From the sequence record MH675927.1: a stretch of DNA of 64,000 bases; one strand, written 5' to 3'. The notes under the pieces were generated by a model. It was not told where the DNA came from and ran no database searches. It worked only from the letters and a program-made list of their open reading frames with translations. Positions 1-64,000 of this stretch are shown here, piece after piece. Source of the DNA: Escherichia phage vB_vPM_PD114. Position numbers and translations under genes: made by a program. How positions within the stretch are numbered: position 1 is the first letter of the stretch; every line of letters begins with the position of its first letter.

Positions 1-747
1 AGCCTACTTTCTTAAAAGCGCAATAAATTAGAATTATCTTGATTTTTAGGGCGTTTTATAGTATAGAAAATATGCAAATGATAATCATTATCAGCTATCT
101 TCCACGGGTGGCACTATTTCACGCAGGAGCATTTCATTTGGCAAGGTGTATATAGATGTTTAGAAATGCCAAGCCATTGATTTACTTAAGATTTATTTGT
201 TTTATTGGGAATAGTGCCTTTATTGCTCAGAAAATAATCAAAAGTCTTATAAGTCATTGAATGATAATGCAAATGATAATAATTCTCATTGATATTTGAG
301 GGGGACGGTCGGCAGAAATCGGGGGGGCGCTAAAAATCGCGTTAAGCACCTCTCGCAAGCGAGCAGTATTTTGCGGCAAGTTATTGATATTATTGACTTT
401 ACGCTTATGAAAAGGGGGTGTGTCGAAATAAATCGGGTATACCGGAAAATTTTTGTGGCATAGATATTTATTTGTCTATATTATGTACAAAGGGGTGTGT
501 TAAAAATAATAGGTATATATAGAATAATTGATAGGGAAATCCTATACTAAATCCTTCATTAATGATGTTCCTATGTTGCTGTTCTTGTAACAGATGAAAA
601 GAAGCTATATGATGTGTGGCATGAAACGTAAATTTATAAGATGCAAATAATGCTTGCATTGAATAGAAATGTCTGTATAGTGGTTTGCATACCGCGCACG
701 ACGCGTTTCCATTTTCAATAAAATGTTAGCATTATGGGAGGTAGAAA
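1..747. other. AT-rich noncoding region with direct repeats upstream of the first + strand gene
   Basis: no ORF with SD; atgcaaatgataat present twice (approx 72-86, 269-283); two copies of aaGGGGTGTGT..AAATAA..GGTATA (approx 410-441, 489-520); promoter-like TTGCAT-N16-TATAGT approx 653-690. Confidence 0.5.
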
Positions 748-1209
748 ATGAGACAACTATCTATACTGGAAGCACATGTGCAATGTGTTGCAGATTATGT
801 CAAAGAACACTCAAGTTTGTTGGATGTAACCTGTGCAGTGCAAAATGATGTAGGTATTGTCTGTGTGCGACATATCTTATCTGAAACTCGTTATGAAGTA
901 TTTCGTGCCAAGTTGTTTGGATGTGATCAAGTGCATGTAAACTTCTTGGATTCCAATTTTCGTTATGCTTTAGAAAATATTGATGATTATCTTCCTTGCT
1001 CTCCGACCGGATATGTGATGATGGCAGCAAATGAAGTAACACCAAGCAACAATGAGCGGGAAACTTTGTTACGGAAGAAAATACGCCAACTGCAAGTGTT
1101 GAATGAAATGAAAGAAGAGATTGAAAAAGAACTGAAAGAAGATTTTGGTATGCTTCCAAAAGATGCTTTGAAATGGTATGATGAACTAGGAGAGGAAAGT
1201 TATGAATAA
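748..1209 (+). CDS. hypothetical protein (paralog of 7246..7497)
   Basis: track ORF; SD ggaggtagaaa before ATG; shares SLL.VT..V.N..G.V.V.H.LS.T.Y.VF pattern with 7246..7497. Confidence 0.6.
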   Translation: MRQLSILEAHVQCVADYVKEHSSLLDVTCAVQNDVGIVCVRHILSETRYEVFRAKLFGCDQVHVNFLDSNFRYALENIDDYLPCSPTGYVMMAANEVTPSNNERETLLRKKIRQLQVLNEMKEEIEKELKEDFGMLPKDALKWYDELGEESYE

Positions 1210-1378
1210 AGAAACTACTGTGTACTTAGTAACAAAGAATACCCCAGGCTGGAGCCAATGCAGCACTGTTCCTTACAAAATCTGTGCAACACTCGAACTA
1301 GCACAACGTGCAGAAGCAGAAGTGAATGCCATGCAATACAGCTATGGTGAAATCATTCCTTTTACTCTTGAACAATAA
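1202..1378 (+). CDS. small hypothetical protein (58 aa)
   Basis: ATG overlapping previous stop (ATGAATAA); fills gap to next gene; below track size cutoff. Confidence 0.35.
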   Translation: MNKETTVYLVTKNTPGWSQCSTVPYKICATLELAQRAEAEVNAMQYSYGEIIPFTLEQ

Positions 1379-1389
1379 GGAGTTGTGTA

Positions 1390-1845
1390 ATGTTTGAAAT
1401 TGGTAAAGTATATCGTTTTAAAAACGCATCTTATATCCGTAAGTTTGCTAATGTGTCTGAGTGCAATAGCAGAATTGCTTCTTTCTTAGGTGATTCCTGC
1501 TTTCGTGTATTAGATGTGGATGATTGGTATGGTGTCACTTCTTTGCAATCCTTAGCAGGAGAACAAGAAATTATCACTCAAAACGAAGGAGACTTTGTTC
1601 TGTGTTACACCTTACTTGCAGAAGCTGAGTTTGAATACTTTGTAGAAGTAGTAGTAGAGGAAGCACCAAAAAGTAAACATGAAGAGAAATACCTGCTCGT
1701 AGTGGACGGAGTTCCAATCATGGAAACCATCTACCGTGAGGAAGTTGAAAAAGAGGCAAAACGTTACAAGCTGGATCGTACACAGAGCGTAGTTGAAGTA
1801 TATTCTCTTATTGGTGTTGCAGATATTCATGTGAACATTGTATAA
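1390..1845 (+). CDS. hypothetical protein
   Basis: track ORF; SD aaggag upstream. Confidence 0.6.
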   Translation: MFEIGKVYRFKNASYIRKFANVSECNSRIASFLGDSCFRVLDVDDWYGVTSLQSLAGEQEIITQNEGDFVLCYTLLAEAEFEYFVEVVVEEAPKSKHEEKYLLVVDGVPIMETIYREEVEKEAKRYKLDRTQSVVEVYSLIGVADIHVNIV

Positions 1846-2059
1846 TATGTGTAATGATAGATACATTCTTCGTGTATCTGATAAGTCTCCAATGTTTGAC
1901 TGGCGGGGCTGGTGGTTACTAGCTCCGATGCAAGGTCTAACAGACGTGGAAAAGGAGGCTTATGTGTATACAAAAGAAGAGATAGAAGATAGCCTTTATT
2001 TGACAGATAATATTAAGAATGGTATCTTTGAGTGTAAATTGAAAGGAGAGGAAGAATGA
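1838..2059 (+). CDS. hypothetical protein
   Basis: track ORF in compact same-strand array; start uncertain. Confidence 0.45.
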   Translation: MYNMCNDRYILRVSDKSPMFDWRGWWLLAPMQGLTDVEKEAYVYTKEEIEDSLYLTDNIKNGIFECKLKGEEE

Positions 2060-2355
2060 CTGTTACAGAAAAACTGCGCTGTATTGCAAAGCAAAGTGGA
2101 GAAGGCTTGTGGTTTCCTATTGATGAAGTTATTCAGGATTGTTATGATCAGGCAAAAACTGGCAAATACTCCAAGGCATTTAAACCATCTGTTTTCGGTT
2201 TGGATGACTATCCGACAAATGAACAAGCAAGGAAACGCCAAGTGGATTTGATTGATCTTGCTATGGAAGCACTGCGAGAGCGTGGACTTAGTAAGGTGTA
2301 TGCTTTAAACACCAAAGAAGGTTTTGTAGATTCAGTGATCGTAGACTGGCATTAA
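2056..2355 (+). CDS. hypothetical protein
   Basis: track ORF; SD aggagaggaaga before ATG; ATGA overlap with upstream stop. Confidence 0.6.
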   Translation: MTVTEKLRCIAKQSGEGLWFPIDEVIQDCYDQAKTGKYSKAFKPSVFGLDDYPTNEQARKRQVDLIDLAMEALRERGLSKVYALNTKEGFVDSVIVDWH

Positions 2356-2364
2356 GGATAGATC

Positions 2365-2733
2365 ATGCAAGAGAATAATAAAGTGTGTAACATGAAAAGC
2401 AGCCCCTATTTGCTACAATTTTATGAGTGGTGGTTAGAACAAGAAGATACAAACTTTAGCAAAAAGCATTATGGTCTTTGCACGTGTCTTGTAGACTTCT
2501 TATACAATATTGCTTGGATAAAAGACGTTGAGAATGTAGCAAACCTTCAAGCCTCTGTACGAGAGGAAATGAAGGAACAGTTTAAGAAAGCAGGTTTGAA
2601 CCATTTACATCCATTTAATACAGATTTCTCACATTACTTTACGGAAACAGAGTTAGGCATTGCACACCTTAACAAAGAACGTGTACAATGGGTGATTGAT
2701 CGTATTCGTGATATGGAGGAATACAATGGTTAA
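2365..2733 (+). CDS. hypothetical protein (paralog of 3643..4227)
   Basis: track ORF; shares LLQFY, LHPFN and HLN.KR..WV motifs with 3643..4227. Confidence 0.6.
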   Translation: MQENNKVCNMKSSPYLLQFYEWWLEQEDTNFSKKHYGLCTCLVDFLYNIAWIKDVENVANLQASVREEMKEQFKKAGLNHLHPFNTDFSHYFTETELGIAHLNKERVQWVIDRIRDMEEYNG

Positions 2734-2935
2734 GTTTAAAACTTTCTGTGCAATCTCTGTTTGTCTTATTCTTGCATACGTGTTATTCTCTGGTATCATT
2801 CGTTTAGGTGAGCATATGGCAAGAGAAGCTCGTGAAAGTGAAGCTAAAAAAGAACAGTGTATTGTGTTCAAGCATCAAAGGGATGCTGAAAAATTTCTTG
2901 AACAGGATTGTGGGCGCTATGTGAATTATAATTAG
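2726..2935 (+). CDS. small membrane protein (paralog of 7721..7945)
   Basis: internal ATG overlapping upstream stop chosen over track start 2696; one hydrophobic helix; C.I.KH..AE.FL..C motif shared with 7721..7945. Confidence 0.5.
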   Translation: MVKFKTFCAISVCLILAYVLFSGIIRLGEHMAREARESEAKKEQCIVFKHQRDAEKFLEQDCGRYVNYN

Positions 2936-2944
2936 GAGGGAAGT

Positions 2945-3193
2945 ATGTTAGATATTTTTACCTTTGATCGTGTTGGTACACCGATTACCGAAGAAGAACG
3001 TACCAAAATTGAACAAGAATTGGATGCTTTACGTGCGTCTCTTACAGACACAGCCTCACTACAACGTGAAGCTGCACATCTCACAGAGATCACTGGTATT
3101 CAGTGGAGCACGGAGTGGGTTGTAATTACAATTGAAGCGGATATTTGGGGACATGAAGAGACGCTACGTACCGGAGTAGTAACGATTTGGTGA
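2945..3193 (+). CDS. hypothetical protein
   Basis: track ORF; SD taggaggg upstream. Confidence 0.6.
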   Translation: MLDIFTFDRVGTPITEEERTKIEQELDALRASLTDTASLQREAAHLTEITGIQWSTEWVVITIEADIWGHEETLRTGVVTIW

Positions 3194-3239
3194 TAGATGT
3201 TATTCTTTTGTGTTTCTTGATATATAAATAGGAGGGTTT

Positions 3240-3464
3240 ATGGTAAAACGTCTGGAATGGGATGCGTGTACTGTTCACGCTTGTCACTGCGATATTGTGG
3301 AAGATCCTAATGGAGAAATGGTGTATTATGAAGATTACGAAGCATTGCACAATGCTGTGATTGCTTTGCTGGATGATATTAGCTCACGCTACCCAGGACA
3401 ACAGTTTACGTGTCCACATATTCAACTGTTAGCCAAACTTACGGAGTATCCAAGTGTTCCATAA
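3240..3464 (+). CDS. hypothetical Cys/His-rich protein (paralog of 8606..8869)
   Basis: track ORF; SD aggaggg; shares CDIV.DP.G..V...DY motif with 8606..8869. Confidence 0.6.
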   Translation: MVKRLEWDACTVHACHCDIVEDPNGEMVYYEDYEALHNAVIALLDDISSRYPGQQFTCPHIQLLAKLTEYPSVP

Positions 3465-3465
3465 T

Positions 3466-3633
3466 ATGGGTGTCCCTGAACAACTACTCTTTATTGTAGG
3501 ACTAGTAGGCTTATTGGCGGCTGGAGCTAAAGCCGCTTCTCACACGCGTCACATAATGTTAAGATTTCTATTCCTGCTCCCTTCTATCCTCGTACTACTA
3601 GTCATACTGATCGATAACATTTTTCACAATTAA
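3466..3633 (+). CDS. small hydrophobic protein (55 aa)
   Basis: ORF filling gap 3465-3642; strongly hydrophobic; no clear SD. Confidence 0.3.
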   Translation: MGVPEQLLFIVGLVGLLAAGAKAASHTRHIMLRFLFLLPSILVLLVILIDNIFHN

Positions 3634-3642
3634 GGAGAGGTC

Positions 3643-4227
3643 ATGAGTAAAATTATACCAAGCAGTTATGAATTATTGCAGTTTTATGTATATTATATAG
3701 ACTGGGTTACTAGATCGAATGTTAAAGACAATGCGATGTTTAGTAAAAATATCTGTTTAACGGAAAGTATCTTCCGTTATTGGCACACAGGCAGAAAGTG
3801 TACACACAGTGAAGCTATGCGCATTGTAGGAGAATATCTGGAGCAATTACAAAAAGCAGAACTTCCTGTCCTTCACCCATTCAACGAATCTAAAGAAGAA
3901 TTAGAACAAGAGTGTAGAGAAGGTAAGTGCCATTTGAATGAAAAACGTATTGAATGGGTAAGGCAACGTTTAGCCGATGCAGGAAAGACTCCTAGTGACT
4001 CTGACTATACGTGGTACGATGTAGAGGGTTTAGTTCAAGGTTTTGAGGCTTGTGCTATAGATAATACCAACTTTGCCAAAGTTTTATGCGAGGTTTATGA
4101 TCTGGCAGATAAAATCCGAAATCAAGGATGGAAACAAGAGCATAAAGAATCATATGAACGTCTTGACAAGATTTTCAAACAGATCTATTCTAACCACAAA
4201 GAGATGTTCCAAATGGAGGATGTGTAA
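3643..4227 (+). CDS. hypothetical protein (paralog of 2365..2733)
   Basis: track ORF; SD taaggagagg. Confidence 0.6.
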   Translation: MSKIIPSSYELLQFYVYYIDWVTRSNVKDNAMFSKNICLTESIFRYWHTGRKCTHSEAMRIVGEYLEQLQKAELPVLHPFNESKEELEQECREGKCHLNEKRIEWVRQRLADAGKTPSDSDYTWYDVEGLVQGFEACAIDNTNFAKVLCEVYDLADKIRNQGWKQEHKESYERLDKIFKQIYSNHKEMFQMEDV

Positions 4228-4910
4228 TGAAAGAGACTATGTTTGAAGGTCATCGTTACGAAGTTCCAGACAATGCAAATTTTATGGCTCGTGATATCAC
4301 TGGAGATGTGTTCTGGTTTGAAGATGAACCTGTGTTTTCGAACAAACATTGGTTTTCACAACAATCTTCTTCTGAAAATATGACTTTTGGCTACGTAGAA
4401 CCTAAAGTCCGTTGCAGAGCAGCTTCTTCTTTGGTAAAAATTTCCCAAGATAATGAAGAAAATACTCCAGATGTTGTTAGTGCACTACTGAAGTACATTG
4501 CAGAACTTGAGAAGAAAATTAAAGAAGCAGAAACTAAGGTGAAAGCACGATCAGCAATCATTGAAGCTATGTCTGAACGTATTTTAGAACTAGAAGATTT
4601 GTGTGGAGAGGCTTATCAAGTGGTTGGTGCACTGGCTTGTGAAGCACAAATGTTTGAAACTTCAGAGCAAGTTTCACATATGTTAGATAATTTGAGTGAA
4701 TGTAAAATGATTCATGATGATGTATTGCCATTCTGTTGCAATGTTAACAAAACAGAGCAAACAGAAGATTCAGAAACAGTTTATGTTCCGCTAATGTGTG
4801 TTCCAGATCATCTAAAAGGTGTATTCTCTTGCAAATGGTCACTGTTGAGCGTTACTAATTGTGGTGAAAACTATTCTGCTAACATTGAATTGCTAAAACA
4901 CGTTAAATAA
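4227..4910 (+). CDS. hypothetical protein
   Basis: track ORF; TAATG overlap with upstream gene. Confidence 0.55.
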   Translation: MKETMFEGHRYEVPDNANFMARDITGDVFWFEDEPVFSNKHWFSQQSSSENMTFGYVEPKVRCRAASSLVKISQDNEENTPDVVSALLKYIAELEKKIKEAETKVKARSAIIEAMSERILELEDLCGEAYQVVGALACEAQMFETSEQVSHMLDNLSECKMIHDDVLPFCCNVNKTEQTEDSETVYVPLMCVPDHLKGVFSCKWSLLSVTNCGENYSANIELLKHVK

Positions 4911-4920
4911 GGAGAGTAAG

Positions 4921-5325
4921 ATGTGGTCTGTTAAAATCAAATATAATGCGCAGTATTATGGTGGAAAACCTTACGAAGTTGTTATTTGTGACTGTATCTC
5001 TAAAGAAGTTGCACAGCTTTGTGGTGCTGGTGTTAGTGAAGCTATGAACAAAATGCATAATTCTACTGTGCGTTTCCTGGATCGGGATATTCCAGAAGAT
5101 GTAAATGACTATGGTTACGAAGTTATTTACAGTGAAGGTAAGAAGCTCTCTATTGAAGATGCACTTAAAGCACTACCTGCTATGTGCAACCCGACACCAG
5201 AAGCAGTTAAAGAGATTTTACCAGAATCCAACCCCGATGAATATGCTTCTATGGTTGCTTCAGATATGTGGAATCTCTGTCGAGAAACTATGATTAAAAA
5301 TCTTGTGGAAATGGCACATGAGTAA
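4921..5325 (+). CDS. hypothetical protein
   Basis: track ORF; SD taaggagag. Confidence 0.6.
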   Translation: MWSVKIKYNAQYYGGKPYEVVICDCISKEVAQLCGAGVSEAMNKMHNSTVRFLDRDIPEDVNDYGYEVIYSEGKKLSIEDALKALPAMCNPTPEAVKEILPESNPDEYASMVASDMWNLCRETMIKNLVEMAHE

Positions 5326-5536
5326 AACGCACTTTATACATCCGTTTGATCCAAAGAACAAGGCGGTTATACACCGCCGTTGGACTGAAACGCGCATTAC
5401 AAAATGTCCTGTGCCAGCAGCACAGGAATATAACAAAACATATAAAGCAGAATTTGTGGAGTACACCTTTGTGAATAACAAAGGGAAGGAGGTTTATGTT
5501 CCAGAATACTGCCTTTGGATAAAATGGGAGGAGTAA
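5318..5536 (+). CDS. hypothetical protein
   Basis: track ORF 5303..5536 trimmed to ATG overlapping upstream stop. Confidence 0.5.
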   Translation: MSKTHFIHPFDPKNKAVIHRRWTETRITKCPVPAAQEYNKTYKAEFVEYTFVNNKGKEVYVPEYCLWIKWEE

Positions 5537-5703
5537 TGCAAACATTTTTTATCGACAAGTTCAACAAAAATATGAACACGTGGATGGCAACATTCACTAT
5601 GCAATTTGCGTCATTTAAAGAGGCTCAAGAATGGTGCGATCAACACAAGGATTTTGATTTTTACTATCAAATTAATCCAAATCTCTCTCCAGAGGAGAAA
5701 TAA
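5536..5703 (+). CDS. hypothetical protein
   Basis: track ORF 5515..5703 trimmed to internal ATG preceded by ggagg. Confidence 0.5.
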   Translation: MQTFFIDKFNKNMNTWMATFTMQFASFKEAQEWCDQHKDFDFYYQINPNLSPEEK

Positions 5704-5704
5704 C

Positions 5705-6055
5705 ATGTTGGCTGATATTGAAATCCTTATGTACCGACAAGGTATGATCAAGATGTGGCTGGATTCTTTTAGCAACATATACTGCACAGTGCGATCAGCA
5801 GAGGAGCGTAAAACGCTTATTTTATCTGCTATTGTTGATAAACAACGTTTCTTCAAAGAAGTTTTGCAAACAGGATTCTCCGATGCAGGAGTAGAGATTG
5901 CAACTCTTAGTCTTGGGGTGCTGTCTTACTTGGAGTCCGTTGTTTTATATGTCTTCTCTTTAGAAGAAGACTTGCAATTGGAAGCATTAAAACTTATTCT
6001 AAATGCTGCAATTGACATAGAACAAAACAGAATTGATTCTTTTGAAGAAAAATAA
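5705..6055 (+). CDS. hypothetical protein
   Basis: track ORF 5606..6055 trimmed to ATG just after upstream stop. Confidence 0.5.
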   Translation: MLADIEILMYRQGMIKMWLDSFSNIYCTVRSAEERKTLILSAIVDKQRFFKEVLQTGFSDAGVEIATLSLGVLSYLESVVLYVFSLEEDLQLEALKLILNAAIDIEQNRIDSFEEK

Positions 6056-6065
6056 GGAGAAAACT

Positions 6066-6524
6066 ATGCAAGAGGTTAAACATTATCCACATGGTCGTAG
6101 TTTTGTAGCTGTATGGCATGTTCCGGCTCGTAATGAACTTTTTTGTGCATCTTTTCATTATAAAGATGGACAATATTTCACCTATGACGAAACGATGGAT
6201 GATTTTATCCCAGAGTGCGATCATGGGTATACACCAATGTTCTTTAAACGTATGAAAGCTCGTTTCTTCGTTACAGATGTTGATGGTGAACCTACTTGGC
6301 ACATCGAAGAAGATTGGCAAGATTCTGTGGATATTAAAGAAGCCCCAGAATGGGCTACACTACTGGTACACGTCAAAACCCCTACCCTTGACGTTATGGC
6401 GTGGGTTAATCATGATGACACCCATTTCCAATACATAAATAGTAGCACAGAAATTTCTGGCGAGATTATTGGTCGTTGGAAGCCTACGAATCAGGTTGCT
6501 ATTGTCGGGTATAAGACTGTATAA
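6066..6524 (+). CDS. hypothetical protein
   Basis: track ORF 6033..6524 trimmed to ATG preceded by aaggagaaaac. Confidence 0.55.
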   Translation: MQEVKHYPHGRSFVAVWHVPARNELFCASFHYKDGQYFTYDETMDDFIPECDHGYTPMFFKRMKARFFVTDVDGEPTWHIEEDWQDSVDIKEAPEWATLLVHVKTPTLDVMAWVNHDDTHFQYINSSTEISGEIIGRWKPTNQVAIVGYKTV

Positions 6525-6525
6525 T

Positions 6526-6720
6526 ATGAAAAATAGCGTAGATTGGGATGATTTATCCGATTTTGAAAAATGGTTCTTAGGTAGTGGTTGTTATGCAGAT
6601 GAGGATCTCGAAAGAGATCCTTCTGGAAACTACACTATGCCATTAACCCAAGGTTTTTATGAGTGCTGGTGCGCAGCACAAGACAACGTACTGAATAAGG
6701 AGACAACACAATGCAATTAA
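6526..6720 (+). CDS. hypothetical protein
   Basis: track ORF 6469..6720 trimmed to ATG after upstream stop. Confidence 0.5.
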   Translation: MKNSVDWDDLSDFEKWFLGSGCYADEDLERDPSGNYTMPLTQGFYECWCAAQDNVLNKETTQCN

Positions 6721-6950
6721 ACATCGGACAACCAATTTTTGATGCAGATACTGGTCAATATGCAGTAATTGTTGCTCGTATGAGCAATGATGACTTTATT
6801 GTTTCAGAACTACTTGAATCAGATCCGCAACTGCGCGTAGTTTGTGACCTATATCTTCGAGACGAAAGTGATCGCATTGCACTGAAAGAAGATGGTGTGC
6901 TCTACTACACCTGGACTAGAGATCCTGGGGTAACGGAGGTAGAGGTATAA
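6711..6950 (+). CDS. hypothetical protein
   Basis: track ORF; SD aaggagac upstream. Confidence 0.55.
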   Translation: MQLNIGQPIFDADTGQYAVIVARMSNDDFIVSELLESDPQLRVVCDLYLRDESDRIALKEDGVLYYTWTRDPGVTEVEV

Positions 6951-7249
6951 TGGTAAGGAATAGGGGTTTACATAAAAGAAGACACCTTACTTACTGGCAT
7001 CGCAAAGTACATGAACCTGTATCAAAGAAAGAATGGCAATACCTGCCTTATGGAAAGGAGCGAAGAAAGTATTTGTTGGCTCATTTAAGGGTACATGGTT
7101 CGCTTCCTGTTAACAGTAAGTGGCAATTGCAAACAGCTTATGACGAAGATATGAAATATTTGTTAAAGAGAGGCATTATTTGCCTTGTTAAGATAGGGCG
7201 ATGGAAATCTCGTCAATCCTATATCGTACTTAAACAGGAGAAACCATGA
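6950..7249 (+). CDS. hypothetical basic protein
   Basis: track ORF; SD ggaggtagagg; Lys/Arg/His-rich. Confidence 0.55.
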   Translation: MVRNRGLHKRRHLTYWHRKVHEPVSKKEWQYLPYGKERRKYLLAHLRVHGSLPVNSKWQLQTAYDEDMKYLLKRGIICLVKIGRWKSRQSYIVLKQEKP

Positions 7250-7497
7250 ATATCAAAGATGTTGTAGCATACGTAGAAGATGAAGTTAAAAACCATACAA
7301 GTTTACTGAAAGTAACGGTTGTGGTTAAAAATGGTATTGGACAAGTAAACGTACAACATGTCTTATCTGACACTGTATATAATGTGTTTGAATGTAAAGA
7401 AACACCTCATGGAGTACGTGTGGTTTATATTGATAACAATTTCAAAGAATGTGTGAGACATACTTTAAAAAATGAGCTAAGGATCACAACCTTATGA
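7246..7497 (+). CDS. hypothetical protein (paralog of 748..1209)
   Basis: track ORF; SD caggag. Confidence 0.6.
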   Translation: MNIKDVVAYVEDEVKNHTSLLKVTVVVKNGIGQVNVQHVLSDTVYNVFECKETPHGVRVVYIDNNFKECVRHTLKNELRITTL

Positions 7498-7667
7498 GTT
7501 ATTATGTTGTACCTTATGCCAATAAGTGGAGAGTAAGAGAAACTTGTTTTCTATTCTCCTGGTGGGCTACATTCGGAGATGGTTGTGGAAATGATACAGG
7601 AAAGCCTGTAGAGTATGACACAAAAGAAGAATGTGAACAGTGGATAAAATTAACACAAAGATGTTGA
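7494..7667 (+). CDS. small Cys/Trp-rich hypothetical protein (57 aa)
   Basis: ATGA overlap with upstream stop; fills gap before promoter at 7664. Confidence 0.4.
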   Translation: MSYYVVPYANKWRVRETCFLFSWWATFGDGCGNDTGKPVEYDTKEECEQWIKLTQRC

Positions 7668-7692
7668 CACGATCTTAACTTCTTGTTAGTAT
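7664..7692 (+). promoter_or_regulatory. sigma70-like promoter (TTGACA-N17-TAGTAT)
   Basis: near-consensus -35/-10 with 17-nt spacer upstream of 7721 gene. Confidence 0.5.
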
Positions 7693-7720
7693 CAATGTGT
7701 ACTAACGATAAGGAGGGTTT

Positions 7721-7945
7721 ATGAAGTCTGTAAACAAGTTGCAACAATTTTTGTTATCAACAGCAATCTTTTTGCTTTTGTTAATTGGTATTCTGTATGG
7801 TGCATCTAACTTATACAATCTACACAACAATGTAGAACATAACATAGAGAAGTGCACCATTCTAAAACACAATAAACAAGCAGAAGATTTCTTAAAGAAT
7901 AAATGTTACAACTACATTGATTATGAGGAGACAAATAATGATTAA
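7721..7945 (+). CDS. small membrane protein
   Basis: track ORF; SD taaggaggg; N-terminal hydrophobic helix. Confidence 0.6.
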   Translation: MKSVNKLQQFLLSTAIFLLLLIGILYGASNLYNLHNNVEHNIEKCTILKHNKQAEDFLKNKCYNYIDYEETNND

Positions 7946-8180
7946 AGAATTAGGCATGCGAGTATACAGTGAGTGGACTCCAAGCAATGGCCCAGGAGTT
8001 GTTGCAGCTAAGTGTATCAATGGTCGTATTGAGTACCTGGAAGGTTATGAAGATAATGAAGAGTTAGTAGATTATGCTAAATCTTTTATTGAAGATGATA
8101 CAGACTTTATTGTATTATATGATACAGGAGAGTTAGAGTATGGATATGATGGAGATGGGGATATCTTTGAACTTCAATAA
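7938..8180 (+). CDS. hypothetical acidic protein
   Basis: track ORF 7917..8180 trimmed to ATG after gaggag. Confidence 0.55.
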   Translation: MIKELGMRVYSEWTPSNGPGVVAAKCINGRIEYLEGYEDNEELVDYAKSFIEDDTDFIVLYDTGELEYGYDGDGDIFELQ

Positions 8181-8387
8181 GAGTAGTAAGTAAGATATAA
8201 AGAGTATATAGTTAGTTATAGAGTTAGTAACATTACATATACTCTTTCCATGTATAACATGGAATATTCTCTACCTCGCTATCGCTCGGTATATAAGATT
8301 AGGGTAGCATGTTTTTTACGAAAAGTAAAACTGTTTGTACCGATTGATAGCAGGTTTTTAATAGATTTTATCTATGAGGAGTAGAAA

Positions 8388-8606
8388 GTGTACAAATTAT
8401 ATAAAGCAAAAGATAAGTTTACGGGTAATACATCTGGTTTTTATGTAACACCTCGTGGTGTTGCTGTGTTCGATTGGATCTCCGGTACTCCAGATCGTGA
8501 AATGATCTCTCTTGTAAAACTGTCGGAACAAGAGTACACTTACGGTGACATTACAACATTCTATTCTCGTGCAGAAAATCCAAAACTGATTGCGGAGTGG
8601 GAATAA
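8388..8606 (+). CDS. hypothetical protein
   Basis: track ORF; GTG start after gaggag. Confidence 0.5.
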   Translation: MYKLYKAKDKFTGNTSGFYVTPRGVAVFDWISGTPDREMISLVKLSEQEYTYGDITTFYSRAENPKLIAEWE

Positions 8607-8869
8607 TGGTTACACGATATGGCTTAGAGGTGTACAGCCAAGGTGCTGCTGGTCAGTGTGATATTGTACCAGATCCAGAAGGGGATTATGTTCTTCTTGC
8701 TGATTACAATAAACTAGAAGAAAGACTTCTGGCTGTGTATGCTAAAGAGAACAAAACAATCTGCCCTTATTGCAGTGGAATGGGTTGGGTAGTTGCAGAT
8801 GTTGGACAAATGTATGAATGTGTGCCTTGTAAAACCACAGGATTTATTGAAAAGGATACTGACAAATGA
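8606..8869 (+). CDS. hypothetical Cys-rich protein (CxxC pairs)
   Basis: track ORF 8597..8869 trimmed to ATG overlapping upstream stop; CPYCSG and CVPCK motifs. Confidence 0.55.
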   Translation: MVTRYGLEVYSQGAAGQCDIVPDPEGDYVLLADYNKLEERLLAVYAKENKTICPYCSGMGWVVADVGQMYECVPCKTTGFIEKDTDK

Positions 8870-9114
8870 CTGTAGCAGATAAAATGAGAGAACTGGCAGA
8901 AAACGCAGAACTTAACAAAGCAAAGGATAGTCTACAAAATATCTACTCGTATATTGAGAGAGCAGCTAAAGATGGAGACAGAGAAGTTGCTATATACACG
9001 CTTTATCCAACTTTTGTAAAAGTTAACTTGGATGCTGAAGGTTTTTCAACTTTTATTGATACAGAAACATCTCATTACGATGAAAACTTTACTCGAATAG
9101 TTATTCGATGGTAA
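8866..9114 (+). CDS. hypothetical protein
   Basis: track ORF; ATGA overlap. Confidence 0.55.
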   Translation: MTVADKMRELAENAELNKAKDSLQNIYSYIERAAKDGDREVAIYTLYPTFVKVNLDAEGFSTFIDTETSHYDENFTRIVIRW

Positions 9115-9129
9115 ATTTCTGACATTTAT

Positions 9130-9190
9130 GCGCCCTGGCTACCTGGGCGTAATAAATTCAGCTTATATTTGATCCGCGCCTTCGGCGCTT
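9130..9190 (+). promoter_or_regulatory. two GC-rich hairpins in intergenic region (second with UUCG tetraloop)
   Basis: cgccc-N9-gggcg and gcgccTTCGgcgc; no downstream T-run. Confidence 0.35.
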
Positions 9191-9219
9191 AGGCAAAGCC
9201 ACGCCACACAGGAGGGTTT

Positions 9220-9630
9220 ATGTTCAAATGGTTAAAAGGGTTTCTAACATCTTTGGCAGAACCTAAGCAAGATGTTATTAAAAGCTCTATCACAGGAAAA
9301 CCGCTTGTTATAGTCACAGGCGGCTTTGGTCATGGGTTTTCTCTTAAACAAACAGATATAGGTTTACAGGGGTGTCTGATTAGCTTTAGAATCACTCAAT
9401 TAGGAGATAATAGACAAACAATCTTAGATCTTTTCAATGGGGAGTTTGATGATTATTTATCTAAGAGTGATAAAGAACGTCTGATCGAGCATATAAAACA
9501 CCGATATGAGCGTGGTGGCTACTATTTAGAGACAAAACGTAATTCACAAGGTGATCTTGACATAGTTAGCATAGCGTGGGATAATGAATTTAAAACTAAA
9601 CTTGGTAAACTTCTGGAGGAGTTATGGTAA
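9220..9630 (+). CDS. hypothetical protein
   Basis: track ORF; SD caggaggg. Confidence 0.6.
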   Translation: MFKWLKGFLTSLAEPKQDVIKSSITGKPLVIVTGGFGHGFSLKQTDIGLQGCLISFRITQLGDNRQTILDLFNGEFDDYLSKSDKERLIEHIKHRYERGGYYLETKRNSQGDLDIVSIAWDNEFKTKLGKLLEELW

Positions 9631-9806
9631 ATATTAAAACAGGTGATATTGTACGTCTTGCCAGCGAAGAAATGTTAATGACTGTAATGGTATCTACTTA
9701 CGATACTTGCGAAGTGGTGTGGTTTGATGTTAATGAGCAACTACAGAAAGCTACATTTGATAAACGTATGCTTCGTAAAGTTGAAGAAGTGAAGGAGGAA
9801 GAATAA
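9624..9806 (+). CDS. hypothetical protein
   Basis: track ORF; SD ggaggag. Confidence 0.55.
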   Translation: MVNIKTGDIVRLASEEMLMTVMVSTYDTCEVVWFDVNEQLQKATFDKRMLRKVEEVKEEE

Positions 9807-9807
9807 T

Positions 9808-10020
9808 ATGGGAATGTTGCTTCGTGTTTTTGTGTTTCTTATGTTCTGGATTATCGTTGGTAACGGTATTGTATTTTTGATTTTTCCTGAAGTGATGACA
9901 GGTAATGAAAATAAGGCAGTGCCTTACATTATGCTTATCGGTTACGGTATTGGTACACTTGGACTATTGTTTGCTGATTGGTTAATCAATACTTTGTTCT
10001 CTAAGTACAGGAACAACTAA
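9808..10020 (+). CDS. small membrane protein (two hydrophobic helices)
   Basis: track ORF; hydrophobic segments. Confidence 0.55.
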   Translation: MGMLLRVFVFLMFWIIVGNGIVFLIFPEVMTGNENKAVPYIMLIGYGIGTLGLLFADWLINTLFSKYRNN

Positions 10021-10021
10021 T

Positions 10022-10294
10022 ATGTCGGAAAACTTACCTAATGTTTTCTTTTGTTTTGTAGATTGTGTTACACAAGAAATTATAGTTGACGAAGAAGGTA
10101 TGTTTACTTATTTTGCATCTGAAGAAGAGGCAAAACTATCAGCTATGAAATGTATAAGCCAATTGTCAGTACCTGCTGTCAACAGGTTCGGTATTGCCCA
10201 GGTGTATAAAACAGTAACAGAGTTTACACCAGATCGAAAACTAACTTTTCTTAACGTTCACTTTGTTTGTAAGTTTAGTGAACTACGACATTAA
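10022..10294 (+). CDS. hypothetical protein
   Basis: track ORF directly after upstream stop. Confidence 0.5.
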   Translation: MSENLPNVFFCFVDCVTQEIIVDEEGMFTYFASEEEAKLSAMKCISQLSVPAVNRFGIAQVYKTVTEFTPDRKLTFLNVHFVCKFSELRH

Positions 10295-10308
10295 AATCAG
10301 GAGTAAAA

Positions 10309-10908
10309 ATGAAAGAATATTGGAGTGGTGAGAAGGGCTTGCTAAAGCCAGGAATGCTTTTGCGAGTAAAGAACATGTTGATCACACAAGATTACATAAT
10401 GCCTAATCCTGGAGCATTAGTGGAATTCCTTACTGCGCGAGATCAACCTGGGGTTGGTGAAATGTGGATTGTAACGTGGATATCTCTCGATAGTAAATTG
10501 CGCGTTGCTCCTATTGACCCAAAACACTTGGAATCTCCTTACGCCAGCATTGATTCTCGGATCATAGATTTGGCTAGAGTTTATAAGGCTAGGACTGGTG
10601 TAGAATTAGATGTAGAAATTTTAAATCAATGTATTGACTTCTTACCTGAAAAAGTGCATAATGCACAACAAGAAGATAGCGGTTTAGAAGTTATTCTTCT
10701 GAATGATGGGATGTTCTCTGGTTTGGCATCTGTAGATTTTCCAATAACATTAAGATTGTTACCTGGGGAATACGTACTGGATGAAGATACTATTGCTATA
10801 TCCTCTAAAATTTTAGAACTCATTCCAGGTGCAAGGTGTGTTGGTGATACATCTTCCTTGCTGTTTACTCTGAATGAAGAAGCCATTATAGTTAAAAAGG
10901 AGAAGTAA
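10309..10908 (+). CDS. hypothetical protein
   Basis: track ORF; SD caggag. Confidence 0.6.
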   Translation: MKEYWSGEKGLLKPGMLLRVKNMLITQDYIMPNPGALVEFLTARDQPGVGEMWIVTWISLDSKLRVAPIDPKHLESPYASIDSRIIDLARVYKARTGVELDVEILNQCIDFLPEKVHNAQQEDSGLEVILLNDGMFSGLASVDFPITLRLLPGEYVLDEDTIAISSKILELIPGARCVGDTSSLLFTLNEEAIIVKKEK

Positions 10909-11013
10909 ATGATGACGTTTATTGTTGGTGTTGTTGTTGGTTATTTTGGTCACAAGTATCAGGATGTTATCATCGCTAAAGTTGACGAAGTAATCGAAAA
11001 ATTTAAACACTAA
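10909..11013 (+). CDS. small hydrophobic peptide (34 aa)
   Basis: ATG immediately after upstream stop; hydrophobic N-terminus. Confidence 0.3.
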   Translation: MMTFIVGVVVGYFGHKYQDVIIAKVDEVIEKFKH

Positions 11014-11064
11014 TTTTCTAAAAGGCTGTACTATTGTGCAGCCTATCTTTTAAAGGAGAGTAAA

Positions 11065-11238
11065 ATGTTCAAAGATACCAATTATAAATGTGTACATTGT
11101 GGTAAATCTTTTGGTGATCACCAAGCTAAGACGTTCAATTGTCCACGAAAAGGGCGAGGTAGCTTTAAAGGTTTTAATCCATCCCACGTTTATTCTCCCA
11201 ACTACGAGAAACCAGAAGAAGAAAAATTTGTAATCTGA
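11065..11238 (+). CDS. small zinc-ribbon-like protein (57 aa)
   Basis: SD taaaggagag before ATG; CVHCG..NCPRKG Cys pairs. Confidence 0.45.
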   Translation: MFKDTNYKCVHCGKSFGDHQAKTFNCPRKGRGSFKGFNPSHVYSPNYEKPEEEKFVI

Positions 11239-11247
11239 GGAGGCAAT

Positions 11248-11535
11248 ATGGAACTAGTACAAGAAGTTTATGAAAAACTAAAAGAAGAGAATCTTGATTG
11301 GCCTGAACATGCTCTTATTGTCGTCAAAGATACTAATGGTGAAATAAAATTCTCAAGTGTAAGTGAAGACGATGTTGTTTTAAGTCCTACAGGATATTAT
11401 ATGAGAGGTGTTACGTGTCTGTTCAACACCAAAGTGTATCCTGAAGTTAAACTTAGTTACGGTGAACCTGATCATCCAGAAATCGTTACACGTAATGAAT
11501 ATGAAAATTATTATTTTGCTCGTGAAAGCAAATAA
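11248..11535 (+). CDS. hypothetical protein
   Basis: track ORF; SD gaggagg. Confidence 0.6.
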   Translation: MELVQEVYEKLKEENLDWPEHALIVVKDTNGEIKFSSVSEDDVVLSPTGYYMRGVTCLFNTKVYPEVKLSYGEPDHPEIVTRNEYENYYFARESK

Positions 11536-11543
11536 GGAAAACT

Positions 11544-11867
11544 ATGCAAAAAATAAATACTGGTTCTCGTCCTAAACAGAAGCAAACAAAAGCAAGGGTA
11601 TCTTATGTTGATAACTCTTGTTATAATTTCAAAAATGTTAAAGAAGTTATCATTGATGAAAAAGAAGGTTTGATTCACATTTCATCTGAACGTTTGAAAG
11701 GTAGTGTTACTCTTCGTGAGAATGTATCTATACCTATGAAAGTTGTGGTTACACTCTGTGTTGATAAGCCCGATGTTGTTAACTATTATGTGTTCCGTGA
11801 TAGTTGTATTTCATCACATAATAAGATTTTTAAATCTTCGCACGTTAAAACAAAACACATTGTGTAA
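11544..11867 (+). CDS. hypothetical protein
   Basis: track ORF. Confidence 0.55.
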   Translation: MQKINTGSRPKQKQTKARVSYVDNSCYNFKNVKEVIIDEKEGLIHISSERLKGSVTLRENVSIPMKVVVTLCVDKPDVVNYYVFRDSCISSHNKIFKSSHVKTKHIV

Positions 11868-11872
11868 CACAT

Positions 11873-11897
11873 AAACCCGCTTCGGCGGGTTTTCTTG
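11873..11897 (+). terminator. rho-independent terminator
   Basis: cccgcTTCGgcggg hairpin followed by TTTTCTTG. Confidence 0.6.
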
Positions 11898-11952
11898 TAT
11901 ATACGCTCTTTATCTGTTATAAACACTTTTACCATAAACAATAGGAGGTATT

Positions 11953-12174
11953 ATGTCTGTAGTTGTAGAAGGTAGTATTGGTTTCTTAGTAGATAACCCT
12001 CACCCTTTCGTGGTTAAGGTTCATATTCAAGAAAAGGTAAGCAACAATACGTGGCTGTGTTTGTTAGATAGTAAGATACACTCTTATACAGAGGTTTATC
12101 TTCACACTTGGCAAATTGGTACGATAACAGCAGAGGATGAATTGATAATTGAACTATATGAACGAGATCTATAG
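11953..12174 (+). CDS. hypothetical protein
   Basis: track ORF; SD ataggagg. Confidence 0.55.
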   Translation: MSVVVEGSIGFLVDNPHPFVVKVHIQEKVSNNTWLCLLDSKIHSYTEVYLHTWQIGTITAEDELIIELYERDL

Positions 12175-12254
12175 ATGACTTTACTAGAGAGTATCGTAGT
12201 GTTAATCATCTTTATCATTGTTGTCATAGGATATTTTACAGAAGACTAAAATAA

Positions 12255-12284
12255 AGCCCCTAGAAGCGATTCTAGGGGCTTTTG
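12255..12284 (+). terminator. rho-independent terminator ending the + strand early block
   Basis: gcccctaga-agcgat-tctaggggc hairpin then TTTTG. Confidence 0.6.
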
Positions 12285-12349
12285 TTTGCATTAGGTAGGG
12301 AAACGTATTACTAAAATAAAAAGTGCGTTAGAATGCGTTACAGGAGGTT

Positions 12350-12607
12350 TTAGGAATGCATAAAATCTTCTTCAGGGCAGGTTGAGAGATAAGAGATGCA
12401 CGTTGGGACAACAACAACATTATCTTTAAGGTTTTCAACCAAGCCTTTTGTGATTCCAGCCACTGCCCCGTTAATATCTGCTTGACGGATACCAAAACCT
12501 TGTTGTGCGGATAGATAACAAAATCCCTCACCTTTCTGTTGATTGTTATTGAAGTAATAAACGTAGTGCATCATAAAATGGTCTTTAACGATTTGTTCTG
12601 TGGTCAT
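12350..12607 (-). CDS. hypothetical protein
   Basis: track ORF; SD aggag upstream. Confidence 0.5.
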   Translation of the reverse strand: MTTEQIVKDHFMMHYVYYFNNNQQKGEGFCYLSAQQGFGIRQADINGAVAGITKGLVENLKDNVVVVPTCISYLSTCPEEDFMHS

Positions 12608-12618
12608 AATATTCTCCT

Positions 12619-12644
12619 ATAAGAAAAGGGGCTTTCGCCCCCTT
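12619..12644 (-). terminator. rho-independent terminator downstream of SIR2-like gene
   Basis: ggggc/gcccc hairpin followed by T-run on the - strand. Confidence 0.45.
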
Positions 12645-12651
12645 GGTTAAG

Positions 12652-13464
12652 TTATTTAGTCAAATGATCTTCTATCATTTTTATGAAAGCAGGATTGCTA
12701 AAAGCATCTGCGGCCTTTTCTCGATAAACAAAGACTCCTCTATCTTCGTAAAGAAGAGTTTCTTCGTAATTAATTCCTGGGTTAACAACAATCATTTTTG
12801 TACCCATACTAAGTGCAGGGAATAATTCCCAATTAAAATTGATAACTTGGTTTGAACATCCCACTACAACAACCAAATCTTGCATGGTCAAAGTATCAAA
12901 AATATGATACATATCCGTGTAAAGTGGAGCAGCTTCCCCAAAGAAAATTACATTAGGTTTTACATAATGGTAGTCATCTACATCTATAGCTTGATAACCA
13001 ACATCTTTTACAATTGTAGGTTGTCCAGCTTTTCTTTGAAAAGTAATTTCAGGAAGAAAACCGTGCACATGTAGCACTTCTTCCCTATCTACTCCTGCTC
13101 GTTCAAGGAGGTCATCCACGTTAGTAGTAATGTTAATAATTCGTTCTGGGCCATATTTTTTGAACCATTCTCCAATCTGAAGATGTGCTGGATTCGGGTC
13201 AACTTTCTCTAATTCCACGCGACGTTTATTGTAAAAGTCGTGAGTTTTACGGTAGAGGTTATATCCTTCTGCATCTAAACCACCCATAGCATCAAGAACA
13301 CCTTGTTCTTGCTGATAACCGTCACGGAAGTTGAAAATGTCACAGACCTCAAAAAGATCATAAGAAGACCATAACGCCTTCCCTGAAGAAGTATCTGTTC
13401 TAAAAGCTGAGATACCGCTATCCACAGATAGTCCTGCACCACTGACAAAAATTACTCTTCGCAT
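12652..13464 (-). CDS. SIR2-like (sirtuin fold) NAD-binding protein
   Basis: GAGLSVDSGISAFR glycine-rich NAD loop near N-terminus, VHG and VIFFGE motifs as in sirtuins; no Zn-ribbon Cys pairs; SD aagagga. Confidence 0.6.
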   Translation of the reverse strand: MRRVIFVSGAGLSVDSGISAFRTDTSSGKALWSSYDLFEVCDIFNFRDGYQQEQGVLDAMGGLDAEGYNLYRKTHDFYNKRRVELEKVDPNPAHLQIGEWFKKYGPERIINITTNVDDLLERAGVDREEVLHVHGFLPEITFQRKAGQPTIVKDVGYQAIDVDDYHYVKPNVIFFGEAAPLYTDMYHIFDTLTMQDLVVVVGCSNQVINFNWELFPALSMGTKMIVVNPGINYEETLLYEDRGVFVYREKAADAFSNPAFIKMIEDHLTK

Positions 13465-13475
13465 TCAATATCCTC

Positions 13476-14006
13476 TTAGTAATCATCATCCCAAGAAGAT
13501 GCGTCGTAACGCTCTTCCTCTTCGAAATCCCAATTAATTTCTACTCCAAAATCTAAAAACAATTTAACAATGTTTTCTGTAGAGTAGTATTTATCATAAG
13601 CGTTAGCTAGTTCCCAATACTTGTCACTCAATTTTTTATAATTAGGATCATTATAATCATGAGCTACTTTATCACCATAATCATACATCTCTTGTTCAGC
13701 TTTAAGCATAGCTTCTGGTGTAAGAAGATTAGGGAACGGACGATTTCTTTCTTTTAACTTAAAAGCAATCCAGTTTGCAACATTCGCCACTTCACCATCT
13801 CGATTATCACCTAAACAACTTGCATAATCTCCATCTTCGTAAGTGCCTAAATCCCCACTGACTTCATGTACAATAGATGAATACGATCCACACGTTTCAC
13901 AATCTGAAAAAGTGTCTACTGTTGTAATATCAATAGATAAAACTGGTAAAGCCATAGCTTCTTTCACACAAGCCTCCTCATATAATAACATATCATCAAA
14001 ACCCAT
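13476..14006 (-). CDS. hypothetical acidic protein
   Basis: track ORF trimmed to ATG after ggagg; very acidic C-terminus. Confidence 0.5.
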   Translation of the reverse strand: MGFDDMLLYEEACVKEAMALPVLSIDITTVDTFSDCETCGSYSSIVHEVSGDLGTYEDGDYASCLGDNRDGEVANVANWIAFKLKERNRPFPNLLTPEAMLKAEQEMYDYGDKVAHDYNDPNYKKLSDKYWELANAYDKYYSTENIVKLFLDFGVEINWDFEEEERYDASSWDDDY

Positions 14007-14017
14007 ATATCCTCCAG

Positions 14018-14043
14018 ACAAATAAAGCCCCTGGTTGGGGGCT
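14018..14043 (-). terminator. hairpin with T-rich tail
   Basis: agcccc/ggggct stem, T-rich downstream on - strand. Confidence 0.35.
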
Positions 14044-14061
14044 TTGGTTAAGTTTTACGGA

Positions 14062-14673
14062 TTATACCAGACTTTTAAGGTAGTTGTCAAGGGCTTCTTG
14101 ATCACCTTGACAAACATAGCAACGGAAATCTTGAGCAGAAGGTTCTTTGTCCTCCTCCCAATCCCAATAGACAGTACCTTTATAGCGTGAGCCTGGGAAC
14201 TCGAAGTATGCTACATGGGTAATATGGTGTGGGCCACCCCAAAACTCTGTAAAAGTAAATTGAGGATACGCTGCTTTAACTGTATTTTCAAACCAAGTTT
14301 TACGATCTAATGCTTCGTTTATAAAATAAGCATGGCGTTCCATTTCATCCCAATCTTTCCAAACGCATTTTTCATCCAGAGAAAAAACAAAATTTTCACT
14401 GTTAAAATCGTCTGTATCTGATTCCAAAATATCATAATCATGTGCGCTAGGTATCCACCATCCAGCTTCTAATAGTGCTTTCGCAGGTACAAAACCTTTT
14501 TCAGCGTATTGATCAAATTCTTTTACTCTACGTACAGTGCAGTATTCATCTTCACCACCAATGTCCAGTAGACAAGCGCCTTTGCGTCTTGCTGCAAGAC
14601 CATGTGTATCAAAAACTACAACACTACCTTCACCATCTTCACGATCTACTTGATATGCAACTTTTTGAGTCAT
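14062..14673 (-). CDS. hypothetical protein (Trp/acidic-rich)
   Basis: track ORF. Confidence 0.5.
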   Translation of the reverse strand: MTQKVAYQVDREDGEGSVVVFDTHGLAARRKGACLLDIGGEDEYCTVRRVKEFDQYAEKGFVPAKALLEAGWWIPSAHDYDILESDTDDFNSENFVFSLDEKCVWKDWDEMERHAYFINEALDRKTWFENTVKAAYPQFTFTEFWGGPHHITHVAYFEFPGSRYKGTVYWDWEEDKEPSAQDFRCYVCQGDQEALDNYLKSLV

Positions 14674-14796
14674 ATTACCCCCAATGTATATGGGAAATTA
14701 ACCAAAAGATAAATTCCCAAAAACACCAACCAAGAAAAGTTAATGGAATTATAAAAGCTATCAGAGCAGTCTTCCAGCCTTTCCACAATGTTTCCA

Positions 14797-15786
14797 TCAT
14801 TCCTCCATACACTTAAGAATATGTGCAATGACAGGTATAGTCCAACCATTACCTAACATCTTATATGCTTGTGTGTTACTACTCACTTTAAAGTAATCAT
14901 CTGGAACACCTTGTAAGCGGCAACACTCTTTAACCGTTAACTTTCTATAATGCACACCTTCACTCAATTTTTCAAAGGCATCCAGATATCTTCCAGGTGG
15001 AATGTAAGCTAACAGTACGTCTTTAGGCACAGTCGTGAGGCAACGAGTTTTTTCACTGTCCTGAACTTCCAAGCAATGTACCAAACGATCAGCTTTAGAT
15101 GTACTACGTTTGCCATTTTCATTAATTCTACGCCCATATATTGCTGCCGGATAAAAAGCTAGTTGTCTGCGGCTCTTTTCAAAATACTGTTCTATATTAC
15201 CACCTTTGGCATAATTTGCATCTATGCAATAAGCCTTATCCCTGTCTACAATACTATCATCTTCAATGATATCTTGCAACACTTCATTGGTAATATCCCA
15301 AGGTTTTATTTCCCAATTGCACCAGTATAAACGTTGTCTATTCTGTGCAGTGAAATCTGCGGAGTTAATGAATACGGGATCAACACCTAAGTAACTTGTG
15401 ATCACGTTTTCCCACTCCACCTTCATCTTAACGTTTTCAAGCATGAACTTAACATTAGGGTTAAACTTTTTAATATGTTCAAGAATTTCAACATATTCAA
15501 AGAACAGTTTAGATCGCGGATCTTGAAAGTTCAAACCCTTACCAGAAGAAGAGAAGCCTTGGCACGGGCTACCGCCTAACAAAATATCAATTTCTCCCCA
15601 CGGGATATCCCATTCTCTCCATTTTGTAACATCACCTAATTGAATAATATCTGGAAAATTGGCTTGGCTTTCAGCTATGGCAAATTTGTCCAATTCTGAG
15701 GCATAATACTTATCTACTTCAATACCTGCACTTTTTAGTGCAAGCATTCCTCCTGACATACCATCAAAAAGACTTAAAACTTTCAT
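14797..15786 (-). CDS. DNA cytosine-5 methyltransferase
   Basis: motif I FDGMSGG, motif IV GGSPCQGFS, motif VI ENV in canonical order. Confidence 0.8.
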   Translation of the reverse strand: MKVLSLFDGMSGGMLALKSAGIEVDKYYASELDKFAIAESQANFPDIIQLGDVTKWREWDIPWGEIDILLGGSPCQGFSSSGKGLNFQDPRSKLFFEYVEILEHIKKFNPNVKFMLENVKMKVEWENVITSYLGVDPVFINSADFTAQNRQRLYWCNWEIKPWDITNEVLQDIIEDDSIVDRDKAYCIDANYAKGGNIEQYFEKSRRQLAFYPAAIYGRRINENGKRSTSKADRLVHCLEVQDSEKTRCLTTVPKDVLLAYIPPGRYLDAFEKLSEGVHYRKLTVKECCRLQGVPDDYFKVSSNTQAYKMLGNGWTIPVIAHILKCMEE

Positions 15787-16199
15787 TATTGCTTCTTCTC
15801 CTTAACACTAGCTGGTAATTCTGCCTTAAGGCAGAAGTTTAAACGGTAAGCCTCATTTTCATTTAAAAGTACAGATTCACACGATAACCAGAACAAGAGA
15901 TCCTCAATACTAGGACTGTGAAGCCAACAGTGCAGAAGAGAATGTTGTTCTATATCAATGTAATTTAGCAACAAGCCTTGTAAGGCGTAACTAGTTCCTG
16001 TCGTTTTTGCTTTTTCAAGGATGATATTGTGTTTACTAACAACCTTCTTTCTAAGACCAAACCATTTATTAACAACAACAGTCTCTTCTTGTAGTTGTTT
16101 TCTTATTTTCTCACATTCTTTAACTACAATCTGCATCTTATCCACTGCTGATTGAAGTTGTTCTTTTGTTGGGTTTACAAAATAGTCACTATAATACAT
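15786..16199 (-). CDS. hypothetical protein
   Basis: track ORF; SD gaagaggag; TAATG overlap with methyltransferase. Confidence 0.55.
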   Translation of the reverse strand: MYYSDYFVNPTKEQLQSAVDKMQIVVKECEKIRKQLQEETVVVNKWFGLRKKVVSKHNIILEKAKTTGTSYALQGLLLNYIDIEQHSLLHCWLHSPSIEDLLFWLSCESVLLNENEAYRLNFCLKAELPASVKEKKQ

Positions 16200-16225
16200 A
16201 CTAATCTCCTCTTCTGTTTTTGTGT

Positions 16226-16254
16226 AGTTTATTCGAAAAAACTGGTGTTGTCAA
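16226..16254 (-). promoter_or_regulatory. sigma70-like promoter on - strand (TTGACA-N17-TAAACT)
   Basis: reverse complement of 16226-16254 upstream of gene starting at 16199. Confidence 0.45.
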
Positions 16255-16277
16255 CAAAAAACCCGCCGAAGCGGGTT
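16252..16277 (-). terminator. rho-independent terminator
   Basis: aacccgcCGAAgcgggtt hairpin with T-run on - strand. Confidence 0.55.
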
Positions 16278-16281
16278 TATA

Positions 16282-16539
16282 TTATTCTACAGGAATTTCT
16301 TCACCAAGAGAAACTTCCAAACGGAATGCTTTACTTTCAATACATTCACTACCTTTTAAGAAATCGAATTGCACTATAGACTGACTTAATAGAATAGATA
16401 GAATCACATCGCAATCTTCACTAGGAGCCAGATGTTTGTATTCTTCCTTCAAGGTAACATCATAAAAACATAAATCCCCTACTCCTAGTTCATCCCATCC
16501 TTCCCACGCATCTACAAAGTTAAACTCTAAACCTTTCAT
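16282..16539 (-). CDS. hypothetical acidic protein
   Basis: track ORF; SD gaggagg. Confidence 0.55.
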   Translation of the reverse strand: MKGLEFNFVDAWEGWDELGVGDLCFYDVTLKEEYKHLAPSEDCDVILSILLSQSIVQFDFLKGSECIESKAFRLEVSLGEEIPVE

Positions 16540-17060
16540 ACAACCTCCTCGTAATTGTTATTGTGTTTTACTGTCTCAACATACAATAAAGATTCCATCT
16601 GTAAGACATTACCAGAAATAATAAACCCATAAGCCATTTCAGATGTGTCTATATCGTATGCCCCATCTTCCGGTTTAGCAAAGTGTAAAACCATTTCATC
16701 TGGGTTTTCTTCATCCCATATTTTAGAAATTTTCCGAACCAGAATATTAGCTAAAATAGTTGACATTCGGGATAAAGCTGTATCCTCGTATCTTTTAAAA
16801 CCTAACCAATAGAGGTTAAGAATTTCTACTTCTTCTTGTGTTAAGTTTTTGTCTAAAGTAATCAGATCTGTAGTGCACGGCGTTTTTGTTGAACCTACTG
16901 TTACAAAACCTGGAGTGTTATGAAAAACAATCTTAACTTTATCACGTATGAAGTTTAAACCTTGTGCCTCCACTATATATTGTATTGTAGGTACAATATC
17001 GTTTGTTACATCAATAAAGCTATCTTTGATGACGCTTATATTATTTCTGGACAAGACCAT
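16536..17060 (-). CDS. hypothetical protein
   Basis: track ORF; SD agaggaga. Confidence 0.55.
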   Translation of the reverse strand: MVLSRNNISVIKDSFIDVTNDIVPTIQYIVEAQGLNFIRDKVKIVFHNTPGFVTVGSTKTPCTTDLITLDKNLTQEEVEILNLYWLGFKRYEDTALSRMSTILANILVRKISKIWDEENPDEMVLHFAKPEDGAYDIDTSEMAYGFIISGNVLQMESLLYVETVKHNNNYEEVV

Positions 17061-17619
17061 TCTCCTCTAAAATAGGTTTAATAAATTCGAAGATTTGTTT
17101 TTTACTTTTACCTCGAATATTAAAACAAGGAACATTAAACTTTTTAGCCAACATCCAAGCTGTTCTTGTACCACCCAAAGGATCTCCATTTTTATCTGTA
17201 TTTGCACAAGCTAAAAGAAAACAAGACGGTTTTGGATTCTCAAGATCTTTGCCAAGAACTTGGTGGATATTCCTTTGATGTAATTTTTTAGCACCTTGAG
17301 ATAATCTGTCCCAAGCCGGATGCAATTCTTTTGCATATTGCAAGGTTAGAGCATAGTTTACACTATCTGGTCTGTCAAGAACAATAACCTCTCCCTCTAT
17401 CTCATTACCTTTAAACGAAGGCCAAGGAATGTATATTTCTTTCTTTGTATTATTTCCACTATCATATACCCCGCATTCAAATGCGGAATCTGCACCTTCT
17501 GCTTTACCAGATCGCAAAATGAACCATGTAGATAACCATTTTGCAACAGCTACCATAGTGTCCCATTCTTCGTCTGTAATATCTCTGCTACCAACACCTG
17601 TGTAGAATAAATCGCTCAT
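17041..17619 (-). CDS. DprA/Smf-like Rossmann-fold protein
   Basis: GVGSR and SGKAEGADSAFE motifs resembling the DprA nucleotide-binding core; track ORF 17041..17724 trimmed to ATG after taaggagaaaac. Confidence 0.45.
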   Translation of the reverse strand: MSDLFYTGVGSRDITDEEWDTMVAVAKWLSTWFILRSGKAEGADSAFECGVYDSGNNTKKEIYIPWPSFKGNEIEGEVIVLDRPDSVNYALTLQYAKELHPAWDRLSQGAKKLHQRNIHQVLGKDLENPKPSCFLLACANTDKNGDPLGGTRTAWMLAKKFNVPCFNIRGKSKKQIFEFIKPILEENGLVQK

Positions 17620-17629
17620 GGTTTTCTCC

Positions 17630-17938
17630 TTAACAAGTAATACTGGGAGTAACAATTGGATTAATAGGATACGTATACCAAGGGCTTCCAATTTCCCAAG
17701 GGTTATAAGGTGTACGAGGATCAAATGGAGGCGTTACTTGAGGCTTTTTCCAAATCTCCGCTAGTTGTTTCTTCCATTTATCCCTTGCTGTATCGTTATC
17801 TTCATCCAACTGTTCGTCATTATCTTTTATTTCTGATTTTGGAAATAAAAGCTCTTTGACTAACTCAACGTCTTCCGTTTCAATAGTAGTTTCTTTCGTA
17901 ATATTCCCTACCGTCTCTTTAATTGTGACTTTATACAT
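17630..17938 (-). CDS. hypothetical protein
   Basis: track ORF; SD agaggagg. Confidence 0.55.
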   Translation of the reverse strand: MYKVTIKETVGNITKETTIETEDVELVKELLFPKSEIKDNDEQLDEDNDTARDKWKKQLAEIWKKPQVTPPFDPRTPYNPWEIGSPWYTYPINPIVTPSITC

Positions 17939-18684
17939 TAGTCCTCCTCTAAAGTAGAATAAAATTGTAACGTATTTGAATCATCAAAATATGCAAAGGT
18001 TAAATTACCATTGAACACAGACCCAGTATCCATATATACCCTATTACTGCTAATTACAGGTTTAGGAACATAAGAATGCCCGTGAAATACATAATCTACT
18101 CCTGAAACTCTAGGAAGAAGAATCCCTTCAAGTGCGCAATCTATCATATCACGATCCCACATTAAAGATTCTGTGAATCGAGAAACTTGCTCTTTATCCA
18201 TATTCAAACAAAATGGCAAAACTTCTGTCACTGGTAAATGTTCCAAAACTGAAGGATATCCACCGTGAATAAAGCCTAGTTTCATATTACGATAATTGAC
18301 AACAAGTACAACAGGTAAGTCTTCTAGCATCAAAGCAAGAGCAGTTGCACCTTCTTCTCCACACTCGTTTAGAACTGTATGGCCTCCGTTCTGAAACCAA
18401 CATTCGTAATATCGCCTATCACCTTCTAGCAACCCTTTAATCATCATATCTTCGTGATTTCCACGAATAGCATAGCGATTTAGTTTTCTGGTGAATTCAA
18501 CGGTACAACGAAAATTCTGCTTGCCGCGATCTGTAAGATCTCCTAAAGATACAACAACATCTTGATCTCGGATACCTAAAGTATTAACACCTTTCTGGTA
18601 TAAATCAAAGCAACCATGTAAATCACCAATAATAAACAGGTCTTGATCATCTTTTACACTAATTTCTTGATATACTAGCATCAA
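17938..18684 (-). CDS. Ser/Thr protein phosphatase (PPP, calcineurin-like)
   Basis: GDLHG, GDLTDRG and RGNHE metal-binding motifs in canonical order. Confidence 0.8.
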   Translation of the reverse strand: MMLVYQEISVKDDQDLFIIGDLHGCFDLYQKGVNTLGIRDQDVVVSLGDLTDRGKQNFRCTVEFTRKLNRYAIRGNHEDMMIKGLLEGDRRYYECWFQNGGHTVLNECGEEGATALALMLEDLPVVLVVNYRNMKLGFIHGGYPSVLEHLPVTEVLPFCLNMDKEQVSRFTESLMWDRDMIDCALEGILLPRVSGVDYVFHGHSYVPKPVISSNRVYMDTGSVFNGNLTFAYFDDSNTLQFYSTLEED

Positions 18685-19007
18685 CTCTCCTCAAAATCCA
18701 TAAGTATAAAGATATTAACTTTACCTTCTATATTATGTTCTACAACAAGATCTGCAAATTCTTTGTAGGCTTTTTCTTCTATTTGTTCAATGTGAGACGC
18801 TACATCTTTATATATAGCGTCACCATCTACTTTAACAAGGAGGAATAGAGATCTTACCTCAATCTCTTTATTTTTGCGGGGTAGAAAATCGACGGCTTCT
18901 TGTATACGCCAGCCGAGATACCCTGGAGTCCTTTGAATATCCTCCAAATGACTTTCTAAGATTTCCCTTCCTTTGTCTATTAAAGCCTGTTCTGTCGTTA
19001 TTTTCAT
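18681..19007 (-). CDS. hypothetical protein
   Basis: track ORF; SD taaggagaagggg. Confidence 0.55.
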   Translation of the reverse strand: MKITTEQALIDKGREILESHLEDIQRTPGYLGWRIQEAVDFLPRKNKEIEVRSLFLLVKVDGDAIYKDVASHIEQIEEKAYKEFADLVVEHNIEGKVNIFILMDFEES

Positions 19008-19017
19008 CCCCTTCTCC

Positions 19018-19590
19018 TTAATGTGTTAATGAAACTGCGTAACTAAACACAGGTTCAGATATTACATCGGCTACAGTAATAAAAACGTCCTCATCTTGCG
19101 TTGTTTCTACACGACATACAGTTACACCATTTACTACAAATTCAACGCAATGTGGAATATCTTCACAAACGAATGTAGTGTAAGTAACACCCAAAGCATC
19201 ATACAAAGATTTAACAGTATTTGCAAGTGCCGCAGTTTCTTCTTTTTCTGAGACAATGAATGCTGTAACAACAAGATTGTTTGCATAGTTTAGACTGTCC
19301 TCTATAGCCAATGATTTACAAGGTAGTAATGCAAAATATTTACCTGGTTTAATCAGACCTGCTTCCCATTGATTCAAAATTGCCTGGGATGGTTTAGTAA
19401 TATAAAACAGATTTTCACTTGGGTTATCAATATTACTTCTGGCGATACAACGTGAAGGATTATTAATATCGAACACATGATCAAAATCTACACAAACTGG
19501 TAAACTGAAAGGTGTAAATTTTTTACCTAATAATCCTACTGCTGACAATATGTTTGCTGTGCTTATCTTCCCGTTAAAAGCTAAACGCAT
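19018..19590 (-). CDS. hypothetical protein
   Basis: track ORF; SD aaaggag. Confidence 0.55.
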   Translation of the reverse strand: MRLAFNGKISTANILSAVGLLGKKFTPFSLPVCVDFDHVFDINNPSRCIARSNIDNPSENLFYITKPSQAILNQWEAGLIKPGKYFALLPCKSLAIEDSLNYANNLVVTAFIVSEKEETAALANTVKSLYDALGVTYTTFVCEDIPHCVEFVVNGVTVCRVETTQDEDVFITVADVISEPVFSYAVSLTH

Positions 19591-19601
19591 ATTTAACTCC
19601 T

Positions 19602-19805
19602 TTAACTAGCAACCGTAACTTCCGAACTTTCTTCTTTCGTACTGTCTACGATATGCCTGGTGGCAATATACGAGACTTGCCAGTTACCATCTGGTGTAGT
19701 CTCAATAAGTACCCTATCTACTTCGAGAAAATGCAAAAATTCAACCATCGCTCGCTTCGATAGGAATTGTTTTTTAACAGTCTCCTCAAAAGATTGAACT
19801 GCCAT
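19602..19805 (-). CDS. hypothetical protein
   Basis: track ORF; SD aaggagg. Confidence 0.55.
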   Translation of the reverse strand: MAVQSFEETVKKQFLSKRAMVEFLHFLEVDRVLIETTPDGNWQVSYIATRHIVDSTKEESSEVTVAS

Positions 19806-19814
19806 GTTTCCTCC

Positions 19815-20477
19815 TTATTTAATATTCAATTTTGCACAAAGACGTTGTACCGCTTTGGCATCGAACAAACTCCCACGAATAGTTCTCTTTCCTGATTCAT
19901 TCAGATGCTTTGCAATCGTCATATATGGCGTTTTACAAGCTCTGTATGCAACTAAAGAATCTTTTAAAGAAAGCGCAAACTCTTTTGAGCGTTTTGCTTC
20001 TTCCGTTTTCGTATAATCTGTTCTTTTGTATTTAGGGTTTGCTGCACCAAGAAGCGTTCCCTTCGCTTTTGCTACCTTAAGGCTCTTCTTAACACGATCA
20101 GATATTGCACGAGCCTCTTCTTCTGCCAGAACTGCTAAAATATTTATTATCATATTTTCAGCGGAGGGCATAGTTGCTATCCGTACATTAATCATCTCTA
20201 ACAAGGTTGCAACAGAAGCTGTGTTACGTCCAAGACGGTCAACCTTAGCAACAACAAGTGTAGCACCTGTTTCTTTGCAAAGATTAACAGCTTTTACAAG
20301 CTCTCTACGTTGCTTCCAATCGCCTTTACCAGAATAAAACTCTGCAAAGCTACCTACAATAGTATAGTTTTCTTGTGAATCCAGGAAGCGTTGGATATCT
20401 GCTTCCTGTGATTCTATACCATACTGGTTGCCTTGTTGTTTCTTCTTAGAAAGTCGATGATACAGTACAAACTTCAT
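19815..20477 (-). CDS. serine recombinase (resolvase/invertase family)
   Basis: N-terminal YHRLSKKKQ with candidate catalytic Ser, VVAKVDRLGR motif, C-terminal helix-turn-helix-like region. Confidence 0.7.
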   Translation of the reverse strand: MKFVLYHRLSKKKQQGNQYGIESQEADIQRFLDSQENYTIVGSFAEFYSGKGDWKQRRELVKAVNLCKETGATLVVAKVDRLGRNTASVATLLEMINVRIATMPSAENMIINILAVLAEEEARAISDRVKKSLKVAKAKGTLLGAANPKYKRTDYTKTEEAKRSKEFALSLKDSLVAYRACKTPYMTIAKHLNESGKRTIRGSLFDAKAVQRLCAKLNIK

Positions 20478-20534
20478 AATACCCTCCTGTTCTGTTGCAG
20501 GAAGTATGCACTACCTTAATGTTAAAGTCAACAG

Positions 20535-20738
20535 TTAAGTAGTGGTAATATCATCTTCTTGAATACCAGGGTCAACTTCTGCAAAGATAGCCTCTACAGG
20601 AATTTCTTCACCTGCTATTCTAGAAAGAAGCACTGAACCAATAGCTTTTGCGTGTTCTTCGGATTCCGCATAAACATTAGTTCCTGTGTCTTTTTTCTTA
20701 GTTTCGTTAAAATATACCAGATAGTAATTGTATGCCAT
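20535..20738 (-). CDS. hypothetical acidic protein
   Basis: track ORF. Confidence 0.45.
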   Translation of the reverse strand: MAYNYYLVYFNETKKKDTGTNVYAESEEHAKAIGSVLLSRIAGEEIPVEAIFAEVDPGIQEDDITTT

Positions 20739-20968
20739 TATTCATCCCAATCGTTGTTGCGAGCACTTTCAAGAACCTTGACAACTTCTGCATACTCTAC
20801 AGCTAAACCAGCACACACTTCAGCTTGTTTTGCAATTGCTTGCTTAAAGAACATAGCGATTGCAACACTCTGTGTTGTGTGAATGTTATCTGCTTTAGTT
20901 GATACATGAAGATCAAAATCTTCTTCATCAAAGGTGAGTTCCATAGTAACAATAAATTTCTCGGTCAT
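20738..20968 (-). CDS. hypothetical acidic protein
   Basis: track ORF 20738..20989 trimmed to ATG after aagaggag. Confidence 0.5.
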   Translation of the reverse strand: MTEKFIVTMELTFDEEDFDLHVSTKADNIHTTQSVAIAMFFKQAIAKQAEVCAGLAVEYAEVVKVLESARNNDWDE

Positions 20969-20981
20969 AAAAATGCTCCTC

Positions 20982-21491
20982 TTAAACAAAATAGAAAGGT
21001 TGAGTTAAACCCAGCCTGTTTTTTGGGTCGTAGACGTACCAAGCATATGCTGTCTTATCAGTACCACCTGCAACAAAAGATGGTCGTTCAGAAAGAACAA
21101 TCAAATTTGTTGGTGGGTTCTGTTTATGGAATTCCCTTCGTTTAATAGACTCTAGGAACCCAAGACGCAACAAGTATATGCAAACGTCTGCTTCTTTTAA
21201 GCTCTTTTGCAAGAACTCAAGTGCAAGTCTGAATGGTGGATTTGTGATTATAATATCCGGCTTAGTATGCCATTCGTGGTTAAAATAATCCTTCCCCTCT
21301 TCTAACTCACAATATTCTGATCCTTCTGGAAAATGTTGATAAATTGCAGCAGCAGCGCCTTTACACGGTTCTGCAAAAATAAAACCTTCTTCTTTAAGGT
21401 TATTAAAATCTATTACACTAAATAATGCATTTATACATTTTTGTGGAGTAGGATAGTAATCAGTTGGTGGACGATCATACTTATTTGCCAC
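20982..21491 (-). CDS. DNA N6-adenine methyltransferase (phage Dam-like)
   Basis: DYYPTP near N-terminus and catalytic IITNPPF (NPPF) motif; about 170 aa; GTG start. Confidence 0.65.
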   Translation of the reverse strand: MANKYDRPPTDYYPTPQKCINALFSVIDFNNLKEEGFIFAEPCKGAAAAIYQHFPEGSEYCELEEGKDYFNHEWHTKPDIIITNPPFRLALEFLQKSLKEADVCIYLLRLGFLESIKRREFHKQNPPTNLIVLSERPSFVAGGTDKTAYAWYVYDPKNRLGLTQPFYFV

Positions 21492-21909
21492 TACTTAAAA
21501 TCTCCTCTTTTGTGATTTCAGGGTTTTCTTCAAAAACCATAATATCTCTTAAGAACGTTAATTCTTCCATAGATACTGGTATTGTATCTTCTTCTGTTTT
21601 TCGTTTACATAAGTCGTCAAGAAAGTTTTTAACGCTTTCTGACACATCGTAAAATTTCAACCGTTGATAATCACAGGAGGAGATCCTATCTAGTTCTAAC
21701 ATTCTTTCTAAGATATTTTCTGTGTTGCCGTACAACACACGAACTTCTCCGAAAGGGTTGACTAAATATTGTGAAGTTCTGAACCATCCCTTTTTAGATA
21801 CAGTATAACGCTGTTCTGCTAAACTTTCAATAAAATTTTTAGCCCTTTTACAGTTTTGTTCTAAAGAGTAGTAGGCTTTTTCTACAAAGATTACAGGTAC
21901 TGGTAACAT
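21481..21909 (-). CDS. hypothetical protein
   Basis: track ORF; SD aggaggag. Confidence 0.55.
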   Translation of the reverse strand: MLPVPVIFVEKAYYSLEQNCKRAKNFIESLAEQRYTVSKKGWFRTSQYLVNPFGEVRVLYGNTENILERMLELDRISSCDYQRLKFYDVSESVKNFLDDLCKRKTEEDTIPVSMEELTFLRDIMVFEENPEITKEEILSSGK

Positions 21910-21948
21910 ATCTCCTCCTAATAACCCCGTGAGGGGGTTTATGTTAGA

Positions 21949-22602
21949 TTAATTATCAGAGGATACTTTATCAAGTTTTTCAGAGACTGTCAATACTTTT
22001 TCTTGTGATTCTTTCATTTCTGCTAAAATACTTTCAGCTTCATCACTATCAGGATCACCAGTCAACAGCATACTAATTAGTTGCTCCTTGCTGAAGTTCA
22101 GAATATCTTCCGCTGTTAGCTCCAGTTGTTCTTCGATCTCTTCAACAAAAGTTTCACCGCCTGAAAAAGCATCTCGTAGTTTTGCAACTTCCATCGCTTC
22201 TTCTGGGGTTGCCCCAGCGTCTAAAGCTGCTAAAGCAAAATCTGCCCCACTACCAACAGCATAGTAATCTTCAGTTAAAGGATATGCTCGCGTTGGATTA
22301 TTACCCTCGTGCATATAAATTTTACCGTCTGGGTGAACAACCAATGCCACAAACTCTTCATCTTCTTTATCAGGGTCTGATTGGATCACCAAACCTGGGA
22401 TTGTCTCTTGTGCTGCCTGGCACTGTAAGTTTTGTTCAAACCAAGAAAAGAAAGTCAGGATAGAAGACAGACGTCCTGCACCACCAACAAGGTAATCCCC
22501 AATTTTACGCACTTTCTTGAAATTTAAAGTGTCTACTCGATTACCTACTGTTACTTTACCGTCAGATAGAATTTTGTTATGTGTTGCAATAATTGTTGTC
22601 AT
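21949..22602 (-). CDS. HslV/proteasome beta-like Ntn-hydrolase peptidase
   Basis: N-terminal MTTIIA (Thr directly after initiator Met), GGAG and AVGSGA motifs as in HslV. Confidence 0.55.
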   Translation of the reverse strand: MTTIIATHNKILSDGKVTVGNRVDTLNFKKVRKIGDYLVGGAGRLSSILTFFSWFEQNLQCQAAQETIPGLVIQSDPDKEDEEFVALVVHPDGKIYMHEGNNPTRAYPLTEDYYAVGSGADFALAALDAGATPEEAMEVAKLRDAFSGGETFVEEIEEQLELTAEDILNFSKEQLISMLLTGDPDSDEAESILAEMKESQEKVLTVSEKLDKVSSDN

Positions 22603-23093
22603 TGTACTTCCTCCTGTAGTGTTTTAAGGACTGCTTTACCACCGCTTACATACTTACGTAGGTAATCAATAGCTCTTAGTGTTTCTTTATCCACAAGAAT
22701 TTTATTGGTTCTTGTTAGTGGATGATTTAGTAAATCACTGCAATTTCTTACTAACATAGATTTCTTGTGAAAGATACTGCTAAGAAAAAGAAGTTTAGAA
22801 TCTTCTTCATCAATCAGGAGTAATTCTGAATTAGACCCAGCTACATTTATTATACACTCAAACAAGCCTTCTTGACTATCAGATAATTCCTGGTAATATT
22901 TAGTTAGCCAATCCTCTCCTTTTAACCAACTAAAAAACATCTGAACTTTTTGCAAAGTTGTCATGTTCTCTAAACGAAGAGATATTTCTTTTTCAATCTT
23001 GTCAATATAAATCTGTCTAAACTCATTCGGCTTAACTAAGCCAGCTTGATAGCATTCATCAATACCATTGCGATCAATCTCAATTAGCGTCAT
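22599..23093 (-). CDS. hypothetical protein
   Basis: track ORF; SD tggagg. Confidence 0.55.
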   Translation of the reverse strand: MTLIEIDRNGIDECYQAGLVKPNEFRQIYIDKIEKEISLRLENMTTLQKVQMFFSWLKGEDWLTKYYQELSDSQEGLFECIINVAGSNSELLLIDEEDSKLLFLSSIFHKKSMLVRNCSDLLNHPLTRTNKILVDKETLRAIDYLRKYVSGGKAVLKTLQEEVQ

Positions 23094-23129
23094 TTAACCT
23101 CCATAATAGGCATCCTTGCCTTGTAATTA

Positions 23130-23882
23130 TTAATATACTTCCGTGATGAACTGAGACAAACGGGAACGTTGGTTATCAGCAGTTGTCATTTCAACATAAC
23201 CAATAAAATCTACAATAGCTTCCCTTTCTCCTTCTTCGTTAATAGGAACAACACGATCTAACAAATCACCTAACCCGTTAGCTCTTCGTTTAATTGCATA
23301 TGTTTGATTAACATCGCCCATAATGACAATACGTGTATTAAGACCTGCTCGCTCAAGGAGAAGTTTTACTGTGTTTGGTGACATAAGTTGAACTTCATCA
23401 ATAAGAATAATGCTGTTATCCCACGTAGCACCTAGTGCATAGTTCGGAATATTAAGTTCAATTTTGCCACTTGCAATATCGTTTTCCAATTTATTTGCAG
23501 TCATAAACTGTTGGAAAATTCGTTTAGTTGATTCGTAGTGTGCTGCTAGTTTATCAGTCTTATCTCCAGATAAGAAACCGATTTGGTCATCACCTACTTC
23601 TGTCGGGTTTTTAAGGAAAATCAACTTTCTGAAGTCACCAGCTTTAAGCATTTGTAATGCTTTCCATAGTGCTGTTGTCGTTTTTCCTGTTCCTGCTGGG
23701 GCATTAACAATGGTTAAATCATTCCAAACCATGCTTCTTACAATAGCTTCTTGATTCCCAACAGGGGTAAATTCATCAAGACGGTAATCATCATTTCCTA
23801 CTGCTTTAGCCGCATAACGACTGGCACGTTTGTCATCATTGGCTGCTGATTGACGACGAGCCTTTGCGGTTTTATTTCCCAT
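23130..23882 (-). CDS. phoH: PhoH-like ATPase
   Basis: Walker A APAGTGKTT, Walker B ILIDEVQ. Confidence 0.8.
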   Translation of the reverse strand: MGNKTAKARRQSAANDDKRASRYAAKAVGNDDYRLDEFTPVGNQEAIVRSMVWNDLTIVNAPAGTGKTTTALWKALQMLKAGDFRKLIFLKNPTEVGDDQIGFLSGDKTDKLAAHYESTKRIFQQFMTANKLENDIASGKIELNIPNYALGATWDNSIILIDEVQLMSPNTVKLLLERAGLNTRIVIMGDVNQTYAIKRRANGLGDLLDRVVPINEEGEREAIVDFIGYVEMTTADNQRSRLSQFITEVY

Positions 23883-23892
23883 GTTTGCACTC

Positions 23893-23918
23893 CTTATAAA
23901 AGGGGCTTTCGCCCCTTT
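23893..23918 (-). terminator. rho-independent terminator after lysozyme gene
   Basis: aaaggggcTTTCgcccctt hairpin with T-run on - strand. Confidence 0.5.
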
Positions 23919-23920
23919 GT

Positions 23921-24421
23921 TTAGTTATAAGCGTCTAATGTTCCAGTTTTAAGCACCTGAATTACACGCTCTGCGCGATTAGGCGTTTGGCGATACCATT
24001 TACTTTTACGTAAATTTATAGAGGCTTGAGTATAATATGAATTACTCACTAAAGTCAAGCTATTTTTGAAAGATTCTGCACCTTTCAATCCCATTTGAAA
24101 TACCATATTGATAATAGCCATTTTACGATTAGGACTTACTTTATCGTAAATAGGAGATAATATGGTACTTGAATGGATTTGTTGTATCGCTTTCTTTACG
24201 TCACCCTCAAAGATTTTTCTAGCTTCCGCTTCAGTAATAACCCCATTAGTTTTTCTACCTACTAAGTTATCAAGAATGCGTATAGCTTCTGATTTATCTT
24301 TAAGTTTTGTCAGAAGGTGTCCAATACCAACCGTCCAATACCCTTCGGTATCAGTATATACAGTTAGCTTTAGTCCTTCATCAAAACGTAACATATCAAA
24401 CACATCAACTACTTTAGCCAT
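23921..24421 (-). CDS. endolysin, T4 e-type lysozyme (GH24)
   Basis: DEGLKLTVYTDTEGYWTVGIGHLLTK catalytic region and INMVFQMG, WYRQTPNRA blocks matching T4 lysozyme. Confidence 0.85.
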   Translation of the reverse strand: MAKVVDVFDMLRFDEGLKLTVYTDTEGYWTVGIGHLLTKLKDKSEAIRILDNLVGRKTNGVITEAEARKIFEGDVKKAIQQIHSSTILSPIYDKVSPNRKMAIINMVFQMGLKGAESFKNSLTLVSNSYYTQASINLRKSKWYRQTPNRAERVIQVLKTGTLDAYN

Positions 24422-24433
24422 GTTTTCCTTATA

Positions 24434-24577
24434 TTAGTCGCCCTCCCCATGATCTAGCTCTTGAAACAGTAGGTGTTCAGGAGACATTTCACGTTTAGGC
24501 TTCGTCTTTTTAGTTTGGGACTTAAGCTCTGTTGCCAAAGCACGAGAAAAGATCTTACGTTTCTGTTTACCTTTCAT
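24434..24577 (-). CDS. small basic protein (47 aa)
   Basis: ATG after SD ggagtaac; fills gap between glutaredoxin and lysozyme. Confidence 0.3.
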   Translation of the reverse strand: MKGKQKRKIFSRALATELKSQTKKTKPKREMSPEHLLFQELDHGEGD

Positions 24578-24581
24578 ATTG

Positions 24582-24848
24582 TTACTCCGCAATCTGAGCC
24601 ATGAATTCACGTAGTTCAGAAAAACCTCCTACGTGGGTTAGCTGTTCACCATCTTCCACAAAAATCTGAGGGAATGTGCGTGGTAGAACACCTGTTTTCT
24701 CTAAAACCAGATTCTGAATCTGATCTAAAGAATAGTCTTCATCTAAGGTAAGATATTTAAAATCCTGTTCACGCTGTTCCAGTAGAATCTTAGCGTTAGT
24801 GCAGAAAGGACAATTTGGTTTACCGTAGATAATAAAATTCATTTTCAC
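24582..24848 (-). CDS. glutaredoxin/NrdH-like redoxin
   Basis: CPFC active site near N-terminus, about 88 aa; SD aaggag. Confidence 0.75.
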   Translation of the reverse strand: MKMNFIIYGKPNCPFCTNAKILLEQREQDFKYLTLDEDYSLDQIQNLVLEKTGVLPRTFPQIFVEDGEQLTHVGGFSELREFMAQIAE

Positions 24849-25675
24849 TCCTTGTTTAAAAGTATAGTTAAAGTTCTTACAATACCGCTATCAACACTTC
24901 GCGGATTTAAAGTAGGATCTGTTTTTAAATAAGATGTTGCTGGTCTGACTGCTTTAGAATTATAGGTTGAAGCAGATACAGGATTAACTGTAACAGATAA
25001 ATCTATAACAAGAAATATCTTACGTGCAAAATCATACCAAGAAATATAATCTGCACCTGCATAGTGTACAATTTTACTATTTACACCATCTTTTACAAGT
25101 TTAAAAATTGTTTCTGCCAGATCAGGTGCATAAGTAGGACATGATAAATGATCACATACTACATTAAATTCTTTTTGACCACCGTTGTAGCGTTCCAACA
25201 TAGTTTTCAAAAAGTTATGTCCAAATTCACTATAAACAGAAGCTGTTCTGATAATAAGTGCTGTAGGACAAACTGTTTGTACTAAAGTTTCACCTAATTG
25301 TTTACTGTAACCATAGGTGTTCAAGGGGTTTGTTTTACTATCTTCTGTGCCAGCGACATGCCCATCAAAAACATAGTCTGTTGAAATATGTACAAACTGT
25401 ATCAGTAAATCATTACATGCTTTGGCAATGTTTGTTGCACCGTATGCATTAACATTTATACAGGTGTTAACATCTTCTTCAGCTTTATCTACTGCCGTGT
25501 AAGCCGCACAATTCACAACAACATCAGGCACATGCTGTACAAGACTATTCATAACATCTTTAAAGTTGGTAATGTCTACATCACTTGCTTCAATCAAAAT
25601 AACATCTTCGGGCGCAACTTTTGCCAAAGACTGTCCTAATTGACCTTTTGAACCAAAGATTAAAAATTTTGTCAA
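24845..25675 (-). CDS. rmlD: dTDP-4-dehydrorhamnose reductase
   Basis: N-terminal Rossmann FGSKGQLG; RmlD-like length; non-ATG start per track with SD aaggagatc. Confidence 0.7.
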   Translation of the reverse strand: MTKFLIFGSKGQLGQSLAKVAPEDVILIEASDVDITNFKDVMNSLVQHVPDVVVNCAAYTAVDKAEEDVNTCINVNAYGATNIAKACNDLLIQFVHISTDYVFDGHVAGTEDSKTNPLNTYGYSKQLGETLVQTVCPTALIIRTASVYSEFGHNFLKTMLERYNGGQKEFNVVCDHLSCPTYAPDLAETIFKLVKDGVNSKIVHYAGADYISWYDFARKIFLVIDLSVTVNPVSASTYNSKAVRPATSYLKTDPTLNPRSVDSGIVRTLTILLNKE

Positions 25676-26226
25676 AATATGATCTCCTTTAGTGTTTTGG
25701 CTTGCTGATCTTTTTGTGACAAGATAGGTTTAAAATTAATATCATTAAAGATTAAATCAAAACCCCAGTCTATATTGATATCTGGATCATTCCACGCAAG
25801 ACTACACTCTGAAGTCGGATCGTAATATTCTGTACATTTATATTCAAAATCAGCAATGTCGCTAATCACAACAAAGCCATGAGCGAAACCAGGAGGAATC
25901 CAAAATTGTGTTTTATTCTTTTCAGATAAGAGAACACCTACCCATTCTCCAAATGTTGGACTACCAACCCTAATATCTACAGCAACATCATAAACTTCAC
26001 CACGAACACAACGTACTAACTTCCCTTGTGGGTTTTTCTTTTGAAAATGAAGCCCACGTAGAACTCCTCGAATAGAACGTGAGTGGTTATCCTGGACAAA
26101 GTTTTGTTTACCTATGTATTGATCATATAAAGCCTGATTAAAACTTTCTAAGAAAAAGCCACGTTCATCTCCGTAAACGTCAGGTTGAATGATCAACAAA
26201 TCTTCGATTTTTGTTGCTTGAATCAT
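25672..26226 (-). CDS. rmlC: dTDP-4-dehydrorhamnose 3,5-epimerase
   Basis: DERGFFLE and cupin-type RmlC blocks; 184 aa. Confidence 0.75.
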   Translation of the reverse strand: MIQATKIEDLLIIQPDVYGDERGFFLESFNQALYDQYIGKQNFVQDNHSRSIRGVLRGLHFQKKNPQGKLVRCVRGEVYDVAVDIRVGSPTFGEWVGVLLSEKNKTQFWIPPGFAHGFVVISDIADFEYKCTEYYDPTSECSLAWNDPDINIDWGFDLIFNDINFKPILSQKDQQAKTLKEIIF

Positions 26227-26238
26227 TTAATTCCCCCT

Positions 26239-27108
26239 TTATTTTAATTTAAGTAAATACTTACCGTAGTCTGTTTTACTTAAAACCTCTCCAGAACTTT
26301 TTACAGAGTCTAAAGTAATCCATTCATTTTTAAAAGCAATCTCTTCTAGGCATGCAACCTTCATACCTTGTTGCTTTTCTATCGCATGAACAAATTGAGA
26401 TGCTTCCATAAGACTTTCATGTGTTCCTGTATCCAGCCAAGTGAAACCTCTTCCTAGTTTACAGACACGTAAAGTCTTTTCTTTCCAGTACATCTCATTT
26501 ATATCTGTAATCTCTAACTCCCCTCTAGCAGAAGGTTTAACGCTCTTAGCTTTCTGTATAACAGAATTATCGTAAAAGTACAAGCCTGTGATTGCGTAGT
26601 TGCTTTTTGGTGCTTTTGGTTTTTCTTCAATACTCACCACTGTACCTTCAGAATCAAACTCAACAACACCAAATCTTTCAGGATCATTTACGTGATACCC
26701 AAAAATATTAGCTCCACCATTCTTTTCAATATGTTCTTTAGCAGAATCTAAAATGCTACCAAAACTCTGACCAAAGAATAAATTATCACCTAGCACAAGT
26801 GCTACAGAATCTTCACCAATAAAGTTCTCACCAATAATAAATGCTTCTGCTAAACCTTTTGGGCTGTTCTGTACTGCATACTGTAGGGAAATACCAAAAG
26901 AAGAACCATCACCTAAAAGATTTACAAAATTAATTTGATCTTCTGGTGTTGTAATTATTAGTATTTCCCTAATTCCAGAAAGCATTAGGACAGAGAGTGG
27001 ATAATAAATCATAGGCTTATCGTAAATTGGTAATAGTTGTTTACTAACCCCTTTAGTAACTGGGTAAAGTCTTGTTCCGCTACCACCTGCTAAGATAATA
27101 CCTTTCAT
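26239..27108 (-). CDS. rmlA: glucose-1-phosphate thymidylyltransferase
   Basis: [38 protein letters not shown]; high similarity to enterobacterial RmlA as recalled. Confidence 0.85.
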
Positions 27109-27116
27109 ACTCCTCC

Positions 27117-28106
27117 TTAAACTTTATTTTCCCACCACTCTTTGTTATCTACATACCAATCAATGGTTGAATAAAGTTTTTCTTCAAATGTGCCTTTAGC
27201 TTTCCACCCTAATTCCTTTTCGATCTTATAAGGATTCACTTCATATCTCAGATCATGCCCAGGTCTATCTGTAACCATCTCAATTAGGCTACAAGCATCT
27301 GTTTCAGATGGATACACCGCATCCATATAATCACAAATCATATAGATTACATCAATATTAGTTCTAGGGTTTCTGCTTCCAATATTATATGTCTCTCCAG
27401 ATTTGCCTTTAGTTACTACTAGGTGTAATGCTTCTGCGTGATCGTCAACGTATAACCAGTCTCTTACTTGAAGACCATTGCCATAAACAGGGATTGGTTT
27501 ATTCATCAAGATATTTGTTATCGTTTTAGGTATTAGTTTTTCTGGATGATGATATGCTCCAAAATTATTTGAACAATTTGTTATAACTGTCGGAATACCA
27601 TAAGTACGATGCCACGCTCTTACCAAATGATCGCTTGCTGCCTTAGATGCAGCATATGGACTACTTGGCTTATAAGGATTCTGTTCTGTAAACGGATAAT
27701 CCCCTTCTTCCATATCACCATATACTTCATCTGTTGAAATATGATGGAACATTTTAAGATTTGATTTATCTCCCATTAAACGAACAGCTTCTAGGAGATT
27801 AAATGTCCCAACAATATTTGAATTTATAAAAACACTCGGTGATGCTATTGAATTATCTACGTGACTTTCTGCTGCAAGATGCATTATATAATCTGGATTA
27901 ACATCTGCCACAATCTTAGCAGTTAACTGCGCATTTGTCAAGTCAACACGACAAAACTTTACATTGGGTGTTTCTGATAAATTTCTAGGGTCTGAAGCGT
28001 AACCCCATTTATCTATAACGTAAATATCATTTTTAGTATTTTTAGCCAGGAAACGAACTACCGCACTTCCAATAAAGCCTAAACCACCTGTTACTAAGTA
28101 TTTCAT
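27117..28106 (-). CDS. rmlB: dTDP-glucose 4,6-dehydratase
   Basis: TGGLGFIGS Rossmann, [20 protein letters not shown] (YxxxK) SDR motifs. Confidence 0.8.
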
Positions 28107-28300
28107 TTAGTCTCCTTCCAATTATTCCCTTCAGTAAAAATAATACCTTCATAAAACAACCATCTGGAACCTTTTTCAACAGGAACAGGAAGCTCTTCTT
28201 CAGTAAAGTTATAAACCTCTTTAGCATCTTCTAAAAGTGATGCAAATGTTTTTGGACTTACTGTTACGCGAGGAGCATTGATCAGTTGATCTAGCATCAT
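28103..28300 (-). CDS. hypothetical protein
   Basis: track ORF 28103..28393 trimmed to internal ATG after aaggagg to remove overlap. Confidence 0.45.
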   Translation of the reverse strand: MMLDQLINAPRVTVSPKTFASLLEDAKEVYNFTEEELPVPVEKGSRWLFYEGIIFTEGNNWKETK

Positions 28301-28313
28301 TCTACTATCCTCC

Positions 28314-28640
28314 TTACCAAACGTGTTGAGAAATAATAGTTTCCGTTTCAATGTTATATTTTTCAAGAAGTTGTGCATAGGCTTCTTTTGCATTCTTATT
28401 TAGTTGCTCAAGATCTACAGCTACACTTCCTTCGCCACCTTCTAAATAAATCCCATATATGCAATAAGATGCATCAGCGTCATAGAAAGGTGAGATACGG
28501 CTTAAATCAAGACCTTCTTGTAAGAACCAATTAAAATCTCCATCAAATTCTTCTTCAATTCTAGGATCTTCTCCTACAGCCTCTTCCCATTTATTAAAAG
28601 GTGCACCCTGTAACATACGCCATTCAGTGGCAACTCCCAT
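28314..28640 (-). CDS. hypothetical acidic protein
   Basis: track ORF; SD gaggagg. Confidence 0.55.
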   Translation of the reverse strand: MGVATEWRMLQGAPFNKWEEAVGEDPRIEEEFDGDFNWFLQEGLDLSRISPFYDADASYCIYGIYLEGGEGSVAVDLEQLNKNAKEAYAQLLEKYNIETETIISQHVW

Positions 28641-28776
28641 TATCTTCCTCCTCTTCTTTTTCTTCCGTGTGAACGAAGCCTAAACCGTTACAATTCCAAC
28701 ACGGAATAAATTGTTCCATACTAACAATAAAATTCCCAGTACCACCGCAGATAGGACAAATACTTACATCATCCAT
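28624..28776 (-). CDS. small zinc-ribbon protein (50 aa)
   Basis: CPICGG..CWNCNG Cys pairs; SD gaggag; overlaps downstream start by 17 nt. Confidence 0.4.
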   Translation of the reverse strand: MDDVSICPICGGTGNFIVSMEQFIPCWNCNGLGFVHTEEKEEEEDNGSCH

Positions 28777-28778
28777 TA

Positions 28779-28961
28779 TTAAAGCTCCTCAATCTTTTCT
28801 AACATCTGTTTTAACTCATTCTCTGTTAACAGAATTTCTGTGATACCATCATAAGTTTCTACCATCAGAGTAAAACATTTTTCTCCATCTGAACACACAA
28901 AAGCACCACCTTCATCTTCTGTTAAGTCAGAATTAATATCTACATCAACAAAATCAATCAT
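28779..28961 (-). CDS. hypothetical acidic protein
   Basis: track ORF 28779..28985 trimmed to ATG overlapping upstream stop. Confidence 0.5.
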   Translation of the reverse strand: MIDFVDVDINSDLTEDEGGAFVCSDGEKCFTLMVETYDGITEILLTENELKQMLEKIEEL

Positions 28962-29172
28962 CTTTTTCTCCTTTGATAATTTCAAACTTGGCTACACCAT
29001 TAACTATAATGTGACCACAAGACATAACTCCTAGCCAATGATCACCATTCTTTTTTAAACGTTTACCGTAAACATCACAGAAACCATTCTGTAATTCGGA
29101 AGCCTCATAAGAGGCTCCCTTTTCGAAAACGTCTTTGAAGTCAGAAATTAATCCAACACAAAGTAGTTTCAT
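28954..29172 (-). CDS. hypothetical protein
   Basis: track ORF; SD gaggag; ATGA overlap with nrdB stop. Confidence 0.5.
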   Translation of the reverse strand: MKLLCVGLISDFKDVFEKGASYEASELQNGFCDVYGKRLKKNGDHWLGVMSCGHIIVNGVAKFEIIKGEKDD

Positions 29173-30257
29173 TAAAAGTCTAACTCCTCGTCATCACTTA
29201 CATCTTTATTTGCTGAATTCAGTTTGTAAGCTGTAATTTGGATCTCCTGTGCTGCTGCTTGAATTTGATCTGGATTTAACCAAACATCCATCCAAGGCAG
29301 TGGACTTTTCTTCGGTGCACGGAATTTGTGTTTCATTTTCAGTCTGCGATAGATAGGCGCAGCATTGAAGTAAACCCAAAGTTTGAACAACTCTGCGTTA
29401 CCACCAACGATAATCCTTCCTTCACTAAACAGATAGTCACACCAGTCTTCCTCTTGTCCAACTACCGTGTCAAGAATTTCTGTCAGAACGTCGATATTAT
29501 CTTCGTATACTTTTCTCCAAACAGGATCTTTCAGCAGTGCATCAATAATAGCATAATCCATTTTAACGTGCAATAGTTCATCCAACATAATTTTTTGAAT
29601 GAGTTTAGCTGCACCTACAAACAGTTGCTGCTCTGCTAAAGCAAATGTTGCAGCAAAAGAGGATATGAATTGAATGCCTTCCAGACCGATAAGTGCAATC
29701 ATTCCTTTCAGGATCAGTAGACGAAGGTTATCATCCTTCTCAATCAGACCTAGAGCATATTTATGTCCTGCTTCTGCCAGATCACTCATTACCTCTTCAA
29801 CTATACCCATCCTCTGGAAGATTCTTTCATTCTCCATAATCTGATCGATAACTTCATTTGGATTAGGGATACACTGACGAATAATTTCAGAATATGTCAA
29901 AGCGTGTAAAACTTCCATTTCTGATTGCTTCATCATCATTGCACATGCTTCGTTGTTGCTTAAAAATGGTGCAAACAAAGTGATGATTGATTTAGCAAGT
30001 GAATCATTTTCCCATTGGAAAGATAGGTTTTTGATCATAACATCGTAGTTGCTTTTAGAACAAGCTACGAAATCTTTTCGTGTCTGATCTAAGTCTACTT
30101 CGTTTTCATCCCAATCTTGCTGTTTTTGTAGTTTGTACAGACGATGCATTTCTGGGTATGTTACATTAATAGAATCAAAAATACCTAACTGTTCTCCCAA
30201 AAATACAGGATAGAAACCTTCTTTGTAAGTGTCGTTGTATAAATTAATTGCTGCCAT
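29172..30257 (-). CDS. nrdB: ribonucleotide reductase class Ia beta subunit
   Basis: ferritin-like di-iron protein with EVLHAL and DELLHVK carboxylate/His blocks, acidic C-terminal tail; adjacent to nrdA. Confidence 0.8.
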   Translation of the reverse strand: MAAINLYNDTYKEGFYPVFLGEQLGIFDSINVTYPEMHRLYKLQKQQDWDENEVDLDQTRKDFVACSKSNYDVMIKNLSFQWENDSLAKSIITLFAPFLSNNEACAMMMKQSEMEVLHALTYSEIIRQCIPNPNEVIDQIMENERIFQRMGIVEEVMSDLAEAGHKYALGLIEKDDNLRLLILKGMIALIGLEGIQFISSFAATFALAEQQLFVGAAKLIQKIMLDELLHVKMDYAIIDALLKDPVWRKVYEDNIDVLTEILDTVVGQEEDWCDYLFSEGRIIVGGNAELFKLWVYFNAAPIYRRLKMKHKFRAPKKSPLPWMDVWLNPDQIQAAAQEIQITAYKLNSANKDVSDDEELDF

Positions 30258-30271
30258 TTAAAATTCTCCTC

Positions 30272-30296
30272 AATAAAAAAGGGGCCGAAGCCCATT
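30272..30296 (-). terminator. hairpin with T-run
   Basis: gggcTTCGgccc followed by TTTTTTATT on - strand. Confidence 0.4.
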
Positions 30297-30301
30297 TATA
30301 T

Positions 30302-30958
30302 TTAGCCTCGAAATACTGTTTTTGTTTCCGCCAGGTGACAATAGAAATCCGCTTTGTTTACAAGAGTGTTGTACACCTCTGGATAAAAATGTTCTTCCTC
30401 TTTGTAACGATCCGCTGTTTCCCTGATTGACTTAGCTTTATCCTTTAGCCAAGCAAAGTGTGCCTCTTCCTCTGTAGCGAAGTAGCCTAAATGCTTACCT
30501 TTACTTCCAGAGGCTTTTGCATAAATCTTACCATCTTTCCTAACATGTGCTCCTAGTAAGTATTTTCTTTCATACCTTTTAGCATAACTTAAGAGTGTAT
30601 TTATGTAAGGAGGAACAAACCTACAATATTCAGGACAATAAACAGTATTTCCTTCAAGAACAAGATCTTTATCTAAAACAAAGCCTTCCACGCTATGTTC
30701 CTGATACCAGTTATCAAAGTTTGAAAAGGTGAACCAAGCATCACACACGGTAACATCTTTATAACCTGGTCTAATGTTTTCCATATTATATGCACGATTA
30801 AACATACCCTTCCAAGCTGCATAAGAAGGGTCTATGAATGTATTAACCCTTTTCCCATTGATAACACCACCTTCCCACAATCTACGTTCAACATCCACAA
30901 TCAAGGGGATTTCTCCCCTCTCTGTGAGAACGGTAACTTTACGTTTACCCTTCTTCAT
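30302..30958 (-). CDS. putative homing endonuclease with AP2-like DNA-binding domain
   Basis: free-standing ORF between nrdA and nrdB; HLGYFATEEEAHFAW resembles AP2 domain; SD aggagaa. Confidence 0.45.
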   Translation of the reverse strand: MKKGKRKVTVLTERGEIPLIVDVERRLWEGGVINGKRVNTFIDPSYAAWKGMFNRAYNMENIRPGYKDVTVCDAWFTFSNFDNWYQEHSVEGFVLDKDLVLEGNTVYCPEYCRFVPPYINTLLSYAKRYERKYLLGAHVRKDGKIYAKASGSKGKHLGYFATEEEAHFAWLKDKAKSIRETADRYKEEEHFYPEVYNTLVNKADFYCHLAETKTVFRG

Positions 30959-30969
30959 CTGTTCTCCTA

Positions 30970-33234
30970 CTACATTTTACAGGCACTACATCCTTCGTCT
31001 TCAGAATCTTCTTGTGCAAAAGAGTCTGCTGATTTTGTTCTACTATTTAGATAGTACAAAGATTTACCACCAAGTTTTGCAAACTGAAGGATATATTGCA
31101 TTTCTGATTTAATGGATAAACGACCACCTTCCATCTTAGAATAGTCAATCCACTTATCACATGATGCGCCTTGATCTAAGAATTTAGTCAATAGTCCATA
31201 TGCTTCAGCCATATCTTTATCTGGCGTATCCCAAGCCGATTGGTAAATATCTTTTAGTTTATCATAGTCTGGCACAATAAACAGGACATTACCTTTTTGG
31301 CTTTGTTTATAAACTATAGTATCACGTACAGGATACACAGAGTTAGTCGTATTACTTACAAGACTACTGGACTCATTCGGAGCAATAGCTGCTAATACAC
31401 TATTTCGGATACCGCCTTGTGCAATGATATCTTGTCGTAAACCTTCCCAATCCATTTTAAGTTTAAAATTGCCAATATCGTCTACAGCTTTAGCGTAGGT
31501 GTCAATAGGCAACCATCCTTCAGGCCATTTGGTTTTATGCATCCATTCTGCATTACCCTTCTCTTTTGCCAAACGAAGAGAAGCTCTTGCTAACCAGTAA
31601 TAATGCCTTTCTGCTAATTCGTGAATTAGTTTTTTGCCGTAAGGATCTGAATAAGTAACAAAATTACTTGCCAGATAATGTGCAAGGTTTGTAATACCTA
31701 CACCGATAGACCTACGTGCTTTAGCAGTGATTTCGTTATGTTTAAACGGATACTGCATTGTTTCAATAACATTATCAATAGTTAGAACTGTATAATATGC
31801 AACATCTTCATATTCTTCTGGTGTAACACGACCAGCTACAATAGAAGACAGGAAGCATAATGCCAATTCTTGATCTTCTGTATTCTCACCTGTGAAAAGA
31901 TCAGTCATATTGTGAAATGCTTTCGTAGGTAAGAAAATTTCTTGGCACAAGTTTGACTGATAAATAACATCCTTAAACGGAGTATGCCTATTAGCATTAT
32001 CCGCAAAGAACATATAAATACGTCCTGTCTCTGCTCTTTGTGTAATAATTTCTGCCAGAAGATCTCGTGCTTTTACAAACTTCTTCTTAATACGTTTGCG
32101 ACTAACTTTTTCATATACTTCTTCAAACTCTTCCTCGCTTTTATAAAGCGCCTCATAGAGTTCTGGTGCTTCGTCATAACTAACTAGCATCCAATCTTTA
32201 CCTTTTGCTGCACGGCGCAGGAAAGCATTGTTTACTACGATAGAGTAATCAAGTTTATCTACTCGTTTTTCACTAACAGTAGTTGGGTTTTTCAAACGTA
32301 CCAAATCTTCAAAATCAGGTTCTAATATTGTAAACGTTACTGTTGCACTTCCACCACGACTTGCTTGTTTTGATGCTCCAACACTTGTCTCCATCCATTT
32401 CAGATATGGTAAAAGACCACCGTGAACGATACGGTTGTTCTTAACACCTTGTCCTGTGGCACGGGTTTGAAGGTTAACACCAATACCTGCATTATTCAAT
32501 GTATATTCATGCGCAAGATAGTTAGCAATTGCTAAAGATTCTGCTGTATCATCTGCTCTAAACAGACAACAAGAAGCACTACCTTTAATCTTAGTACGCA
32601 AAGTTGTTAAATAAGGCGATGGTAAATTAATCTTAAGATCACTTACGTAGGTATATAGACGTTTAATGTCTTCTACTCTGCGATCTTTTGGTTGGATTTC
32701 CATTACCTTCATTGCTACACCAATGAATAAAAACTGTGGTGATTCAAAAACAACATCATTGATCGCATCTTTCACAAGATACTTATCAACCATCTGGCGC
32801 AGTACGGAATAACCATAAGTTAGGTTTTTATCGTGATTGACAATTTTACCAATCTCAATAATTTCTTCTTCTGTATAATCCATTTTTCCCCAATAGCCTT
32901 TACTTACAGACATATTGTAGAAATCCAGGAGGGAGGGGATATTATGATATCCCCCATGAGCCTGTTTATAAATCATACCAAGAAGTAACCGACCTGCCAT
33001 ATCACTATATGCCTGATCTTTCTTATCAATACATGCTGCTATCATAGCTTTATGTAAATCACGAGTAGGCACACCGTCGTAACAACGTTTAACAGCTTCA
33101 AGTTCAATTTCAGACCAATTTAATTTACCAGCAGCAAACTCTGACCATTTACGAAGTTTTTCTGGATTAAATTCTTCTTTCTTGCCGTTTGTTTTTGTTA
33201 CATAACGGATAGATTTGCTTAGATACTGAGTCAC
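30970..33234 (-). CDS. nrdA: ribonucleotide reductase class Ia alpha subunit
   Basis: 754 aa; active-site NLCQE, C-terminal CSACKM redox pair; start codon at 33234 not verified. Confidence 0.85.
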   Translation of the reverse strand: MTQYLSKSIRYVTKTNGKKEEFNPEKLRKWSEFAAGKLNWSEIELEAVKRCYDGVPTRDLHKAMIAACIDKKDQAYSDMAGRLLLGMIYKQAHGGYHNIPSLLDFYNMSVSKGYWGKMDYTEEEIIEIGKIVNHDKNLTYGYSVLRQMVDKYLVKDAINDVVFESPQFLFIGVAMKVMEIQPKDRRVEDIKRLYTYVSDLKINLPSPYLTTLRTKIKGSASCCLFRADDTAESLAIANYLAHEYTLNNAGIGVNLQTRATGQGVKNNRIVHGGLLPYLKWMETSVGASKQASRGGSATVTFTILEPDFEDLVRLKNPTTVSEKRVDKLDYSIVVNNAFLRRAAKGKDWMLVSYDEAPELYEALYKSEEEFEEVYEKVSRKRIKKKFVKARDLLAEIITQRAETGRIYMFFADNANRHTPFKDVIYQSNLCQEIFLPTKAFHNMTDLFTGENTEDQELALCFLSSIVAGRVTPEEYEDVAYYTVLTIDNVIETMQYPFKHNEITAKARRSIGVGITNLAHYLASNFVTYSDPYGKKLIHELAERHYYWLARASLRLAKEKGNAEWMHKTKWPEGWLPIDTYAKAVDDIGNFKLKMDWEGLRQDIIAQGGIRNSVLAAIAPNESSSLVSNTTNSVYPVRDTIVYKQSQKGNVLFIVPDYDKLKDIYQSAWDTPDKDMAEAYGLLTKFLDQGASCDKWIDYSKMEGGRLSIKSEMQYILQFAKLGGKSLYYLNSRTKSADSFAQEDSEDEGCSACKM

Positions 33235-33245
33235 TTCCTCTCCTA

Positions 33246-33506
33246 TTAATTGTGCATGTTTAGAACATCTACATCATAACCGCCACGCATCTCATTATAT
33301 AAGCCATTTGCGTATAGAAAACCTTCAAAATGATCTATACCTTCAAAACCTTTTGCCTTTGCTTTGCGGTCTGCTTCTTGTCTTTTTGGGGATAATCTTT
33401 TAGATGTATCAAGGATAACTGTTACATTGCAACCTAATGTTTCATCAAAATAGACTTCAATTTCACAGCCTTCATATTTATTACTTTCTGTCATTTGGCC
33501 TCTCAA
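33246..33506 (-). CDS. hypothetical protein
   Basis: track ORF. Confidence 0.5.
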   Translation of the reverse strand: MRGQMTESNKYEGCEIEVYFDETLGCNVTVILDTSKRLSPKRQEADRKAKAKGFEGIDHFEGFLYANGLYNEMRGGYDVDVLNMHN

Positions 33507-33917
33507 TTAGAATTCAGAATCATCATCTCGTGATGGATCATGTTCATTTCCGAAGTCTTCCATTTTGATATGAGAGCTACCCCAACCTGTAAAATCTTCT
33601 TCTCCAAAGTGCAAAATATCTACACCTTGATAGATTCGCTTATATTTATAGTCTTGTCGAACTGGGAAAGTATACAATGTAGTATTTGCAAACACCACAC
33701 GTCGATTGTTGTTACTACGAATATTAACACCACGTTCTACTGTATAATGTCCATCGGTAGACATACCAAGCATTACTAATGCTGCTCGCAATGTAGTGTT
33801 ATGATACTCGTGAGGAATTTTTCCTCCGTGTTTTTTAGCCATTTCTTTCCAGATCGGTGTAGCCTTAATGGTAGACATACTTACGGTCGCCCAAATGGTT
33901 GTATTAATTAGTGACAT
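33507..33917 (-). CDS. hypothetical protein
   Basis: track ORF; SD gaaggag. Confidence 0.55.
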   Translation of the reverse strand: MSLINTTIWATVSMSTIKATPIWKEMAKKHGGKIPHEYHNTTLRAALVMLGMSTDGHYTVERGVNIRSNNNRRVVFANTTLYTFPVRQDYKYKRIYQGVDILHFGEEDFTGWGSSHIKMEDFGNEHDPSRDDDSEF

Positions 33918-34014
33918 AAATTCTCCTTCTCTCTTTTAAGGAGAGCATAGCTCTCCTAACGTTAGCCTATACTACACGAATCTCAATTAAAAGTCAACTA
34001 TAATTTTAAGTTGA

Positions 34015-34986
34015 TCACCATTTTGTATGGTTAGTCAAAAGTTGACGATGTTGAATCCAACCACAGAAGTTTCCACTCCATAAACGATGTTTACGATCCA
34101 TATGTGTAATACCTTCTTCCCAAGAAGTAGGGAACGGAGGAATATTAATACCACCTTTCTGTTGTTTTAATCCTGACAAATCCATTTCTTTCATTGGTGT
34201 TGCCTGGTGTTCAAACGGGGATGCATGTACCTTTTGTCCAGACAGCAAACGAGAATAGATATCCAATGCTTTATCTTTAGTATCATTCAACTTACGATAA
34301 CTTACCTGAGCGCAACAAGAAGCTGAAATAGCTTTTGCTTCATCTTCTGTCAACATTTTCTCGTTGGAGAAGGTTTCACCCAAGAAATAACGGATCATAC
34401 CAGTTTCTGGATCTCGATCACGATTAACGTAAGGTGTATGCCATTCTCCTGGGAAAAGAAGATATGGTTCAGAAGATTCATACAGTTTTTTAATTTCTTT
34501 AGCAAGAGCCTCAATAGTAGGATCTGCATCAGCATCTACGCGCAACCACAAGAAGTTTTCTAGCTCTGTAGTGGTTACTACAGTCTTCATACGCTGAAAT
34601 GGTTCTAGTAGTCGGTTTGCAACCTGTTTATGATAACCAGCAAGGGCAAACTCTTCTGCAAAACGTGCAGCACTTAGCGCAGCCAAGTCCCACCATTCTT
34701 TTGCAGTATAACCTGCATCAATCAGGGCATCGTGATCTGTGCCTTTATCTTGCATACCTGGTTGGTTAGCACCAAAGCGATAAGGACGTGCTGGAGATTG
34801 CCGTACCATTTCAATTAGAGTTTTAACAGGGATAGCTCGACTTGATGCGGCATTACGAGAAAACAAACGATGCGTCATCAATTCAGAGTGAATGATTCGA
34901 GGATATTCAAGTTCAAAGGTAACAATATCCTTACCTTCGGATGTTTGAGAGTGTGCAATAATTTTTGCTGAAATAGAATTTGTCAT
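34015..34986 (-). CDS. thyX: flavin-dependent thymidylate synthase
   Basis: ThyX signature MTHRLFSRNAASSRAIP (RHR...S). Confidence 0.8.
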   Translation of the reverse strand: MTNSISAKIIAHSQTSEGKDIVTFELEYPRIIHSELMTHRLFSRNAASSRAIPVKTLIEMVRQSPARPYRFGANQPGMQDKGTDHDALIDAGYTAKEWWDLAALSAARFAEEFALAGYHKQVANRLLEPFQRMKTVVTTTELENFLWLRVDADADPTIEALAKEIKKLYESSEPYLLFPGEWHTPYVNRDRDPETGMIRYFLGETFSNEKMLTEDEAKAISASCCAQVSYRKLNDTKDKALDIYSRLLSGQKVHASPFEHQATPMKEMDLSGLKQQKGGINIPPFPTSWEEGITHMDRKHRLWSGNFCGWIQHRQLLTNHTKW

Positions 34987-34995
34987 TATTTCTCC

Positions 34996-35586
34996 TTAAG
35001 GTAGTAAAATACTTTCAATTTCTTCCCACTGATTATCTAAACCAGTGATAATTACATTAGGAAGTTTCTTTAACTCTTCCAAATATGGATCTTCGTAAAT
35101 AGTGTTGAAATATATTTTCAACGTTTCATCTGGAAACAGGACAAGATTTTCAGCCCTATCGTCAATAGTTACATCGCAAGGTAATAAGTATTTTTCTTTT
35201 GTTGCGAAAAAACCATTACCAGATGTTCTACTAAAATCCACTTTATCTAAAGATCGTGTTACGTGTCTATATTTAGAACTAAGGTGTCCACCCTTAGTGT
35301 GGCTTGCTATAGATATATTAGCTCCATTTGCAATTATACGATGAACAACATCTGTACTATTAGGTACTACTCCCATAGTATCATATAGATGTTGGTTATC
35401 CCAAAAAGAGTAAGGATCTACACCAAATTGCTTTTTAAAATCAGGGAAATATTTCGTAATATCATAGTGCACAGTTTTATGTGTCTTATCAAATTTGATA
35501 TTAGATCTACTTACCGCATTTAACCAATTTAACCATTCTATATCCGCTGGAGCTATTACTAAATCCCAATCACATACTAGACGCAT
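34996..35586 (-). CDS. putative HAD-family 5'-nucleotidase
   Basis: DWD (DxD) near trimmed N-terminus and IDDR near C-terminus; track ORF 34996..35700 trimmed to ATG after aggagaa. Confidence 0.4.
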   Translation of the reverse strand: MRLVCDWDLVIAPADIEWLNWLNAVSRSNIKFDKTHKTVHYDITKYFPDFKKQFGVDPYSFWDNQHLYDTMGVVPNSTDVVHRIIANGANISIASHTKGGHLSSKYRHVTRSLDKVDFSRTSGNGFFATKEKYLLPCDVTIDDRAENLVLFPDETLKIYFNTIYEDPYLEELKKLPNVIITGLDNQWEEIESILLP

Positions 35587-36133
35587 TATTTCTCCTGTTA
35601 TAACATTTTCTACACATTGTTTCGTAAATGTCTTCTCCTCCAATAACAATCTGTTCTTTAGAGTCGATAAGTCTAGCATTGAAAATAGCTTTTCTTCCAC
35701 ATTTACAAATGCTTTTCAATTCTGTAATTGAATCTGCTATGGCTAATAACCGTTCAGAACCTTCAAACAATTCTGTAGCAAAATCTGTTTTAAGTCCATA
35801 GCAGAATACAGGAATATCGTAATTATCTACCACATCTCCAAGAATGTCAACCATATCTTTAGTTAGGAATTGTGATTCGTCCACAAATACTGCATCTACT
35901 GGATTTTCTTTAAGTTGTGTATAAATTTCCAGCATATCTTCTTTTGTTTTAACTGGTTTTGCTTCCTCTTTAATACCTATCCTGGAAGCAATAGCACCAC
36001 CAGATCTGGTATCTAAAGCTGAAGTTAAAAGAAGAACTTTCATATTTCTTTCTTTATAGTTCCAAGCTGTTTGTAGCAGATGTGTGCTTTTACCACTGTT
36101 CATTGGACTATATCGGAAATAAAGTTTAGCCAT
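35570..36133 (-). CDS. tdk: thymidine kinase
   Basis: P-loop YSPMNSGKST, C-terminal CKCGRK...CRKCY zinc site. Confidence 0.85.
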   Translation of the reverse strand: MAKLYFRYSPMNSGKSTHLLQTAWNYKERNMKVLLLTSALDTRSGGAIASRIGIKEEAKPVKTKEDMLEIYTQLKENPVDAVFVDESQFLTKDMVDILGDVVDNYDIPVFCYGLKTDFATELFEGSERLLAIADSITELKSICKCGRKAIFNARLIDSKEQIVIGGEDIYETMCRKCYNRRNNASSM

Positions 36134-36178
36134 ATTTTCTCCTCTAACGCTCCCATTTGTGGGAGCGATAATACTTTA

Positions 36179-36754
36179 TTATTTTTCTTCATCAAGAAGA
36201 ATTTTTACTATTTGTTTTCTTCGCTTACTTACTGTACTTTCTGGTGAAATTCCGCGCTTCGTTAGCCAATTTTTATCCTTTTTAGACTGGCATAAAGCTA
36301 TCGCTTCCTTCTCCGCTTTTGCTTCCCTGAATGTCATATCGTGCTTGTCAGCATAAGCTAGGATAGCGTTACACTGCTTACAAACTACACGCAGGTCGTC
36401 TTCTGTTACATACAATAGGCGTAAAACAAAACTTGGGATATCTTCATAACAGGTTAATGTACCTGCTGCATTAATATGGTCTACTTGAAAGTCTTTCATA
36501 CCTCCTGTATGTCCACACAATTCACATTTACAATTCCAAACCTGTTTCGGTTTGCCTGTTTTCTTATCTAAAACTACATTGCCATCTTTGTCCAACCTAT
36601 CGGCTTTAAATCGTACAGATTGGATCTTTTTTATCTTATTCGGGTGTCTCACCCATGCTTTCCTTAAGCAACCCCTTAAATATGTATAAAAGGCTGCTTG
36701 AGTTTTCCAAGGTGTTCCATCTCCCCAAATAATTTTAGGTTCTTTATTTTCCAA
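36179..36754 (-). CDS. HNH endonuclease (free-standing)
   Basis: CELCGH...DHINAAG...CKQCN HNH/zinc motifs; alternative start codon per track. Confidence 0.65.
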   Translation of the reverse strand: MENKEPKIIWGDGTPWKTQAAFYTYLRGCLRKAWVRHPNKIKKIQSVRFKADRLDKDGNVVLDKKTGKPKQVWNCKCELCGHTGGMKDFQVDHINAAGTLTCYEDIPSFVLRLLYVTEDDLRVVCKQCNAILAYADKHDMTFREAKAEKEAIALCQSKKDKNWLTKRGISPESTVSKRRKQIVKILLDEEK

Positions 36755-36938
36755 TAGTGCTCACCTTTTTAGCTACATAATCTCCAGGTGGAATGTTATA
36801 TTTAAAGAAAAGCATACGGTCTAAACCAGCCTTACACATGTTTTCTGGGATTGTGATTGTATATAGGAGTTTATCTCCACGTTTATTGTATATTTTATAT
36901 ACTTCACCCTCTCCGTATTGTTTACCGTGAGAAGCCAT
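36744..36938 (-). CDS. hypothetical protein
   Basis: track ORF; SD gaaggagag. Confidence 0.5.
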   Translation of the reverse strand: MASHGKQYGEGEVYKIYNKRGDKLLYTITIPENMCKAGLDRMLFFKYNIPPGDYVAKKVSTIGK

Positions 36939-37323
36939 CTACACTCTCCTTCAATTGTTCAATAGCATCTGCTGCTTCAATATACTTACCTTTATACATT
37001 GCTTTTAAAGCCTTACGAACAAGATTATCGTCTGTGTATAAATCAATTAGCTGATTAGCTAACTCAATTTTTACAGGATTTTTTAAGTTAGGGTAGGCTT
37101 CATACAACATATTGTAATATTTATCACTCAATTCTTTTTCAATATGAATAACGTGAATCGCTTTGTTTAGGTTGATCACACGATCACCTTTGTTTCGACA
37201 AGCATACTTAGCTAACTTAGTGAAACAAGGAGTTGCACCAATTAGATATGCAAGTTCCAAAGGTTGCATACGCATACGTTTGTAGTGATCACCATCAATT
37301 TGAATATCCAGTGCTGTAGTCAT
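36922..37323 (-). CDS. hypothetical protein
   Basis: track ORF; SD tggagg. Confidence 0.55.
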   Translation of the reverse strand: MTTALDIQIDGDHYKRMRMQPLELAYLIGATPCFTKLAKYACRNKGDRVINLNKAIHVIHIEKELSDKYYNMLYEAYPNLKNPVKIELANQLIDLYTDDNLVRKALKAMYKGKYIEAADAIEQLKESVDGFSR

Positions 37324-37332
37324 AAATCCTCC

Positions 37333-37362
37333 AAAAATAAAGGGGCTTTCGCCCCTTTTTAT
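37333..37362 (-). terminator. hairpin terminator, possibly bidirectional
   Basis: aaaggggcTTTCgcccctttt with T/A runs on both sides. Confidence 0.5.
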
Positions 37363-38324
37363 TAAATTCCAATAACAGTGTTTACACGCTTCTCTTTGCT
37401 ACGCAAATTAACACGTCCACGAGACAGGCTATTACATGATGTGCATCTTAGCACTTGGAATGTACTAACCGCTGTTGTGTAAACCTTACCAGGAACAACT
37501 TCAAGGTGCTCTTTACCGCAACGAGGACAACGAAGTTTTTCATCGTCATAGAATGCAGATACGTTAGGATGTTGTGGAATCCACGCACGAAGTTTGATGT
37601 AAAGATCTCTAAGAGAAACAACATCACCATCGTTGTATGTTTGCATACGGAAGAAGGCGTGTCTGTCTCCTTCACAACATGCTTTCCACAAAGGAAAACC
37701 TTCATTATCAAGTTTAAAGTTTTCTGTATCAAAATACAAACACATTTCTTTAAGCGCATTAGAAGGTAGTGCAAACTGCTTCTTAGCTGCCTTGAGTGTA
37801 TCAATCACAACATAGTGTGATGGTGGCTCCATACCGTGAAAAGCAAAACGTTGGTTAATATAAGCCTTATCAAACTTAATACCGTTGTGTGCGATCACAA
37901 TATCTGCATCGTCAAGCAAGTGCCACAGATCTTGACATAATTCCCAATCATCTGTATGATCTATGTCAAACAGAGGATAATTGCTAAGGTTCTTACCTTC
38001 TACTTCTCCTGTTTCTAAATCAGCAGATGAATAGGAAAGCAAGTAACCTCGACGAATAACTTGTTCAGGTGCAATAAAGGCTTTGAAACGTGAGAAGCTA
38101 TACACAATCTCCGGTGCTGTCTCTACGTCAATAATTTTAATTACTGGCCCACCTTTATCTTGGGGAGCACCGCGATGTGGTGAATTTACACGAGCTAAGT
38201 AATCATTTACTGTGCTCTTCTTAGTAGAACTTCCCAACACCTCTTGTGCAATCTTACGCGAAGAATAACCTTGTGCTTTCATAGATACAATCAAGGCTTT
38301 CTGTTCGTCTGTTAATTTACTCAA
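37362..38324 (-). CDS. 3'-5' exonuclease (DEDDh/DnaQ-like)
   Basis: Exo I IIDVETA, Exo II HNGIKFDKAY; C-terminal Cys pairs. Confidence 0.65.
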   Translation of the reverse strand: MSKLTDEQKALIVSMKAQGYSSRKIAQEVLGSSTKKSTVNDYLARVNSPHRGAPQDKGGPVIKIIDVETAPEIVYSFSRFKAFIAPEQVIRRGYLLSYSSADLETGEVEGKNLSNYPLFDIDHTDDWELCQDLWHLLDDADIVIAHNGIKFDKAYINQRFAFHGMEPPSHYVVIDTLKAAKKQFALPSNALKEMCLYFDTENFKLDNEGFPLWKACCEGDRHAFFRMQTYNDGDVVSLRDLYIKLRAWIPQHPNVSAFYDDEKLRCPRCGKEHLEVVPGKVYTTAVSTFQVLRCTSCNSLSRGRVNLRSKEKRVNTVIGI

Positions 38325-39355
38325 TGTTCCTCCTGCTCTGAAATATATGCTTGTAGCATACTTTCAAAAGTTGTTTCATCATTCGCCCAACGTTTCATAT
38401 ATACCAACTGAAAAATTGTCTCTATCCATTCATCAGTTGTCATCTCTACTTCTTCACCATCCCAAGAAGTAAATTTAACGCCATCTGGGAACCATTCATA
38501 ATACTGATCTTTAACTGTCTGAAAAAGTTCAGCCTGTGTTTTACATTTGGAAATAAGATTAAAGCAAGTAATATCTCCAAACTTAACATCGAAATCTTGG
38601 TAAGGTCGAATACTATCTGTCTTATCGCCCATTAGCATTTGATAAGCTAACCAGTAACTACCCCAACCCTTAATTTCTTTTTTCTTACCTTTTTCTACGA
38701 TCCAGATATCGCCAATAGATTCATCAATCAGAATAATACAAGGATTTTTATAAACACCATCCTCTTTATAAAAGTTAAAGAGTAAACTTGGTGTGTGCAA
38801 GCTATCTTTGTCGATAGATGCTACAATATGAGAAAACTTACCAGTTTCCTTGTAGGCTTTATACCCTGCATATCCATAGATTTCTAAAGCATCATCTGCC
38901 TCAATACCAGTAACAACGTCACCGTTATGTTTTTCAACTAGATAATCTTTAGTATCTGATAAATGGATTGGTCTTAAATCTGATCGTTCTGATTTATATT
39001 CTTTTGGCATTTTGAAAGAATGCCGGAAGGTTTTTCCTACCCCGATGACACCGCAATACTTTTGAAGTTTTAGGTGATCCATCATCTGGGTTATTTTTGT
39101 CTTTGCAGCTTGAAACGTAAAAGAAATATTATCTGGGACTATTTGAACATCTTTTATTTCAAAATCTTCTCTAGAGAACAACTTTTTACCAGCAGCTTCG
39201 CGTTGCGCGTTAAGTGCTCCTAACCATCCTCCAATATTTTTTGAAGATTTACCCCAAAAATCTGTTCTTGTTTCAAACTCTTTTACATTACCGGAAGCCT
39301 TGTGTACAGCGTGGATTTTTCTTTGTTCTAAAGCTGAAGACGCTTGGAACGCCAC
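38321..39355 (-). CDS. 5'-3' exonuclease / RNase H (FEN family)
   Basis: GIEADD and MGDKTDSI motifs as in T4 RNase H; alternative start, no clear SD. Confidence 0.65.
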   Translation of the reverse strand: MAFQASSALEQRKIHAVHKASGNVKEFETRTDFWGKSSKNIGGWLGALNAQREAAGKKLFSREDFEIKDVQIVPDNISFTFQAAKTKITQMMDHLKLQKYCGVIGVGKTFRHSFKMPKEYKSERSDLRPIHLSDTKDYLVEKHNGDVVTGIEADDALEIYGYAGYKAYKETGKFSHIVASIDKDSLHTPSLLFNFYKEDGVYKNPCIILIDESIGDIWIVEKGKKKEIKGWGSYWLAYQMLMGDKTDSIRPYQDFDVKFGDITCFNLISKCKTQAELFQTVKDQYYEWFPDGVKFTSWDGEEVEMTTDEWIETIFQLVYMKRWANDETTFESMLQAYISEQEEH

Positions 39356-39447
39356 TTGATCGTAGTCTATTGCAAGAATTGTGTTCTCGTCAACATATTT
39401 GTGCAGGTCTTCCGGTTGGATTAAAATGTAACCGCTAATATTACCTC

Positions 39448-39660
39448 CTATTCATCATCTGAACTCTCTGTTGAGAATGTTCGTGTGTAGGGACACTGAC
39501 GACTTGCAGAAACCTCTATAACCTTGTCGTACATACCGTTAGAGTAAAAACAGTATTTTGTACTTCCAGAAACTTGTTCTCCAGAATTAATTAAAGTTAT
39601 TTGACCAGCATAAGAATAAGAACTGATTACTAAAAGTAAACCGACAAGAAGTTTTTTCAT
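39448..39660 (-). CDS. small secreted protein with signal peptide
   Basis: MKKLLVGLLLVISSYSYA signal-like N-terminus; SD aaggagac. Confidence 0.55.
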   Translation of the reverse strand: MKKLLVGLLLVISSYSYAGQITLINSGEQVSGSTKYCFYSNGMYDKVIEVSASRQCPYTRTFSTESSDDE

Positions 39661-39734
39661 GGTGTGTCTCCTTAAAAGCCCACCTAACTAAGTAGGTAGG
39701 CATATTAACACATATTAAATTAGTAAGTCAAGTA

Positions 39735-40619
39735 TTATTTTTGAATAGTTGACTTGATAAGGTCTTGCATAATACCACGGATTTCGTTAAAGCACAGAAG
39801 GACAGATGCTTCAAAAGATCCTTCTTCATCATTAAAGTATTTAGGGAATTTAATACCACTCAACTTAAATTCTTTATCAACAATAAAGTTAACGAAACCG
39901 TCATATTCCAGGCCAATGGCAACAACGTGCTTACCATCTTCCATAAGTTCTACTGCACGAGATTCATAAAGGGACTCTTTACTCCATACAACCACACCTT
40001 CCGAATCTTCAAGTTTAATATAATTACCCAGGGTCAGTCGTTCAGCCTCATGTTCTTCTAAGATGGTATCAAAACCTTTAATAATGGCTTCTTCGTGTAC
40101 ACTAAACGGCAGAACTGGGAAAGTACCCAACACCTCACGAAGAAATACAGCAATATCTTCACTAATTTTCTTAGTACCATTAAGAACATAGGTAATACTG
40201 TTTTCAGTGTCTACAACAACATAGTTATAGAAATCATCTGCCTCTGTTTCTGGGAGCAGAGAAAACACAATATCAGCCTCAATTGCTTTTTTGCTTTCTT
40301 TGTCCAAGAAGAACTCTTTAGTAGGATTTGCAGCAATAAACTCTTGTTCCATCTCCTGGAGTTTTTCATTAAGAATGCGTTTAACTTTCTTCTTATTAAC
40401 TTTCTTAACAGACTGCCCTACTTTAATAACCTCTAAACCAGAGAACACTTTTACATAGGAACCATCATCTTCAAAACGAACAAGACCAATGGTATGTGCT
40501 TGTTGCCCCTGTGCCACAACAAAATCCAGCGGTTTGTCTGTTACTGTGTTCAGTGCTGAAATAGACAGACCATCACCAGAAATCAGGGTTACGCAAGATT
40601 TGAAATTTTTAGCAAACAT
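39735..40619 (-). CDS. hypothetical protein
   Basis: track ORF 39735..40640 trimmed to ATG after gaggag. Confidence 0.55.
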   Translation of the reverse strand: MFAKNFKSCVTLISGDGLSISALNTVTDKPLDFVVAQGQQAHTIGLVRFEDDGSYVKVFSGLEVIKVGQSVKKVNKKKVKRILNEKLQEMEQEFIAANPTKEFFLDKESKKAIEADIVFSLLPETEADDFYNYVVVDTENSITYVLNGTKKISEDIAVFLREVLGTFPVLPFSVHEEAIIKGFDTILEEHEAERLTLGNYIKLEDSEGVVVWSKESLYESRAVELMEDGKHVVAIGLEYDGFVNFIVDKEFKLSGIKFPKYFNDEEGSFEASVLLCFNEIRGIMQDLIKSTIQK

Positions 40620-40629
40620 AGTTTTCTCC

Positions 40630-40908
40630 TCAAATAACAACTACAAAATATTTTACACCATCATATTCGACAATATGATCAGGATATTTAAATCCTTTAT
40701 AAGATTTACCAAACAGACTAACAGCTTCATTAGCTTTGTTTTGCGGATTACTCAACCACTGTTCTTCTGTGTAAAACTTAAATTCTGTTCTCTTACCTTC
40801 TTTTTCTAAACCAACAATTTCCTGTGTGATATCTTCAATACCTGCATTCTTCAAGGATTTGATCACCTGACGCAAACCGTGTTTAAAGATATCTTCTGCT
40901 GTTAACAT
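40630..40908 (-). CDS. hypothetical protein
   Basis: track ORF; SD tggagg. Confidence 0.55.
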   Translation of the reverse strand: MLTAEDIFKHGLRQVIKSLKNAGIEDITQEIVGLEKEGKRTEFKFYTEEQWLSNPQNKANEAVSLFGKSYKGFKYPDHIVEYDGVKYFVVVI

Positions 40909-40944
40909 AATACCTCCAATAAGCCCCCGAAGGGGCTTTATTTC

Positions 40945-41667
40945 TTAAGCAATGATTGCTGCGATATTAGGTTTAACAAAGGTAGATGGCTTCATAATTT
41001 TACCTTTGTCATCAAAGAATACGTATACCTTTTGAACTTCGTTATATACAGCATGTACTCCAGTATAAGAACCTTCTGCACGATCTTTGCTTCGCATCTC
41101 GATAGCATCACACTCTTTTTCAAGAGCTTCAACAATATCCTTAGTTTCCCAAATAGCCAGGAGTTGCTTCTTGGTAGGATACTTGGACTCATTGCTATTC
41201 AACACTTCACGCATAACCTTCTTCTCGTTATAAACAGAACGCACCAAAGTATCTCGTGCCATACGTGTAAGTGTAAGAGACATTAGGGCAAATTGCAAGT
41301 CATTTTCTACCATTTTATCAAATTCAATGATAACATCGTAAATGTTTTCTGCCAGAACATCTCCTGTCGGCATTTCCAGGGCTTTATCAACACCTTCTTT
41401 ACCAAAGAACATAAATGCCAGGTAGGATGCTACCACAAAAATATCTGCTGCTGCATCAAGTAATTCAACGTGATCATTTTCCTGTGCTGCTGCTTGGAAC
41501 TCTTTTAGTTCTTCTCGTACAAAAGAAAGTTGAGCTTCAAACATCTCTTGAGTAAATTCTGGGGTTACGCCACCACGTGCCTTAGCATTCCAAGCAACAA
41601 TTTGATCGGCAGCTTTGATAAAGAAGCTATTGTCCACTTTTACTTGTTTGAAAAAATTCTCGATCAT
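40945..41667 (-). CDS. hypothetical protein (possible nucleotide pyrophosphohydrolase)
   Basis: track ORF; SD aaggagaa; function is a weak guess from helical EEL..E..DA composition. Confidence 0.5.
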   Translation of the reverse strand: MIENFFKQVKVDNSFFIKAADQIVAWNAKARGGVTPEFTQEMFEAQLSFVREELKEFQAAAQENDHVELLDAAADIFVVASYLAFMFFGKEGVDKALEMPTGDVLAENIYDVIIEFDKMVENDLQFALMSLTLTRMARDTLVRSVYNEKKVMREVLNSNESKYPTKKQLLAIWETKDIVEALEKECDAIEMRSKDRAEGSYTGVHAVYNEVQKVYVFFDDKGKIMKPSTFVKPNIAAIIA

Positions 41668-41865
41668 TGTTTCTCCTTATTTAAAATATTGTTCTAACAA
41701 AACACTAATGCGAACTACCGATTCGCCCATATACGCCCCAGCACAGAGGAAAACAACAAATCTACAAAAATTGCAGTACCATTTGTTCACTGGAAACGAG
41801 GCTAACATTATAATTGCAATAGCAATTAACATCATAAGAACTGTTACTAATACCATATTTACCTC

Positions 41866-42981
41866 TTACTCTGCTGGTTCCCAAGTACCTGGAATCATCT
41901 TACGTACACGTACCCCAACAGGCTTGGTAGGAATACCTTCGTCTGAAAATTCTTCGTACTCAATTTCAACAAATTGACCAATAAGTGTCAAAGCATTTTC
42001 TTCTTTACGATAGTTAATGGTTTCATCTGAATCCTTACGCATCAGGAATTCGACTACTTTACCATTTTCCATCTCGCCTGTCAATACCCCGTCACCATTT
42101 TTATCACGCTTTGCACTTACCACCTTAACTTCAAGCGTCTGCCGTGGTTTACGTTTAATAACATCATAAGAACGTTTATCAAACTCGTAAACACCTTGTG
42201 CATTACGATACACCACACCTTCCGCTTTCTCACGCAGAGCTTTTGCATAGAATTCATCAAACTGCTCTTGGTTTTCAATGTACTCTGTATGTACTACACA
42301 AATAAGTTCGTCTAAACCTTTATCTTGAACAACTTCTTTTAGAGCAGCCAAAACTTCAACCCTCTTCTCAAATGGTACAGATGGCACAGGAACATCATAT
42401 ACATAGTATTTAAGAAGCGGAGTGTTAGCATTATGCTTTTTCCACGCACTATTAATTTGTTGAAGGCTAAGAACACCCAAACCAGCAAAAACTTCACCGT
42501 CAAGAGGATGACCAACTACTTCTTTAATGAAGGTTGGAATTTCTTTCCAGTGAGGTGGAAGTTTATATACTTCCCCAGCTTTAGATAAGCATTCACCTTG
42601 CATGTTAATCATTGAACGTAGACCATTCAATTTATACTGTGCATAACCTGGAAACAAAACACGATCAGCATAATCTTTATAATCCTGACATTTCATGGGT
42701 GTGGAAGGAACATGGTTTTCAGCTTCCTCTTTTGTTTTATAATACCCATTCTTAAGTTGCTTTGTCCATTTGGCAAGAGCTTCTATTTCAGCTTGTTCTT
42801 CTGCTGTTGTTTCATTTGAGCGACCAATATTTTTAGGTTCTGCTGTATAAGATTTGCTAGTAATCTTTCCACCTAATTGACCATGAGTAACAGTTACAAC
42901 ACTACCTTCGGTATAGACTGACCACTGTTTAATTTTACCTGTAGAAGTTTTACCATACAATGTAGGATTAGTTTGTTTCAT
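41866..42981 (-). CDS. ATP-dependent DNA ligase (nucleotidyltransferase superfamily)
   Basis: motif I YKLNG (KxDG-type lysine), size about 370 aa; track ORF trimmed to ATG after tggagg. Confidence 0.6.
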   Translation of the reverse strand: MKQTNPTLYGKTSTGKIKQWSVYTEGSVVTVTHGQLGGKITSKSYTAEPKNIGRSNETTAEEQAEIEALAKWTKQLKNGYYKTKEEAENHVPSTPMKCQDYKDYADRVLFPGYAQYKLNGLRSMINMQGECLSKAGEVYKLPPHWKEIPTFIKEVVGHPLDGEVFAGLGVLSLQQINSAWKKHNANTPLLKYYVYDVPVPSVPFEKRVEVLAALKEVVQDKGLDELICVVHTEYIENQEQFDEFYAKALREKAEGVVYRNAQGVYEFDKRSYDVIKRKPRQTLEVKVVSAKRDKNGDGVLTGEMENGKVVEFLMRKDSDETINYRKEENALTLIGQFVEIEYEEFSDEGIPTKPVGVRVRKMIPGTWEPAE

Positions 42982-43156
42982 CTTTAACCTCCAGTTGCGA
43001 AAGAACCCATTTAGCCATTTCAATTTCACCGTGTAGTCTGCCTAGTTCATAGGCATCATCAATATTACCACCAGTGTAATCATCCACCATAAAGTAAGGA
43101 TCTTCGCTACTGTTAGGTGCGTTTGCAATTCTCGTTAGTTCTTCAATAAATGTCAT
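42968..43156 (-). CDS. hypothetical protein
   Basis: track ORF trimmed to ATG. Confidence 0.45.
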   Translation of the reverse strand: MTFIEELTRIANAPNSSEDPYFMVDDYTGGNIDDAYELGRLHGEIEMAKWVLSQLEVKDETN

Positions 43157-43164
43157 AGTTACCC

Positions 43165-43389
43165 TTACCAATTATACACAAGAGTTTGAATCTCTTCCAT
43201 CAAATCTTCAAGATCTGTATCAACGTATTCAGAAGATGTTGCCATAAAGTATGTAATCATTGTGAACCCTTCCGAAGAAAGAGCATCAAGGATATCATTA
43301 AACATATCTTCCATTTCAGTATTCTCACCAAATGAGAATAACATTTGTTGGTCTTCGCTTACACCTTTAACATAGATAGCTGTACTCAT
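43165..43389 (-). CDS. hypothetical acidic protein
   Basis: track ORF; SD aaggatt. Confidence 0.5.
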   Translation of the reverse strand: MSTAIYVKGVSEDQQMLFSFGENTEMEDMFNDILDALSSEGFTMITYFMATSSEYVDTDLEDLMEEIQTLVYNW

Positions 43390-43392
43390 ATA

Positions 43393-43713
43393 TTAATCCT
43401 TAAGACGTTCATTTAAATCTGCAATAACATCACCTAAATCTTCACATTCCAGTGTTAACTCTGAAACTTGTTCATTCAAACAAGAAACTTCTTCGTTTAG
43501 ATCTGAAATAATGTTTTCTAATGAATCTACTTGGTCATCATATGAACGTTTTGTTTCTTCAAGTTCTTCCGTAAGATCATTAATCAAACGGAGCAAAGAT
43601 AAGATATAGCCGTCTCCTGTCTCGTTCCTCCACTCACTTCCGTAGCGATAAATAATAATTTCACCATTATCGACTACTGTAAAATACTTACCTTCACCAG
43701 AATAAATTTCCAT
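43393..43713 (-). CDS. hypothetical coiled-coil protein
   Basis: track ORF; SD aaggagag. Confidence 0.55.
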   Translation of the reverse strand: MEIYSGEGKYFTVVDNGEIIIYRYGSEWRNETGDGYILSLLRLINDLTEELEETKRSYDDQVDSLENIISDLNEEVSCLNEQVSELTLECEDLGDVIADLNERLKD

Positions 43714-43722
43714 ACACTCTCC

Positions 43723-44127
43723 TTATTGTAGCTTAAGTGAACTGCGAAGACGTTTCTCTTGCTGATCACGAATATGTTGTGGAACCTCATGAATTGAGTC
43801 GTTACCGTGCCTATTTTCAACAACTAAAGAGATAACTTGATAACCAAACTCTTCAGCAAGAGTAAAATAAGGTTTAAGTTCTTTCTCTGTGGTTGAAGTG
43901 TTAGAGACAATAATCTTTTTAATATTAGATGCCATAGCATCACGAACAATACTCTGACACCATGCGTGTGCTTTACCTACATTTTCTGGCTTCCAATCGT
44001 AAACACCACTTTCTGTGTAATGATATTGATCTGCCTCACAGATAGGCCAATAACCTTCAGAAATAATTTCTGCTACTGTAGATTTACCTGCACCTGAAAC
44101 ACCACGTAAAATGATAAGTTGTTTCAT
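43723..44127 (-). CDS. P-loop polynucleotide kinase-like protein
   Basis: N-terminus MKQLIILRGVSGAGKST resembles T4 Pnk kinase domain start; SD tggagg. Confidence 0.6.
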   Translation of the reverse strand: MKQLIILRGVSGAGKSTVAEIISEGYWPICEADQYHYTESGVYDWKPENVGKAHAWCQSIVRDAMASNIKKIIVSNTSTTEKELKPYFTLAEEFGYQVISLVVENRHGNDSIHEVPQHIRDQQEKRLRSSLKLQ

Positions 44128-45060
44128 TTAGCCTCCAAAGAAGTTTTCTATTTCTTTACGTCGCTCTTGTGGATCTAAAGCAGCCCATTGAGTCTTGGTA
44201 AAGTTGTTTCGAAGCCATTCTAGCAAAGTATAATATTCTTCGTCAACAATTTGTTTAGCATTTTTTGGGTTGTCCCAAATCATATCCCACTTCTTATTGC
44301 CACCACGCATAAGGAATTTCTTAGCAAGATAGTATGGTGACTTAATCTTTAACAGCAAGTTAAACGGATAGTTTGTTTCACGAACTACAAACCCTTCGTG
44401 CTTACATTGTTTAGACATTTCAACAACATCTGAAAATTTAATCATCTGATAAACTTCAGGACGTTTAAATTTTGTAACAGATGCAATCCCATCGAGCACA
44501 CCTTCAGGTAGCATGAAACTTGTCCCATCATCATTTTGAATTCTTGCTCCGATTAAGTATGCACCTGGTTCTTCTTCAACAATATGTGGATCAGAAGGAT
44601 CACAGATTTCAAAAAGGAAAGTTGCTTTTGCACTTTCTGTCCACTTAATGAAATATTCTATGTCATCACACTCGGAAACAATATGGTTCTTGGCAAGAGT
44701 TGCAAAATCTGACTCTAGGCTCCCTGTTGTTGATACAATAAGTTGCCCTTTGTACACACCTACAGATGCCATAAAACCGTTTACTTTACGGACAGCATCT
44801 ACAAGTTGGTCTGCTGGAAGATCTGTACCATTCTCAAAACGATTAAAGATTTTAGTAAAAGGCCAAATAACAACATTGTCTTCTGAGTCAACAACCAACC
44901 CACGACAATCTAGAAGTCGTTTGTCAACGTTCCACAAGTTATCCCAGAATACATTGTTTTTGTATTTAAGTACAGCAAGACCAGCATACTCTCCAGATTT
45001 AACTTCTTTTTTATGCACTAAACCTTTTGCAATCAGGTCATCACAATTGAACTTAGCCAC
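44128..45060 (-). CDS. RNA ligase (Rnl1-like nucleotidyltransferase)
   Basis: motif I KVNGFMASV followed by Gly-rich segment as in T4 Rnl1; GTG start after aaggag. Confidence 0.55.
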   Translation of the reverse strand: MAKFNCDDLIAKGLVHKKEVKSGEYAGLAVLKYKNNVFWDNLWNVDKRLLDCRGLVVDSEDNVVIWPFTKIFNRFENGTDLPADQLVDAVRKVNGFMASVGVYKGQLIVSTTGSLESDFATLAKNHIVSECDDIEYFIKWTESAKATFLFEICDPSDPHIVEEEPGAYLIGARIQNDDGTSFMLPEGVLDGIASVTKFKRPEVYQMIKFSDVVEMSKQCKHEGFVVRETNYPFNLLLKIKSPYYLAKKFLMRGGNKKWDMIWDNPKNAKQIVDEEYYTLLEWLRNNFTKTQWAALDPQERRKEIENFFGG

Positions 45061-45061
45061 C

Positions 45062-45613
45062 TTAATCTCCTTTGATTATCTTATGATGGTCTACAACAAC
45101 AATATCACGCTTATCCATAATAGAGATGATTTCGTCAAAATGCAAGATTTTTCCGTGTGCGTCCCAACCAACGTCCAACATTTTCCCATACAAATGATCA
45201 GGGAATGATCCGTGAGAGTGCCCGTGTAGCATGATTGATCCATGCCCTTGTTTATTCCAGGAAGCCATAGGGTAATGACTTAAGACGAAGAACAGTTTCT
45301 GATATTTCACTTCGTCATAATACACCACCTCGCCATATTCTGCAAGCACTTCTCGGTGTTTGCTGTAATCATGGTTCCCAACACAGTAAGTGATATCACC
45401 TTGAAGACGTGAAGCAATTTTACGGGTATCTTCTTCAGTCCCGAAACAGAAGTCGCCCAAGTGCCACATCTTGACACCAGGACTCGTAGCACATTTATTC
45501 CATGCTTCAATCAGTGCTTCTGTCATATGATCCATATCTTCCCACGGGCGATATTCAGGAGCAAACTCTCGAATACGTTTGTGCATAAAATGCAAATCAC
45601 TTGTAATAAACAT
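45062..45613 (-). CDS. calcineurin-like metallophosphoesterase
   Basis: DLHF, GDFCFG and GNHD metal-binding motifs. Confidence 0.7.
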   Translation of the reverse strand: MFITSDLHFMHKRIREFAPEYRPWEDMDHMTEALIEAWNKCATSPGVKMWHLGDFCFGTEEDTRKIASRLQGDITYCVGNHDYSKHREVLAEYGEVVYYDEVKYQKLFFVLSHYPMASWNKQGHGSIMLHGHSHGSFPDHLYGKMLDVGWDAHGKILHFDEIISIMDKRDIVVVDHHKIIKGD

Positions 45614-45972
45614 TAGTATAATCCCTCGCTGAATAGTTCACTGTCGTGACCATTTCTTTCATAGTTAATTTGTTTGGCGTTATCTGCAATGATATAAGCA
45701 TCTTTGCGACTCCACCAATTATAATACTGATCAATAAACCCTTGATTATCAGGTAAGCAAAACAGCTTATCAATCAATCCTGCATCTTTTAAAACATTAA
45801 GTTGTGCAGATAGTACAGGATTTGCATGCCTAACACAAAGAATAATCAATTCTTCGCCATTGTTGAGAATATACTTATTCGCAGCGCATACTATAACACG
45901 TTGAGCATAGTGATCCTCACCAATCCAAGTAAGAGGTTGGTAACAAATATCATGTTGATTAGTAGCGCACAT
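45613..45972 (-). CDS. hypothetical protein
   Basis: track ORF 45613..45975 trimmed by one codon to ATG. Confidence 0.5.
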   Translation of the reverse strand: MCATNQHDICYQPLTWIGEDHYAQRVIVCAANKYILNNGEELIILCVRHANPVLSAQLNVLKDAGLIDKLFCLPDNQGFIDQYYNWWSRKDAYIIADNAKQINYERNGHDSELFSEGLY

Positions 45973-46121
45973 CAATTTTCTCCGTACTCTTTTAATCTAT
46001 CAGCGAAAAAACTGTAATCAGGAAGTAAAAGATCATTACTCGTATCGTTACAGTTTTCTTCATCTTTATAGATAAAACGCCCTTCATCCTCTTCTTGCTC
46101 TGACCAAACTGAGTAATGCAT
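45972..46121 (-). CDS. small acidic protein (49 aa)
   Basis: ORF filling gap; stop overlaps downstream start. Confidence 0.3.
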   Translation of the reverse strand: MHYSVWSEQEEDEGRFIYKDEENCNDTSNDLLLPDYSFFADRLKEYGEN

Positions 46122-46130
46122 AATACCTAC

Positions 46131-46472
46131 TTAATAGTTAACACGTTTAATTTCAACACCATAGGATGAAATAAAATTTTCCTTAGCTAACATATATTTA
46201 CCGGCAGCAGAAGGATTTGATGTATGAACATAGATAGTTTTAAGAGCATCCCATTCACCAGCGTACAACATACATTCTACGTCTAAGAACGCATGATATC
46301 CTTCTTGATCTTCTCCAAGATCATTATCGAAGTGTATCTCTGAGATATTATTGAAATTATCTTCATCTGAAACAAAAGATAACCAATCCTCAAAAGATTT
46401 TAACCAAATGGCATCCTCATAACCATAATCTTTAGGATCTCTTAAATCGTCTAACCAAAGAATTTTAGCCAC
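46131..46472 (-). CDS. hypothetical protein
   Basis: track ORF 46131..46505 trimmed to GTG after aggaagggg. Confidence 0.5.
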   Translation of the reverse strand: MAKILWLDDLRDPKDYGYEDAIWLKSFEDWLSFVSDEDNFNNISEIHFDNDLGEDQEGYHAFLDVECMLYAGEWDALKTIYVHTSNPSAAGKYMLAKENFISSYGVEIKRVNY

Positions 46473-46474
46473 TA

Positions 46475-46666
46475 TCAACCCCCTTCCTGTTTCTCTTCTT
46501 TCCAAGTTTTACCATTATCTACCAACTTCTTAGAAACAGCAAATCTTTCTCCATTGATATAAAACAAATAAAGAATAAAGGATTTTCCTATAGTTACAGT
46601 ATCTACTACTTTTACACGCTTCACACCTTGCATGTATTTGGCTTTACCTGAATAAATAAGGAACAT
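46475..46666 (-). CDS. hypothetical protein
   Basis: track ORF; SD aaggaata. Confidence 0.5.
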   Translation of the reverse strand: MFLIYSGKAKYMQGVKRVKVVDTVTIGKSFILYLFYINGERFAVSKKLVDNGKTWKEEKQEGG

Positions 46667-46944
46667 TACTTATTCCTTTTGTTGTTGATCACATCTAAAG
46701 CTGTGTAAGGTTTGTTTGTACCGCTGTATTCAAGAATAATTGGTACATATTCATAGACCAACTCAAAAGTACCATACATAGAATCTGCAACTGAAATAAG
46801 CATTTCAGTGCCTTTGTCGTTCTTAATTAATGAAAATCTTGCCCCTGGTTTATTGAGCACTTCATATTTCTTACCTGCTGTCAGCAAACCTGAATACCAT
46901 TCATTTTGCACAACAGACAAACACTTCAGATAAGTTTTTCTCAT
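46666..46944 (-). CDS. hypothetical protein
   Basis: track ORF; SD gaaggag. Confidence 0.55.
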   Translation of the reverse strand: MRKTYLKCLSVVQNEWYSGLLTAGKKYEVLNKPGARFSLIKNDKGTEMLISVADSMYGTFELVYEYVPIILEYSGTNKPYTALDVINNKRNK

Positions 46945-47276
46945 TTCTTTTTGCTCCTTCTTTTAGGTTTCTCGTATAAACCTAACACAGCCGATTCTTT
47001 TGCGCAAATAGGAACTGACTTCATTCCTCGTTTTTTAGCTTCTGGTAGATTCAAAACCCACCAGCCAAACCAGTACAATTCATCTTCTGTGAAAGGATCT
47101 GCCATAGGATCTGCATCACGTTCCTCAAATTTAGCAAGAGCTTCTTCTATCTTTTCTATTGGAGTATCAAAGACAAAAGCCTCTGTGTCAAATTTTTGTT
47201 TCTTAGGAGCGGCTTTTGCCGCCCCATCTTTAGATGCGCGCTTTGTTACGGATCGCTTCTTCGGTGTTTTCGCCAT
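46941..47276 (-). CDS. hypothetical Lys-rich basic protein
   Basis: track ORF 46941..47282 trimmed to ATG after ggagg; overlaps end of upstream gene by 47 nt. Confidence 0.5.
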   Translation of the reverse strand: MAKTPKKRSVTKRASKDGAAKAAPKKQKFDTEAFVFDTPIEKIEEALAKFEERDADPMADPFTEDELYWFGWWVLNLPEAKKRGMKSVPICAKESAVLGLYEKPKRRSKKK

Positions 47277-47469
47277 CAACAACCTCCATGCGGTGTAAGA
47301 AATCTTGCTGGAATCGCCAATACTGTTGACCAGTCCTTACATCTTCGTAGATCACAACAGGATCAAATACTTTAGATACACCCGCTGGTTTAGGAAAGCC
47401 AACTACACGATATAAACCGCCTTTGCTAATACAAGAATATGTTACATCAGTTAAAATTTCTTTTTTCAT
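47230..47469 (-). CDS. hypothetical protein
   Basis: track ORF; SD ggag. Confidence 0.5.
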   Translation of the reverse strand: MKKEILTDVTYSCISKGGLYRVVGFPKPAGVSKVFDPVVIYEDVRTGQQYWRFQQDFLHRMEVVDGENTEEAIRNKARI

Positions 47470-47663
47470 TTCTTAATAAACTCCAATACAGGTACGTGAT
47501 CAGCAGTTAAAGTTACACAATTGTAACTTACCTTTTCAACTTCAGAGAATGCTTCAACCCATAGCAAGAAATTCTCTTTAGCTTCTTCATAATTCAATGT
47601 TGACTTAACAACATGGAACTCACCAAGGATTACTCTATAGATTGTTTGCATAGTTTGATTCAT
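47466..47663 (-). CDS. hypothetical protein
   Basis: track ORF; SD aaagga. Confidence 0.5.
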   Translation of the reverse strand: MNQTMQTIYRVILGEFHVVKSTLNYEEAKENFLLWVEAFSEVEKVSYNCVTLTADHVPVLEFIKK

Positions 47664-47729
47664 TTATTTTTCCTTTGTTTAAAATGTGTTAAACAATCGC
47701 AAATGCTTGTGACGCACTTTGTGATCCCA

Positions 47730-48098
47730 CTAATTAACGTCAGCACTATGATTGTTGAGAGTATAGGATACTCCATCGCCCAAGTCAACATGAATCTCAA
47801 CTCCTAATTGTCTTTCTAATGGTAAACGTTTTGAGAATTGATAATTACAAAGTTTACAGTCTAAGTCAAGCAACTCATGTTTGCTTAAACCTGCAACGAT
47901 AACTTTGCTTCCTACTGTCCACTCAATACCTTCAAAGTTATCTCTTCTTTTCAAAATGTCAAGTAAGAAGATGATTTGTTGCCATTCCGTAGACAAGTCT
48001 TCTTCATAGAATGCAGAACAAAAAGTTTTATCATCGTAGAAAGCATACATTATGCCTCCATCTATTGTTTCACTTCTAACGTAACGTGTGACCCTCAT
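47730..48098 (-). CDS. hypothetical protein
   Basis: track ORF 47730..48137 trimmed to internal ATG after caggaggg; first gene of the - strand block. Confidence 0.5.
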   Translation of the reverse strand: MRVTRYVRSETIDGGIMYAFYDDKTFCSAFYEEDLSTEWQQIIFLLDILKRRDNFEGIEWTVGSKVIVAGLSKHELLDLDCKLCNYQFSKRLPLERQLGVEIHVDLGDGVSYTLNNHSADVN

Positions 48099-48437
48099 TA
48101 TTCCCTCCTGTATGGCTCTGTAACGAGCTAATAGCACCTAAGATATGCAATCACCTTACCTCACAGTAAAACTCGTTACAATCGTTTTTAGGAGGTTCAG
48201 GTTGTACTTAAAAATAATCTAAAAGGTGTTGACAAACGCAAAAAAGTATGCTACCCTAACCCCCGAAAAACGCCGAGCGCAGCGAGGGGGTGTTATCTAA
48301 TCTTGTGATACATGATCTAACAGACAACTGAGTAGTCTACATATAGCACTATGTTATGTCTATAATACTAACATACATGCTCTATACTAACAATAGATTA
48401 TTTATTAATTTTATTATTAATTAAATAATAAATATCT

Positions 48438-48466
48438 ATTGACTTTAGATCTATCTGTATGTAGAG
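48438..48466 (+). promoter_or_regulatory. sigma70-like promoter (TTGACT-N17-TAGAGT)
   Basis: near-consensus hexamers upstream of 48507 gene, preceded by AT-rich tract. Confidence 0.5.
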
Positions 48467-48506
48467 TAGAGAACATAAAGTCCTAACGCAACTAAGGAGA
48501 TAAAGA

Positions 48507-49400
48507 ATGAAAGTTAGTATTCTGCATGGTGTTGACTGTTATGTTACTGATGTAGACGTTAAAGTGTTTACATTCTCTGGTGGAGAACAACATGTTCAAT
48601 TAGATACGAATCTATCAGGTTTCAATCATGCTACAGACAGAATCTTACTCACTTTAGAAGTAAGATCTGCTAAAGACTTGATGACTTTGGTTATGACTAA
48701 GAATGCATTGGACAATATGCTATATCATAAACCATATTGTGTTGATTTACTCATGTTGTATGTGCCGTATGCACGACAAGACAGAGTGTGTGAGCCTGGG
48801 GAAGCATTCGGAGTTAAAGCATTTGCTTCTATAATTAATTCATTAAATTTCTCACGTGTTATCGTTGCTGATCCGCATAGTGATGTTACTCCAGCAGTGT
48901 TTGACAGACTCTGTGTAATACCTCAAGAGGAGATTGCTTACGAAACTTTAAAGTGGAAGTTACGTATGGAGAATTTTGCTCTTGTTAGCCCTGATGGTGG
49001 TGCTCTTAAGAAAATATTTAAATTATCTAAGAAAATGTCTTTAGATGTGTTCTGTGCAGAGAAGGTTAGAGATACCGCAACAGGTGCTATTGTTCGTACA
49101 GACATTTCTGTACAGGATTTCAATAAGCGTAACCTGATGATCGTAGATGATATCTGTGATGGTGGTAGAACTTTTATTGAATTGGCTAAAGTGCTACGTG
49201 CTCGTAACGCAGGTAAGATTGAGTTATATGTTACACACGGTATCTTCTCTAAAGGTCTTAAAGAGTTGAGTGAACACTTTGACTGCATTCATTCTCTTAA
49301 TGTGTGGGAAGATAACATCCAAGAAGATTCCGGTGTTCTTGTTAAGAATCAGTCAGATTTGCAACAACAAATTGTATCTCCATACGTGTGGAATTTTTAA
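48507..49400 (+). CDS. ribose-phosphate pyrophosphokinase-like enzyme (Prs homolog; Adps-type candidate)
   Basis: YARQDR motif and PRPP-binding loop LMIVDDICDGGRT; SD taaggagataaaga. Confidence 0.75.
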   Translation: MKVSILHGVDCYVTDVDVKVFTFSGGEQHVQLDTNLSGFNHATDRILLTLEVRSAKDLMTLVMTKNALDNMLYHKPYCVDLLMLYVPYARQDRVCEPGEAFGVKAFASIINSLNFSRVIVADPHSDVTPAVFDRLCVIPQEEIAYETLKWKLRMENFALVSPDGGALKKIFKLSKKMSLDVFCAEKVRDTATGAIVRTDISVQDFNKRNLMIVDDICDGGRTFIELAKVLRARNAGKIELYVTHGIFSKGLKELSEHFDCIHSLNVWEDNIQEDSGVLVKNQSDLQQQIVSPYVWNF

Positions 49401-49410
49401 ATAATAAGTG

Positions 49411-49439
49411 TTGACAATAGGGAGTATGCTTAGTAAGAT
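49411..49439 (+). promoter_or_regulatory. sigma70-like promoter (TTGACA-N17-TAAGAT)
   Basis: near-consensus hexamers upstream of 49472 gene. Confidence 0.5.
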
Positions 49440-49471
49440 ACTCCCACATTAACAAACAAGGAGACATAACT

Positions 49472-51205
49472 ATGAATATTTTTGCACCTTTTGCTACTGA
49501 TTGGTACAAACCTGGTCACAAGCAGATGTACAATCAAAATACAAAACTCATTTTCTCTAATTTAACTCCTCGTAATGATAAAAACTTTGCACACTATGCA
49601 GATCGTGAAGCACGTGGTGTGATTGTTTTAGGTATTCGTCGAGCAGTCACTGATGCTCTTGTAACTATGTGGGATAGCTTCTTTAAAATGTCTCGTAGTG
49701 CAGCAGTAAATAAATTTTATCGTATGTCTAAAAATGCATTAGGTGCTTCTGCTCCTTCTGCTGAATGTTGGGGAGAATTGCACGATTTAGGTTATCTTCC
49801 GCTGGAAGTTCGATCTCTGCCAGAAGGTGTTTTGTGTCCTATTGGTGTTCCTGTGTTTACTGTGCATAATACTTTAGAAAAATTCTTTTGGTTAACTAAC
49901 TATGTGGAAACACTGTTGTCAGATGAAACTTGGAAGACAATGACTAATGCCACAGCAGCTTTTCAGTATAAGCGTATCGCTATGGCATATGCGATGGCAA
50001 CGTGTGATAATATTGATCACGTTAACTTCCAGTGTCATGACTTTAGCCTACGTGGTTTAAGTAATATCGAAGATGGTTATAAGAGTGGTATCGCTCACTT
50101 GGCATCGTTCACAGGAACAGATAATATTCTGGCTATTGAAACTGTGCATGACTATTATGGTATTGATTATGATCAGTTTGTTGCAGGTTCTATTCCGGCA
50201 ACAGAACATTCAGTAGCAACGACTAACATTGGAGCTATTGTTGAAGATCTGAAGAAACATTTCCCACATCTTAAAGATGATGTAGATGGGCTTCGTTATG
50301 TAGCAGAAAAAGAGTTTCTTCGTCGTTATATCGAAGAAATTGTTCCAGAAGGTTTTTGTTCATATGTAGCAGACTCTTATGACTATTGGGCTGTATTGAC
50401 TCGCATTCTGGTAGAATTGAAAGATTCCATTATGTCACGAAATGGTCGTCTTGTTATTCGTCCAGATTCAGGAGATCCGGTTAAAGTTGTTGCAGGATAC
50501 AATGTTGAATCTTTTGATAACTATGAAGACCTCTTAAATAATGGTATTGCGACAGCCACTGAAGTAGTTCATTTGGCTGATGTTAATAAGTATTACAATG
50601 TTCTTCAGGATTGCAGTGTTGCTGACTGTATTGATGAAACTTATGAGATTCCTTATTGTGAAGCAGTAGGTTCTATTCAAATCCTTTGGGAAGTGTTTGG
50701 TGGTACTATCAACCGAAAAGGCTACAAGGTTCTTGATCAGCATATCGGTATGATTTATGGTGATTCTATTACTGTTGAACGAGAACACGAGATCTTACGC
50801 CGACTGAAGAAGAAAGGTTTTGCAGCTTCCAATATTGTATTTGGTGTTGGTAGTTATACTTATCAGTTCAATACACGAGATACTTTTGGTTTTGCTGTTA
50901 AAGCAACAGGTAGTATTATCGGTGAACACGAAATTTTGGTAAGTAAGGAGCCTAAAACTGATCCTGGTAAACGCTCTGCAAAAGGTTTTATTAAGGTTGT
51001 TAAGGATACCAATGGTAATCTGTCTCTTGTAGATAATCTTTCTTTTAAAGATATCCAGGATGAAGACAATGAGTTACAAGTTATCTTCAAGGATGGTAAG
51101 GTTATTACACCACAAGTAGAAGGCCGTGATGAAACATTCACTGATATCCGCAACCGTGTTGACGTAGAGGTTCTTCGTACTATGGGAACCATCCAGGTTG
51201 ACTAA
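49472..51205 (+). CDS. nicotinamide phosphoribosyltransferase family enzyme (Nampt homolog; Namat-type candidate)
   Basis: Nampt-family blocks HDFSLRG, LVIRPDSGDP, GMIYGDSIT, KTDPGKRSAKG; 577 aa with N-terminal extension. Confidence 0.8.
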   Translation: MNIFAPFATDWYKPGHKQMYNQNTKLIFSNLTPRNDKNFAHYADREARGVIVLGIRRAVTDALVTMWDSFFKMSRSAAVNKFYRMSKNALGASAPSAECWGELHDLGYLPLEVRSLPEGVLCPIGVPVFTVHNTLEKFFWLTNYVETLLSDETWKTMTNATAAFQYKRIAMAYAMATCDNIDHVNFQCHDFSLRGLSNIEDGYKSGIAHLASFTGTDNILAIETVHDYYGIDYDQFVAGSIPATEHSVATTNIGAIVEDLKKHFPHLKDDVDGLRYVAEKEFLRRYIEEIVPEGFCSYVADSYDYWAVLTRILVELKDSIMSRNGRLVIRPDSGDPVKVVAGYNVESFDNYEDLLNNGIATATEVVHLADVNKYYNVLQDCSVADCIDETYEIPYCEAVGSIQILWEVFGGTINRKGYKVLDQHIGMIYGDSITVEREHEILRRLKKKGFAASNIVFGVGSYTYQFNTRDTFGFAVKATGSIIGEHEILVSKEPKTDPGKRSAKGFIKVVKDTNGNLSLVDNLSFKDIQDEDNELQVIFKDGKVITPQVEGRDETFTDIRNRVDVEVLRTMGTIQVD

Positions 51206-51276
51206 ATAAAAACTTCGTGATAAGATTAAGGTAAGGAGAGCCTACAACTGCCCTGGATGGGCTTCACGAAGGATTT

Positions 51277-51498
51277 ATGAAACAACATAATTTTTATTTT
51301 CGTTGCCGAGCCTGTAACAGACACTTGACTAATCATTCCCGTAGAGACAGGAATGGTAATATTCAAGAGTCGGATCTATGCTCGATTTGTACAAGTTTGG
51401 CATTCGATGACAGTCCCGAAAGGGTTTATCAACATCAAAGTGTAACTGATCTTCTTCTAAATTACACAACACCAGAGGAGGAATTAGATTTCACATAA
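51277..51498 (+). CDS. hypothetical Cys-rich protein
   Basis: track ORF; CRACNRH and CSICTS Cys pairs. Confidence 0.5.
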   Translation: MKQHNFYFRCRACNRHLTNHSRRDRNGNIQESDLCSICTSLAFDDSPERVYQHQSVTDLLLNYTTPEEELDFT

Positions 51499-51511
51499 TT
51501 AAGGAAACAGT

Positions 51512-51622
51512 ATGTCTACAGAAATTATTTTTGGCTTATCTGTTTTTATTGCTATTGTATCTTTTGTATGCGGTTATACACTAGGTTACAGATCAAGAAA
51601 AAATATTGTAAAAACTAGTTGA
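51512..51622 (+). CDS. small hydrophobic peptide (36 aa)
   Basis: SD taaggaaacag before ATG; hydrophobic. Confidence 0.35.
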   Translation: MSTEIIFGLSVFIAIVSFVCGYTLGYRSRKNIVKTS

Positions 51623-51648
51623 CAACATAGCTAGTTATTTGCTAAGAT
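51619..51648 (+). promoter_or_regulatory. sigma70-like promoter (TTGACA-N18-TAAGAT)
   Basis: upstream of 51679 gene. Confidence 0.45.
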
Positions 51649-51678
51649 AAGCACAAGTTAAACAAAAAGGAGAAAACT

Positions 51679-51945
51679 ATGACAGAACGTACTTATGGTA
51701 AAGAATTGATTGAGAAGCACGTATTGATTGATAATAAAGGTGGAGCAATCTTTATTTTTGAACCTGAATCAGTTCTTACTGAAAACGAAAATGGTAGCGT
51801 TAGCCTTAAAACAGAAAGTTTGGTAATTGACTTCCTTGCTCTTCTGGATGAAATGGGGCTTCCGCACGAAGAAGAAGCAGCTATTGCTTTGATTACAGTT
51901 CTTCTGGAGAAACGCGAAGCTGGTGAAATGACCCAGTATGCTTAA
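51679..51945 (+). CDS. hypothetical protein
   Basis: track ORF; SD aaaggagaaaac. Confidence 0.55.
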   Translation: MTERTYGKELIEKHVLIDNKGGAIFIFEPESVLTENENGSVSLKTESLVIDFLALLDEMGLPHEEEAAIALITVLLEKREAGEMTQYA

Positions 51946-51952
51946 TATTCAA

Positions 51953-52028
51953 GGTTCCATAGCTCACTGACGAGAGCGCACACCTCATAAGTGTCGAGGG
52001 CAGGGATTGTAACCCTGGGGAACCACCA
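51953..52028 (+). tRNA. tRNA with CAT anticodon (Met or Ile-lysidine), atypical T-loop
   Basis: acceptor GGTTCC/GGAACC, D-arm GCTC-actgacga-GAGC, anticodon loop CTCATAA, 3' ACCA; T-loop ATTGTAA non-canonical, 7:66 mismatch. Confidence 0.45.
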
Positions 52029-52059
52029 TTTAAAAGGAGATGCTATGCATCTCCTATAT

Positions 52060-52145
52060 GCAAGTGTGGTGGAATTGGTGATACACATTGTGCTTAAAAC
52101 GCAACGCTTAAATGATTGAGGGTTCGAATCCCTCCACTTGCACCA
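52060..52145 (+). tRNA. tRNA-Leu (TAA)
   Basis: 7-bp acceptor GCAAGTG/CACTTGC, anticodon loop CTTAAAA, long variable arm, T-arm GAGGGTTCGAATCCCTC, encoded CCA. Confidence 0.7.
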
Positions 52146-52147
52146 AC

Positions 52148-52253
52148 GCCTAGTAGGGTATTTGGTAATTCCGAGGCCATCAAAGCCTGAAAAATATGTT
52201 AGACCGCTTTGTCTAACTAAATACGAAATATGGTTCGATTCCATAACTAGGCT
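52148..52253 (+). ncRNA. atypical 106-nt tRNA-like RNA (possible TCA anticodon hairpin, long extra arm)
   Basis: perfect 7-bp acceptor GCCTAGT/ACTAGGC and canonical T-arm TATGGTTCGATTCCATA but about 30 nt too long; 7-bp extra hairpin gttagac-cgcttt-gtctaac; fold not computed. Confidence 0.3.
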
Positions 52254-52285
52254 TCAATTTAAATAATAATTTTAGTAAAAATATC

Positions 52286-52314
52286 TTGACATTCACTTAG
52301 TTTTTTGTTATAGT
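52286..52314 (+). promoter_or_regulatory. sigma70-like promoter (TTGACA-N17-TATAGT)
   Basis: about 12 nt upstream of tRNA-like gene at 52326. Confidence 0.5.
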
Positions 52315-52325
52315 TACTGTGAAAA

Positions 52326-52407
52326 CGGGGTGTATCTCACCTGACTTCTAATCAGGCGTTAACCGAGTAATTGGAGTATGCAGGTTCGAATCCTGTCACC
52401 CCGACCA
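52326..52407 (+). ncRNA. atypical tRNA-like RNA with TCT (Arg-type) anticodon hairpin, no canonical D-arm
   Basis: 7/7 acceptor CGGGGTG/CACCCCG, T-arm GCAGGTTCGAATCCTGT, ACCA end; anticodon-like hairpin cctga-CTTCTAA-tcagg begins at position 15. Confidence 0.35.
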
Positions 52408-52425
52408 AAAAGTTTTAAAAACTAC

Positions 52426-52454
52426 TTGACAAGCAAGATAGTTTTATGTTAGAT
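52426..52454 (+). promoter_or_regulatory. sigma70-like promoter (TTGACA-N17-TTAGAT)
   Basis: upstream of tRNA-Ser at 52471. Confidence 0.5.
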
Positions 52455-52470
52455 TTAAAGTATGATAACG

Positions 52471-52560
52471 GGAAGGTAGGGCGCAGCGGTGCGCAACCAG
52501 GTTTGAACCCTGGCCCATTGTAGCGATACGGTGATGGTTCGACTCCATTATCTTCCTCCA
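52471..52560 (+). tRNA. tRNA-Ser (TGA)
   Basis: acceptor GGAAGGT/ATCTTCC (one GU), D-stem GCGC, anticodon stem CCAGG/CCTGG loop TTTGAAC, long variable arm, T-arm, CCA; anchored to ORF track at 52531. Confidence 0.65.
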
Positions 52561-52578
52561 AATTCAACTAGGAGCTTT

Positions 52579-52731
52579 ATGAATTATAAAACTATTGGAC
52601 AGGTTGTTACCGGAGTTAAGATTGTAGATAATAAAGTTGTTTATGAGTATTCTAATCTTCAACAATCTGAAGATGGTAAAAATATTCGTATGGTAAAAGC
52701 AGAACAAAAAGATTCCGGTTGTTTTGAATAA
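52579..52731 (+). CDS. hypothetical protein (50 aa)
   Basis: track ORF 52531..52731 overlaps tRNA-Ser; trimmed to ATG after taggagc. Confidence 0.45.
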   Translation: MNYKTIGQVVTGVKIVDNKVVYEYSNLQQSEDGKNIRMVKAEQKDSGCFE

Positions 52732-52739
52732 TTAAGAAC

Positions 52740-52825
52740 GGTAGATTGGTGAAATGGTAGCCACAACAGTTTGCTAAACTGTCGTCGGAAACGGCGTGTA
52801 GGTTCAAGTCCTACATCTACCGCCA
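52740..52825 (+). tRNA. tRNA-Ser (GCT)
   Basis: perfect acceptor GGTAGAT/ATCTACC, anticodon stem ACAGT/ACTGT loop TTGCTAA, long variable arm, T-arm GTAGGTTCAAGTCCTAC, CCA. Confidence 0.7.
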
Positions 52826-52845
52826 AATTTATGCGAGGAGGATGT

Positions 52846-53226
52846 ATGCCAAGCAATGATTATATGCGGGAATACATGAAAACTCGGTGGCAGAAGCGAA
52901 GAGCTTCCGCAATCCTCCAGCTTGGAGGTAAATGTGTTAATTGTGGGTCTGTAGATGACTTGGAATTTGATCATAAAGATTCAAGCGAGAAGAAGTTTTA
53001 TATTAGTCGAATGAGTTCATGCTCTGAGGCTAAATGGCAGGAAGAACTTGCCAAATGTCAACTTTTGTGCCATGACTGTCACATGAAGAAGACAAGAATA
53101 TCCCAAGACATGGGAAACAGAATTAGAACAACGGTGTGTGTTTGCGGGGCAGTATTTTATAGTACAAAGGCTTATGCTGGACATACACGGTGGTGTAAAG
53201 AGTATGCATCGTTAGCCAAGCGGTAA
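52846..53226 (+). CDS. HNH endonuclease (free-standing, inside tRNA cluster)
   Basis: CVNCGS..DHKD..CHDCH HNH motifs; track ORF 52771..53226 begins inside tRNA-Ser, trimmed to ATG after gaggagg; 3' end overlaps tRNA-Lys by about 21 nt. Confidence 0.65.
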   Translation: MPSNDYMREYMKTRWQKRRASAILQLGGKCVNCGSVDDLEFDHKDSSEKKFYISRMSSCSEAKWQEELAKCQLLCHDCHMKKTRISQDMGNRIRTTVCVCGAVFYSTKAYAGHTRWCKEYASLAKR

Positions 53227-53280
53227 GGCACTTGACTTTTAATCAAGGGAGCGAAGGTTCGAATCCTTCACGATGTACCA
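53206..53280 (+). tRNA. tRNA-Lys (TTT)
   Basis: acceptor GCATCGT/ACGATGT (G1-U72), anticodon stem CTTGA/TCAAG loop CTTTTAA, T-arm GAAGGTTCGAATCCTTC, CCA. Confidence 0.7.
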
Positions 53281-53285
53281 AACAC

Positions 53286-53372
53286 GTAGGTATCGCATAG
53301 CGGCAATTGCTGGAGACTGTAAATCTCCTGCCCTTCGGGGCTTCGTTGGTTCGAGTCCAACTACCTGCACCA
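53286..53372 (+). tRNA. tRNA-Tyr (GTA)
   Basis: acceptor GTAGGTA/TACCTGC, anticodon stem GGAGA/TCTCC loop CTGTAAA, long variable arm, T-arm, CCA. Confidence 0.7.
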
Positions 53373-53379
53373 AATTAAA

Positions 53380-53463
53380 GATGGATTGGCCTAGTGGTTG
53401 GGCGACGGACTGTTAATCCGTGAACGAAAGTTCTAGCAAGGTTCAAATCCTTGATCCATCGCC
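53380..53463 (+). tRNA. type II (long variable arm) tRNA with GTT anticodon (Asn-decoding)
   Basis: perfect acceptor GATGGAT/ATCCATC, anticodon stem ACGGA/TCCGT loop CTGTTAA, extra arm gaac-gaaa-gttc, T-arm CAAGGTTCAAATCCTTG, CCA. Confidence 0.5.
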
Positions 53464-53471
53464 AGAATTAT

Positions 53472-53548
53472 GGACTTGTAGAGTTAAGGTAAACCCTCAG
53501 TCGCAAAGAGGCTTCTGGAATTGCAGGTATCGAATCCTGCCGAGTCCA
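53472..53548 (+). ncRNA. degenerate tRNA-like element
   Basis: acceptor GGACTTG/CGAGTCC and 8-nt T-loop GCAGG-TATCGAAT-CCTGC but no canonical 5-7-5 anticodon arm; no CCA. Confidence 0.3.
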
Positions 53549-53554
53549 ATTATT

Positions 53555-53629
53555 GCTCCTATCGTATAACGGCTATTACGGTTGCCTTGTAAGCAACTTA
53601 TCAGGGTTCGAGTCCTTGTGGGAGCACCA
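53555..53629 (+). tRNA. tRNA-Thr (TGT)
   Basis: acceptor GCTCCTA/TGGGAGC, D-arm GTA..TAC, anticodon stem GTTGC/GCAAC loop CTTGTAA, T-arm, CCA. Confidence 0.7.
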
Positions 53630-53652
53630 ATTTTAACTCTAAAGGAGTGTAT

Positions 53653-53976
53653 GTGACAGAAAAAGAGTTAGAGAAATATTTTAATATCAATGTTTTCGAT
53701 GGTTTTGATGATATTGAAGATGTTGAAAGATATTATGAAGTAGAGTTAGATAAGGATAACATTGTAATTCTTTCTGCCACTTATGATTGTGCATATTATG
53801 AAGGTGAATCTCACGTTTATTTTTATGATATGAAAACATCTTTGTTTTATGAAGTACACGCATATCATTGTTCTTGTTATGGTTTAGAAGGTCAGTGGGA
53901 ACCTGAAGAAATAGGTGATTTGAGCTTTACGGTTGCATATCTAAACAGACGTGGTGCATCTACTATTTTAAAATAA
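53653..53976 (+). CDS. hypothetical protein
   Basis: track ORF 53647..53976; probable start at second GTG after aaaggag. Confidence 0.5.
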   Translation: MTEKELEKYFNINVFDGFDDIEDVERYYEVELDKDNIVILSATYDCAYYEGESHVYFYDMKTSLFYEVHAYHCSCYGLEGQWEPEEIGDLSFTVAYLNRRGASTILK

Positions 53977-53990
53977 ATATTAAAAGCCTC

Positions 53991-54020
53991 TTGACAAAGG
54001 GGCTAATAATATGTTAGAGT
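53991..54020 (+). promoter_or_regulatory. sigma70-like promoter (TTGACA-N17-TTAGAG)
   Basis: upstream of tRNA-Gly. Confidence 0.5.
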
Positions 54021-54031
54021 AATATTGTTAA

Positions 54032-54106
54032 GCGGGTATAGTGTTAATGGTAGCATATGAGGTTTCCACCCTCCAGGTGCAGGTTCAAGTCCTGTTACTC
54101 GCTCCA
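54032..54106 (+). tRNA. tRNA-Gly (TCC)
   Basis: acceptor GCGGGTA/TACTCGC (one GU), anticodon loop TTTCCAC, T-arm GCAGGTTCAAGTCCTGT, CCA. Confidence 0.7.
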
Positions 54107-54537
54107 AGATTATTTAAATGGAATCGCTAGAGAAAATTTCTCTTTTCGCTCATGGTTTTCTCCTTCAAACTCTAGCGGTTCTTTTTAAGTGATTTTTTAG
54201 TTTATTGGAGATTCACTGCCTTAGTGTGAGCTAAAATCGAGGAGCCATCGAACTGTCTGATTAATGATTTGCGAATCATTATAGTTTTAAGACCCCGGCA
54301 GTTTTATGGTGTACCTCTTGAATGTGAATGATGACGGGTTTATGGTTATCCTGGTCGTTAAATATCCAAAAACCTATGTTCCCCTTGAGGGCTTGCGCAG
54401 GCAATGCCAATAAGTCCTGCATTTTCATTTAAAAGAGAATTTATAATGGAAAAAGATGAACTTAAGTATGCTAAGCCTCTGGCTTCTGCTGCACGAAAAG
54501 CAGTTCGTCACTTTGTGGTAACACTGAAGTAATTTAT
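54107..54537 (+). other. structured noncoding spacer inside tRNA cluster (candidate small RNAs)
   Basis: 8-bp stem cgctagag/ctctagcg then U-tract (approx 54125-54190); hairpin taatgatt-tgcg-aatcatta (approx 54259-54278); gcagg..cctgc hairpin plus U-tract (approx 54393-54430); no convincing ORF. Confidence 0.35.
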
Positions 54538-54612
54538 TGGAGATTAGCCTAGTGGGAAGGCAACGGCCTTTGAAGTCGTGATGACTAGGTTCGATTCCTA
54601 GATCTCCAGCCA
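54538..54612 (+). tRNA. tRNA-Gln (TTG)
   Basis: perfect acceptor TGGAGAT/ATCTCCA, D-stem GCC/GGC, anticodon loop CTTTGAA, T-arm CTAGGTTCGATTCCTAG, CCA. Confidence 0.7.
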
Positions 54613-54619
54613 AGATTTA

Positions 54620-54695
54620 CAGTGCGTAGCGCAGTTGGTAGCGTGGGAGCCTTGGACGCTTCAGGTCGCAGGTTCGAGTCCTGCCGCACTGACCA
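54620..54695 (+). tRNA. tRNA-Pro (TGG)
   Basis: perfect acceptor CAGTGCG/CGCACTG, D-arm GCGC-AGTTGGTA-GCGT, anticodon loop CTTGGAC, T-arm GCAGGTTCGAGTCCTGC, CCA. Confidence 0.75.
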
Positions 54696-54700
54696 AATTT

Positions 54701-54775
54701 GCAGAGATAGCTGAGACGGATTAGTGCTACCCTGAAAAGGTAGAAAGGATGGATCGTTACCATCTCTCTGCACCA
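54701..54775 (+). tRNA. tRNA-Phe (GAA)
   Basis: perfect acceptor GCAGAGA/TCTCTGC, anticodon stem CTACC/GGTAG loop CTGAAAA, T-arm GATGGATCGTTACCATC, CCA. Confidence 0.7.
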
Positions 54776-54852
54776 AATAACACCATCCAAGGAGTAGACT
54801 TGGTTAACTGTCAATAGCACATTGAGGCTTCTTACAGTGGTGTACTTATTAT

Positions 54853-54937
54853 GGCTAAGTGGTGGAATGGTATACACGATACGCTTAGAACGTATTGCCC
54901 CAAGGGATTGTGAGTTCGAGTCTCACCTTAGCTACCA
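54853..54937 (+). tRNA. tRNA-Leu (TAG)
   Basis: acceptor GGCTAAG/CTTAGCT (G1-U72), anticodon stem ATACG/CGTAT loop CTTAGAA, long variable arm, T-arm GTGAGTTCGAGTCTCAC, CCA. Confidence 0.7.
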
Positions 54938-54952
54938 AATTATTACAGATTG

Positions 54953-55031
54953 CGCGGGATAGAGGAGTCTGGTCGTCCTCGCCAGTTTCATATGCTGGAG
55001 ATCATCGGTTCAAATCCGATTCCCGCCTCCA
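54953..55031 (+). tRNA. tRNA-Met (CAT), possible initiator type
   Basis: acceptor CGCGGGA/TCCCGCC with 1:72 mismatch, D-stem GAGG/CCTC, anticodon loop TTCATAT, T-arm ATCGGTTCAAATCCGAT, CCA. Confidence 0.55.
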
Positions 55032-55089
55032 CTAAATACCTCCCTTCTGGTGTAATGATTAAATTACATTGACACCTCAAGGAACTCAT

Positions 55090-55172
55090 AGCTGGGTAGA
55101 TTTAAAAGAGTATGGTACTCAATATGGCTCCAAACCATAGATCAAGGGGTTCGATTCCTCACCTTGCTGCCA
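55090..55172 (+). ncRNA. tRNA-Trp-like (CCA anticodon) with irregular 5' region
   Basis: anticodon arm TATGG-CTCCAAA-CCATA, D-like arm GAG-TATGGTA-CTC, T-loop TTCGATT, 3' CCTTGCT-G-CCA; only 6/7 acceptor candidate, separated from D-arm by about 11 nt. Confidence 0.35.
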
Positions 55173-55177
55173 ATTAT

Positions 55178-55253
55178 TGTGGTATCGTACAGATGGTTAG
55201 TACACTCGACCGATAATCGAGAAACAACGGTTCGACTCCGTTTACCACGACCA
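55178..55253 (+). tRNA. tRNA-Ile (GAT)
   Basis: 76 nt; acceptor TGTGGTA/TACCACG (U1-G72), D-stem GTAC, anticodon stem CTCGA/TCGAG loop CCGATAA, T-arm AACGGTTCGACTCCGTT, CCA. Confidence 0.6.
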
Positions 55254-55366
55254 AACTCCGTGCCAGCGGTGTCTTCGAAGAACAAGCCTAGTTCCTTCTG
55301 AGATGGAGGGGTGCGACTCCTTAACGCACAATTCTAATAAAGCATTTCAACTTAACAGTATTTATT

Positions 55367-55390
55367 AGCCTCCTTATTGGAGGCTTTTTG
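55367..55390 (+). terminator. rho-independent terminator closing the tRNA operon
   Basis: agcctcc-ttatt-ggaggct hairpin followed by TTTTTG. Confidence 0.6.
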
Positions 55391-55408
55391 CTATTTATTG
55401 AATAAAAC

Positions 55409-55437
55409 TTGACTTATTATTTTTTATATGTTATCCT
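55409..55437 (+). promoter_or_regulatory. sigma70-like promoter (TTGACT-N17-TATCCT)
   Basis: upstream of 55458 gene. Confidence 0.45.
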
Positions 55438-55457
55438 TAAGTAAGGAGGTGCATATT

Positions 55458-55748
55458 ATGCCTAAATTGAAAAGAGGTCGAGGTAGACCTACAGCCGAAA
55501 TGCAACAGATTTATGCTATGGATGCTGCACAGGCGCAAGTAAAAGAAATTTTTGCTGGTCGTTATTTAGATGCTATGCGTTACATTGCAGATCTTGTTGT
55601 AGATGAAAAGGCTTCTGCTAATATTAAGTTGACTGCTTCTAAGATCATCAAAGAACAAGTAGAAGAATGGCTGGAAGAACATTATGAATCTATGGAAGAA
55701 GAAGATATTCTTCCAGAAAATTCTCCCCCTCAAAAAATCGTTATCTAA
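55458..55748 (+). CDS. hypothetical protein with basic N-terminus (small terminase candidate)
   Basis: track ORF 55428..55748 trimmed to ATG after taaggagg; MPKLKRGRGRP basic start; function is a positional guess. Confidence 0.5.
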   Translation: MPKLKRGRGRPTAEMQQIYAMDAAQAQVKEIFAGRYLDAMRYIADLVVDEKASANIKLTASKIIKEQVEEWLEEHYESMEEEDILPENSPPQKIVI

Positions 55749-55793
55749 TTCTCCTCTCTTGGGAACTTTGTTCCCCCCTCTCCTTGTTAATTA

Positions 55794-55830
55794 ACACCCC
55801 TTTCCGAAAGGTTAGGGGGTTTTTTATTTA
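55794..55830 (+). terminator. rho-independent terminator
   Basis: acccc..ggggg hairpin followed by TTTTTTATTT; preceded by gggaac-tttg-ttccc hairpin. Confidence 0.5.
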
Positions 55831-55886
55831 TACCTATTGCTTTTATATATGTTTTTATGATATGATTAATACAGGAGGACTATAAA

Positions 55887-56060
55887 ATGAGAAACTATGT
55901 AGCTAAACACGATTTCAATAGGGCTTCTTATCACAGAGATAAGAAGAACAGTTATTCGCGTAAATGGGATCTGGAGGAAGAATTAGATTATGATTACAGA
56001 AGAACAATGGAAGGAGATTTTGGAGAATGCACAACCGATGGTAGTGAAGAAGATAGTTAA
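55887..56060 (+). CDS. small hypothetical protein (57 aa)
   Basis: SD aggagg before ATG; below track cutoff. Confidence 0.4.
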   Translation: MRNYVAKHDFNRASYHRDKKNSYSRKWDLEEELDYDYRRTMEGDFGECTTDGSEEDS

Positions 56061-56095
56061 TAATTCACCAAGTCTCCCTAAAGTAAAATTTAAAG

Positions 56096-56527
56096 ATGAT
56101 GATACTGATTATGTTAATAAACCTACTGAAGAATAAATGGGTTAGGTATTTTGTTCTTATTATAGCATTGTTTGGTGGTTTGTATATTGGTTTAAACAAA
56201 TTACACGATGATGTGTATGCACAAGGCTACAACGCAGGTGTTGCTAAACAAGAACAAATATTACAACAAAACCAAATTAAAGCAAAACAGCAATTCGATA
56301 TTTTACAAGCAAAAGCAGATTCAGAAAGATCTAAATTGAATGAAAAAATTCATTCATTAACGAAAGAAAAAAATGATCTTCTTATACAATTGGATAAGAA
56401 GAGTAATAACATAACACAAGAGAGAATAGATTATGCGAAAACATCTTCTGGCGCTATGTCTTGTTTTAGCCCTAATGATGACGGGTTGCGCATCATCAAC
56501 AACAGCTTCCCAGCCTCTACTGATTGA
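56096..56527 (+). CDS. Rz-like inner-membrane spanin
   Basis: N-terminal transmembrane helix then Gln/Lys-rich coiled coil; contains embedded Rz1-like ORF. Confidence 0.55.
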   Translation: MMILIMLINLLKNKWVRYFVLIIALFGGLYIGLNKLHDDVYAQGYNAGVAKQEQILQQNQIKAKQQFDILQAKADSERSKLNEKIHSLTKEKNDLLIQLDKKSNNITQERIDYAKTSSGAMSCFSPNDDGLRIINNSFPASTD

Positions 56528-56762
56528 GCAGTGTAAAGCTGTAGCAACACAACAAATAAAAGCCCCTGATTCTGTTAGTATGGAGAAACCATCTACCCCT
56601 GTTTTATATACTCCTAATCAAATAAAGAAAGGAGTTACAAGATCAGAGGTAGTTGATAATCAAACTTTAAACAACGCTTTGTGGGAAAAAGATAGGATAA
56701 AACTTATCAGTTTGCAAAACTATATTAAAACATTACAAAGCGAAGGAATAATTTCTAATTAG
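56433..56762 (+). CDS. Rz1-like outer-membrane lipoprotein spanin
   Basis: signal peptide with lipobox LMMTGC; starts inside Rz in another frame and extends beyond it. Confidence 0.55.
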   Translation: MRKHLLALCLVLALMMTGCASSTTASQPLLIEQCKAVATQQIKAPDSVSMEKPSTPVLYTPNQIKKGVTRSEVVDNQTLNNALWEKDRIKLISLQNYIKTLQSEGIISN

Positions 56763-56770
56763 GAGGAGAT

Positions 56771-57999
56771 GTGGCAAGGAAACCTGTCAAACAATCTTTT
56801 GAAAATGTAGATATTGAAGTTAAAGCCCAACCTGGCAAACAAACACTAGCTATGGATCTTATGCCTGAAGTAATGATTTATGGTGGTGCGGCAGGTTGTG
56901 TTTCAGCAGAAACAGAATACTTAACAAGAGACGGTTGGAAACAAATAAGTGAATATGATGGTGAGGATATTTATCAATACAATCCAAGAAACAAACGTCT
57001 TGAATTAGTTACACCATCTTTTGTAGAATATGATGCTAAAGATAATCTGTATTGTATTACAAACGGAGTAGGTGTCTTCCAAGAATTAAGTATGGAACAT
57101 CGCTTTGTTTTCTACAAGAAGAAAAAATCCAAAAAACATTTTGAAATTCTTGTTGGGGATCTTATTGCACTACAGCAAGCAGGACACCCATTACGAGGAT
57201 ATATTGAAAATCCTTTTGGTAAACGTGTTCCGTTTAACATTCAAGGTAAACCTAGCACATATCTAAAAATTCATGAGGTAATGACAAGTGATGATAAGAA
57301 ATATTGCTTTGAAACTCCAAGCAGTTATGTCGTGTTTAGACGTGGCGATCACATCTTCGTTACTGGGAATAGCGGCAAAAGCCGTCTGCTACTTCTAAAA
57401 GCACTTAAATACGCATATAAAGATCCACTGTTTGGTGGTATTCTTTTCCGTAAAAATACAACAGCTTTACGTAAATCTGGTGGTTTGTTTACTGAAGCTA
57501 AAAAACTTTATCTACCATTAAAGCCTCACGTAAGAGAACAGGCTATGGAGATGGAGTTCAGAGCCACAAAAGGTGGCACACTTAAATTTGACCATCTTGA
57601 AAATGATAACGTAACTGCTGAAACTAACCATCAAGGTACACAGTATTCGATGGTAGGGTTTGACGAACTTACACATTTTACACAATATGAAATGCTGTAT
57701 CTGTTAGGGCGTATGCGTTCTGAATCAGAAACATCTTTTATGCTGTGTACTTGTAACCCTGATGCTGACAGTTGGGTGTTGAAATGGGTACTTCCTTATT
57801 TGGATGAAGCTGGTTATCCACGGGAAGATATGTGTGGCAAACAGCTATACTTTCTTATTGTGCAAGATGAACCAGTATTTGCTGAAACAGCAGAAGAGTT
57901 GAAAGAAAAGTATCCTGAAAACTGTTTTATGCAAAACCCAAACACAGGTGAAACAGTGGTTATTGAACCACAAACATTTGTGTTCATTGGTGGAACCAT
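56771..57999 (+). CDS. terL: terminase large subunit, exon 1 (ATPase domain, contains intein)
   Basis: Walker A split as GGAAG | intein | SGKS; track ORF runs to stop at 58009 but inferred 5' splice site follows T at 57999. Confidence 0.65.
56897..57370 (+). other. mini-intein (158 aa) inserted in TerL Walker A loop
   Basis: begins CVSAETEYLTRDG (intein block A-like), internal T..H block (ITNGVGVF..MEHRFV), ends ..DHIFVTGN followed by Ser; excision gives GGAAGSGKS. Confidence 0.65.
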
Positions 58000-58064
58000 T
58001 AATCAATAGTGGCTTTGTGCAGCGATGCACATCGAATAACTTTGTTAATTGCTGGGAAGTCTAT

Positions 58065-58093
58065 TGACAAATAGATAATCAGCAGCTATAATC
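58065..58093 (+). promoter_or_regulatory. sigma70-like promoter inside intron (TTGACA-N17-TATAAT)
   Basis: consensus hexamers about 30 nt upstream of homing endonuclease ATG. Confidence 0.55.
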
Positions 58094-58124
58094 ACTTCTC
58101 CAAAAATATTAGTAGGAGAGTAAA

Positions 58125-58805
58125 ATGAAAAACTTAGATTTCATCGGATACCCGCATTATTGCGCCACATACGATGGTCGTATTTTTAGTTTATACACCC
58201 AAAAATTCCTAAGCGAAAATAAGATGCTTGGAGATTACAAGGGAGTAACCATTTGTGAAAATGGTAACAGGATAGAAGAATTACAGCACAGGTTGATAGC
58301 AAAAGCATTTGTGCCTAACCCTGAAAATAAGCCTTTTGTTAATCACAAAGATGGCAACAAACTTAATAATTGTGCAGACAATCTTGAGTGGACAACAGAA
58401 CAAGAGAATACTCTTCACGCTATGTCCACAGGGTTAAGACGAACAGAAGTCATAAATGACTACAGACCTATTCCAGACACTGTTGCTGTGGAAATTTGCA
58501 AACTGTTAGAGCAAGGATCACGTAACAAAGATATCTGTCAGATGTATAATGTGGCACAATCTGTTGTTAGTGATATAAAAGCTGGCAGAACATATAAAGA
58601 CATTTCACAAGACTTTAACTTTAGAAAAATACCCTCTTCCAACAGAATAAGTGAAGATAAAGTCTTAGGGATTTGTGAAAAGCTGCAAGAAAATATTCTA
58701 TCAATAAATAAAATAGCTAAAAAATACGGCGTAAGTTTTAATGTAGTTAAGAGTATTAAAGATAGGAAAACCTATACGTACTTATCTAATAACTACAATT
58801 GGTGA
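58125..58805 (+). CDS. HNH homing endonuclease (intron-encoded)
   Basis: HNH block HRLIAKAFVPNPENKPFVNHKDGNKLNNCADNLEW; SD taggagag; located inside the terL intron. Confidence 0.75.
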   Translation: MKNLDFIGYPHYCATYDGRIFSLYTQKFLSENKMLGDYKGVTICENGNRIEELQHRLIAKAFVPNPENKPFVNHKDGNKLNNCADNLEWTTEQENTLHAMSTGLRRTEVINDYRPIPDTVAVEICKLLEQGSRNKDICQMYNVAQSVVSDIKAGRTYKDISQDFNFRKIPSSNRISEDKVLGICEKLQENILSINKIAKKYGVSFNVVKSIKDRKTYTYLSNNYNW

Positions 58806-58992
58806 TGTAGTTCAACGACTATCCCGAAAGGGAGTAGGGCAGAAGCAAATGCTGCTCGAAAAGCAAAGCATCTCTTAGGAGATGATGATATAGTCTATTC
58901 TGCACAGTGATGTGCAGCAGTTCATAAGAGAACGTGGAGTAGAGTTGCGACTACTCCAGAATAAAAAGATTTGATAACCCTGAACTAATAAG

Positions 58993-59824
58993 ACTTAACC
59001 CTAAATACTTAGCTTCTTTGAAGGCTCAAACCGCCGTTAAGAGAGCACAGCTTTTAGATGGTTGTTGGTTTGCTCGTGCGCAAGAAGAGAGTTTCTTTAA
59101 CAGAGAATGGTTACACGTTATCAAGTTTAAAGATTTACCAAACAATCTTAAATATATGCGAGCGTGGGATAAAGCAGTATCTGTTCCAACAGAATCTTAT
59201 CGTTATCCTGACTACACAACATCTGTTAAAATGGCTAAAGACTCTGATGGAAATTATTACATTTTTGGTGATTATGATTATGATGCTCACGATGAAGGTA
59301 GTAAAATTTTTGGTAGATTCAGAAGACTACCAGGTGATCGAGATAATTTAATTCTAAACCAATGTAAGATTGATGGAGATGAAGTTACAGTTGTATTGCC
59401 AAAAGATCCTTCTGGTGCTGGTTTGATTGAATATACAGAATCAGCTAAAAAACTAATTGCTGAAGGGTTTGTTGTTAAACCAGACGCTATGCCTGGTAAC
59501 AAGAAAAAGTTACAACGCTTTATGCCATTTAGTAGTGCTTGTCAAAATGGTTTTGTTTATATTGTAGAAGAATCTTTCCCTAATAAAGAAACTCTTGATC
59601 ATTTCTATAAAGAGATGGAGTCGTTTAATGGAGAAAGATCTACAGCAACATTAAAAGATGATATTCCAGATGCTGCTGCATCTTGCTTTAATACTTTGTC
59701 AAAAGAACAGATGTTTAAAGCAGTAGCAATACCTTCTGCAACAAATGCATTAACAGGGTATGGTAAGATGGGTGGAAGATCAAGAAACTCTTTATCTTCT
59801 CCATATAGTATCAGAGGAAGATAA
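58993..59824 (+). CDS. terL: terminase large subunit, exon 2 (nuclease domain)
   Basis: open frame from 58994 continuous with track ORF 59018..59824 (alternative start); acidic DDIPDAAAS motif; joins exon 1 in frame via junction codon ATA. Confidence 0.55.
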
Positions 59825-59827
59825 ATC

Positions 59828-59857
59828 TTGACAAAACTATTTAAAATATGTTAAAGT
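59828..59857 (+). promoter_or_regulatory. sigma70-like promoter (TTGACA-N18-TAAAGT)
   Basis: upstream of portal candidate. Confidence 0.4.
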
Positions 59858-59921
59858 AGCATTATATGTCTACCCCTTCAATGGGGTAGAGTCATTTGTC
59901 CAGCATTAGCGGAGGTTCTGA

Positions 59922-61490
59922 GTGTCTACAGGTAAGCGTAAGTACACTAAAAGATCGGATTACTGGAACAAAGGCTCAACTGAAAAAGCTGCACTGTCTC
60001 CAACACAAAGTGCAACTAAAGAGAAGAACTTGGTACTTTCACCAGAAATAGGTACTATTGGTCTTAATTCGATTAAAGCCTTTACGAACTTCATGCAACC
60101 GTATGAAACTCGCTTCCCAGAAAACATCCGAACATACAAAGAAATGGGAGAAGACCCTGACGTAGCTACTGCTCTTGATGCTACGTATATCTTTGTAGAT
60201 AGAGCATTCTTTGATTTTAAAATAAAATACAATGTTAGTTCAGCTAAGTCAAGACGTGCTGCAAAGTTTGTAGACTACACACTTCGCAACATGAATGCAC
60301 CACTAAGACAGTATGTACGCTCCTTGCTAACATATAAGCAATTTGGGTTTGCATTTGCAGAAAAGGTGTATGAACTTGATGAAGATCCAAAAAGCCCGTA
60401 TTTTGGTTATTACCGTCTTGTTAAATTGGCGTTTAGACCCCAGGATACAATTGATTTGGCACAACCTTTCACCTATTCTGATGACGGTCGCACTATTCTT
60501 ACGGTAAACCAAAACATTACTAATGCAATGGTAAGCCCCGGTACTAACGCAACTCTGATAGGAAGAAAAGAAATTCCTATGGAGAAAGTTATTTACGTAG
60601 GGAGCAACATTACAGAGAATAATCCATTAGGTGTAAGCCCACTTCTTGCAGTATATAGAAGTTGGCGTGAAAAATCTCTGATTCAAGAATACGAAGTTGT
60701 TGGTGTTTCGAAAGACTTAGGCGGTATGCCAGTGTTGATGGTTCCAAGTGATATTCTCAACAGGGCATCACTAAACCCAAGCGGGGATGAAGCACAATCT
60801 TTACGTGTTCTGCAAGCAAATATCGCTAACTTACACGCAGGTGAACAATCTTATATGGTGTTACCTTCTGATGTTTATGAAGGTACTGTTATGCGCCAGT
60901 ATGATCTTGTATTCCAAGGTGTTGAGGGTAGTGGTAAGCAATTCGATACACAGGCTCTAATAAAACAACGTAAATTAGATATCTACAACAGATTTGGTGC
61001 AGGTGTTCTGATTATGGGTGATGGAGAAGGTGGTAGTTACTCTTTGTCAGATAACAAACAAACCCTTCTTTCACATTTTATTGAGCGTGATGTAGATATT
61101 ATTACAGAAGCACTAAATACTCAAGTAATTCCCCAACTTCTACGTTTGAACGGTATTTTCTTATCTCAAGAAGATATGCCTAAATTTGTTAGTGACGATA
61201 TTGGTGATCCTGATATTGAAGTTAATGCTAAGGCAATCCAACAAATCGTAGCTGCTGGTGCAATACCATTAACGCCAGAAGTAATTAATGAATTCTTCGA
61301 ACGTTTAGGTTTCAATTATAGAATACCTGATGATATTGTTGCTGATCCAGATAAGTTCCAAGAGTTCCTTGAGACTTTTATGCCAGATAAGACTTCAAGA
61401 TCTGGTGATGGTTTAGCGGCTGGTGCTGGTAATGGAACGTCAACATCTCCTGCTGCATTAGATACATCGGCAGCAAATTTGGCAAATTAA
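59922..61490 (+). CDS. portal protein (candidate)
   Basis: 522-aa ORF directly downstream of terL; alternative start after ggagg; no motif recognised, assignment by position and size. Confidence 0.5.
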   Translation: MSTGKRKYTKRSDYWNKGSTEKAALSPTQSATKEKNLVLSPEIGTIGLNSIKAFTNFMQPYETRFPENIRTYKEMGEDPDVATALDATYIFVDRAFFDFKIKYNVSSAKSRRAAKFVDYTLRNMNAPLRQYVRSLLTYKQFGFAFAEKVYELDEDPKSPYFGYYRLVKLAFRPQDTIDLAQPFTYSDDGRTILTVNQNITNAMVSPGTNATLIGRKEIPMEKVIYVGSNITENNPLGVSPLLAVYRSWREKSLIQEYEVVGVSKDLGGMPVLMVPSDILNRASLNPSGDEAQSLRVLQANIANLHAGEQSYMVLPSDVYEGTVMRQYDLVFQGVEGSGKQFDTQALIKQRKLDIYNRFGAGVLIMGDGEGGSYSLSDNKQTLLSHFIERDVDIITEALNTQVIPQLLRLNGIFLSQEDMPKFVSDDIGDPDIEVNAKAIQQIVAAGAIPLTPEVINEFFERLGFNYRIPDDIVADPDKFQEFLETFMPDKTSRSGDGLAAGAGNGTSTSPAALDTSAANLAN

Positions 61491-61521
61491 AAATATTTTT
61501 AAAAATTTTTTAATTTAGGTA

Positions 61522-61550
61522 TTGACAAATAAGCAAATATCCTGTAGACT
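61522..61550 (+). promoter_or_regulatory. sigma70-like promoter (TTGACA-N17-TAGACT)
   Basis: upstream of 61587 gene. Confidence 0.45.
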
Positions 61551-61586
61551 AAGATTTATGGGATATTTGTTTTTATGAGGAACCGT

Positions 61587-62066
61587 ATGGAACTTAATAA
61601 AGACACGCTTTGGGAACTCTATAAAACGTTCAGTGGAACGAAAGAGAAAAAGCAAACCCAACAAAATTCCACTCCAGAAGAAACACCTGCTACTATCGTC
61701 AAACAAAATAAATTTGACGAAGAAAAAATGCAAGTGATTGAAGTGATGTATTGTCCACCAGAACACGATGACCTCCACGGTGAACGTATGTCTGAAATTG
61801 AAATCAGAAAGATGGTTGACAACTTCAACGCAAATATTACTAACGTAAGTGGTAATCTTGGTCATATCAAAAACACCGATAAATTTAAACCAGTTAAGGC
61901 TTGGGTTAATGAAGTCGATTGTTATATTGGTGACGAGTTTGTTGTTGAAGGAACACCACTCGTTAAAATTCAATTCTATGATCCTGAACTGTATGAAGCA
62001 AGAAAGAACGGCGTTCTTAAAGGTTTAAGCATTGGTGCAGTAGGATGTAAAGTGAAGAAGGATTAA
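61587..62066 (+). CDS. head morphogenesis protein (function unassigned)
   Basis: track ORF 61575..62066 trimmed to ATG after gaggaa; between portal and scaffold-like gene. Confidence 0.5.
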   Translation: MELNKDTLWELYKTFSGTKEKKQTQQNSTPEETPATIVKQNKFDEEKMQVIEVMYCPPEHDDLHGERMSEIEIRKMVDNFNANITNVSGNLGHIKNTDKFKPVKAWVNEVDCYIGDEFVVEGTPLVKIQFYDPELYEARKNGVLKGLSIGAVGCKVKKD

Positions 62067-62068
62067 TT

Positions 62069-63184
62069 GTGGCACATACATATCTAGCTGACGTAGACTT
62101 TTCGGGTAAAGCTACGGAAGATTCTTGCGGAGCACACATTGCTTACACCTTCGAATTTCAAGGTGGTGCTGCTTCTGGCTTTAATACCCCTCTACTTTTT
62201 AAATCTGGCGACAACCCAGACATTAGCTTCACTAAATTAGAAGCTCTAGAAAAAATGGGTGAAGACGTTACTGAATTACGTAAATCATATATGAACCAAC
62301 TTATGGGATCATTATCTGATGCCGTTCGTGAAAAATACGAATCTGGTTGGGATTGGGTTTATGTAGTCGATGCCGATTTTGATAATGGCATTGTTATTTT
62401 CTGTTCTGACTATGGAATGTTCTCTACTGATTTTACCATTAACGGACTTCTTGTTGAAGTTGGTGATGTTGCAAAACCAGTAGTACAAACAACGGACTAT
62501 GAAGTAGTAGACGGTGATGTTTTAGTTTCCCTGGATTTCTTTGATAACTTGATTGATGATGCTCTAGGTGATTTAGTTAAGAGCGCAATTAAGTTTGATC
62601 ACGTAAAAGATTATTTAGTAAAAGCTCACGAAGCTCGTACTAATAAAGACTCTGTGATTGCAGAGGATAATCCAGCAGATCTTGAATCTGCAAACACAAC
62701 CGATATAAATAAAGGAGATACCCCTTTGGAAAATATTAACAAAGAAGAATTCCTGAAATCTGCTGAGGTGCAAGACCTTATTAAAGCACAGATTGCAGAA
62801 GCGGTAGAAAAAGCTGCTGCTGAAGCTCGTGCAGAGGCAGAAGCTAAAGCACAGGAAGAAATCAACAAAGCTAAGGCAGAAGCCGAAGAACTTCGTAAAG
62901 CAGAAATTGCTCGTATCGAAGAAGACTATACCAATGTAATTAAGTCTTATGGCTATGTTGAAGAAGACAAAGTTGAAGCACTTGTTAAATACCTAGTAGA
63001 TAACAAAGAAATTGCTGAAACTGTTGTTACTGCATTTGAAAAAGCTCGCGAAGAAGTTGAAACAGTTAAGAAAGAATTTGGCAAAGAAGTAGGTGTTGAT
63101 GTTGAAAACAAAGAACCTGTTGCTAAATCTGCTTCTGAACTGATTCGTCAAAAAGCTGCTGAACTTAAAAAAGCCCAGAAATAA
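62069..63184 (+). CDS. putative scaffolding protein (possibly protease-scaffold fusion)
   Basis: C-terminal Ala/Glu/Lys-rich coiled coil (AEARAEAEAKAQEEINKAKAEAEELRK); alternative start; upstream of capsid gene. Confidence 0.45.
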   Translation: MAHTYLADVDFSGKATEDSCGAHIAYTFEFQGGAASGFNTPLLFKSGDNPDISFTKLEALEKMGEDVTELRKSYMNQLMGSLSDAVREKYESGWDWVYVVDADFDNGIVIFCSDYGMFSTDFTINGLLVEVGDVAKPVVQTTDYEVVDGDVLVSLDFFDNLIDDALGDLVKSAIKFDHVKDYLVKAHEARTNKDSVIAEDNPADLESANTTDINKGDTPLENINKEEFLKSAEVQDLIKAQIAEAVEKAAAEARAEAEAKAQEEINKAKAEAEELRKAEIARIEEDYTNVIKSYGYVEEDKVEALVKYLVDNKEIAETVVTAFEKAREEVETVKKEFGKEVGVDVENKEPVAKSASELIRQKAAELKKAQK

Positions 63185-63202
63185 TCTAAGGAGATTTAAT
63201 TA

Positions 63203-63595
63203 ATGGCAACTGGAATTTCTTTATCAAACTACCGCCAGGAATTTGGACACCTTGTTCTGGGTGGAGTATTTAGTTCTGACCTAGGTCACTGTGTTCGTGA
63301 AGTGAACCTGGTTAAAACTGCAACCATGAAAATTGGTTCTGTACTGAAAGCTGACAACACAGAAGCTGCTTCTGCTGGTGAAGCTGTTAAAGTTCTGCTG
63401 TGGACTGACGCACTGTTCGGGATCGATGATGTTGCAGTAGGTGACACTTTCACCGCAGTTGTTGGTGTACGTGACCTGACTCTCAACCGTTATGCAGTTT
63501 ACTACAAGAGTGGTGATCTGATTGATGACGCTGGCGTTGCAGCACTGGAAACTCACGATCTGAAACTGACTGAAAAAGTTGTTTTCACTTCTTAA
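63203..63595 (+). CDS. putative head decoration protein
   Basis: 130-aa ORF with SD aaggag directly upstream of major capsid gene; positional inference. Confidence 0.4.
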   Translation: MATGISLSNYRQEFGHLVLGGVFSSDLGHCVREVNLVKTATMKIGSVLKADNTEAASAGEAVKVLLWTDALFGIDDVAVGDTFTAVVGVRDLTLNRYAVYYKSGDLIDDAGVAALETHDLKLTEKVVFTS

Positions 63596-63616
63596 TTTTT
63601 AATAGGAGATTTATAC

Positions 63617-64000
63617 ATGCCAGCTATTATCTTAGATCAGGTTGTTGACTTTAGCCCAATGATTGAGCTACAAGAAACTCCTGATACACTTATCGCAAGT
63701 CTGAACCTGTTTGATGTTCAGTATCATGCTACCACTGCTATCGAAATTGGCAGACAGAAAAATGCAGATGGTCTGATCCCAGCACGTGAACGTGGTGGTG
63801 AGCGTAACTTCCTGACTATGGACGCTCCAAGCGTTAAAGTCTTCCGTATTCCGTTCTTCCCTCTGGATAAGAACATTAAGGCACAGGATATTCAATCCTT
63901 CCGTAGCTTCGCTATGGGTGGCATCAATGATAACCTGCGTACCGAAGCGGAAGTTGTTAACCGCTATATGACTCAAATCCTGCGTGATGTTGCAAAAACT
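63617..64000 (+). CDS. major capsid protein (N-terminal part, truncated by window end)
   Basis: ORF begins ATG at 63617 after SD taggag and is open to window end; follows scaffold and decoration-like genes. Confidence 0.55.
   Translation, partial: MPAIILDQVVDFSPMIELQETPDTLIASLNLFDVQYHATTAIEIGRQKNADGLIPARERGGERNFLTMDAPSVKVFRIPFFPLDKNIKAQDIQSFRSFAMGGINDNLRTEAEVVNRYMTQILRDVAKT

What the first reader, a model, noticed from the sequence alone, without database searches (positions are those of the whole stretch)
51953..55253. tRNA cluster of about 19 genes driven by repeated near-consensus sigma70 promoters
I could fold about 15 canonical tRNAs by hand (Leu-TAA, Ser-TGA, Ser-GCT, Lys, Tyr, Thr, Gly, Gln, Pro, Phe, Leu-TAG, Ile, two CAT-anticodon tRNAs, and a GTT-anticodon tRNA with a long arm) plus four tRNA-like genes that do not fold canonically. 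Most encode CCA. The cluster is fed by several TTGACA-N17-TAnnnT promoters and ends at a strong terminator near 55367. The same promoter consensus recurs before the NAD+ pair, the intron endonuclease and the head genes, so these regions probably use unmodified host RNA polymerase.
Basis: seen in the sequence. Interest (0 to 1): 0.4.

Follow-up and report, generated by a model that had tools for sequence, protein, structure and literature searches.

The report
Phage tRNA cluster with odd-shaped tRNAs
This is the known tRNA gene cluster of a phi92-like E. coli phage, but two of its genes, for arginine and tryptophan, belong to conserved phage families of tRNAs with unusual folds that standard finders and GenBank annotation almost always miss.

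Summary
Window 51953-55253 (+) is the tRNA cluster of a Justusliebigvirus (phi92-like myovirus, 99% identical to vB_vPM_PD06).

- ARAGORN CCA-encoding tRNAs, and Rfam adds a 16th.
- Four extended -10 sigma70-type promoters (51619, 52286, 52426, 53991) and a terminator (55367) frame the cluster. The motif occurs 11 times in the window against 0.57 expected.

The cluster is already annotated in relatives. What is not ordinary:

- **Element B (52326-52407)** has a UCU (Arg) anticodon but no D hairpin. A 3-bp helix encloses the anticodon arm, and a conserved GG-containing 12-nt strand follows. In 43 distinct homologues 98.5% of cells pair and 17 of 20 pairs covary. It lies in 253 GenBank phages, almost never annotated, and no B-bearing locus has a normal-length canonical tRNA-Arg(UCU). 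AGA is the codon most enriched over E. coli (about 4.8x).
- **Element D (55090-55172)** is an 8/4 tRNA-Trp(CCA) with an 8-10-nt connector, and it also covaries.
- **tRNA-Asn** carries a covarying extra arm.
- **Elements A and C** have no usable anticodon.

A 98%-identical, circularly permuted T4 rIII/30.9 fragment sits inside the cluster.

The parts
51619..51648 (+). Promoter P1: TTGACA-N18-TAAGAT with TG extended -10. Upstream of ORF 51679-51945, tRNA-Met/Ile2, tRNA-Leu and element A.
51953..52028 (+). tRNA with CAT anticodon (Met or Ile2). CCA encoded. Atypical elbow: the D loop has no GG and the T loop is AUUGUAA. Rfam's tRNA model does not pass it; phi92 annotates it as 'hypothetical tRNA'.
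52060..52145 (+). tRNA-Leu(TAA), class II, CCA encoded.
52147..52256 (+). Element A, tRNA-like. It has a 7-bp acceptor stem, a weak D arm, a 4-bp stem with loop CAUCAAA (UCA in the anticodon position but A at position 33), a 7-bp extra hairpin, and a perfect T arm with UUCGAUU. No CCA. Present in muut and EC.P2, absent from phi92. No distant homologue found.
52286..52314 (+). Promoter P2: TTGACA-N17-TATAGT with TG. This is the best match in the region (11 of 12). It ends 11 nt before element B.
52326..52407 (+). Element B, a non-canonical tRNA-Arg(UCU).
- Acceptor stem: 52326-52332 with 52397-52403.
- 3-bp helix: 52336-52338 with 52365-52367, enclosing the anticodon arm.
- Anticodon arm: 52340-52356, anticodon TCT at 52347-52349.
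- Conserved strand: UAAUUGGAGUAU at 52368-52379.
- T arm: 52380-52396.
- 3' end: A73 + CCA.
52426..52455 (+). Promoter P3: TTGACA-N18-TAGATT with TG. It ends 15 nt before tRNA-Ser(TGA).
52471..52560 (+). tRNA-Ser(TGA), class II, CCA encoded. Called by ARAGORN only. Rfam gives only tRNA-Sec at 35 bits, below threshold. Flagged as pseudo in phi92 and KP2025.
52579..52731 (+). Small ORF (50 aa), phrog_22441, unknown function.
52740..52825 (+). tRNA-Ser(GCT).
52846..53226 (+). HNH homing endonuclease gene (126 aa). Absent from phi92 and muut. Its last 21 nt overlap the 5' end of tRNA-Lys.
53206..53280 (+). tRNA-Lys(TTT).
53286..53372 (+). tRNA-Tyr(GTA), class II.
53380..53464 (+). tRNA-Asn(GTT) with an extra arm (4-bp stem + GAAA loop), G73, CCA encoded. 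The extra arm covaries in four lineages.
53471..53549 (+). Element C, tRNA-like. The acceptor stem and T arm (8-nt loop UAUCGAAU) covary between lineages. The middle part is not conserved and has no anticodon loop. No CCA.
53555..53629 (+). tRNA-Thr(TGT).
53647..53976 (+). ORF (109 aa), phrog_8792, unknown function.
53991..54020 (+). Promoter P4: TTGACA-N18-TAGAGT with TG. It ends 11 nt before tRNA-Gly.
54032..54106 (+). tRNA-Gly(TCC).
54107..54197 (+). Long hairpin (GGAATCGCTAGAG...CTCTAGCGGTTC) followed by a T run. Folding z-score -5.1. 84% conserved in Klebsiella phage KP2025. Possibly a terminator or a processing site.
54198..54545 (+). DNA 98% identical to T4-like phages, circularly permuted: first the rIII/30.9 intergenic region and the 30.9 start, then the rIII 3' end. 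It is flanked by the direct repeat TTTATTGGAGATT (54201-54213 and 54533-54545). It carries ORF 54446-54532, which joins the 30.9 start codon to the last 27 codons of rIII.
54538..54612 (+). tRNA-Gln(TTG).
54620..54695 (+). tRNA-Pro(TGG).
54701..54775 (+). tRNA-Phe(GAA), with T loop AUCGUUA. Flagged as pseudo in phi92.
54776..54852 (+). Spacer F. A structured three-way fold is predicted. Part of it is 84% similar to a spacer in Pectobacterium phage POP15. Unresolved.
54853..54937 (+). tRNA-Leu(TAG), class II.
54953..55031 (+). tRNA with CAT anticodon (79 nt). It has a C1xC72 mismatch and an initiator-like acceptor and T arm, but no run of three G-C pairs in the anticodon stem.
55090..55172 (+). 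Element D, a non-canonical tRNA-Trp(CCA).
- 8-bp acceptor stem: 55090-55097 with 55161-55168, with A1-U72.
- 10-nt connector.
- 4-bp D stem with a 5-nt loop containing UGG.
- Anticodon loop CUCCAAA.
- 4-bp T stem.
- 3' end: G73 + CCA.
55178..55253 (+). tRNA-Ile(GAT).
55254..55366 (+). Trailer E. Conserved in Phapecoctavirus (91%) and KP2025 (87%). It contains a T-arm-like hairpin (GGAG-GGGUGCGA-CUCC) that changes to AGAG...CUCU in KP2025. Unresolved.
55367..55392 (+). Intrinsic terminator: AGCCTCC-TTATT-GGAGGCT followed by TTTTTGC.

Best explanation
**What it is.** This is the tRNA gene cluster of a phi92-like (Justusliebigvirus) E. coli myovirus.

**How it is expressed.** Four sigma70-type promoters with extended -10 elements transcribe it as short units. 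These are presumably read by host RNA polymerase, and presumably cut by host RNase P and 3' processing enzymes; both steps are inferred. An intrinsic terminator at 55367 ends the last unit.

**What it encodes.**
- 17 tRNAs with usable anticodons: 15 cloverleaf tRNAs plus two structurally non-canonical ones.
- Two tRNA-like elements (A and C) that keep the acceptor/T-arm half but have no credible anticodon loop.

**What it does.** The tRNAs mostly read A/U-ending codons that this 37% G+C phage uses more than E. coli does. The most likely job is therefore to keep phage translation supplied, through codon supplementation and/or independence from host tRNAs that are depleted or cleaved during infection.

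**The two non-canonical genes.** B and D most likely are the phage's working tRNA-Arg(UCU) and tRNA-Trp(CCA).
- In B the D hairpin is missing. The 5' D-stem strand (CUC) pairs with GAG on the 3' side of the anticodon arm. This gives one long arm with the anticodon at its tip. A conserved 12-nt strand, UAAUUGGAGUAU, follows. I infer that it takes over the role of the D loop: a GG to contact the T loop and an A in the place of A20, the ArgRS identity base.
- D has an 8-bp acceptor stem plus a 4-bp T stem, which keeps the usual 12-bp branch. It also has an 8-10-nt connector before a small D arm.

**Shown:** the genes, the promoter motifs, the terminator, covariation, distribution and codon bias.

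**Inferred:** transcription by host polymerase, processing, aminoacylation, use on the ribosome, and the tertiary roles of the conserved strands.
For: **Identity of the cluster**
- 99.1% identical to vB_vPM_PD06, with the same tRNA order as annotated in phi92 and muut.
- 15 ARAGORN tRNAs plus one more from Rfam.

**Transcription signals**
- Promoter motif: 11 observed against 0.57 expected.
- Terminator at 55367.

**Element B**
- Rfam tRNA score 40 bits against a threshold of 29.
- In 43 distinct homologues, 98.5% of cells pair, 17 of 20 pairs show changes on both sides, and 0 of 500 shuffles reach the observed values. Slid controls pair at 33-46%.
- The 3-bp helix occurs as CUC/GAG, CAC/GUG, CAG/CUG, CAU/AUG, CGC/GCG and CUU/AAG, always complementary.
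- The anticodon loop is CUUCUAA in nearly all; one is UUCCUAA (CCU, also Arg) and a few are CUUCUAC.
- RNAalifold finds the acceptor, anticodon and T helices on its own.
- None of the 56 loci carrying a B-type gene has a normal-length canonical tRNA-Arg(UCU), although many hold 22-28 tRNAs including Arg(ACG).
- It sits where related phages have a canonical tRNA-Arg(UCU) with the same acceptor stem.
- Full-length copies occur in 253 GenBank phage records, against 1 hit in 185,579 bacterial and archaeal species genomes.
- AGA is used at 10.0 per 1000 codons in the window. E. coli uses about 2.1 (my recollection). This is the largest ratio of any codon checked.

**Element D**
- In 10 sequences from 5 phage groups, 92.8% of cells pair, 15 of 21 pairs have double changes, and 0 of 500 shuffles reach the observed values.
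- CCA anticodon, G73 and G2-C71 or equivalent are kept, and A1-U72 is kept in 8 of 10.
- No D-bearing locus has a canonical tRNA-Trp.

**tRNA-Asn**
- The extra arm covaries in four lineages.
Against: - There are no expression, processing or aminoacylation data for any of these genes.
- The two searches that collected most B homologues fixed parts of the conserved linker. The invariance of those columns is therefore partly by construction. The BLAST-found members and the scan anchored on the 5' side show that the linker is conserved, but not invariant.
- ARAGORN rejects B in both standard and mitochondrial modes.
- Thermodynamic folding does not predict B's 3-bp helix.
- D scores below Rfam's tRNA threshold (22.9 against 29). 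Its single-sequence fold is no better than shuffles (z = 0.18).
- The E. coli codon frequencies are from memory.
- Codon supplementation and evasion of tRNA-cleaving defences cannot be separated with sequence alone.
Confidence: 0.8

Rival explanations
1. The tRNAs serve mainly as an anti-defence measure. They replace host tRNAs cut by anticodon nucleases (PrrC, PARIS AriB, retron Eco7 PtuAB, colicin-like toxins). The odd architectures (B without a D hairpin, the Asn extra arm, D's 8/4 branch, the altered elbows in Met-CAT and Phe) would be adaptations that make the phage copies poor substrates for such nucleases.
For: - The cluster holds Lys(UUU), Tyr(GUA), Asn(GUU) and Arg(UCU), isoacceptors that known tRNA-targeting systems attack. 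The principle that phage tRNAs escape such nucleases is set out in PMC10264068 and PMC12409363 (found; I saw only their abstracts).
- B and D are essentially virus-specific and structurally far from their host counterparts.
Against: - The anticodon loops of Lys, Tyr and Asn are the ordinary CUUUUAA, CUGUAAA and CUGUUAA. That is not the loop-mutation signature described for escape.
- No nuclease is known that would be blocked by loss of the D hairpin.
- The codon bias (AGA 4.8x, ACA 3.4x, CUA 2.6x, AUA 2.3x) already explains the choice of anticodons.
- The two explanations are not exclusive.
Confidence: 0.3
2. The four non-canonical elements (A-D) are decaying tRNA pseudogenes with no function, kept only because they lie between working genes.
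For: - A is absent from phi92 and many relatives and has no distant homologue.
- A and C lack CCA and a proper anticodon loop.
- phi92's annotators flagged some cluster members as pseudo.
Against: - For B and D this is excluded as far as sequence can show. Compensatory changes occur in every helix across 43 and 10 distinct sequences from unrelated phage groups.
- Their anticodon loops are invariant.
- B has its own near-consensus promoter.
- Both fill isoacceptor slots that are otherwise empty.
- Even C shows compensatory changes in its acceptor and T stems.
Confidence: 0.15
3. B and D are not decoders but tRNA mimics. They could be decoys or processing signals that recruit RNase P, the CCA-adding enzyme, modification enzymes or a phage protein, as viral tRNA-like structures do. 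Elements C and A may work this way.
For: - C keeps a covarying acceptor/T-arm half while its middle part is free to vary, with a 9-nt indel. That is what a processing or recognition signal would need.
- B's linker strands are far more conserved than any ordinary tRNA loop. This could reflect binding of a dedicated protein.
Against: - For B and D the anticodon loop is the most conserved feature, including U33 and A37.
- The only anticodon change seen in B stays within arginine (UCU to CCU).
- The discriminator bases match ArgRS and TrpRS rules (established identity rules, from my own knowledge).
- CCA is encoded.
- Both are the only genes for their codon in tRNA-rich phage genomes.
Confidence: 0.15

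Closest known systems
tRNA gene clusters of large virulent coliphages (phi92 itself, T4, T5, Felix O1, rV5/PVP-SE1 relatives)
   Same: - A compact same-strand array of CCA-encoding tRNAs, mostly for A/U-ending codons.
- Small ORFs and an HNH homing endonuclease are interspersed.
- Sigma70-like promoters drive it.
- The gene order is identical to the annotated clusters of phi92 and muut.
   Different: Nothing about the cluster as such differs; this window is a member. Compared with phi92 it has an extra HNH gene (52846-53226) and element A.
[quoted passage not shown]
   Same: - There is no D hairpin between the acceptor stem and the anticodon stem.
- The anticodon-bearing arm is extended.
- The anticodon UCU reads AGR codons.
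   Different: - B keeps a full 5-bp T arm with UUCGAAU.
- B keeps a 3-bp helix made of the D-stem 5' strand and a strand 3' of the anticodon arm.
- B has a highly conserved 8-nt and 12-nt pair of linkers.
- It is encoded by phages of bacteria.
- ARAGORN's mitochondrial mode does not recognise it.
8/4 tRNAs (Mukai et al. 2017, PMC5389517)
   Same: Element D has an 8-bp acceptor stem and a 4-bp T stem, 12 bp in all. The paper reports 8/4 tRNAs in phage tRNA clusters.
   Different: - The published phage cases are tRNA-Ser and tRNA-His.
- D has a Trp anticodon, a short variable loop and an 8-10-nt connector between the acceptor and D stems.
- I found no description of such a tRNA.
Class II tRNAs (bacterial Leu, Ser, Tyr)
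   Same: The tRNA-Asn(GUU) has a base-paired extra arm in the variable region.
   Different: - The anticodon and G73 are those of asparagine.
- The arm is a short 4-bp stem capped by a GAAA loop.
- Canonical 76-nt tRNA-Asn genes exist in related phages POP15 and SarahDanielle.
Viral and cellular tRNA-like structures used as processing or recognition signals (plant virus TLS, mascRNA-type elements)
   Same: Elements C and A keep an acceptor/T-arm half without a decoding anticodon loop.
   Different: They lie inside a tRNA operon rather than at an RNA 3' end. No function has been tested. The resemblance is only a lead.

Membership tests
tRNA (Rfam RF00005 / cloverleaf) - the 15 ARAGORN genes | Cloverleaf with a 7-bp acceptor stem, D arm, 5-bp anticodon stem with a 7-nt loop, and T arm; detected by tRNA finders. 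| tested here: met
   - 15 of 15 are called by ARAGORN.
- 13 of 15 pass Rfam's gathering score.
- 51953 and 52471 are called by ARAGORN only.
tRNA (Rfam RF00005) - element B | Score at or above the curated gathering threshold (29 bits). | tested here: met
   40 bits over model positions 1-71.
Canonical cloverleaf tRNA - element B | D hairpin (stem 10-13:22-25 closing the D loop) between the acceptor and anticodon stems. | tested here: not met
   - Only 7 nt (UAUCUCA) lie between the two stems.
- CUC pairs instead with GAG 3' of the anticodon arm.
- ARAGORN rejects it.
tRNA-Arg - element B | Arginine anticodon, with C35 and U36 or G36. | tested here: met
   UCU in all members of A9 except one, which has CCU.
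tRNA-Arg - element B | Charged by ArgRS (A20 and discriminator A/G73 as identity elements in E. coli; established knowledge). | not testable with these tools
   The discriminator is mostly A or G, and GGA is present in the 12-nt strand. The equivalence to A20 is my inference.
8/4 tRNAs (Mukai 2017) - element D | 12-bp acceptor branch made of an 8-bp acceptor stem and a 4-bp T stem. | tested here: met
   The helices at columns 6-13:78-85 and 63-66:74-77 of A6 are 91% and 100% paired and covary.
tRNA (Rfam RF00005) - element D | Score at or above the gathering threshold. | tested here: not met
   22.9 bits against 29. ARAGORN calls it only at a relaxed threshold.
tRNA-Trp - element D | CCA anticodon, G73 and A1-U72 (E. 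coli TrpRS identity; established knowledge). | tested here: met
   - The CCA anticodon is invariant.
- G precedes CCA in all aligned sequences that encode it.
- A-U is at the first pair in 8 of 10.
- Charging was not tested.
Functional tRNA - elements A and C | 7-nt anticodon loop with U33 on a 5-bp stem, conserved among homologues. | tested here: not met
   - In C, the middle part differs by a 9-nt indel between lineages and has no such loop.
- In A, the loop is CAUCAAA with A33 on a 4-bp stem.
Sigma70 promoters (extended -10 class) | TTGACA, a 17±1 spacer and TAnnnT with an upstream TG, occurring above chance. | tested here: met
   11 matches against 0.57 expected. Activity was not tested.
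Justusliebigvirus (phi92-like phages) | Near-identical DNA and gene order. | tested here: met
   97-99% identity over 77-89% of the 3.5-kb query to phi92, muut, PD06 and others.

The most novel reading that the evidence does not exclude
Element B represents a structural class of working tRNA that I could not find described. It is a phage-specific tRNA-Arg(UCU/CCU) whose anticodon arm is nested inside what remains of the D stem, with a single-stranded D-loop mimic placed after it. It is used by hundreds of phages of enterobacteria, Streptomyces and uncultured hosts as their only AGA decoder. It would be charged by host ArgRS and accepted by the ribosome despite lacking a D hairpin. Element D would be a second such class, an 8/4 tRNA-Trp with a long connector.
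Probability: 0.45. Interest if true: 0.75.

Novelty: new variant of a known kind. Interest (0 to 1): 0.5.

Why it matters
The cluster as such is ordinary and already annotated. It only confirms that phi92-like phages carry their own tRNAs under host-type promoters.

The non-canonical genes matter for three reasons.

- **Annotation.** Standard annotation misses them. B is unannotated, "tRNA-OTHER" or mis-typed in nearly all of the 45 sampled records out of 253 GenBank phage records. Phage tRNA repertoires, and codon-usage arguments built on them, are therefore systematically incomplete. AGA, the codon most over-used by this phage, looks uncovered when it probably is not.
- **tRNA biology.** If B and D are charged and used, they show that bacterial ArgRS, TrpRS, EF-Tu, RNase P and the ribosome accept architectures so far known mainly from mitochondria or from a few 8/4 species. 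That is of direct interest for tRNA identity rules and for engineering orthogonal tRNAs.
- **Phage-host conflict.** Their restriction to viruses raises the testable idea that phages reshape tRNA bodies, not only anticodon loops, under pressure from tRNA-targeting host defences.

Tried and rejected
- **Rfam at a permissive E-value over 51500-55500.** Nothing besides tRNA-clan hits. The RyhB and CrcZ hits are weak matches to the terminator hairpin and were rejected.
- **ARAGORN with introns and in mitochondrial mode.** It calls A as Asn with an 18-nt intron and several reverse-strand tRNAs at low thresholds. I rejected these as artefacts. It does not find B.
- **Alternative pairings for B.** The hairpin CCGA-GUAA-UUGG in the RNAfold minimum-energy structure is not kept in homologues; VpaE1, 121Q and BoomerJR break it. 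Pairing of CUC with the second GAG (in UGGAGU) is contradicted by the variants, in which only the first GAG changes.
- A wasted collection scan: I mis-counted the spacing in the pattern.
- **The scan GTATCTCA-N5-CTTCTA.** It returned mostly chance or coding matches. Only those with complementary stems and a T arm were used.
- **Distant homologues of A, C, E and F.** None beyond the subfamily for A and C. E is shared with Phapecoctavirus and KP2025, and F partly with POP15. I could not assign structures to E and F.
- **A as a selenocysteine or opal-suppressor tRNA (UCA in the loop, very long extra arm).** Considered and not supported: A33, a 4-bp stem, no CCA, no hit to the Rfam tRNA-Sec model, and patchy presence.
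- **Pfam on the small ORFs.** No hits.
- **Literature searches.** They found no description of a B-type tRNA. This is absence from the searched library, not proof that it is new.

Full report
**1. Where the window comes from**

The 3.5-kb stretch 51900-55450 is 99.1% identical to Escherichia phage vB_vPM_PD06. It is 97-98% identical to phi92, muut and other members of Justusliebigvirus (Stephanstirmvirinae), which are 145-150-kb myoviruses of E. coli. In phi92 and muut the same tRNA genes are annotated in the same order. They lie between a nicotinamide/nicotinate phosphoribosyltransferase gene and the large terminase gene. The cluster as such is therefore already known.

**2. Check of the observation**

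All 15 encode CCA.
- Rfam's tRNA model passes 14 at its gathering score. It misses 51953 (CAT) and 52471 (Ser-TGA) but adds 52326-52404 at 40 bits.
- With relaxed thresholds ARAGORN also calls 55095-55172 (Trp-CCA), 53471-53549 and 52148-52253.

I call them A (52147-52256), B (52326-52407), C (53471-53549) and D (55090-55172).

Promoters and terminator:

- The pattern TTGACA-N16-18-TANNNT occurs 21 times in the window against 4.75 expected.
- The more specific TTGAC-N14-16-TGYTANNNT occurs 11 times against 0.57 expected, with no shuffle reaching 11.
- Five of those 11 lie at 51619, 52286, 52426, 53991 and 55409.
- The sequence shows an A-tract just upstream of each -35 hexamer and a TG before each -10 hexamer.
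- Three promoters end 11-16 nt before a tRNA 5' end (B, Ser-TGA, Gly), so the leaders would be only a few bases long.
- A terminator-like hairpin with a T run is at 55367-55385.

**3. Other contents of the cluster**

- **Small ORFs of unknown function.** 51679-51945, 52579-52731 and 53647-53976 have PHROG families but no Pfam hit.
- **An HNH homing endonuclease gene.** It lies at 52846-53226 (phrog_4234, E = 2.9e-25). It is absent from phi92 and muut, and its last 21 nt overlap tRNA-Lys.
- **A fragment of T4 DNA.** The stretch 54198-54545 is 98% identical to T4-like phages but circularly permuted.
  - Window 54198-54454 equals the rIII stop codon region, the rIII/30.9 intergenic region and the start of gene 30.9.
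  - Window 54448-54545 equals the last ~85 nt of rIII.
  - The piece is flanked by the direct repeat TTTATTGGAGATT. The second copy is the 5' end of tRNA-Gln.
  - It carries a 28-codon ORF in which the 30.9 start codon is fused in frame to the last 27 codons of rIII.
  - The simplest origin (my inference) is that a ~330-bp T4 fragment circularised and then integrated by a single crossover at the short homology.

**4. Element B**

*Layout* (read from the sequence):

| Part | Sequence or position |
|---|---|
| Acceptor stem | CGGGGUG / CACCCCG |
| Linker in place of the D arm | 7 nt, UAUCUCA |
| Anticodon arm | CCUGA-CUUCUAA-UCAGG (anticodon UCU) |
| 23-nt segment | CGUUAACCGAGUAAUUGGAGUAU |
| T arm | GCAGG-UUCGAAU-CCUGU |
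| 3' end | A73, CCA |

*Distribution.*

- BLAST found full-length homologues at 80-87% identity in unrelated phages: Felixounavirus, the jumbo phage 121Q, Proteus phage Mydo, Klebsiella phages and Streptomyces phages.
- In all, 253 GenBank phage records hold a full-length copy. In the 45 records sampled from these it is nearly always unannotated, labelled "tRNA-OTHER", or mis-typed as Leu or Val.
- Pattern scans of IMG/VR added more copies.
- A scan of 185,579 bacterial and archaeal species genomes gave one hit, on a metagenome-assembled contig.

*Structure.*

- On 43 distinct sequences (alignment A9), a model with four helices pairs 98.5% of cells. Seventeen of 20 pairs show changes on both sides. 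No shuffle of 500 reaches the observed values, and slid controls pair at 33-46%.
- RNAalifold independently recovers the acceptor, anticodon and T helices.
- The fourth helix is only 3 bp: 52336-52338 with 52365-52367. It occurs in six different complementary versions: CUC/GAG, CAC/GUG, CAG/CUG, CAU/AUG, CGC/GCG and CUU/AAG.
- So the 5' strand of what would be the D stem pairs with a strand on the 3' side of the anticodon arm. The anticodon arm is nested inside this helix.

*The 12-nt strand.* UAAUUGGAGUAU follows the helix. It resembles a tRNA-Arg D loop, with a GG and a following A. I suggest it replaces the D loop functionally. This rests on my knowledge of tRNA-Arg sequences and ArgRS identity rules, not on a test.

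*Caveat.* The scans fixed parts of the linkers, so their invariance in A5 and A9 is partly by construction. The BLAST-found members and the scan anchored on the 5' side show variants (CAUUAA..., a shorter AGCCGAGUAAGUGGAUCAAU, and a longer form). The conservation is real but not absolute.

*Evidence that B decodes.*

- The anticodon loop is the most constant part. The only anticodon variant is CCU, which is also arginine.
- Most copies encode CCA and some do not, as is usual for tRNA genes.
- Among 56 loci with a B-type gene, none has a normal-length canonical tRNA-Arg(UCU), although many hold 22-28 tRNAs including Arg(ACG).
- In Salmonella phage SalP219 a canonical tRNA-Arg(UCU) with the same acceptor stem sits at the position that B occupies in the related phage Mydo.
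- In 55 ORFs of this window AGA is used at 10.0 per 1000 codons, about 4.8 times the E. coli value as I recall it. This is the highest ratio of the codons checked. Next come ACA (3.4x), CUA (2.6x) and AUA (2.3x), all of which have a tRNA in the cluster.
- B has the best promoter match in the region directly upstream.

**5. Element D**

Alignment of ten sequences supports the following structure. The sequences come from phi92-like phages, Klebsiella phage KP2025, Hafnia phage SarahDanielle, Pectobacterium phage POP15, Salmonella phage SalP219, Proteus phage Mydo and three IMG/VR contigs.

- An 8-bp acceptor stem with a persistent Y-U mismatch at position 4 and a G-U pair at position 5.
- An 8-10-nt A/U-rich connector.
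- A 4-bp D stem with a small loop containing UGG.
- A 5-bp anticodon stem with the loop CUCCAAA.
- A 6-nt variable loop.
- A 4-bp T stem, then G73 and CCA.

In this model 92.8% of cells pair, 15 of 21 pairs have double changes, and 0 of 500 shuffles reach the observed values.

None of the loci with a D-type gene has a canonical tRNA-Trp, including SalP219, where ARAGORN finds 22 tRNAs.

The 8/4 branch is known from phage tRNA-Ser and tRNA-His (PMC5389517). I found no description of a Trp version with a long connector.

**6. Other unusual members**

- **tRNA-Asn(GUU).** It has an extra arm of 4 bp capped by GAAA. The arm reads GAAC/GUUC, GUUC/GAAC, GAGA/UCUC and GAGU/ACUC in four lineages, so it is selected.
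- **The first CAT tRNA (51953).** It lacks GG in the D loop and has the T loop AUUGUAA.
- **tRNA-Phe.** Its T loop is AUCGUUA.
- **The second CAT tRNA.** It has a C1xC72 mismatch and an initiator-like acceptor and T arm, but no G-C triplet in the anticodon stem.
- **Which CAT tRNA reads AUA, if either, could not be decided.**
- **Element C.** It keeps an acceptor stem and T arm that change in a compensatory way between the window/Phapecoctavirus version and the phi92/muut version. Its middle part differs by a 9-nt indel and has no anticodon loop.
- **Element A.** It has a good acceptor stem and T arm, a very long extra hairpin and UCA in a poor anticodon loop. It has no CCA, is missing from phi92, and has no distant homologue.
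- **Spacers E, F and the hairpin after tRNA-Gly.** They are conserved beyond the genus but remain unassigned.

**7. Interpretation**

The best-supported reading is an ordinary phage tRNA operon set, read from host-type promoters, that supplies decoders for codons the AT-rich phage over-uses. Two of its decoders have non-canonical bodies.

- A role in escaping tRNA-cleaving host defences is compatible with this and cannot be separated from codon supplementation by sequence.
- For B and D, covariation excludes the pseudogene explanation.
- For B and D, anticodon conservation and slot-filling make the decoy explanation unlikely.
- For A and C, both explanations remain open.

**8. Novelty**

The cluster is already known. 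The B-type and D-type architectures are, as far as my searches reach, undescribed:

- seven full-text searches found nothing;
- a 2020 review of non-canonical tRNAs mentions no phage or virus.

Both architectures are nearly always unannotated. I therefore file the finding as a new variant of a known kind. I cannot rule out a description in a paper outside the searched library.

Noticed in passing
window 54198-54545: About 340 bp are 98% identical to T4-like phages but circularly permuted: the rIII/30.9 intergenic region and 30.9 start come first, then the rIII 3' end. The piece is flanked by the direct repeat TTTATTGGAGATT, whose second copy is the 5' end of tRNA-Gln. It encodes a 28-aa peptide, the 30.9 start codon fused to the C-terminal 27 residues of RIII. 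This looks like integration of a circularised T4 fragment. It is present in phi92 and muut, but only a 49-nt, 82% match was found in Phapecoctavirus.
   Followed up: partly
window 56771-59824: The large terminase gene is split.
- The N-terminal ORF 56771-58009 has an intein-like insert in the Walker A motif (GGAAG|CVSAE...FVTGN|SGKS).
- Next comes a 226-aa HNH-type endonuclease ORF (58125-58805) with its own TTGACA-N17-TATAAT site at 58064.
- The C-terminal part follows at 59018-59824.

In muut the terminase is one 2085-nt gene. Rfam found no group I intron at its gathering score.
   Followed up: no
window 52846-53226: HNH homing endonuclease gene inserted between tRNA-Ser(GCT) and tRNA-Lys. 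It is absent from phi92 and muut, and its stop codon lies 21 nt inside tRNA-Lys.
   Followed up: partly
window 53380-53464; L005:3311-3396; L011:892-973; L006:4845-4926: tRNA-Asn(GUU) with a covarying 4-bp extra arm capped by a GAAA loop. It is shared by Stephanstirmvirinae, KP2025 and SalP219. POP15 and SarahDanielle have ordinary 76-nt tRNA-Asn genes.
   Followed up: partly
L006:4698-4784 (Salmonella phage SalP219): An 87-nt tRNA-Lys(UUU) with an insertion of about 10 nt in the D-loop region. This is another odd phage tRNA.
   Followed up: no
L041:12999-13080 and 13332-13429 (IMG/VR contig): A B-type tRNA with a CCU anticodon lies next to a 98-nt ARAGORN call for tRNA-Arg(tct). L133 likewise has a 96-nt Arg(tct) call. 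There may be further long variants of phage tRNA-Arg.
   Followed up: no
search hits H11-H15, H94, H153-154 (MG0656xx 'Campylobacter phage' records, ~146 kb): Several GenBank records named as Campylobacter jejuni phages are 97-98% identical to this E. coli phi92-like cluster. This suggests mislabelled hosts or contaminant genomes.
   Followed up: no
window 54107-54197: A long hairpin directly after tRNA-Gly, followed by a T run. Folding z-score -5.1. 84% conserved in Klebsiella phage KP2025. It may be an internal terminator or a processing site.
   Followed up: partly
L004:1410-1566 (Shigella phage ESh30) versus L003: Some T4-like phages carry an extra insertion of about 155 bp inside the rIII/30.9 intergenic region, so this region is itself variable among T4 relatives.
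   Followed up: no
upstream of B-type genes in L007, L042, L018, L023 (output): Many B-type genes in other phages have a -10-like hexamer (GATAAT, TATAAT) a few bases upstream of the mature 5' end. As in this window, this hints that B-type tRNAs are often transcribed as their own units.
   Followed up: no

Follow-up and report, generated by a model that had tools for sequence, protein, structure and literature searches.

Species 1 and 2 of phage T4 (rnaC and rnaD) are matured together with tRNAs and are dispensable, and we know of no function for either. Irregular tRNAs are of interest to genetic-code engineering as well. The allo-tRNAs have a long D stem and tetraloop like those of tRNA-Sec, a long variable arm, G73 or U73 and diverse anticodons (Mukai et al. 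2017, PMC5389517). They are defined by the 8/4 or 9/3 makeup of their 12-bp acceptor/T branch, their anticodons include UAU and stop anticodons, and some members are phage-borne (PMC5389517). Allo-tRNAs and the selC* tRNA-Cys(UCA) work in E. coli translation, selC* as an opal suppressor; the irregular tRNA polycistrons and allo-tRNAs also include five-stem junction variants, and some members are translation-inactive and suspected to be regulatory (PMC5389517). tRNA-Other of Bacillus cereus, cited in that paper, is a tRNA-like small RNA that is charged and is not known to decode (PMC5389517). Phage tRNA genes, for their part, are now viewed as weapons against host tRNA-cleaving defences. They counter PARIS, Retron-Eco7 and Septu, systems that cut in the anticodon stem or the variable loop, and the altered anticodon stem-loop or variable loop of the counter-defence tRNAs matters against these host nucleases (PMC11464382, PMC13096335). 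Cutting in the D loop has been suggested for Type I-A retrons (PMC12916289).

The window analysed here, a stretch of 64,000 nucleotides, holds an element that has to be placed among these systems. From the comparison of related sequences we conclude with high confidence that 52148-52253 is the gene for an irregular, oversized tRNA-shaped RNA of a conserved family. The 721 bases around it are 100% identical to Escherichia phage vB_vPM_PD06 (Justusliebigvirus, Stephanstirmvirinae, phi92-like), and we use PD06 type for the version of the element found in the window and its Justusliebigvirus relatives. It is hosted by a tRNA cluster (15 tRNAs by ARAGORN at 51953-55253, 14 by Rfam). The locus reads as follows.

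51619-51648, + strand: putative promoter TTGACA-18-TAAGAT, 10 of 12 matches in a consensus scan
52060-52145, + strand: tRNA-Leu(UAA), the upstream neighbour, with an encoded CCA end (ARAGORN; 57.1 bits with the Rfam tRNA model)
52146-52147, + strand: 2-nt spacer AC between tRNA-Leu(UAA) and the element, by direct reading
52148-52154, + strand: 5' arm of the acceptor stem, GCCTAGT, 7 perfect pairs with 52246-52252
52155-52156, + strand: linker A8 G9, with A8 invariant in the family alignment
52157-52172, + strand: D arm of the tRNA-Sec/allo-tRNA type, GGTATT-TGGT-AATTCC, 3 of 6 pairs changed on both sides
52173, + strand: single G joining the D arm and the anticodon-like arm, an invariant column, opposite G 52189
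52174-52188, + strand: anticodon-like arm AGGC-CATCAAA-GCCT, 4-bp stem and 7-nt loop, pairs 27:43 and 30:40 covarying
52189-52197, + strand: 5' single-stranded flank of the variable region, GAAAAATAT, with G(A/U)AAA kept in all lineages
52198-52217, + strand: variable-region hairpin GTTAGAC-CGCTTT-GTCTAAC, perfect 7 bp and 6-nt loop, in the minimum-energy fold
52218-52228, + strand: 3' single-stranded flank of the variable region, TAAATACGAAA, from the comparison of lineages
52229-52245, + strand: T arm TATGG-TTCGATT-CCATA, 5-bp stem and canonical loop, loop-closing G:C invariant
52246-52252, + strand: 3' arm of the acceptor stem, ACTAGGC, by alignment and direct reading
52253-52256, + strand: discriminator U73, then TCA, where most homologs encode CCA
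52286-52314: strong promoter-like site downstream of the element, for the next gene

With the T at 52253 as the discriminator, the body measures 105 nt plus one. The original prediction had described a 7-bp acceptor of perfect pairs (GCCTAGT/ACTAGGC), a canonical T arm, a 4-bp stem whose CATCAAA loop centres on TCA with A in place of U33, and a perfect 7-bp extra hairpin, and direct reading bears all of these out. It had also described a D-like stem of six pairs with a 4-nt loop. The arm is there, but the D stem of the window copy has 5 standard pairs and one U.U mismatch around its tetraloop TGGT; this UGGU is matched within the Rfam alignment of tRNA-Sec. The anticodon-like loop is numbered C32 A33 U34 C35 A36 A37 A38, and the variable region is 39 nt long (35-40 nt in the family).

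Elongator tRNAs have U8, a D stem of 3-4 bp with a loop of 7-11 nt, and a variable region of 4-5 or about 10-24 nt. By this yardstick the element is canonical in its 7-bp acceptor, 5-bp T stem, UUCRANY T loop, G53:C61 pair and G19:C56 elbow, and non-canonical in its A8, its D stem of 6 positions with a 4-nt loop and its 39-nt variable region. The anticodon arm departs as well: where a 5-bp stem and U33 are expected, there are 4 bp plus a G.G opposition, and A33 in the 7-nt loop. Neither ARAGORN at default settings nor Rfam at its gathering thresholds calls a gene at 52148-52253, and the Rfam tRNA model (RF00005, gathering score 29 bits) gives no match there even at E up to 10. The sole Rfam family that the element matches is tRNA-Sec (RF01852), at 29.4 bits in a short search window against a gathering score of 47; among the homologs Hena1 and UTK0002 reach 39 bits and Seunavirus 27.5 bits. 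The tmRNA model gives just 7.1 bits over 11 nt, and the YrlA model does not match the element.

The family emerges when homologs are collected. BLAST finds 30 Justusliebigvirus records with the element at at least 96.8% identity and, at about 70% identity, the Erwinia phages Hena1 and pEp_SNUABM_01, 55 and 56 and Salmonella phage UTK0002 (Schitoviridae). Hena1 and pEp_SNUABM_01/55/56 are Henunavirus where their records carry a classification. With UTK0002 as the query the family widens to 222 records, adding Mydovirus (Ro1, VIK251, Mydo), Seunavirus (EspYZU15, LNA4), Salmonella phage 41, Avunavirus (19-1-2) and Vequintavirus (HdK5, AlexBoehm and many others). Further variants come from pattern scans of IMG/VR and metagenomes; the loose IMG/VR scans gave mostly chance matches, of which the family model retained only L007, L010 and L188. 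A scan for the 3' motif in one genome per bacterial species gave no confirmed match, its Sporosarcina match not being confirmed by the family model, so for the motif searched the family is apparently phage-only. In all, homologs of 96-108 nt are found in five Vequintavirinae genera, Justusliebigvirus, one N4-like phage and metagenomic contigs, always within a tRNA cluster. Between the UTK0002 copy and the one in Erwinia phage pEp_SNUABM_01 identity is 88.5%, so the element moves on its own between phage families, and it has reached one N4-like phage by transfer.

GenBank labels these members in five ways: tRNA-sup(tca) or suppressor, tRNA-Lys, tRNA-OTHER or ???(atcc), hypothetical protein, or nothing at all. 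We found no description of the family in the literature and no entry for it in Rfam, so it is a conserved and apparently undescribed family of the tRNA clusters of rV5-like and phi92-like phages. Its plan begins with a 7-bp acceptor, A8 R9, a 6-bp D stem with a tetraloop and a single G. Then come a stem of 4-5 bp with a loop of 5-7 nt, a G with an A-rich run (GAAAA in the family, GUAAAA in two members) and a lineage-specific hairpin, and the plan closes with AUACAUA, a 5-bp T stem, a canonical T loop, the discriminator and usually CCA; U73 and an encoded CCA are found in most members. The hairpin is present in every homolog with unrelated sequence, and within the genus it varies in its loop only. 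Several conserved motifs are foreign to ordinary tRNAs: A8, where those have U8, GAAAA, AUACAUA and the hairpin loop GAAYUAACAGUA, whose stem covaries. The AUACAUA 7-mer lies immediately 5' of the T stem and is invariant in the other lineages, while the PD06 type deviates (AUACGAAA).

The fold of the window copy alone is only moderately better than that of shuffles. Unconstrained, it reaches -28.8 kcal/mol (z = -2.7), with 3 of 200 shuffles equally good, and forms the acceptor, T arm and extra hairpin without the D stem; the family cloverleaf lies 0.6 kcal/mol above this minimum. The excess over chance comes from comparing homologs, not from the single window sequence. In an alignment of 18 distinct homologs standard pairing holds in 97.8% of cells, against 30-49% when the partners are slid, and 11 of 23 pairs have changed on both sides. 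None of 500 shuffles matches the observed pairing or covariation score. Both sides have changed at acceptor pairs 3:70, 4:69 and 5:68 and at T-stem pair 51:63, and pair 49:65, by direct reading, is U:A in the window copy and G:C in others. RNAalifold independently recovers identical acceptor, D, anticodon-like and T stems, and of 29 homologs folded, 26 have the complete five-helix cloverleaf as their unconstrained minimum-energy fold. In the D loop, the second G (G19) is the partner of C56 in the T loop. Of 30 distinct homologs 8 have U:A here instead: every one of the 8 with the D loop UGUC has it, and not one of the 22 with UGGY. This co-change is strong evidence of an elbow of the tRNA type.

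The claim that this is a tRNA-like gene is thus strongly supported by covariation in all four core stems and in the tertiary 19:56 pair. The original prediction had named, among its grounds for refutation, that covariance models might give no tRNA-like score. This is true at curated thresholds, and is overruled by the comparative evidence. A covariance model of the family, built from the 18 distinct sequences, has one strong match in the 64-kb window, 52148-52256 at 99.5 bits. It gives 83-115 bits to members outside the training set and at most 31 bits to ordinary tRNAs, the closest paralog being the phages' own tRNA-Ser(UGA) at 23-28 bits.

The same comparisons dispose of the view that there is no RNA gene here, and that what was seen are chance inverted repeats, a small protein gene or a terminator of the minus strand. 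Several GenBank records do annotate a CDS across the element, the 42-codon ORF 52138-52266 being a 'hypothetical protein' in some of them, and in a terminator scan the hairpin is picked out on the minus strand, where 52217-52198 is followed by ATATTTTTC. The homologs keep base pairing and not reading frame. Their indels are not multiples of three (lengths of 96 and 104-107 nt), and these together with the paired substitutions reject both ORF 52138-52266 and the minus-strand ORF 51942-52244 as coding. The hairpin is only 3-4 bp in many homologs, too weak to terminate, and the neighbouring genes are all on the + strand. We consider a non-RNA explanation very nearly negligible; in practice the covariation already refutes it.

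All genes around the element are on the + strand, and its homologs have the same placement, 2-5 nt past the CCA of the preceding tRNA. The promoter-like site at 51619-51648 is the closest one upstream, and the terminator scan found no terminator-like site on the + strand between it and the element. It would drive a single transcript of ORF 51679-51945, a tRNA-Met-like gene, tRNA-Leu and the element, which sits where co-transcription and processing with tRNAs would occur. The neighbouring gene at 52471-52560 is a tRNA-Ser(UGA) that folds as an 8/4 allo-tRNA-Ser. A Pfam scan of nine flanking ORFs identified only a NAPRTase-family enzyme and gave no candidate for a partner.

The element is, by its distribution, non-essential in Justusliebigvirus. 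Among the 55 records of the genus that match the region at 97% identity or better, 30 keep it and 25 lack it. Four of these have the KKE7M-type deletion, with about 99 nt gone between the acceptor arms; the other 21, phi92 included, have the phi92-type deletion of about 124 nt, which leaves the relic ACCTA of the 5' arm. Since the deletions are two different ones, the element is ancestral and was lost twice. The PD06 type is also the least well-formed member of the family: its D stem has the U.U, CCA is missing and the AUACAUA motif is altered. It may therefore be on the way to losing its function.

It could then be argued that the PD06-type copy is a decaying relic of a family that functions elsewhere. 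The D stem carries the U.U mismatch and is missing from the minimum-energy fold, TCA, CCC or TTC stands where CCA is expected (the trailers among Justusliebigvirus copies are TTCA, TCCC or TTTC, and no encoded CCA occurs in the genus), the otherwise invariant AUACAUA has been altered, the tRNA-Sec score is the lowest of the UCA-type members tested (29.4 against 39 bits), and two independent deletions are common in the genus, in phi92 itself among others. Against this, the acceptor, D and T stems have taken up a divergence of about 30% from the Erwinia-phage copies through paired changes, so for most of the branch selection was acting on the structure. In the genus, intact copies vary only at loop position 32, at two positions of the hairpin loop and in the 3' trailer, so that the 106 nt vary at three loop positions only, whereas the 48-nt spacer 3' of the element has several substitutions and indels and is far more variable. 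All 7 bp of the extra hairpin are perfect, and the core of the loop is intact. We judge decay to be unlikely.

The argument about function turns on the anticodon-like loop, which is constant inside lineages and different across them. Its forms, with the discriminator, are these.

[C/U/A]-AUCAA-[A/G], 7 nt, U73: Justusliebigvirus, Henunavirus, UTK0002 and five metagenomic variants
C-[A/C/U]-[U/G]-CCA, 6 nt and C:G-closed, U73: Seunavirus, Mydovirus and several contigs
GUGAUA, 6 nt, U73: contig L115
UUUUUAA, A73: Vequintavirus
UUUAUAA, U73 or C73: Avunavirus

Lineage-specific loops on covarying stems argue that the loop sequence is under selection. Since the loop differs by lineage, UGA decoding cannot be the function common to the family, and neither is the decoding of any one given codon. 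Some members, the rV5 type foremost, could nevertheless be real tRNAs. The rV5 and Avunavirus types have canonical 7-nt loops and score above the Rfam tRNA threshold (35.5 and 33.1 bits), and with a canonical loop, no second tRNA-Lys in the loci examined and an A73 that fits LysRS identity, the rV5 type suggests that the family may include true decoders. Phages with the 6-nt UCC-like loop also have a canonical tRNA-Gly(UCC).

Other ways of reading the loop were tried and dropped. When ARAGORN was run with introns allowed and thresholds lowered, its calls on the homologs were Asn(gtt), Ile(aat), Gln(ttg), Pro(ggg), Leu(caa) and Trp(cca), which are inconsistent with one another and so artefacts, and its ???(atcc) call on the rV5 type was discarded with them. 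Shifting the loop by one position, with U as U33 and CAA or CCA as the anticodon, fails because contig L100 has G there. A kissing interaction in PD06 of the CAUCAAAG loop with CUUUG of the hairpin loop is not conserved in the homologs.

We lean tentatively, at a little short of an even chance, toward an accessory tRNA mimic or irregular tRNA that is processed like a tRNA. The element would be co-transcribed with the upstream tRNA-Met-like gene and tRNA-Leu, cut by RNase P at G52148 and trimmed at its 3' end, and the host CCA-adding enzyme would complete that end since the phage encodes TCA and not CCA. The product would be a non-essential mimic whose acceptor and elbow, with the flanks of the extra arm, engage a partner that binds tRNA, and whose lineage-specific loop, here A33-U34-C35-A36-A37, is presented for specificity. 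The likeliest arena would be the contest between phages and host tRNA-cleaving defences, with the RNA as a decoy, a pseudo-substrate or a nuclease-proof chassis; it may also be aminoacylated. It does not appear to be a general decoder, and its role in PD06 must be conditional because close relatives live without it. Besides the canonical loops of the rV5 and Avunavirus types and the imperfect build of the PD06 type, two further points count against such a mimic. A decoy that can be cleaved titrates a catalytic nuclease poorly, and the pattern in UCA-type members, where 33-37 are invariant and 32 and 38 vary, is also what a decoding constraint would be expected to leave.

That last point belongs to the main rival of the mimic, namely that the element is a true but weak opal-suppressor tRNA, charged, delivered by EF-Tu and reading UGA with U34-C35-A36. 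The candidates for charging would be Gly, Cys and Ser, as suggested by U73, G1:C72, C2:G71, C35 and the long extra arm. The loop has 7 nt with UCA at its center followed by A36-A37-A38, and AUCAA is invariant in Justusliebigvirus, Henunavirus, the N4-like phage and the five metagenomic variants even as positions 32 and 38 and the stems change. The path from glyT to a UGA suppressor is classically UCC to UCA. The best Rfam match is tRNA-Sec with UCAAA aligned, two homolog records in GenBank carry the opal-suppressor label tRNA-sup(tca), and two UCA-type contigs have an additional tRNA with a CUA anticodon. Allo-tRNAs and selC* tRNA-Cys(UCA) share the D-arm type, often have U73, and are functional in E. 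coli (PMC5389517).

The structure is less friendly to decoding. A33 replaces a nearly universal U33, the anticodon-like stem has just 4 bp and a G.G opposition, the variable region runs to 39 nt and CCA is unencoded in the genus. Given the 6-nt loops of sister lineages, what the family conserves is not decoding, and 25 of 55 close relatives lack the element. ARAGORN makes no default call, and its intron mode gives a different anticodon for each homolog. The original prediction had asked for a count of in-frame TGA codons in phage genes, and the count shows an ordinary stop and no recoding: the 74 ORFs of at least 100 codons in the window stop at TAA 56 times, at TGA 14 times (19%) and at TAG 4 times, and none needs read-through. 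A search of the window turned up neither in-frame TGA candidates nor TGA-split genes nor any sign of stop-codon recoding; TGA separates 2 of the 22 in-frame ORF pairs divided by one stop, both small, and when it is taken as sense the longest ORFs gain a few codons only. An efficient opal suppressor is unlikely. Read-through extensions are shorter after TGA (median 2.5 codons) than after TAA (7.5), which speaks weakly for suppression (one-sided p = 0.036, uncorrected, n = 14). On balance we think even a weak suppressor unlikely, though it is the competitor we take most seriously.

A further proposal joins the two, and we regard it as a long shot. The family would consist of hardened irregular tRNAs that are re-tooled in each lineage, and the PD06/Henunavirus version would be a natural UGA-reading tRNA with A33, charged through U73 and the acceptor stem. 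The compact D arm and a giant, swappable variable arm would evade or bait nucleases that cut D, variable or anticodon loops, and the chassis would carry Lys UUU in rV5-like phages, Ile UAU in Avunavirus, a Gly-like UCC elsewhere and UCA here. If this were true, a lytic phage with the standard code would have a working opal suppressor on a type of cloverleaf not yet described.

It is important to realize that a conserved RNA family backed by covariation has been overlooked by the standard finders and by Rfam thresholds. Because natural deletion strains (phi92 and KKE7M) and loop variants already exist, its function is directly testable. Should UGA decoding or the blocking of a defence nuclease prove true, this would be a new class of phage counter-measure; should neither, the annotation of at least 200 phage genomes is still corrected.

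How, then, does the preferred reading, an accessory tRNA mimic or irregular tRNA, sit with the systems described at the outset? Bacterial tRNA-Sec, to which the original prediction had loosely likened the element, shares several features with it: a D stem of 6 bp whose 4-nt loop reads UGGU, a 7-nt loop containing UCAAA, an extra arm and a GGUUCGAUUCC T arm. Being the sole Rfam match, with that D arm and UCAAA, the likeness holds; it ends at the acceptor branch, the discriminator and position 33. The branch of tRNA-Sec has 13 bp (8/5) and that of the element 12 bp (7/5), an assignment that follows because A8 cannot pair with 65 and 49:65 belongs to the T stem. tRNA-Sec has G73 and U33 where the element has U73 and A33, and its extra hairpin emerges directly, while that of the element stands between single strands of 9 nt and 11 nt. 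Nor are UGA or Sec a constant of the family, given orthologs with UUU, UAU or UCC-like loops.

Allo-tRNAs and selC* share with the element the D-arm type, a long extra arm, U73 in many cases and the diversity of anticodons. They differ in their 8/4 or 9/3 branch, the element family being 7/5 with a 49:65 pair that differs on both sides between lineages. At 35-40 nt, and with unpaired flanks that are conserved, the variable region of the element family far exceeds theirs, and several lineages of the family have 6-nt loops. The counter-defence tRNAs (T5 tRNA-Lys against PARIS; T5 and T6 tRNA-Tyr against Retron-Eco7 and Septu) are, like the element, genes of phage tRNA clusters, and the rV5-type element has A73 and a UUUUUAA loop like that of a tRNA-Lys. 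Those tRNAs are of normal size and decode, whereas the body of the element is irregular and its PD06 loop is unlike that of any essential host tRNA.

The T4 species 1 and 2 are small RNAs in a phage tRNA cluster adjoining a tRNA gene, as is the element, and the suggestion that it might be a stable RNA of that kind survives as a fair functional analogy. Homology does not: at 119 and 139 nt, rnaC and rnaD have no cloverleaf matching the element, and on the T4 tRNA region with filters off the family model gives 8.8 bits (E = 0.29) over rnaC and nothing over rnaD. tRNA-Other is bacterial and is not known to be related to the element in sequence. The overall build is, as the comparative alignment draws it, a D arm of the tRNA-Sec type on an ordinary 7/5 acceptor branch, together with a variable region roughly double any known one in size. 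We believe the family is best placed with the irregular tRNA-Sec-like tRNAs and the small RNAs of phage tRNA clusters, as a variant of them.

The element (52148-52252) has been precisely deleted in 25 of the 55 close relatives, and two independent deletions can be recognized, one seen in the comparison with phi92 and the other in that with KKE7M. One of the deletion junctions falls between the two acceptor arms of the element, both of which contain CTAG.

Two genes that lie downstream are themselves unusual.

52286-52314, promoter-like site ahead of the D-armless gene, the top match of the region (TTGACA-17-TATAGT)
52326-52404, +, tRNA-like gene without a D arm (Rfam tRNA, 40 bits)
52426-52455, promoter-like site of the tRNA-Ser(UGA) gene, its own
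52471-52560, +, tRNA-Ser(UGA) (ARAGORN)

In the D-armless gene 4 nt stand in for the D arm, the variable arm is long, and the anticodon loop is CUUCUAA (UCU, Arg-type). ARAGORN makes no call at this position, and the counterparts in other records are labelled tRNA-Undet or tRNA-OTHER. The tRNA-Ser(UGA) is, on its modelled fold, an allo-tRNA-Ser, given an acceptor/T branch of 8/4, a 5-bp D stem with the tetraloop GCGG, and a 7-bp variable arm. Allo-tRNA-Ser of this kind has been reported from phages (Mukai et al., PMC5389517). The nearest Rfam family is tRNA-Sec (35.3 bits), not tRNA. The phi92 record flags the counterpart of this gene as a pseudogene.

Three further sequences in the window are irregular, and two of them are uncalled and lie between annotated tRNAs.

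51953-52028, +, tRNA-Met(CAU) (ARAGORN)
53471-53550, +, uncalled tRNA-like sequence
55091-55171, +, uncalled tRNA-like sequence

The tRNA-Met(CAU) has an unusual T loop, AUUGUAA, and gives no match to Rfam tRNA; the phi92 record calls its counterpart a "hypothetical tRNA". In the sequence at 53471-53550 an 8-bp acceptor helix is accompanied by a hairpin that resembles a T arm, GCAGG-UAUCGAAU-CCUGC (z = -2.1). The one at 55091-55171 has a T arm, a poor acceptor stem and the loop CUCCAAA (Trp-like); it scores 16.9 bits with the family model and folds no better than its shuffles.

Protein genes also adjoin or interrupt the cluster.

49472-51205, +, NAPRTase-family enzyme, 577 aa (Pfam PF04095, E = 6e-38)
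52846-53226, +, ORF between tRNA genes with Cys-rich motifs

The first lies immediately 5' of the cluster, and related records annotate its counterpart as nicotinamide or nicotinate phosphoribosyltransferase. The second, from Cys-rich motifs judged by eye, looks like a possible HNH homing endonuclease; Pfam gives no match for it at E up to 0.01. In the PATM record it is a neighbouring ORF that carries the annotation HNH endonuclease.

Copies of the element in other phages also have unusual neighbours.

L124:3313-3387, L113:4166-4240, L101:5383-5457, tRNA directly 5' of the element copy in Mydovirus-like contigs
L133:2791-2865, L118:7862-7934, tRNA with a CUA (amber) anticodon, "tRNA-Pyl" per ARAGORN

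For the Mydovirus-like tRNA ARAGORN reports an anticodon of 2 bases, "(ga)", a sign that this gene too has an anticodon loop of 6 nt. GenBank labels this upstream tRNA tRNA-Ser in Mydovirus-like phages. On the metagenomic contigs L133 and L118 the CUA tRNA shares one cluster with a UCA-type element, and ORF lengths at these two loci give no hint that stop codons are recoded.

The remaining comparison is with the T4 tRNA region.

L107:1909-2047, -, T4 rnaC (species 1 RNA)

The likeness of rnaC to the element is not statistically significant (E = 0.29). In layout rnaC recalls the element's 3' half, AAAAAUAU being followed by a hairpin of 6-7 bp whose loop is 6 nt, by a short A-rich linker and by a hairpin that resembles a T arm.

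Follow-up and report, generated by a model that had tools for sequence, protein, structure and literature searches.

The stretch of DNA analysed here (the window, 64,000 nucleotides of Escherichia phage vB_vPM_PD114, record MH675927.1) comes from a phi92-like myovirus (Justusliebigvirus, Stephanstirmvirinae) and has a G+C content of 37%. Positions 51900-55300 share 97-99% identity with Serratia phage KKP_3264 and with many Escherichia phages, and the + strand from 51953 to 55253 carries a cluster of tRNA genes. ARAGORN with default settings identifies 15 tRNAs in this cluster, none of which is a tRNA-Arg; in the near-identical phage KKP_3264, all 16 of the 16 annotated tRNAs lie in the homologous cluster and again none is for arginine. 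AGA makes up 24% of the Arg codons in the window ORFs (10 per 1000). It is a rare codon in E. coli, where the cognate tRNA is scarce. An earlier sequence-only reading had pointed to a tRNA-like gene within the cluster, at 52326-52407, with a consensus promoter just upstream, a perfect acceptor stem, a canonical T arm, an encoded CCA and a 5-7-5 hairpin bearing a UCU anticodon right after a short connector. All of these are present, and the locus is laid out as follows; position numbers of the tRNA type between the connector and the T arm are putative.

52286..52314, + strand: predicted sigma-70-type promoter, 11/12 consensus matches, TG present
52286-91, + strand: promoter -35 hexamer TTGACA, from sequence reading
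52292-308, + strand: promoter spacer of 17 nt with TG at 52306-07, from sequence reading
52309-14, + strand: promoter -10 hexamer TATAGT, from sequence reading
52326-32, + strand: 5' strand of the acceptor stem, CGGGGUG, 7/7 pairs with 52397-403
52333-39, + strand: connector UAUCUCA, 7 nt, between the acceptor and anticodon stems
52333..52334, + strand: U8 and A9, invariant in 90/90 aligned relatives
52335..52339, + strand: U-CUC-A, in which CUC (52336-38) is the predicted 5' strand of a new helix, in the place of D-stem positions 23-25
52335 and 52339, + strand: U52335, probable place of position 22, and A52339, probable place of position 26
52340-56, + strand: anticodon arm CCUGA/CUUCUAA/UCAGG, whose stem covaries
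52345-51, + strand: anticodon loop CUUCUAA, with U33 and A37 present
52347-49, + strand: anticodon UCU (reads AGA/AGG)
52357-79, + strand: segment of 23 nt between the anticodon arm and the T arm
52357..52364, + strand: linker CGUUAACC, 8 nt, from the anticodon stem to the 3' strand of the new helix
52365..52368, + strand: GAG-U, in which GAG (52365-67) is the predicted 3' strand of the new helix, in the place of D-stem positions 10-12
52368, + strand: U52368, probable place of position 13, opposite U52335; this U is invariant in relatives
52369..52379, + strand: D-loop-like strand AAUUGGA-GU-A-U, read as A14 A15 U16 U17 G18 G19 A20 ... A21 U48
52369-75, + strand: AAUUGGA, putative A14 A15 U16 U17 G18 G19 A20
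52376-77, + strand: GU, two extra nucleotides within the D-loop-like strand
52378, + strand: putative A21
52379, + strand: putative U48
52380-96, + strand: T arm GCAGG/UUCGAAU/CCUGU, numbered from position 49 on at the T stem; 99.3% paired in relatives
52397-403, + strand: 3' strand of the acceptor stem, CACCCCG, pairing with 52326-32
52404, + strand: discriminator A73
52405-07, + strand: encoded CCA

The predicted promoter was the top-ranked site in a promoter scan of 51800-55400, and phi92 and KKP_3264 share its sequence exactly or almost exactly. If it functions as a promoter, it would leave a leader of about 5 nt ahead of the mature 5' end. The phi92 homologue of the element has G73 instead of A73, and the element is kept in phi92 despite the lack there of about 125 bp immediately upstream. 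Three helices thus have the canonical form: the acceptor stem measures 7 bp, the anticodon stem 5 bp around a loop of 7 nt (U33 and a purine at 37), and the T stem 5 bp around a UUCRANY loop. A D-arm hairpin between positions 9 and 26 is absent, only 7 nt separating the acceptor and anticodon stems.

The sequence-only reading had proposed a covariance-model search as a check. The Rfam tRNA model RF00005 scores the element at 40.0 bits against a gathering threshold of 29 (E = 5.7e-5 for the whole window, span 52326-52404), so that by this test it is a tRNA, with a match well beyond chance. The alignment covers model positions 1-71 without truncation, sets 4 nt against the 15 positions of the D arm, in agreement with the earlier view that there is no room for a D-arm hairpin before the anticodon arm, and adds 20 nt in the variable region. 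R1, a covariance model of the relatives that includes the CUC/GAG helix described below, scores the element at 80.7 bits (E = 2e-21); the canonical tRNAs of the window reach no more than 24 bits. ARAGORN made no call at 52326-52407 by default, found nothing on the + strand at the element with relaxed thresholds and likewise made no call in its intron mode, and no canonical cloverleaf with other boundaries was found by software. With -ps80 the program reports a spurious tRNA-Trp on the opposite strand. Its mitochondrial mode proposes boundaries of 52312-52373 with another acceptor stem, which we reject because the 52326/52403 acceptor stem covaries. Rfam also lists FtrB, PreQ1 and a plastid 3'UTR family as weak hits (E = 2.9-8), which are at chance level.

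Relatives of the element were collected from isolated phages and from metagenomic viral contigs. Full-length copies were found by blastn in 253 isolated-phage records belonging to unrelated lineages: Justusliebigvirus, Felixounavirus, Sugarlandvirus, another T5-like phage, the Asteriusvirus jumbo phages (~350 kb), Vequintavirinae, one Vibrio phage and one Streptomyces phage. Nearly all of these records carry no annotation at the copy, and a few label it tRNA-OTHER or tRNA-Undet. IMG/VR was scanned with three patterns, each matching at least 120 loci: the anticodon loop and T-loop only (scan 1), the UCU loop plus TAANTGGA (scan 2), and GTAANTGGA..AT plus the T-loop with the anticodon left free (scan 3). 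Since scans 2 and 3 fixed parts of the D-loop-like motif (TGGA and AT), values for A20, A21 and R15-Y48 were recomputed on unconstrained subsets only. These were an unbiased set of 31 strictly parsed UCU copies from scan 1 and the isolated phages, with 18 more that were loosely parsed and judged by eye, and 14 bystander copies (11 with Arg anticodons, 3 with Ile anticodons) that were found solely through adjoining a harvested copy. Ninety distinct copies with a 7-nt connector form the alignment used for covariation. R1 recovers 87 copies in the scan-3 loci, among the matches listed, most of them with anticodons other than UCU, and default ARAGORN rejects 177 of 185 family copies. A search of E. 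coli complete genomes gave no match, so the element belongs neither to the host nor to the common prophages of E. coli. A scan of a genome collection yielded 120 loci, most of them chance matches to a short pattern; the real copies, about 28, sit mostly on metagenome-assembled contigs, and no cellular home is therefore claimed for the family. On this comparative evidence, the element is one member of a large, mostly unannotated phage family with a transposed D arm.

The 90 aligned relatives show compensatory changes throughout the acceptor, anticodon and T stems. In the acceptor stem, both sides change at 7/7 pairs and 98.9% of cells are paired. They also contain a helix between CUC (52336-38) in the connector and GAG (52365-67) in the 23-nt segment, that is, between strands that flank the anticodon arm. 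For this helix (alignment columns 11-13 against 47-49) 93.3% of cells are paired, against 51.9% after shuffling, none of 500 shuffles reaching the observed value, and 23-38% when the partner is slid. The pair types at the three positions are CG71 GC9 UA8 AU2, then GC35 UA27 CG19 AU9, then CG39 GC30 with 18 unpaired (n=90 each), so all four Watson-Crick types occur at two of the pairs, and RNAalifold predicts the helix unprompted. In a second set, the copies recovered by R1 in scan 3, the two inner pairs hold among the matches listed (CG72 foremost at one; CG37 and GC33 at the other), and the third is often C-A and mostly unpaired. The helix is short, with 2-3 Watson-Crick pairs and a U-U opposition. 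The linker that leads from the anticodon stem to its 3' strand varies from 3 to 15 nt across the family, most commonly 4, and is also free in sequence; such variation in length is as expected of a strand with no structural role.

Folding of the element as a single sequence gives a different result. The minimum-energy structure contains not the CUC/GAG helix but a local hairpin, CCGA/GUAA/UUGG, pairing 52363-66 with 52371-74. Considered as a class II variable hairpin, CCGA/UUGG is paired in just 50.3% of cells in the 90 relatives. The window sequence alone thus prefers the local hairpin, and the conserved fold is revealed by comparison only. The earlier description of a 23-nt segment after the anticodon arm is upheld, but the small hairpin drawn within it is not. 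The suspicion voiced at the time that the manual fold might be wrong was well placed for that hairpin, which the covarying CUC/GAG helix replaces, and for nothing else in the fold.

Several single-stranded positions are conserved in sequence across the same 90 relatives, namely U8, A9, the anticodon loop and a motif, U-A-A-Y-U-G-G-A, that resembles a D-loop. Within this motif the UA and the first G are invariant and the remaining AAYUGGA positions are conserved at 90% or more. The nucleotide after GG, the putative A20, is A in 31/31 unbiased UCU copies, and GGA is also found in the 18 copies parsed by eye. The putative A21 is A in 31/31 unbiased copies and in 158 of 160 overall (among the matches listed). 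The putative R15-Y48 pair is A-U in all 31 unbiased copies; in the 14 bystanders it is A-U in 9, G-C in 4 and G-G in 1, and over the 160 copies (among the matches listed) A-U in 154, G-C in 5 and G-G in 1. The switch from A-U to G-C is, as read from these copies, the classic alternation of the Levitt pair. The core nucleotides U8, A14, R15-Y48, G18 G19 and A21 are therefore all present, in a transposed order. Across the 160 family members, among the matches listed, the discriminator is G in 65, A in 52, U in 42 and C in 1, and CCA is encoded in 104.

The comparative data point to a D arm that is re-threaded, not missing: the 5' strand of the D stem and the D-loop are predicted to lie 3' of the anticodon arm. 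The sequence-only reading had offered an armless or a rearranged tRNA. The second of these agrees with the comparative data; the first does not, because the elements of the D stem and D-loop are present in another strand order. In the fold that we propose, the chain would pass from U8-A9 into U-CUC, normally the 3' half of the D stem, then through A26 into the anticodon arm; the 8-nt linker would lead to GAG-U, the other strand of the D stem, and from there the D-loop (A14 to A21) would run directly into U48 and the T stem. In effect, the segment 10-21 would have moved from the 5' to the 3' side of the anticodon arm, creating the new joins 9 to 22, 43 to 10 and 21 to 48. The resulting secondary structure would be a three-way junction of the acceptor stem, the D-stem-like helix and the T arm, and the D-stem-like helix could stack on the anticodon stem as it does in a normal tRNA. 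The nucleotides that build the L-shape would be retained (U8-A14, R15-Y48, G18 G19 for contact with the T-loop, and A21), as would the main determinants of bacterial ArgRS, A20, C35, U36 and A/G73.

The identity nucleotides and the distribution of anticodons bear on what such an RNA would do. Bacterial arginine identity rests on A20, the main determinant for E. coli ArgRS, with C35, U/G36 and A/G/U73, and bacterial isoleucine identity includes U20 and A73 (PMC9976931). In the element the arginine set is present: A52375 directly after G18 G19 (position 20 in the putative numbering), C35, U36 and A73. When the anticodon was left free, the copies carried, among the matches listed, the anticodons UCU, ACG, UCG, CCU, CCG and GCG, and otherwise a few Ile anticodons (GAU, UAU). 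The base after GG is A in 11/11 bystander copies with Arg anticodons; it is U, together with A73, in 3/3 bystander copies with Ile anticodons, and two more Ile copies at another locus (L269) also have U. This tracking of the anticodon by base 20, A for Arg and U for Ile, is hard to explain unless the RNAs are charged. The family also tends to occupy a vacant place in the tRNA repertoire of its neighbourhood. In 179 locus-by-anticodon cases (among the matches listed), a canonical tRNA-Arg with the same anticodon was present in 9; a further 48 had one with a different anticodon, and 122 had no canonical tRNA-Arg at all. Felixounaviruses, for example, carry a canonical Arg(ACG) gene beside the rearranged UCU gene.

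In our reading, the element probably encodes a working tRNA, the phage's own tRNA-Arg(UCU), and we put the probability of this at roughly three in four. It would be transcribed from its own promoter to give a tRNA that decodes AGA (and AGG); AGA is heavily used by this A+T-rich phage and served by a scarce host tRNA, which would create a demand for tRNA-Arg(UCU). The position numbering, the L-shaped fold, transcription, processing, charging by ArgRS and use on the ribosome are all deduced from sequence comparison and are put forward on that footing.

The most serious competitor is an RNA outside translation, a tRNA-like decoy, sponge or regulatory RNA that mimics tRNA-Arg and engages a tRNA-Arg-directed nuclease, a modification enzyme or ArgRS itself, of host or phage. 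Phage tRNAs are known for countering tRNA-cleaving defences (PMC10264068, PMC11464382, PMC11555353), and the targets of the various cleaving systems include acceptor stems, anticodon loops or stems, D-loops and variable loops (PMC12916289, PMC13096335). An odd architecture with a strictly conserved anticodon loop and A20 motif would equally suit a mimic, and a decoy of an Arg-specific enzyme could carry many of the conserved features. Against this, the family displays six Arg anticodons (among the matches listed) in slots left empty by neighbouring canonical tRNAs, a pattern more in keeping with decoding than with mimicry of a single target; the acceptor stem, discriminator, CCA and T arm are all intact; and the rare members with Ile anticodons switch base 20 from A to U, a change sensible only if the RNA is charged. 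We consider this alternative improbable. The related suggestion in the sequence-only reading of a tRNA-derived regulatory RNA found no support, given anticodons confined to Arg codons, a retained A20 and the filling of an empty anticodon slot.

Decay of a tRNA-Arg gene, by deletion of the D arm and insertion into the variable region, would account for the rejection by default ARAGORN, for the majority of GenBank records, which leave the element unannotated or call it tRNA-OTHER or tRNA-Undet, and for the other degenerate-looking tRNA-like sequences in the same cluster. A pseudogene would nevertheless not be expected to survive in hundreds of divergent phage contigs while four helices undergo compensatory changes and single-stranded motifs stay conserved, to have its own consensus promoter or to be retained in phi92 next to a loss of about 125 bp, and we disfavour this reading strongly. 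Equally slight are the chances that the 23-nt segment acts as a class II arm in a recoding tRNA, charged by SerRS, LeuRS or another synthetase, so that AGA would not be read as Arg. The segment is indeed as long as the variable arm of a class II tRNA, the discriminator is A73, and allo-tRNAs with non-serine anticodons provide a precedent (PMC5389517); but only 50% of cells are paired in what would have to be a conserved self-contained hairpin, A20 and C35 are invariant in members with Arg anticodons, and no other amino-acid family is represented except for the few Ile copies with U20 (the last two points among the matches listed). Finally, cleavage and religation of the transcript might restore the canonical order of segments, so that the mature RNA would be an ordinary cloverleaf. 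Whichever order the mature RNA had, selection would act on the same D-stem pairing and D-loop motif, and covariation alone therefore cannot separate re-threading from such processing. Cutting and rejoining would require two cuts and two ligations within the body of the RNA, and no bacterial or phage pathway of this kind is known to us. Nor is a bulge-helix-bulge or any other motif for processing apparent, and both the length and the sequence of the linker vary freely. This is the least probable of the readings considered.

Taken as a working tRNA, the element has much in common with the canonical tRNA-Arg(UCU) of bacteria and phages (E. coli argU, T4, T5). Both have a 7-bp acceptor stem, a 5-bp anticodon stem, the loop CUUCUAA, a T arm of the form G-C-A-G-G/UUCGAAU, a D-loop motif A-R-Y-Y-G-G-A with A20 followed by A21, A/G73 and CCA, and the element is located in a phage tRNA cluster; the match of its T arm to T5-like tRNA-Arg is 93.8% over 32 nt. 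Unlike the canonical molecule, the element has the 5' strand of the D stem and the D-loop placed 3' of the anticodon arm, a three-way in place of a four-way junction, and a linker into the D-stem strand where the variable loop would be. Metazoan mitochondrial tRNA-Ser(AGY/AGN) without a D arm (PMC4013460, PMC7609411) is likewise three-armed with a short connector, and by coincidence also reads AGN codons. The mitochondrial tRNAs are organellar and truncated (~55-65 nt), lack the contact of G18 G19 with the T-loop and have co-evolved factors, whereas the phage element has 79 nt plus CCA, keeps the D-stem pairing and D-loop motif elsewhere in the chain, and has to function with the ordinary enzymes of bacteria. 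Class II tRNAs (Leu, Ser, Tyr) also have some 20 extra nucleotides between the anticodon and T stems, but these form a self-contained hairpin beside a normal D arm, while in the element the segment pairs with the 5' connector. The allo-tRNAs and (8/4) tRNAs (Mukai et al. 2017, PMC5389517) are non-canonical, were mined from metagenomes and are in some cases found in phage tRNA clusters; they have an 8/4 or 9/3 split between acceptor and T stems and keep the D arm, in contrast to the 7/5 split and re-threaded D arm of the element. A more distant sub-family (e.g., loci L021 and L064) may combine an altered split with a re-threaded D arm.

The red alga Cyanidioschyzon merolae has circularly permuted tRNA genes, in which the permutation exists at the level of the gene and is undone by processing. 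The phage gene resembles these in its non-canonical order of tRNA segments and differs in that the transposition concerns an internal segment and most likely persists in the mature RNA, which would follow the order of the gene. To our knowledge, all working tRNAs outside organelles keep the four-arm cloverleaf, and the known exceptions alter the lengths of stems, not the order of strands. Searches of full-text literature outside the subscription journals gave no description of a phage tRNA that lacks the D hairpin or has a transposed D arm, and a 2020 review of natural non-canonical tRNAs includes nothing alike and no viral case. As far as the searchable literature shows, the tRNA with a transposed D arm is an undescribed structural variant.

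Why a phage would re-thread a tRNA can be addressed only tentatively. One possible explanation, as opposed to a frozen accident, is an adaptation against tRNA-directed nucleases or other host factors that keeps the L-shape and the ArgRS determinants. Re-threading would remove the hairpin, the loop or the variable-loop geometry seen by the nucleases, which might be those of host defence or the phage's own host-shutoff enzymes, and the phage would retain an Arg tRNA that survives when cloverleaf tRNAs are cut. Because tRNA-cutting host defences are well documented, escape by re-threading is a reasonable idea; we think it unlikely to be the actual cause.

Standard annotation misses or mislabels these genes, and phage tRNA repertoires, together with the codon-usage arguments built on them, are in consequence systematically short of Arg tRNAs. 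If the element is a working tRNA, it would show that another chain topology can also yield the L-shape, in a form that normal bacterial ArgRS, EF-Tu and ribosomes accept; the family would then provide a natural test case for the reading of A20 by ArgRS and possibly a new scaffold for the engineering of orthogonal tRNAs. The findings also raise the testable idea that phages reshape their tRNAs against tRNA-targeting immunity. Should the adaptation prove real, these genes would represent a structurally new class of tRNA competent in translation, shaped by selection in the arms race between phage and host.

An additional helix of 3-4 bp is present in members of the rearranged tRNA family, in which one D-stem strand and the D-loop lie 3' of the anticodon arm, whose segment following the anticodon arm is long.

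Rearranged copies with the additional helix: L134:3837-3927, L155:660-751, L196:6569-6657, L109:3452-3540, L175:7728-7811 and L083:7119-7203 (harvested phage and IMG/VR loci)

The pairings listed are AGTC/GACT, GGAC/GTCC, AGAC/GTCT, AGGC/GCCT, GTC/GAC and GGC/GCC, and the helix closes the post-anticodon segment immediately 5' of the A21-U48 pair (numbering inferred from canonical tRNA). It resembles the stem of a class II variable arm, except that its loop here contains the D-stem strand and D-loop. The window copy (52326-52407) is without the additional 3-4-bp helix.

A more distant sub-family of UCU tRNA-like sequences was found at L021, L023, L053, L056, L059, L061, L064, L065, L077, L093, L095, L108 and L111. 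The connector between the acceptor and anticodon stems is 9-11 nt in these sequences and pairs with the post-anticodon segment in a helix of 4-6 bp (e.g., CCCAC/GTGGG), which is followed by AAGGA or TGGA. A second covarying helix, joining the start and end of the post-anticodon segment, crosses the connector helix in a pseudoknot-like manner. The acceptor and T stems appear to be split 8/4.

Some rearranged tRNAs carry isoleucine anticodons (GAU, UAU) on an unchanged architecture.

Rearranged copies with isoleucine anticodons: L219, L214, L202, L232, L269:5764-5853 and L269:7511-7591

The discriminator is A73 in all six, U replaces A after G18 G19 in five, and the R15-Y48 position is G-C in several; these copies look like an identity switch inside the rearranged family. 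Anticodon loops of other kinds were also observed. The rearranged copy L251:5533-5614 has a loop of 8 nt (TGTTCTAA) and might be a four-base-anticodon or frameshifting tRNA. The tRNA-like gene L245:4371-4442 has the loop TGCTAAT, with the amber suppressor anticodon CUA; it shows no evident D hairpin and scores 35 bits with R1, the covariance model built from relatives of the window element.

A second odd tRNA-like sequence lies just 5' of the rearranged gene in the window.

52148-52253, + strand: tRNA-like sequence of 106 nt

It combines a perfect acceptor stem (GCCTAGT/ACTAGGC), a stretch resembling a D-arm, a T arm (ATGG/TTCGATT/CCAT) and, in the middle, a 7-bp hairpin (GTTAGAC-CGCTTT-GTCTAAC). 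ARAGORN called it in intron mode only, as an Asn(gtt) whose 18-nt intron is unusually placed, and an Rfam search returned no match with E <10. The related phage phi92 is ~125 bp shorter than the window between tRNA-Leu(taa) and tRNA-Ser(tga) yet keeps the rearranged element, and 52148-52253 may therefore be the stretch that phi92 lacks.

Four other sequences of the window cluster are tRNA-like or are called as tRNAs.

51953-52028, + strand: tRNA-Met(cat), ARAGORN call
52471-52560, + strand: tRNA-Ser(tga), ARAGORN call
53472-53548, + strand: unannotated tRNA-like sequence between tRNA-Asn and tRNA-Thr
55095-55172, + strand: weak tRNA-like sequence between tRNA-Met and tRNA-Ile

Neither the tRNA-Met(cat) nor the tRNA-Ser(tga) reaches the Rfam tRNA gathering score; in the phi92 record the former is a 'hypothetical tRNA' and the latter is flagged as a pseudogene. 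The sequence at 53472-53548, with acceptor stem GGACTTG/CGAGTCC and T arm GCAGG-TATCGAAT-CCTGC (8-nt loop), scores 20.6 bits with R1, was called neither by ARAGORN nor by Rfam at the gathering threshold, and is probably a degenerate tRNA. ARAGORN reports 55095-55172 as tRNA-Trp(cca) at a relaxed threshold only, and the acceptor stem of this call is poor; 55109-55169 within it scores 18.8 bits with R1, and t016 is missing from the phi92 tRNA numbering here.

Four GenBank records titled 'Campylobacter phage' (MG065639, MG065645, MG065656 and MG065689) share ~97% identity with phi92-like phages of E. coli over the tRNA cluster and are probably mislabelled or contaminant genomes. In three phages, genes for HNH homing endonucleases directly adjoin the rearranged tRNA.

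HNH genes: L005:1591-2100, L009:1584-2147 and L003:1-421 (Klebsiella phage Spivey, Serratia phage Kamaji and Salmonella phage BPS17S6)

These adjoining genes may help account for the spread of the rearranged tRNA gene among unrelated phage lineages.
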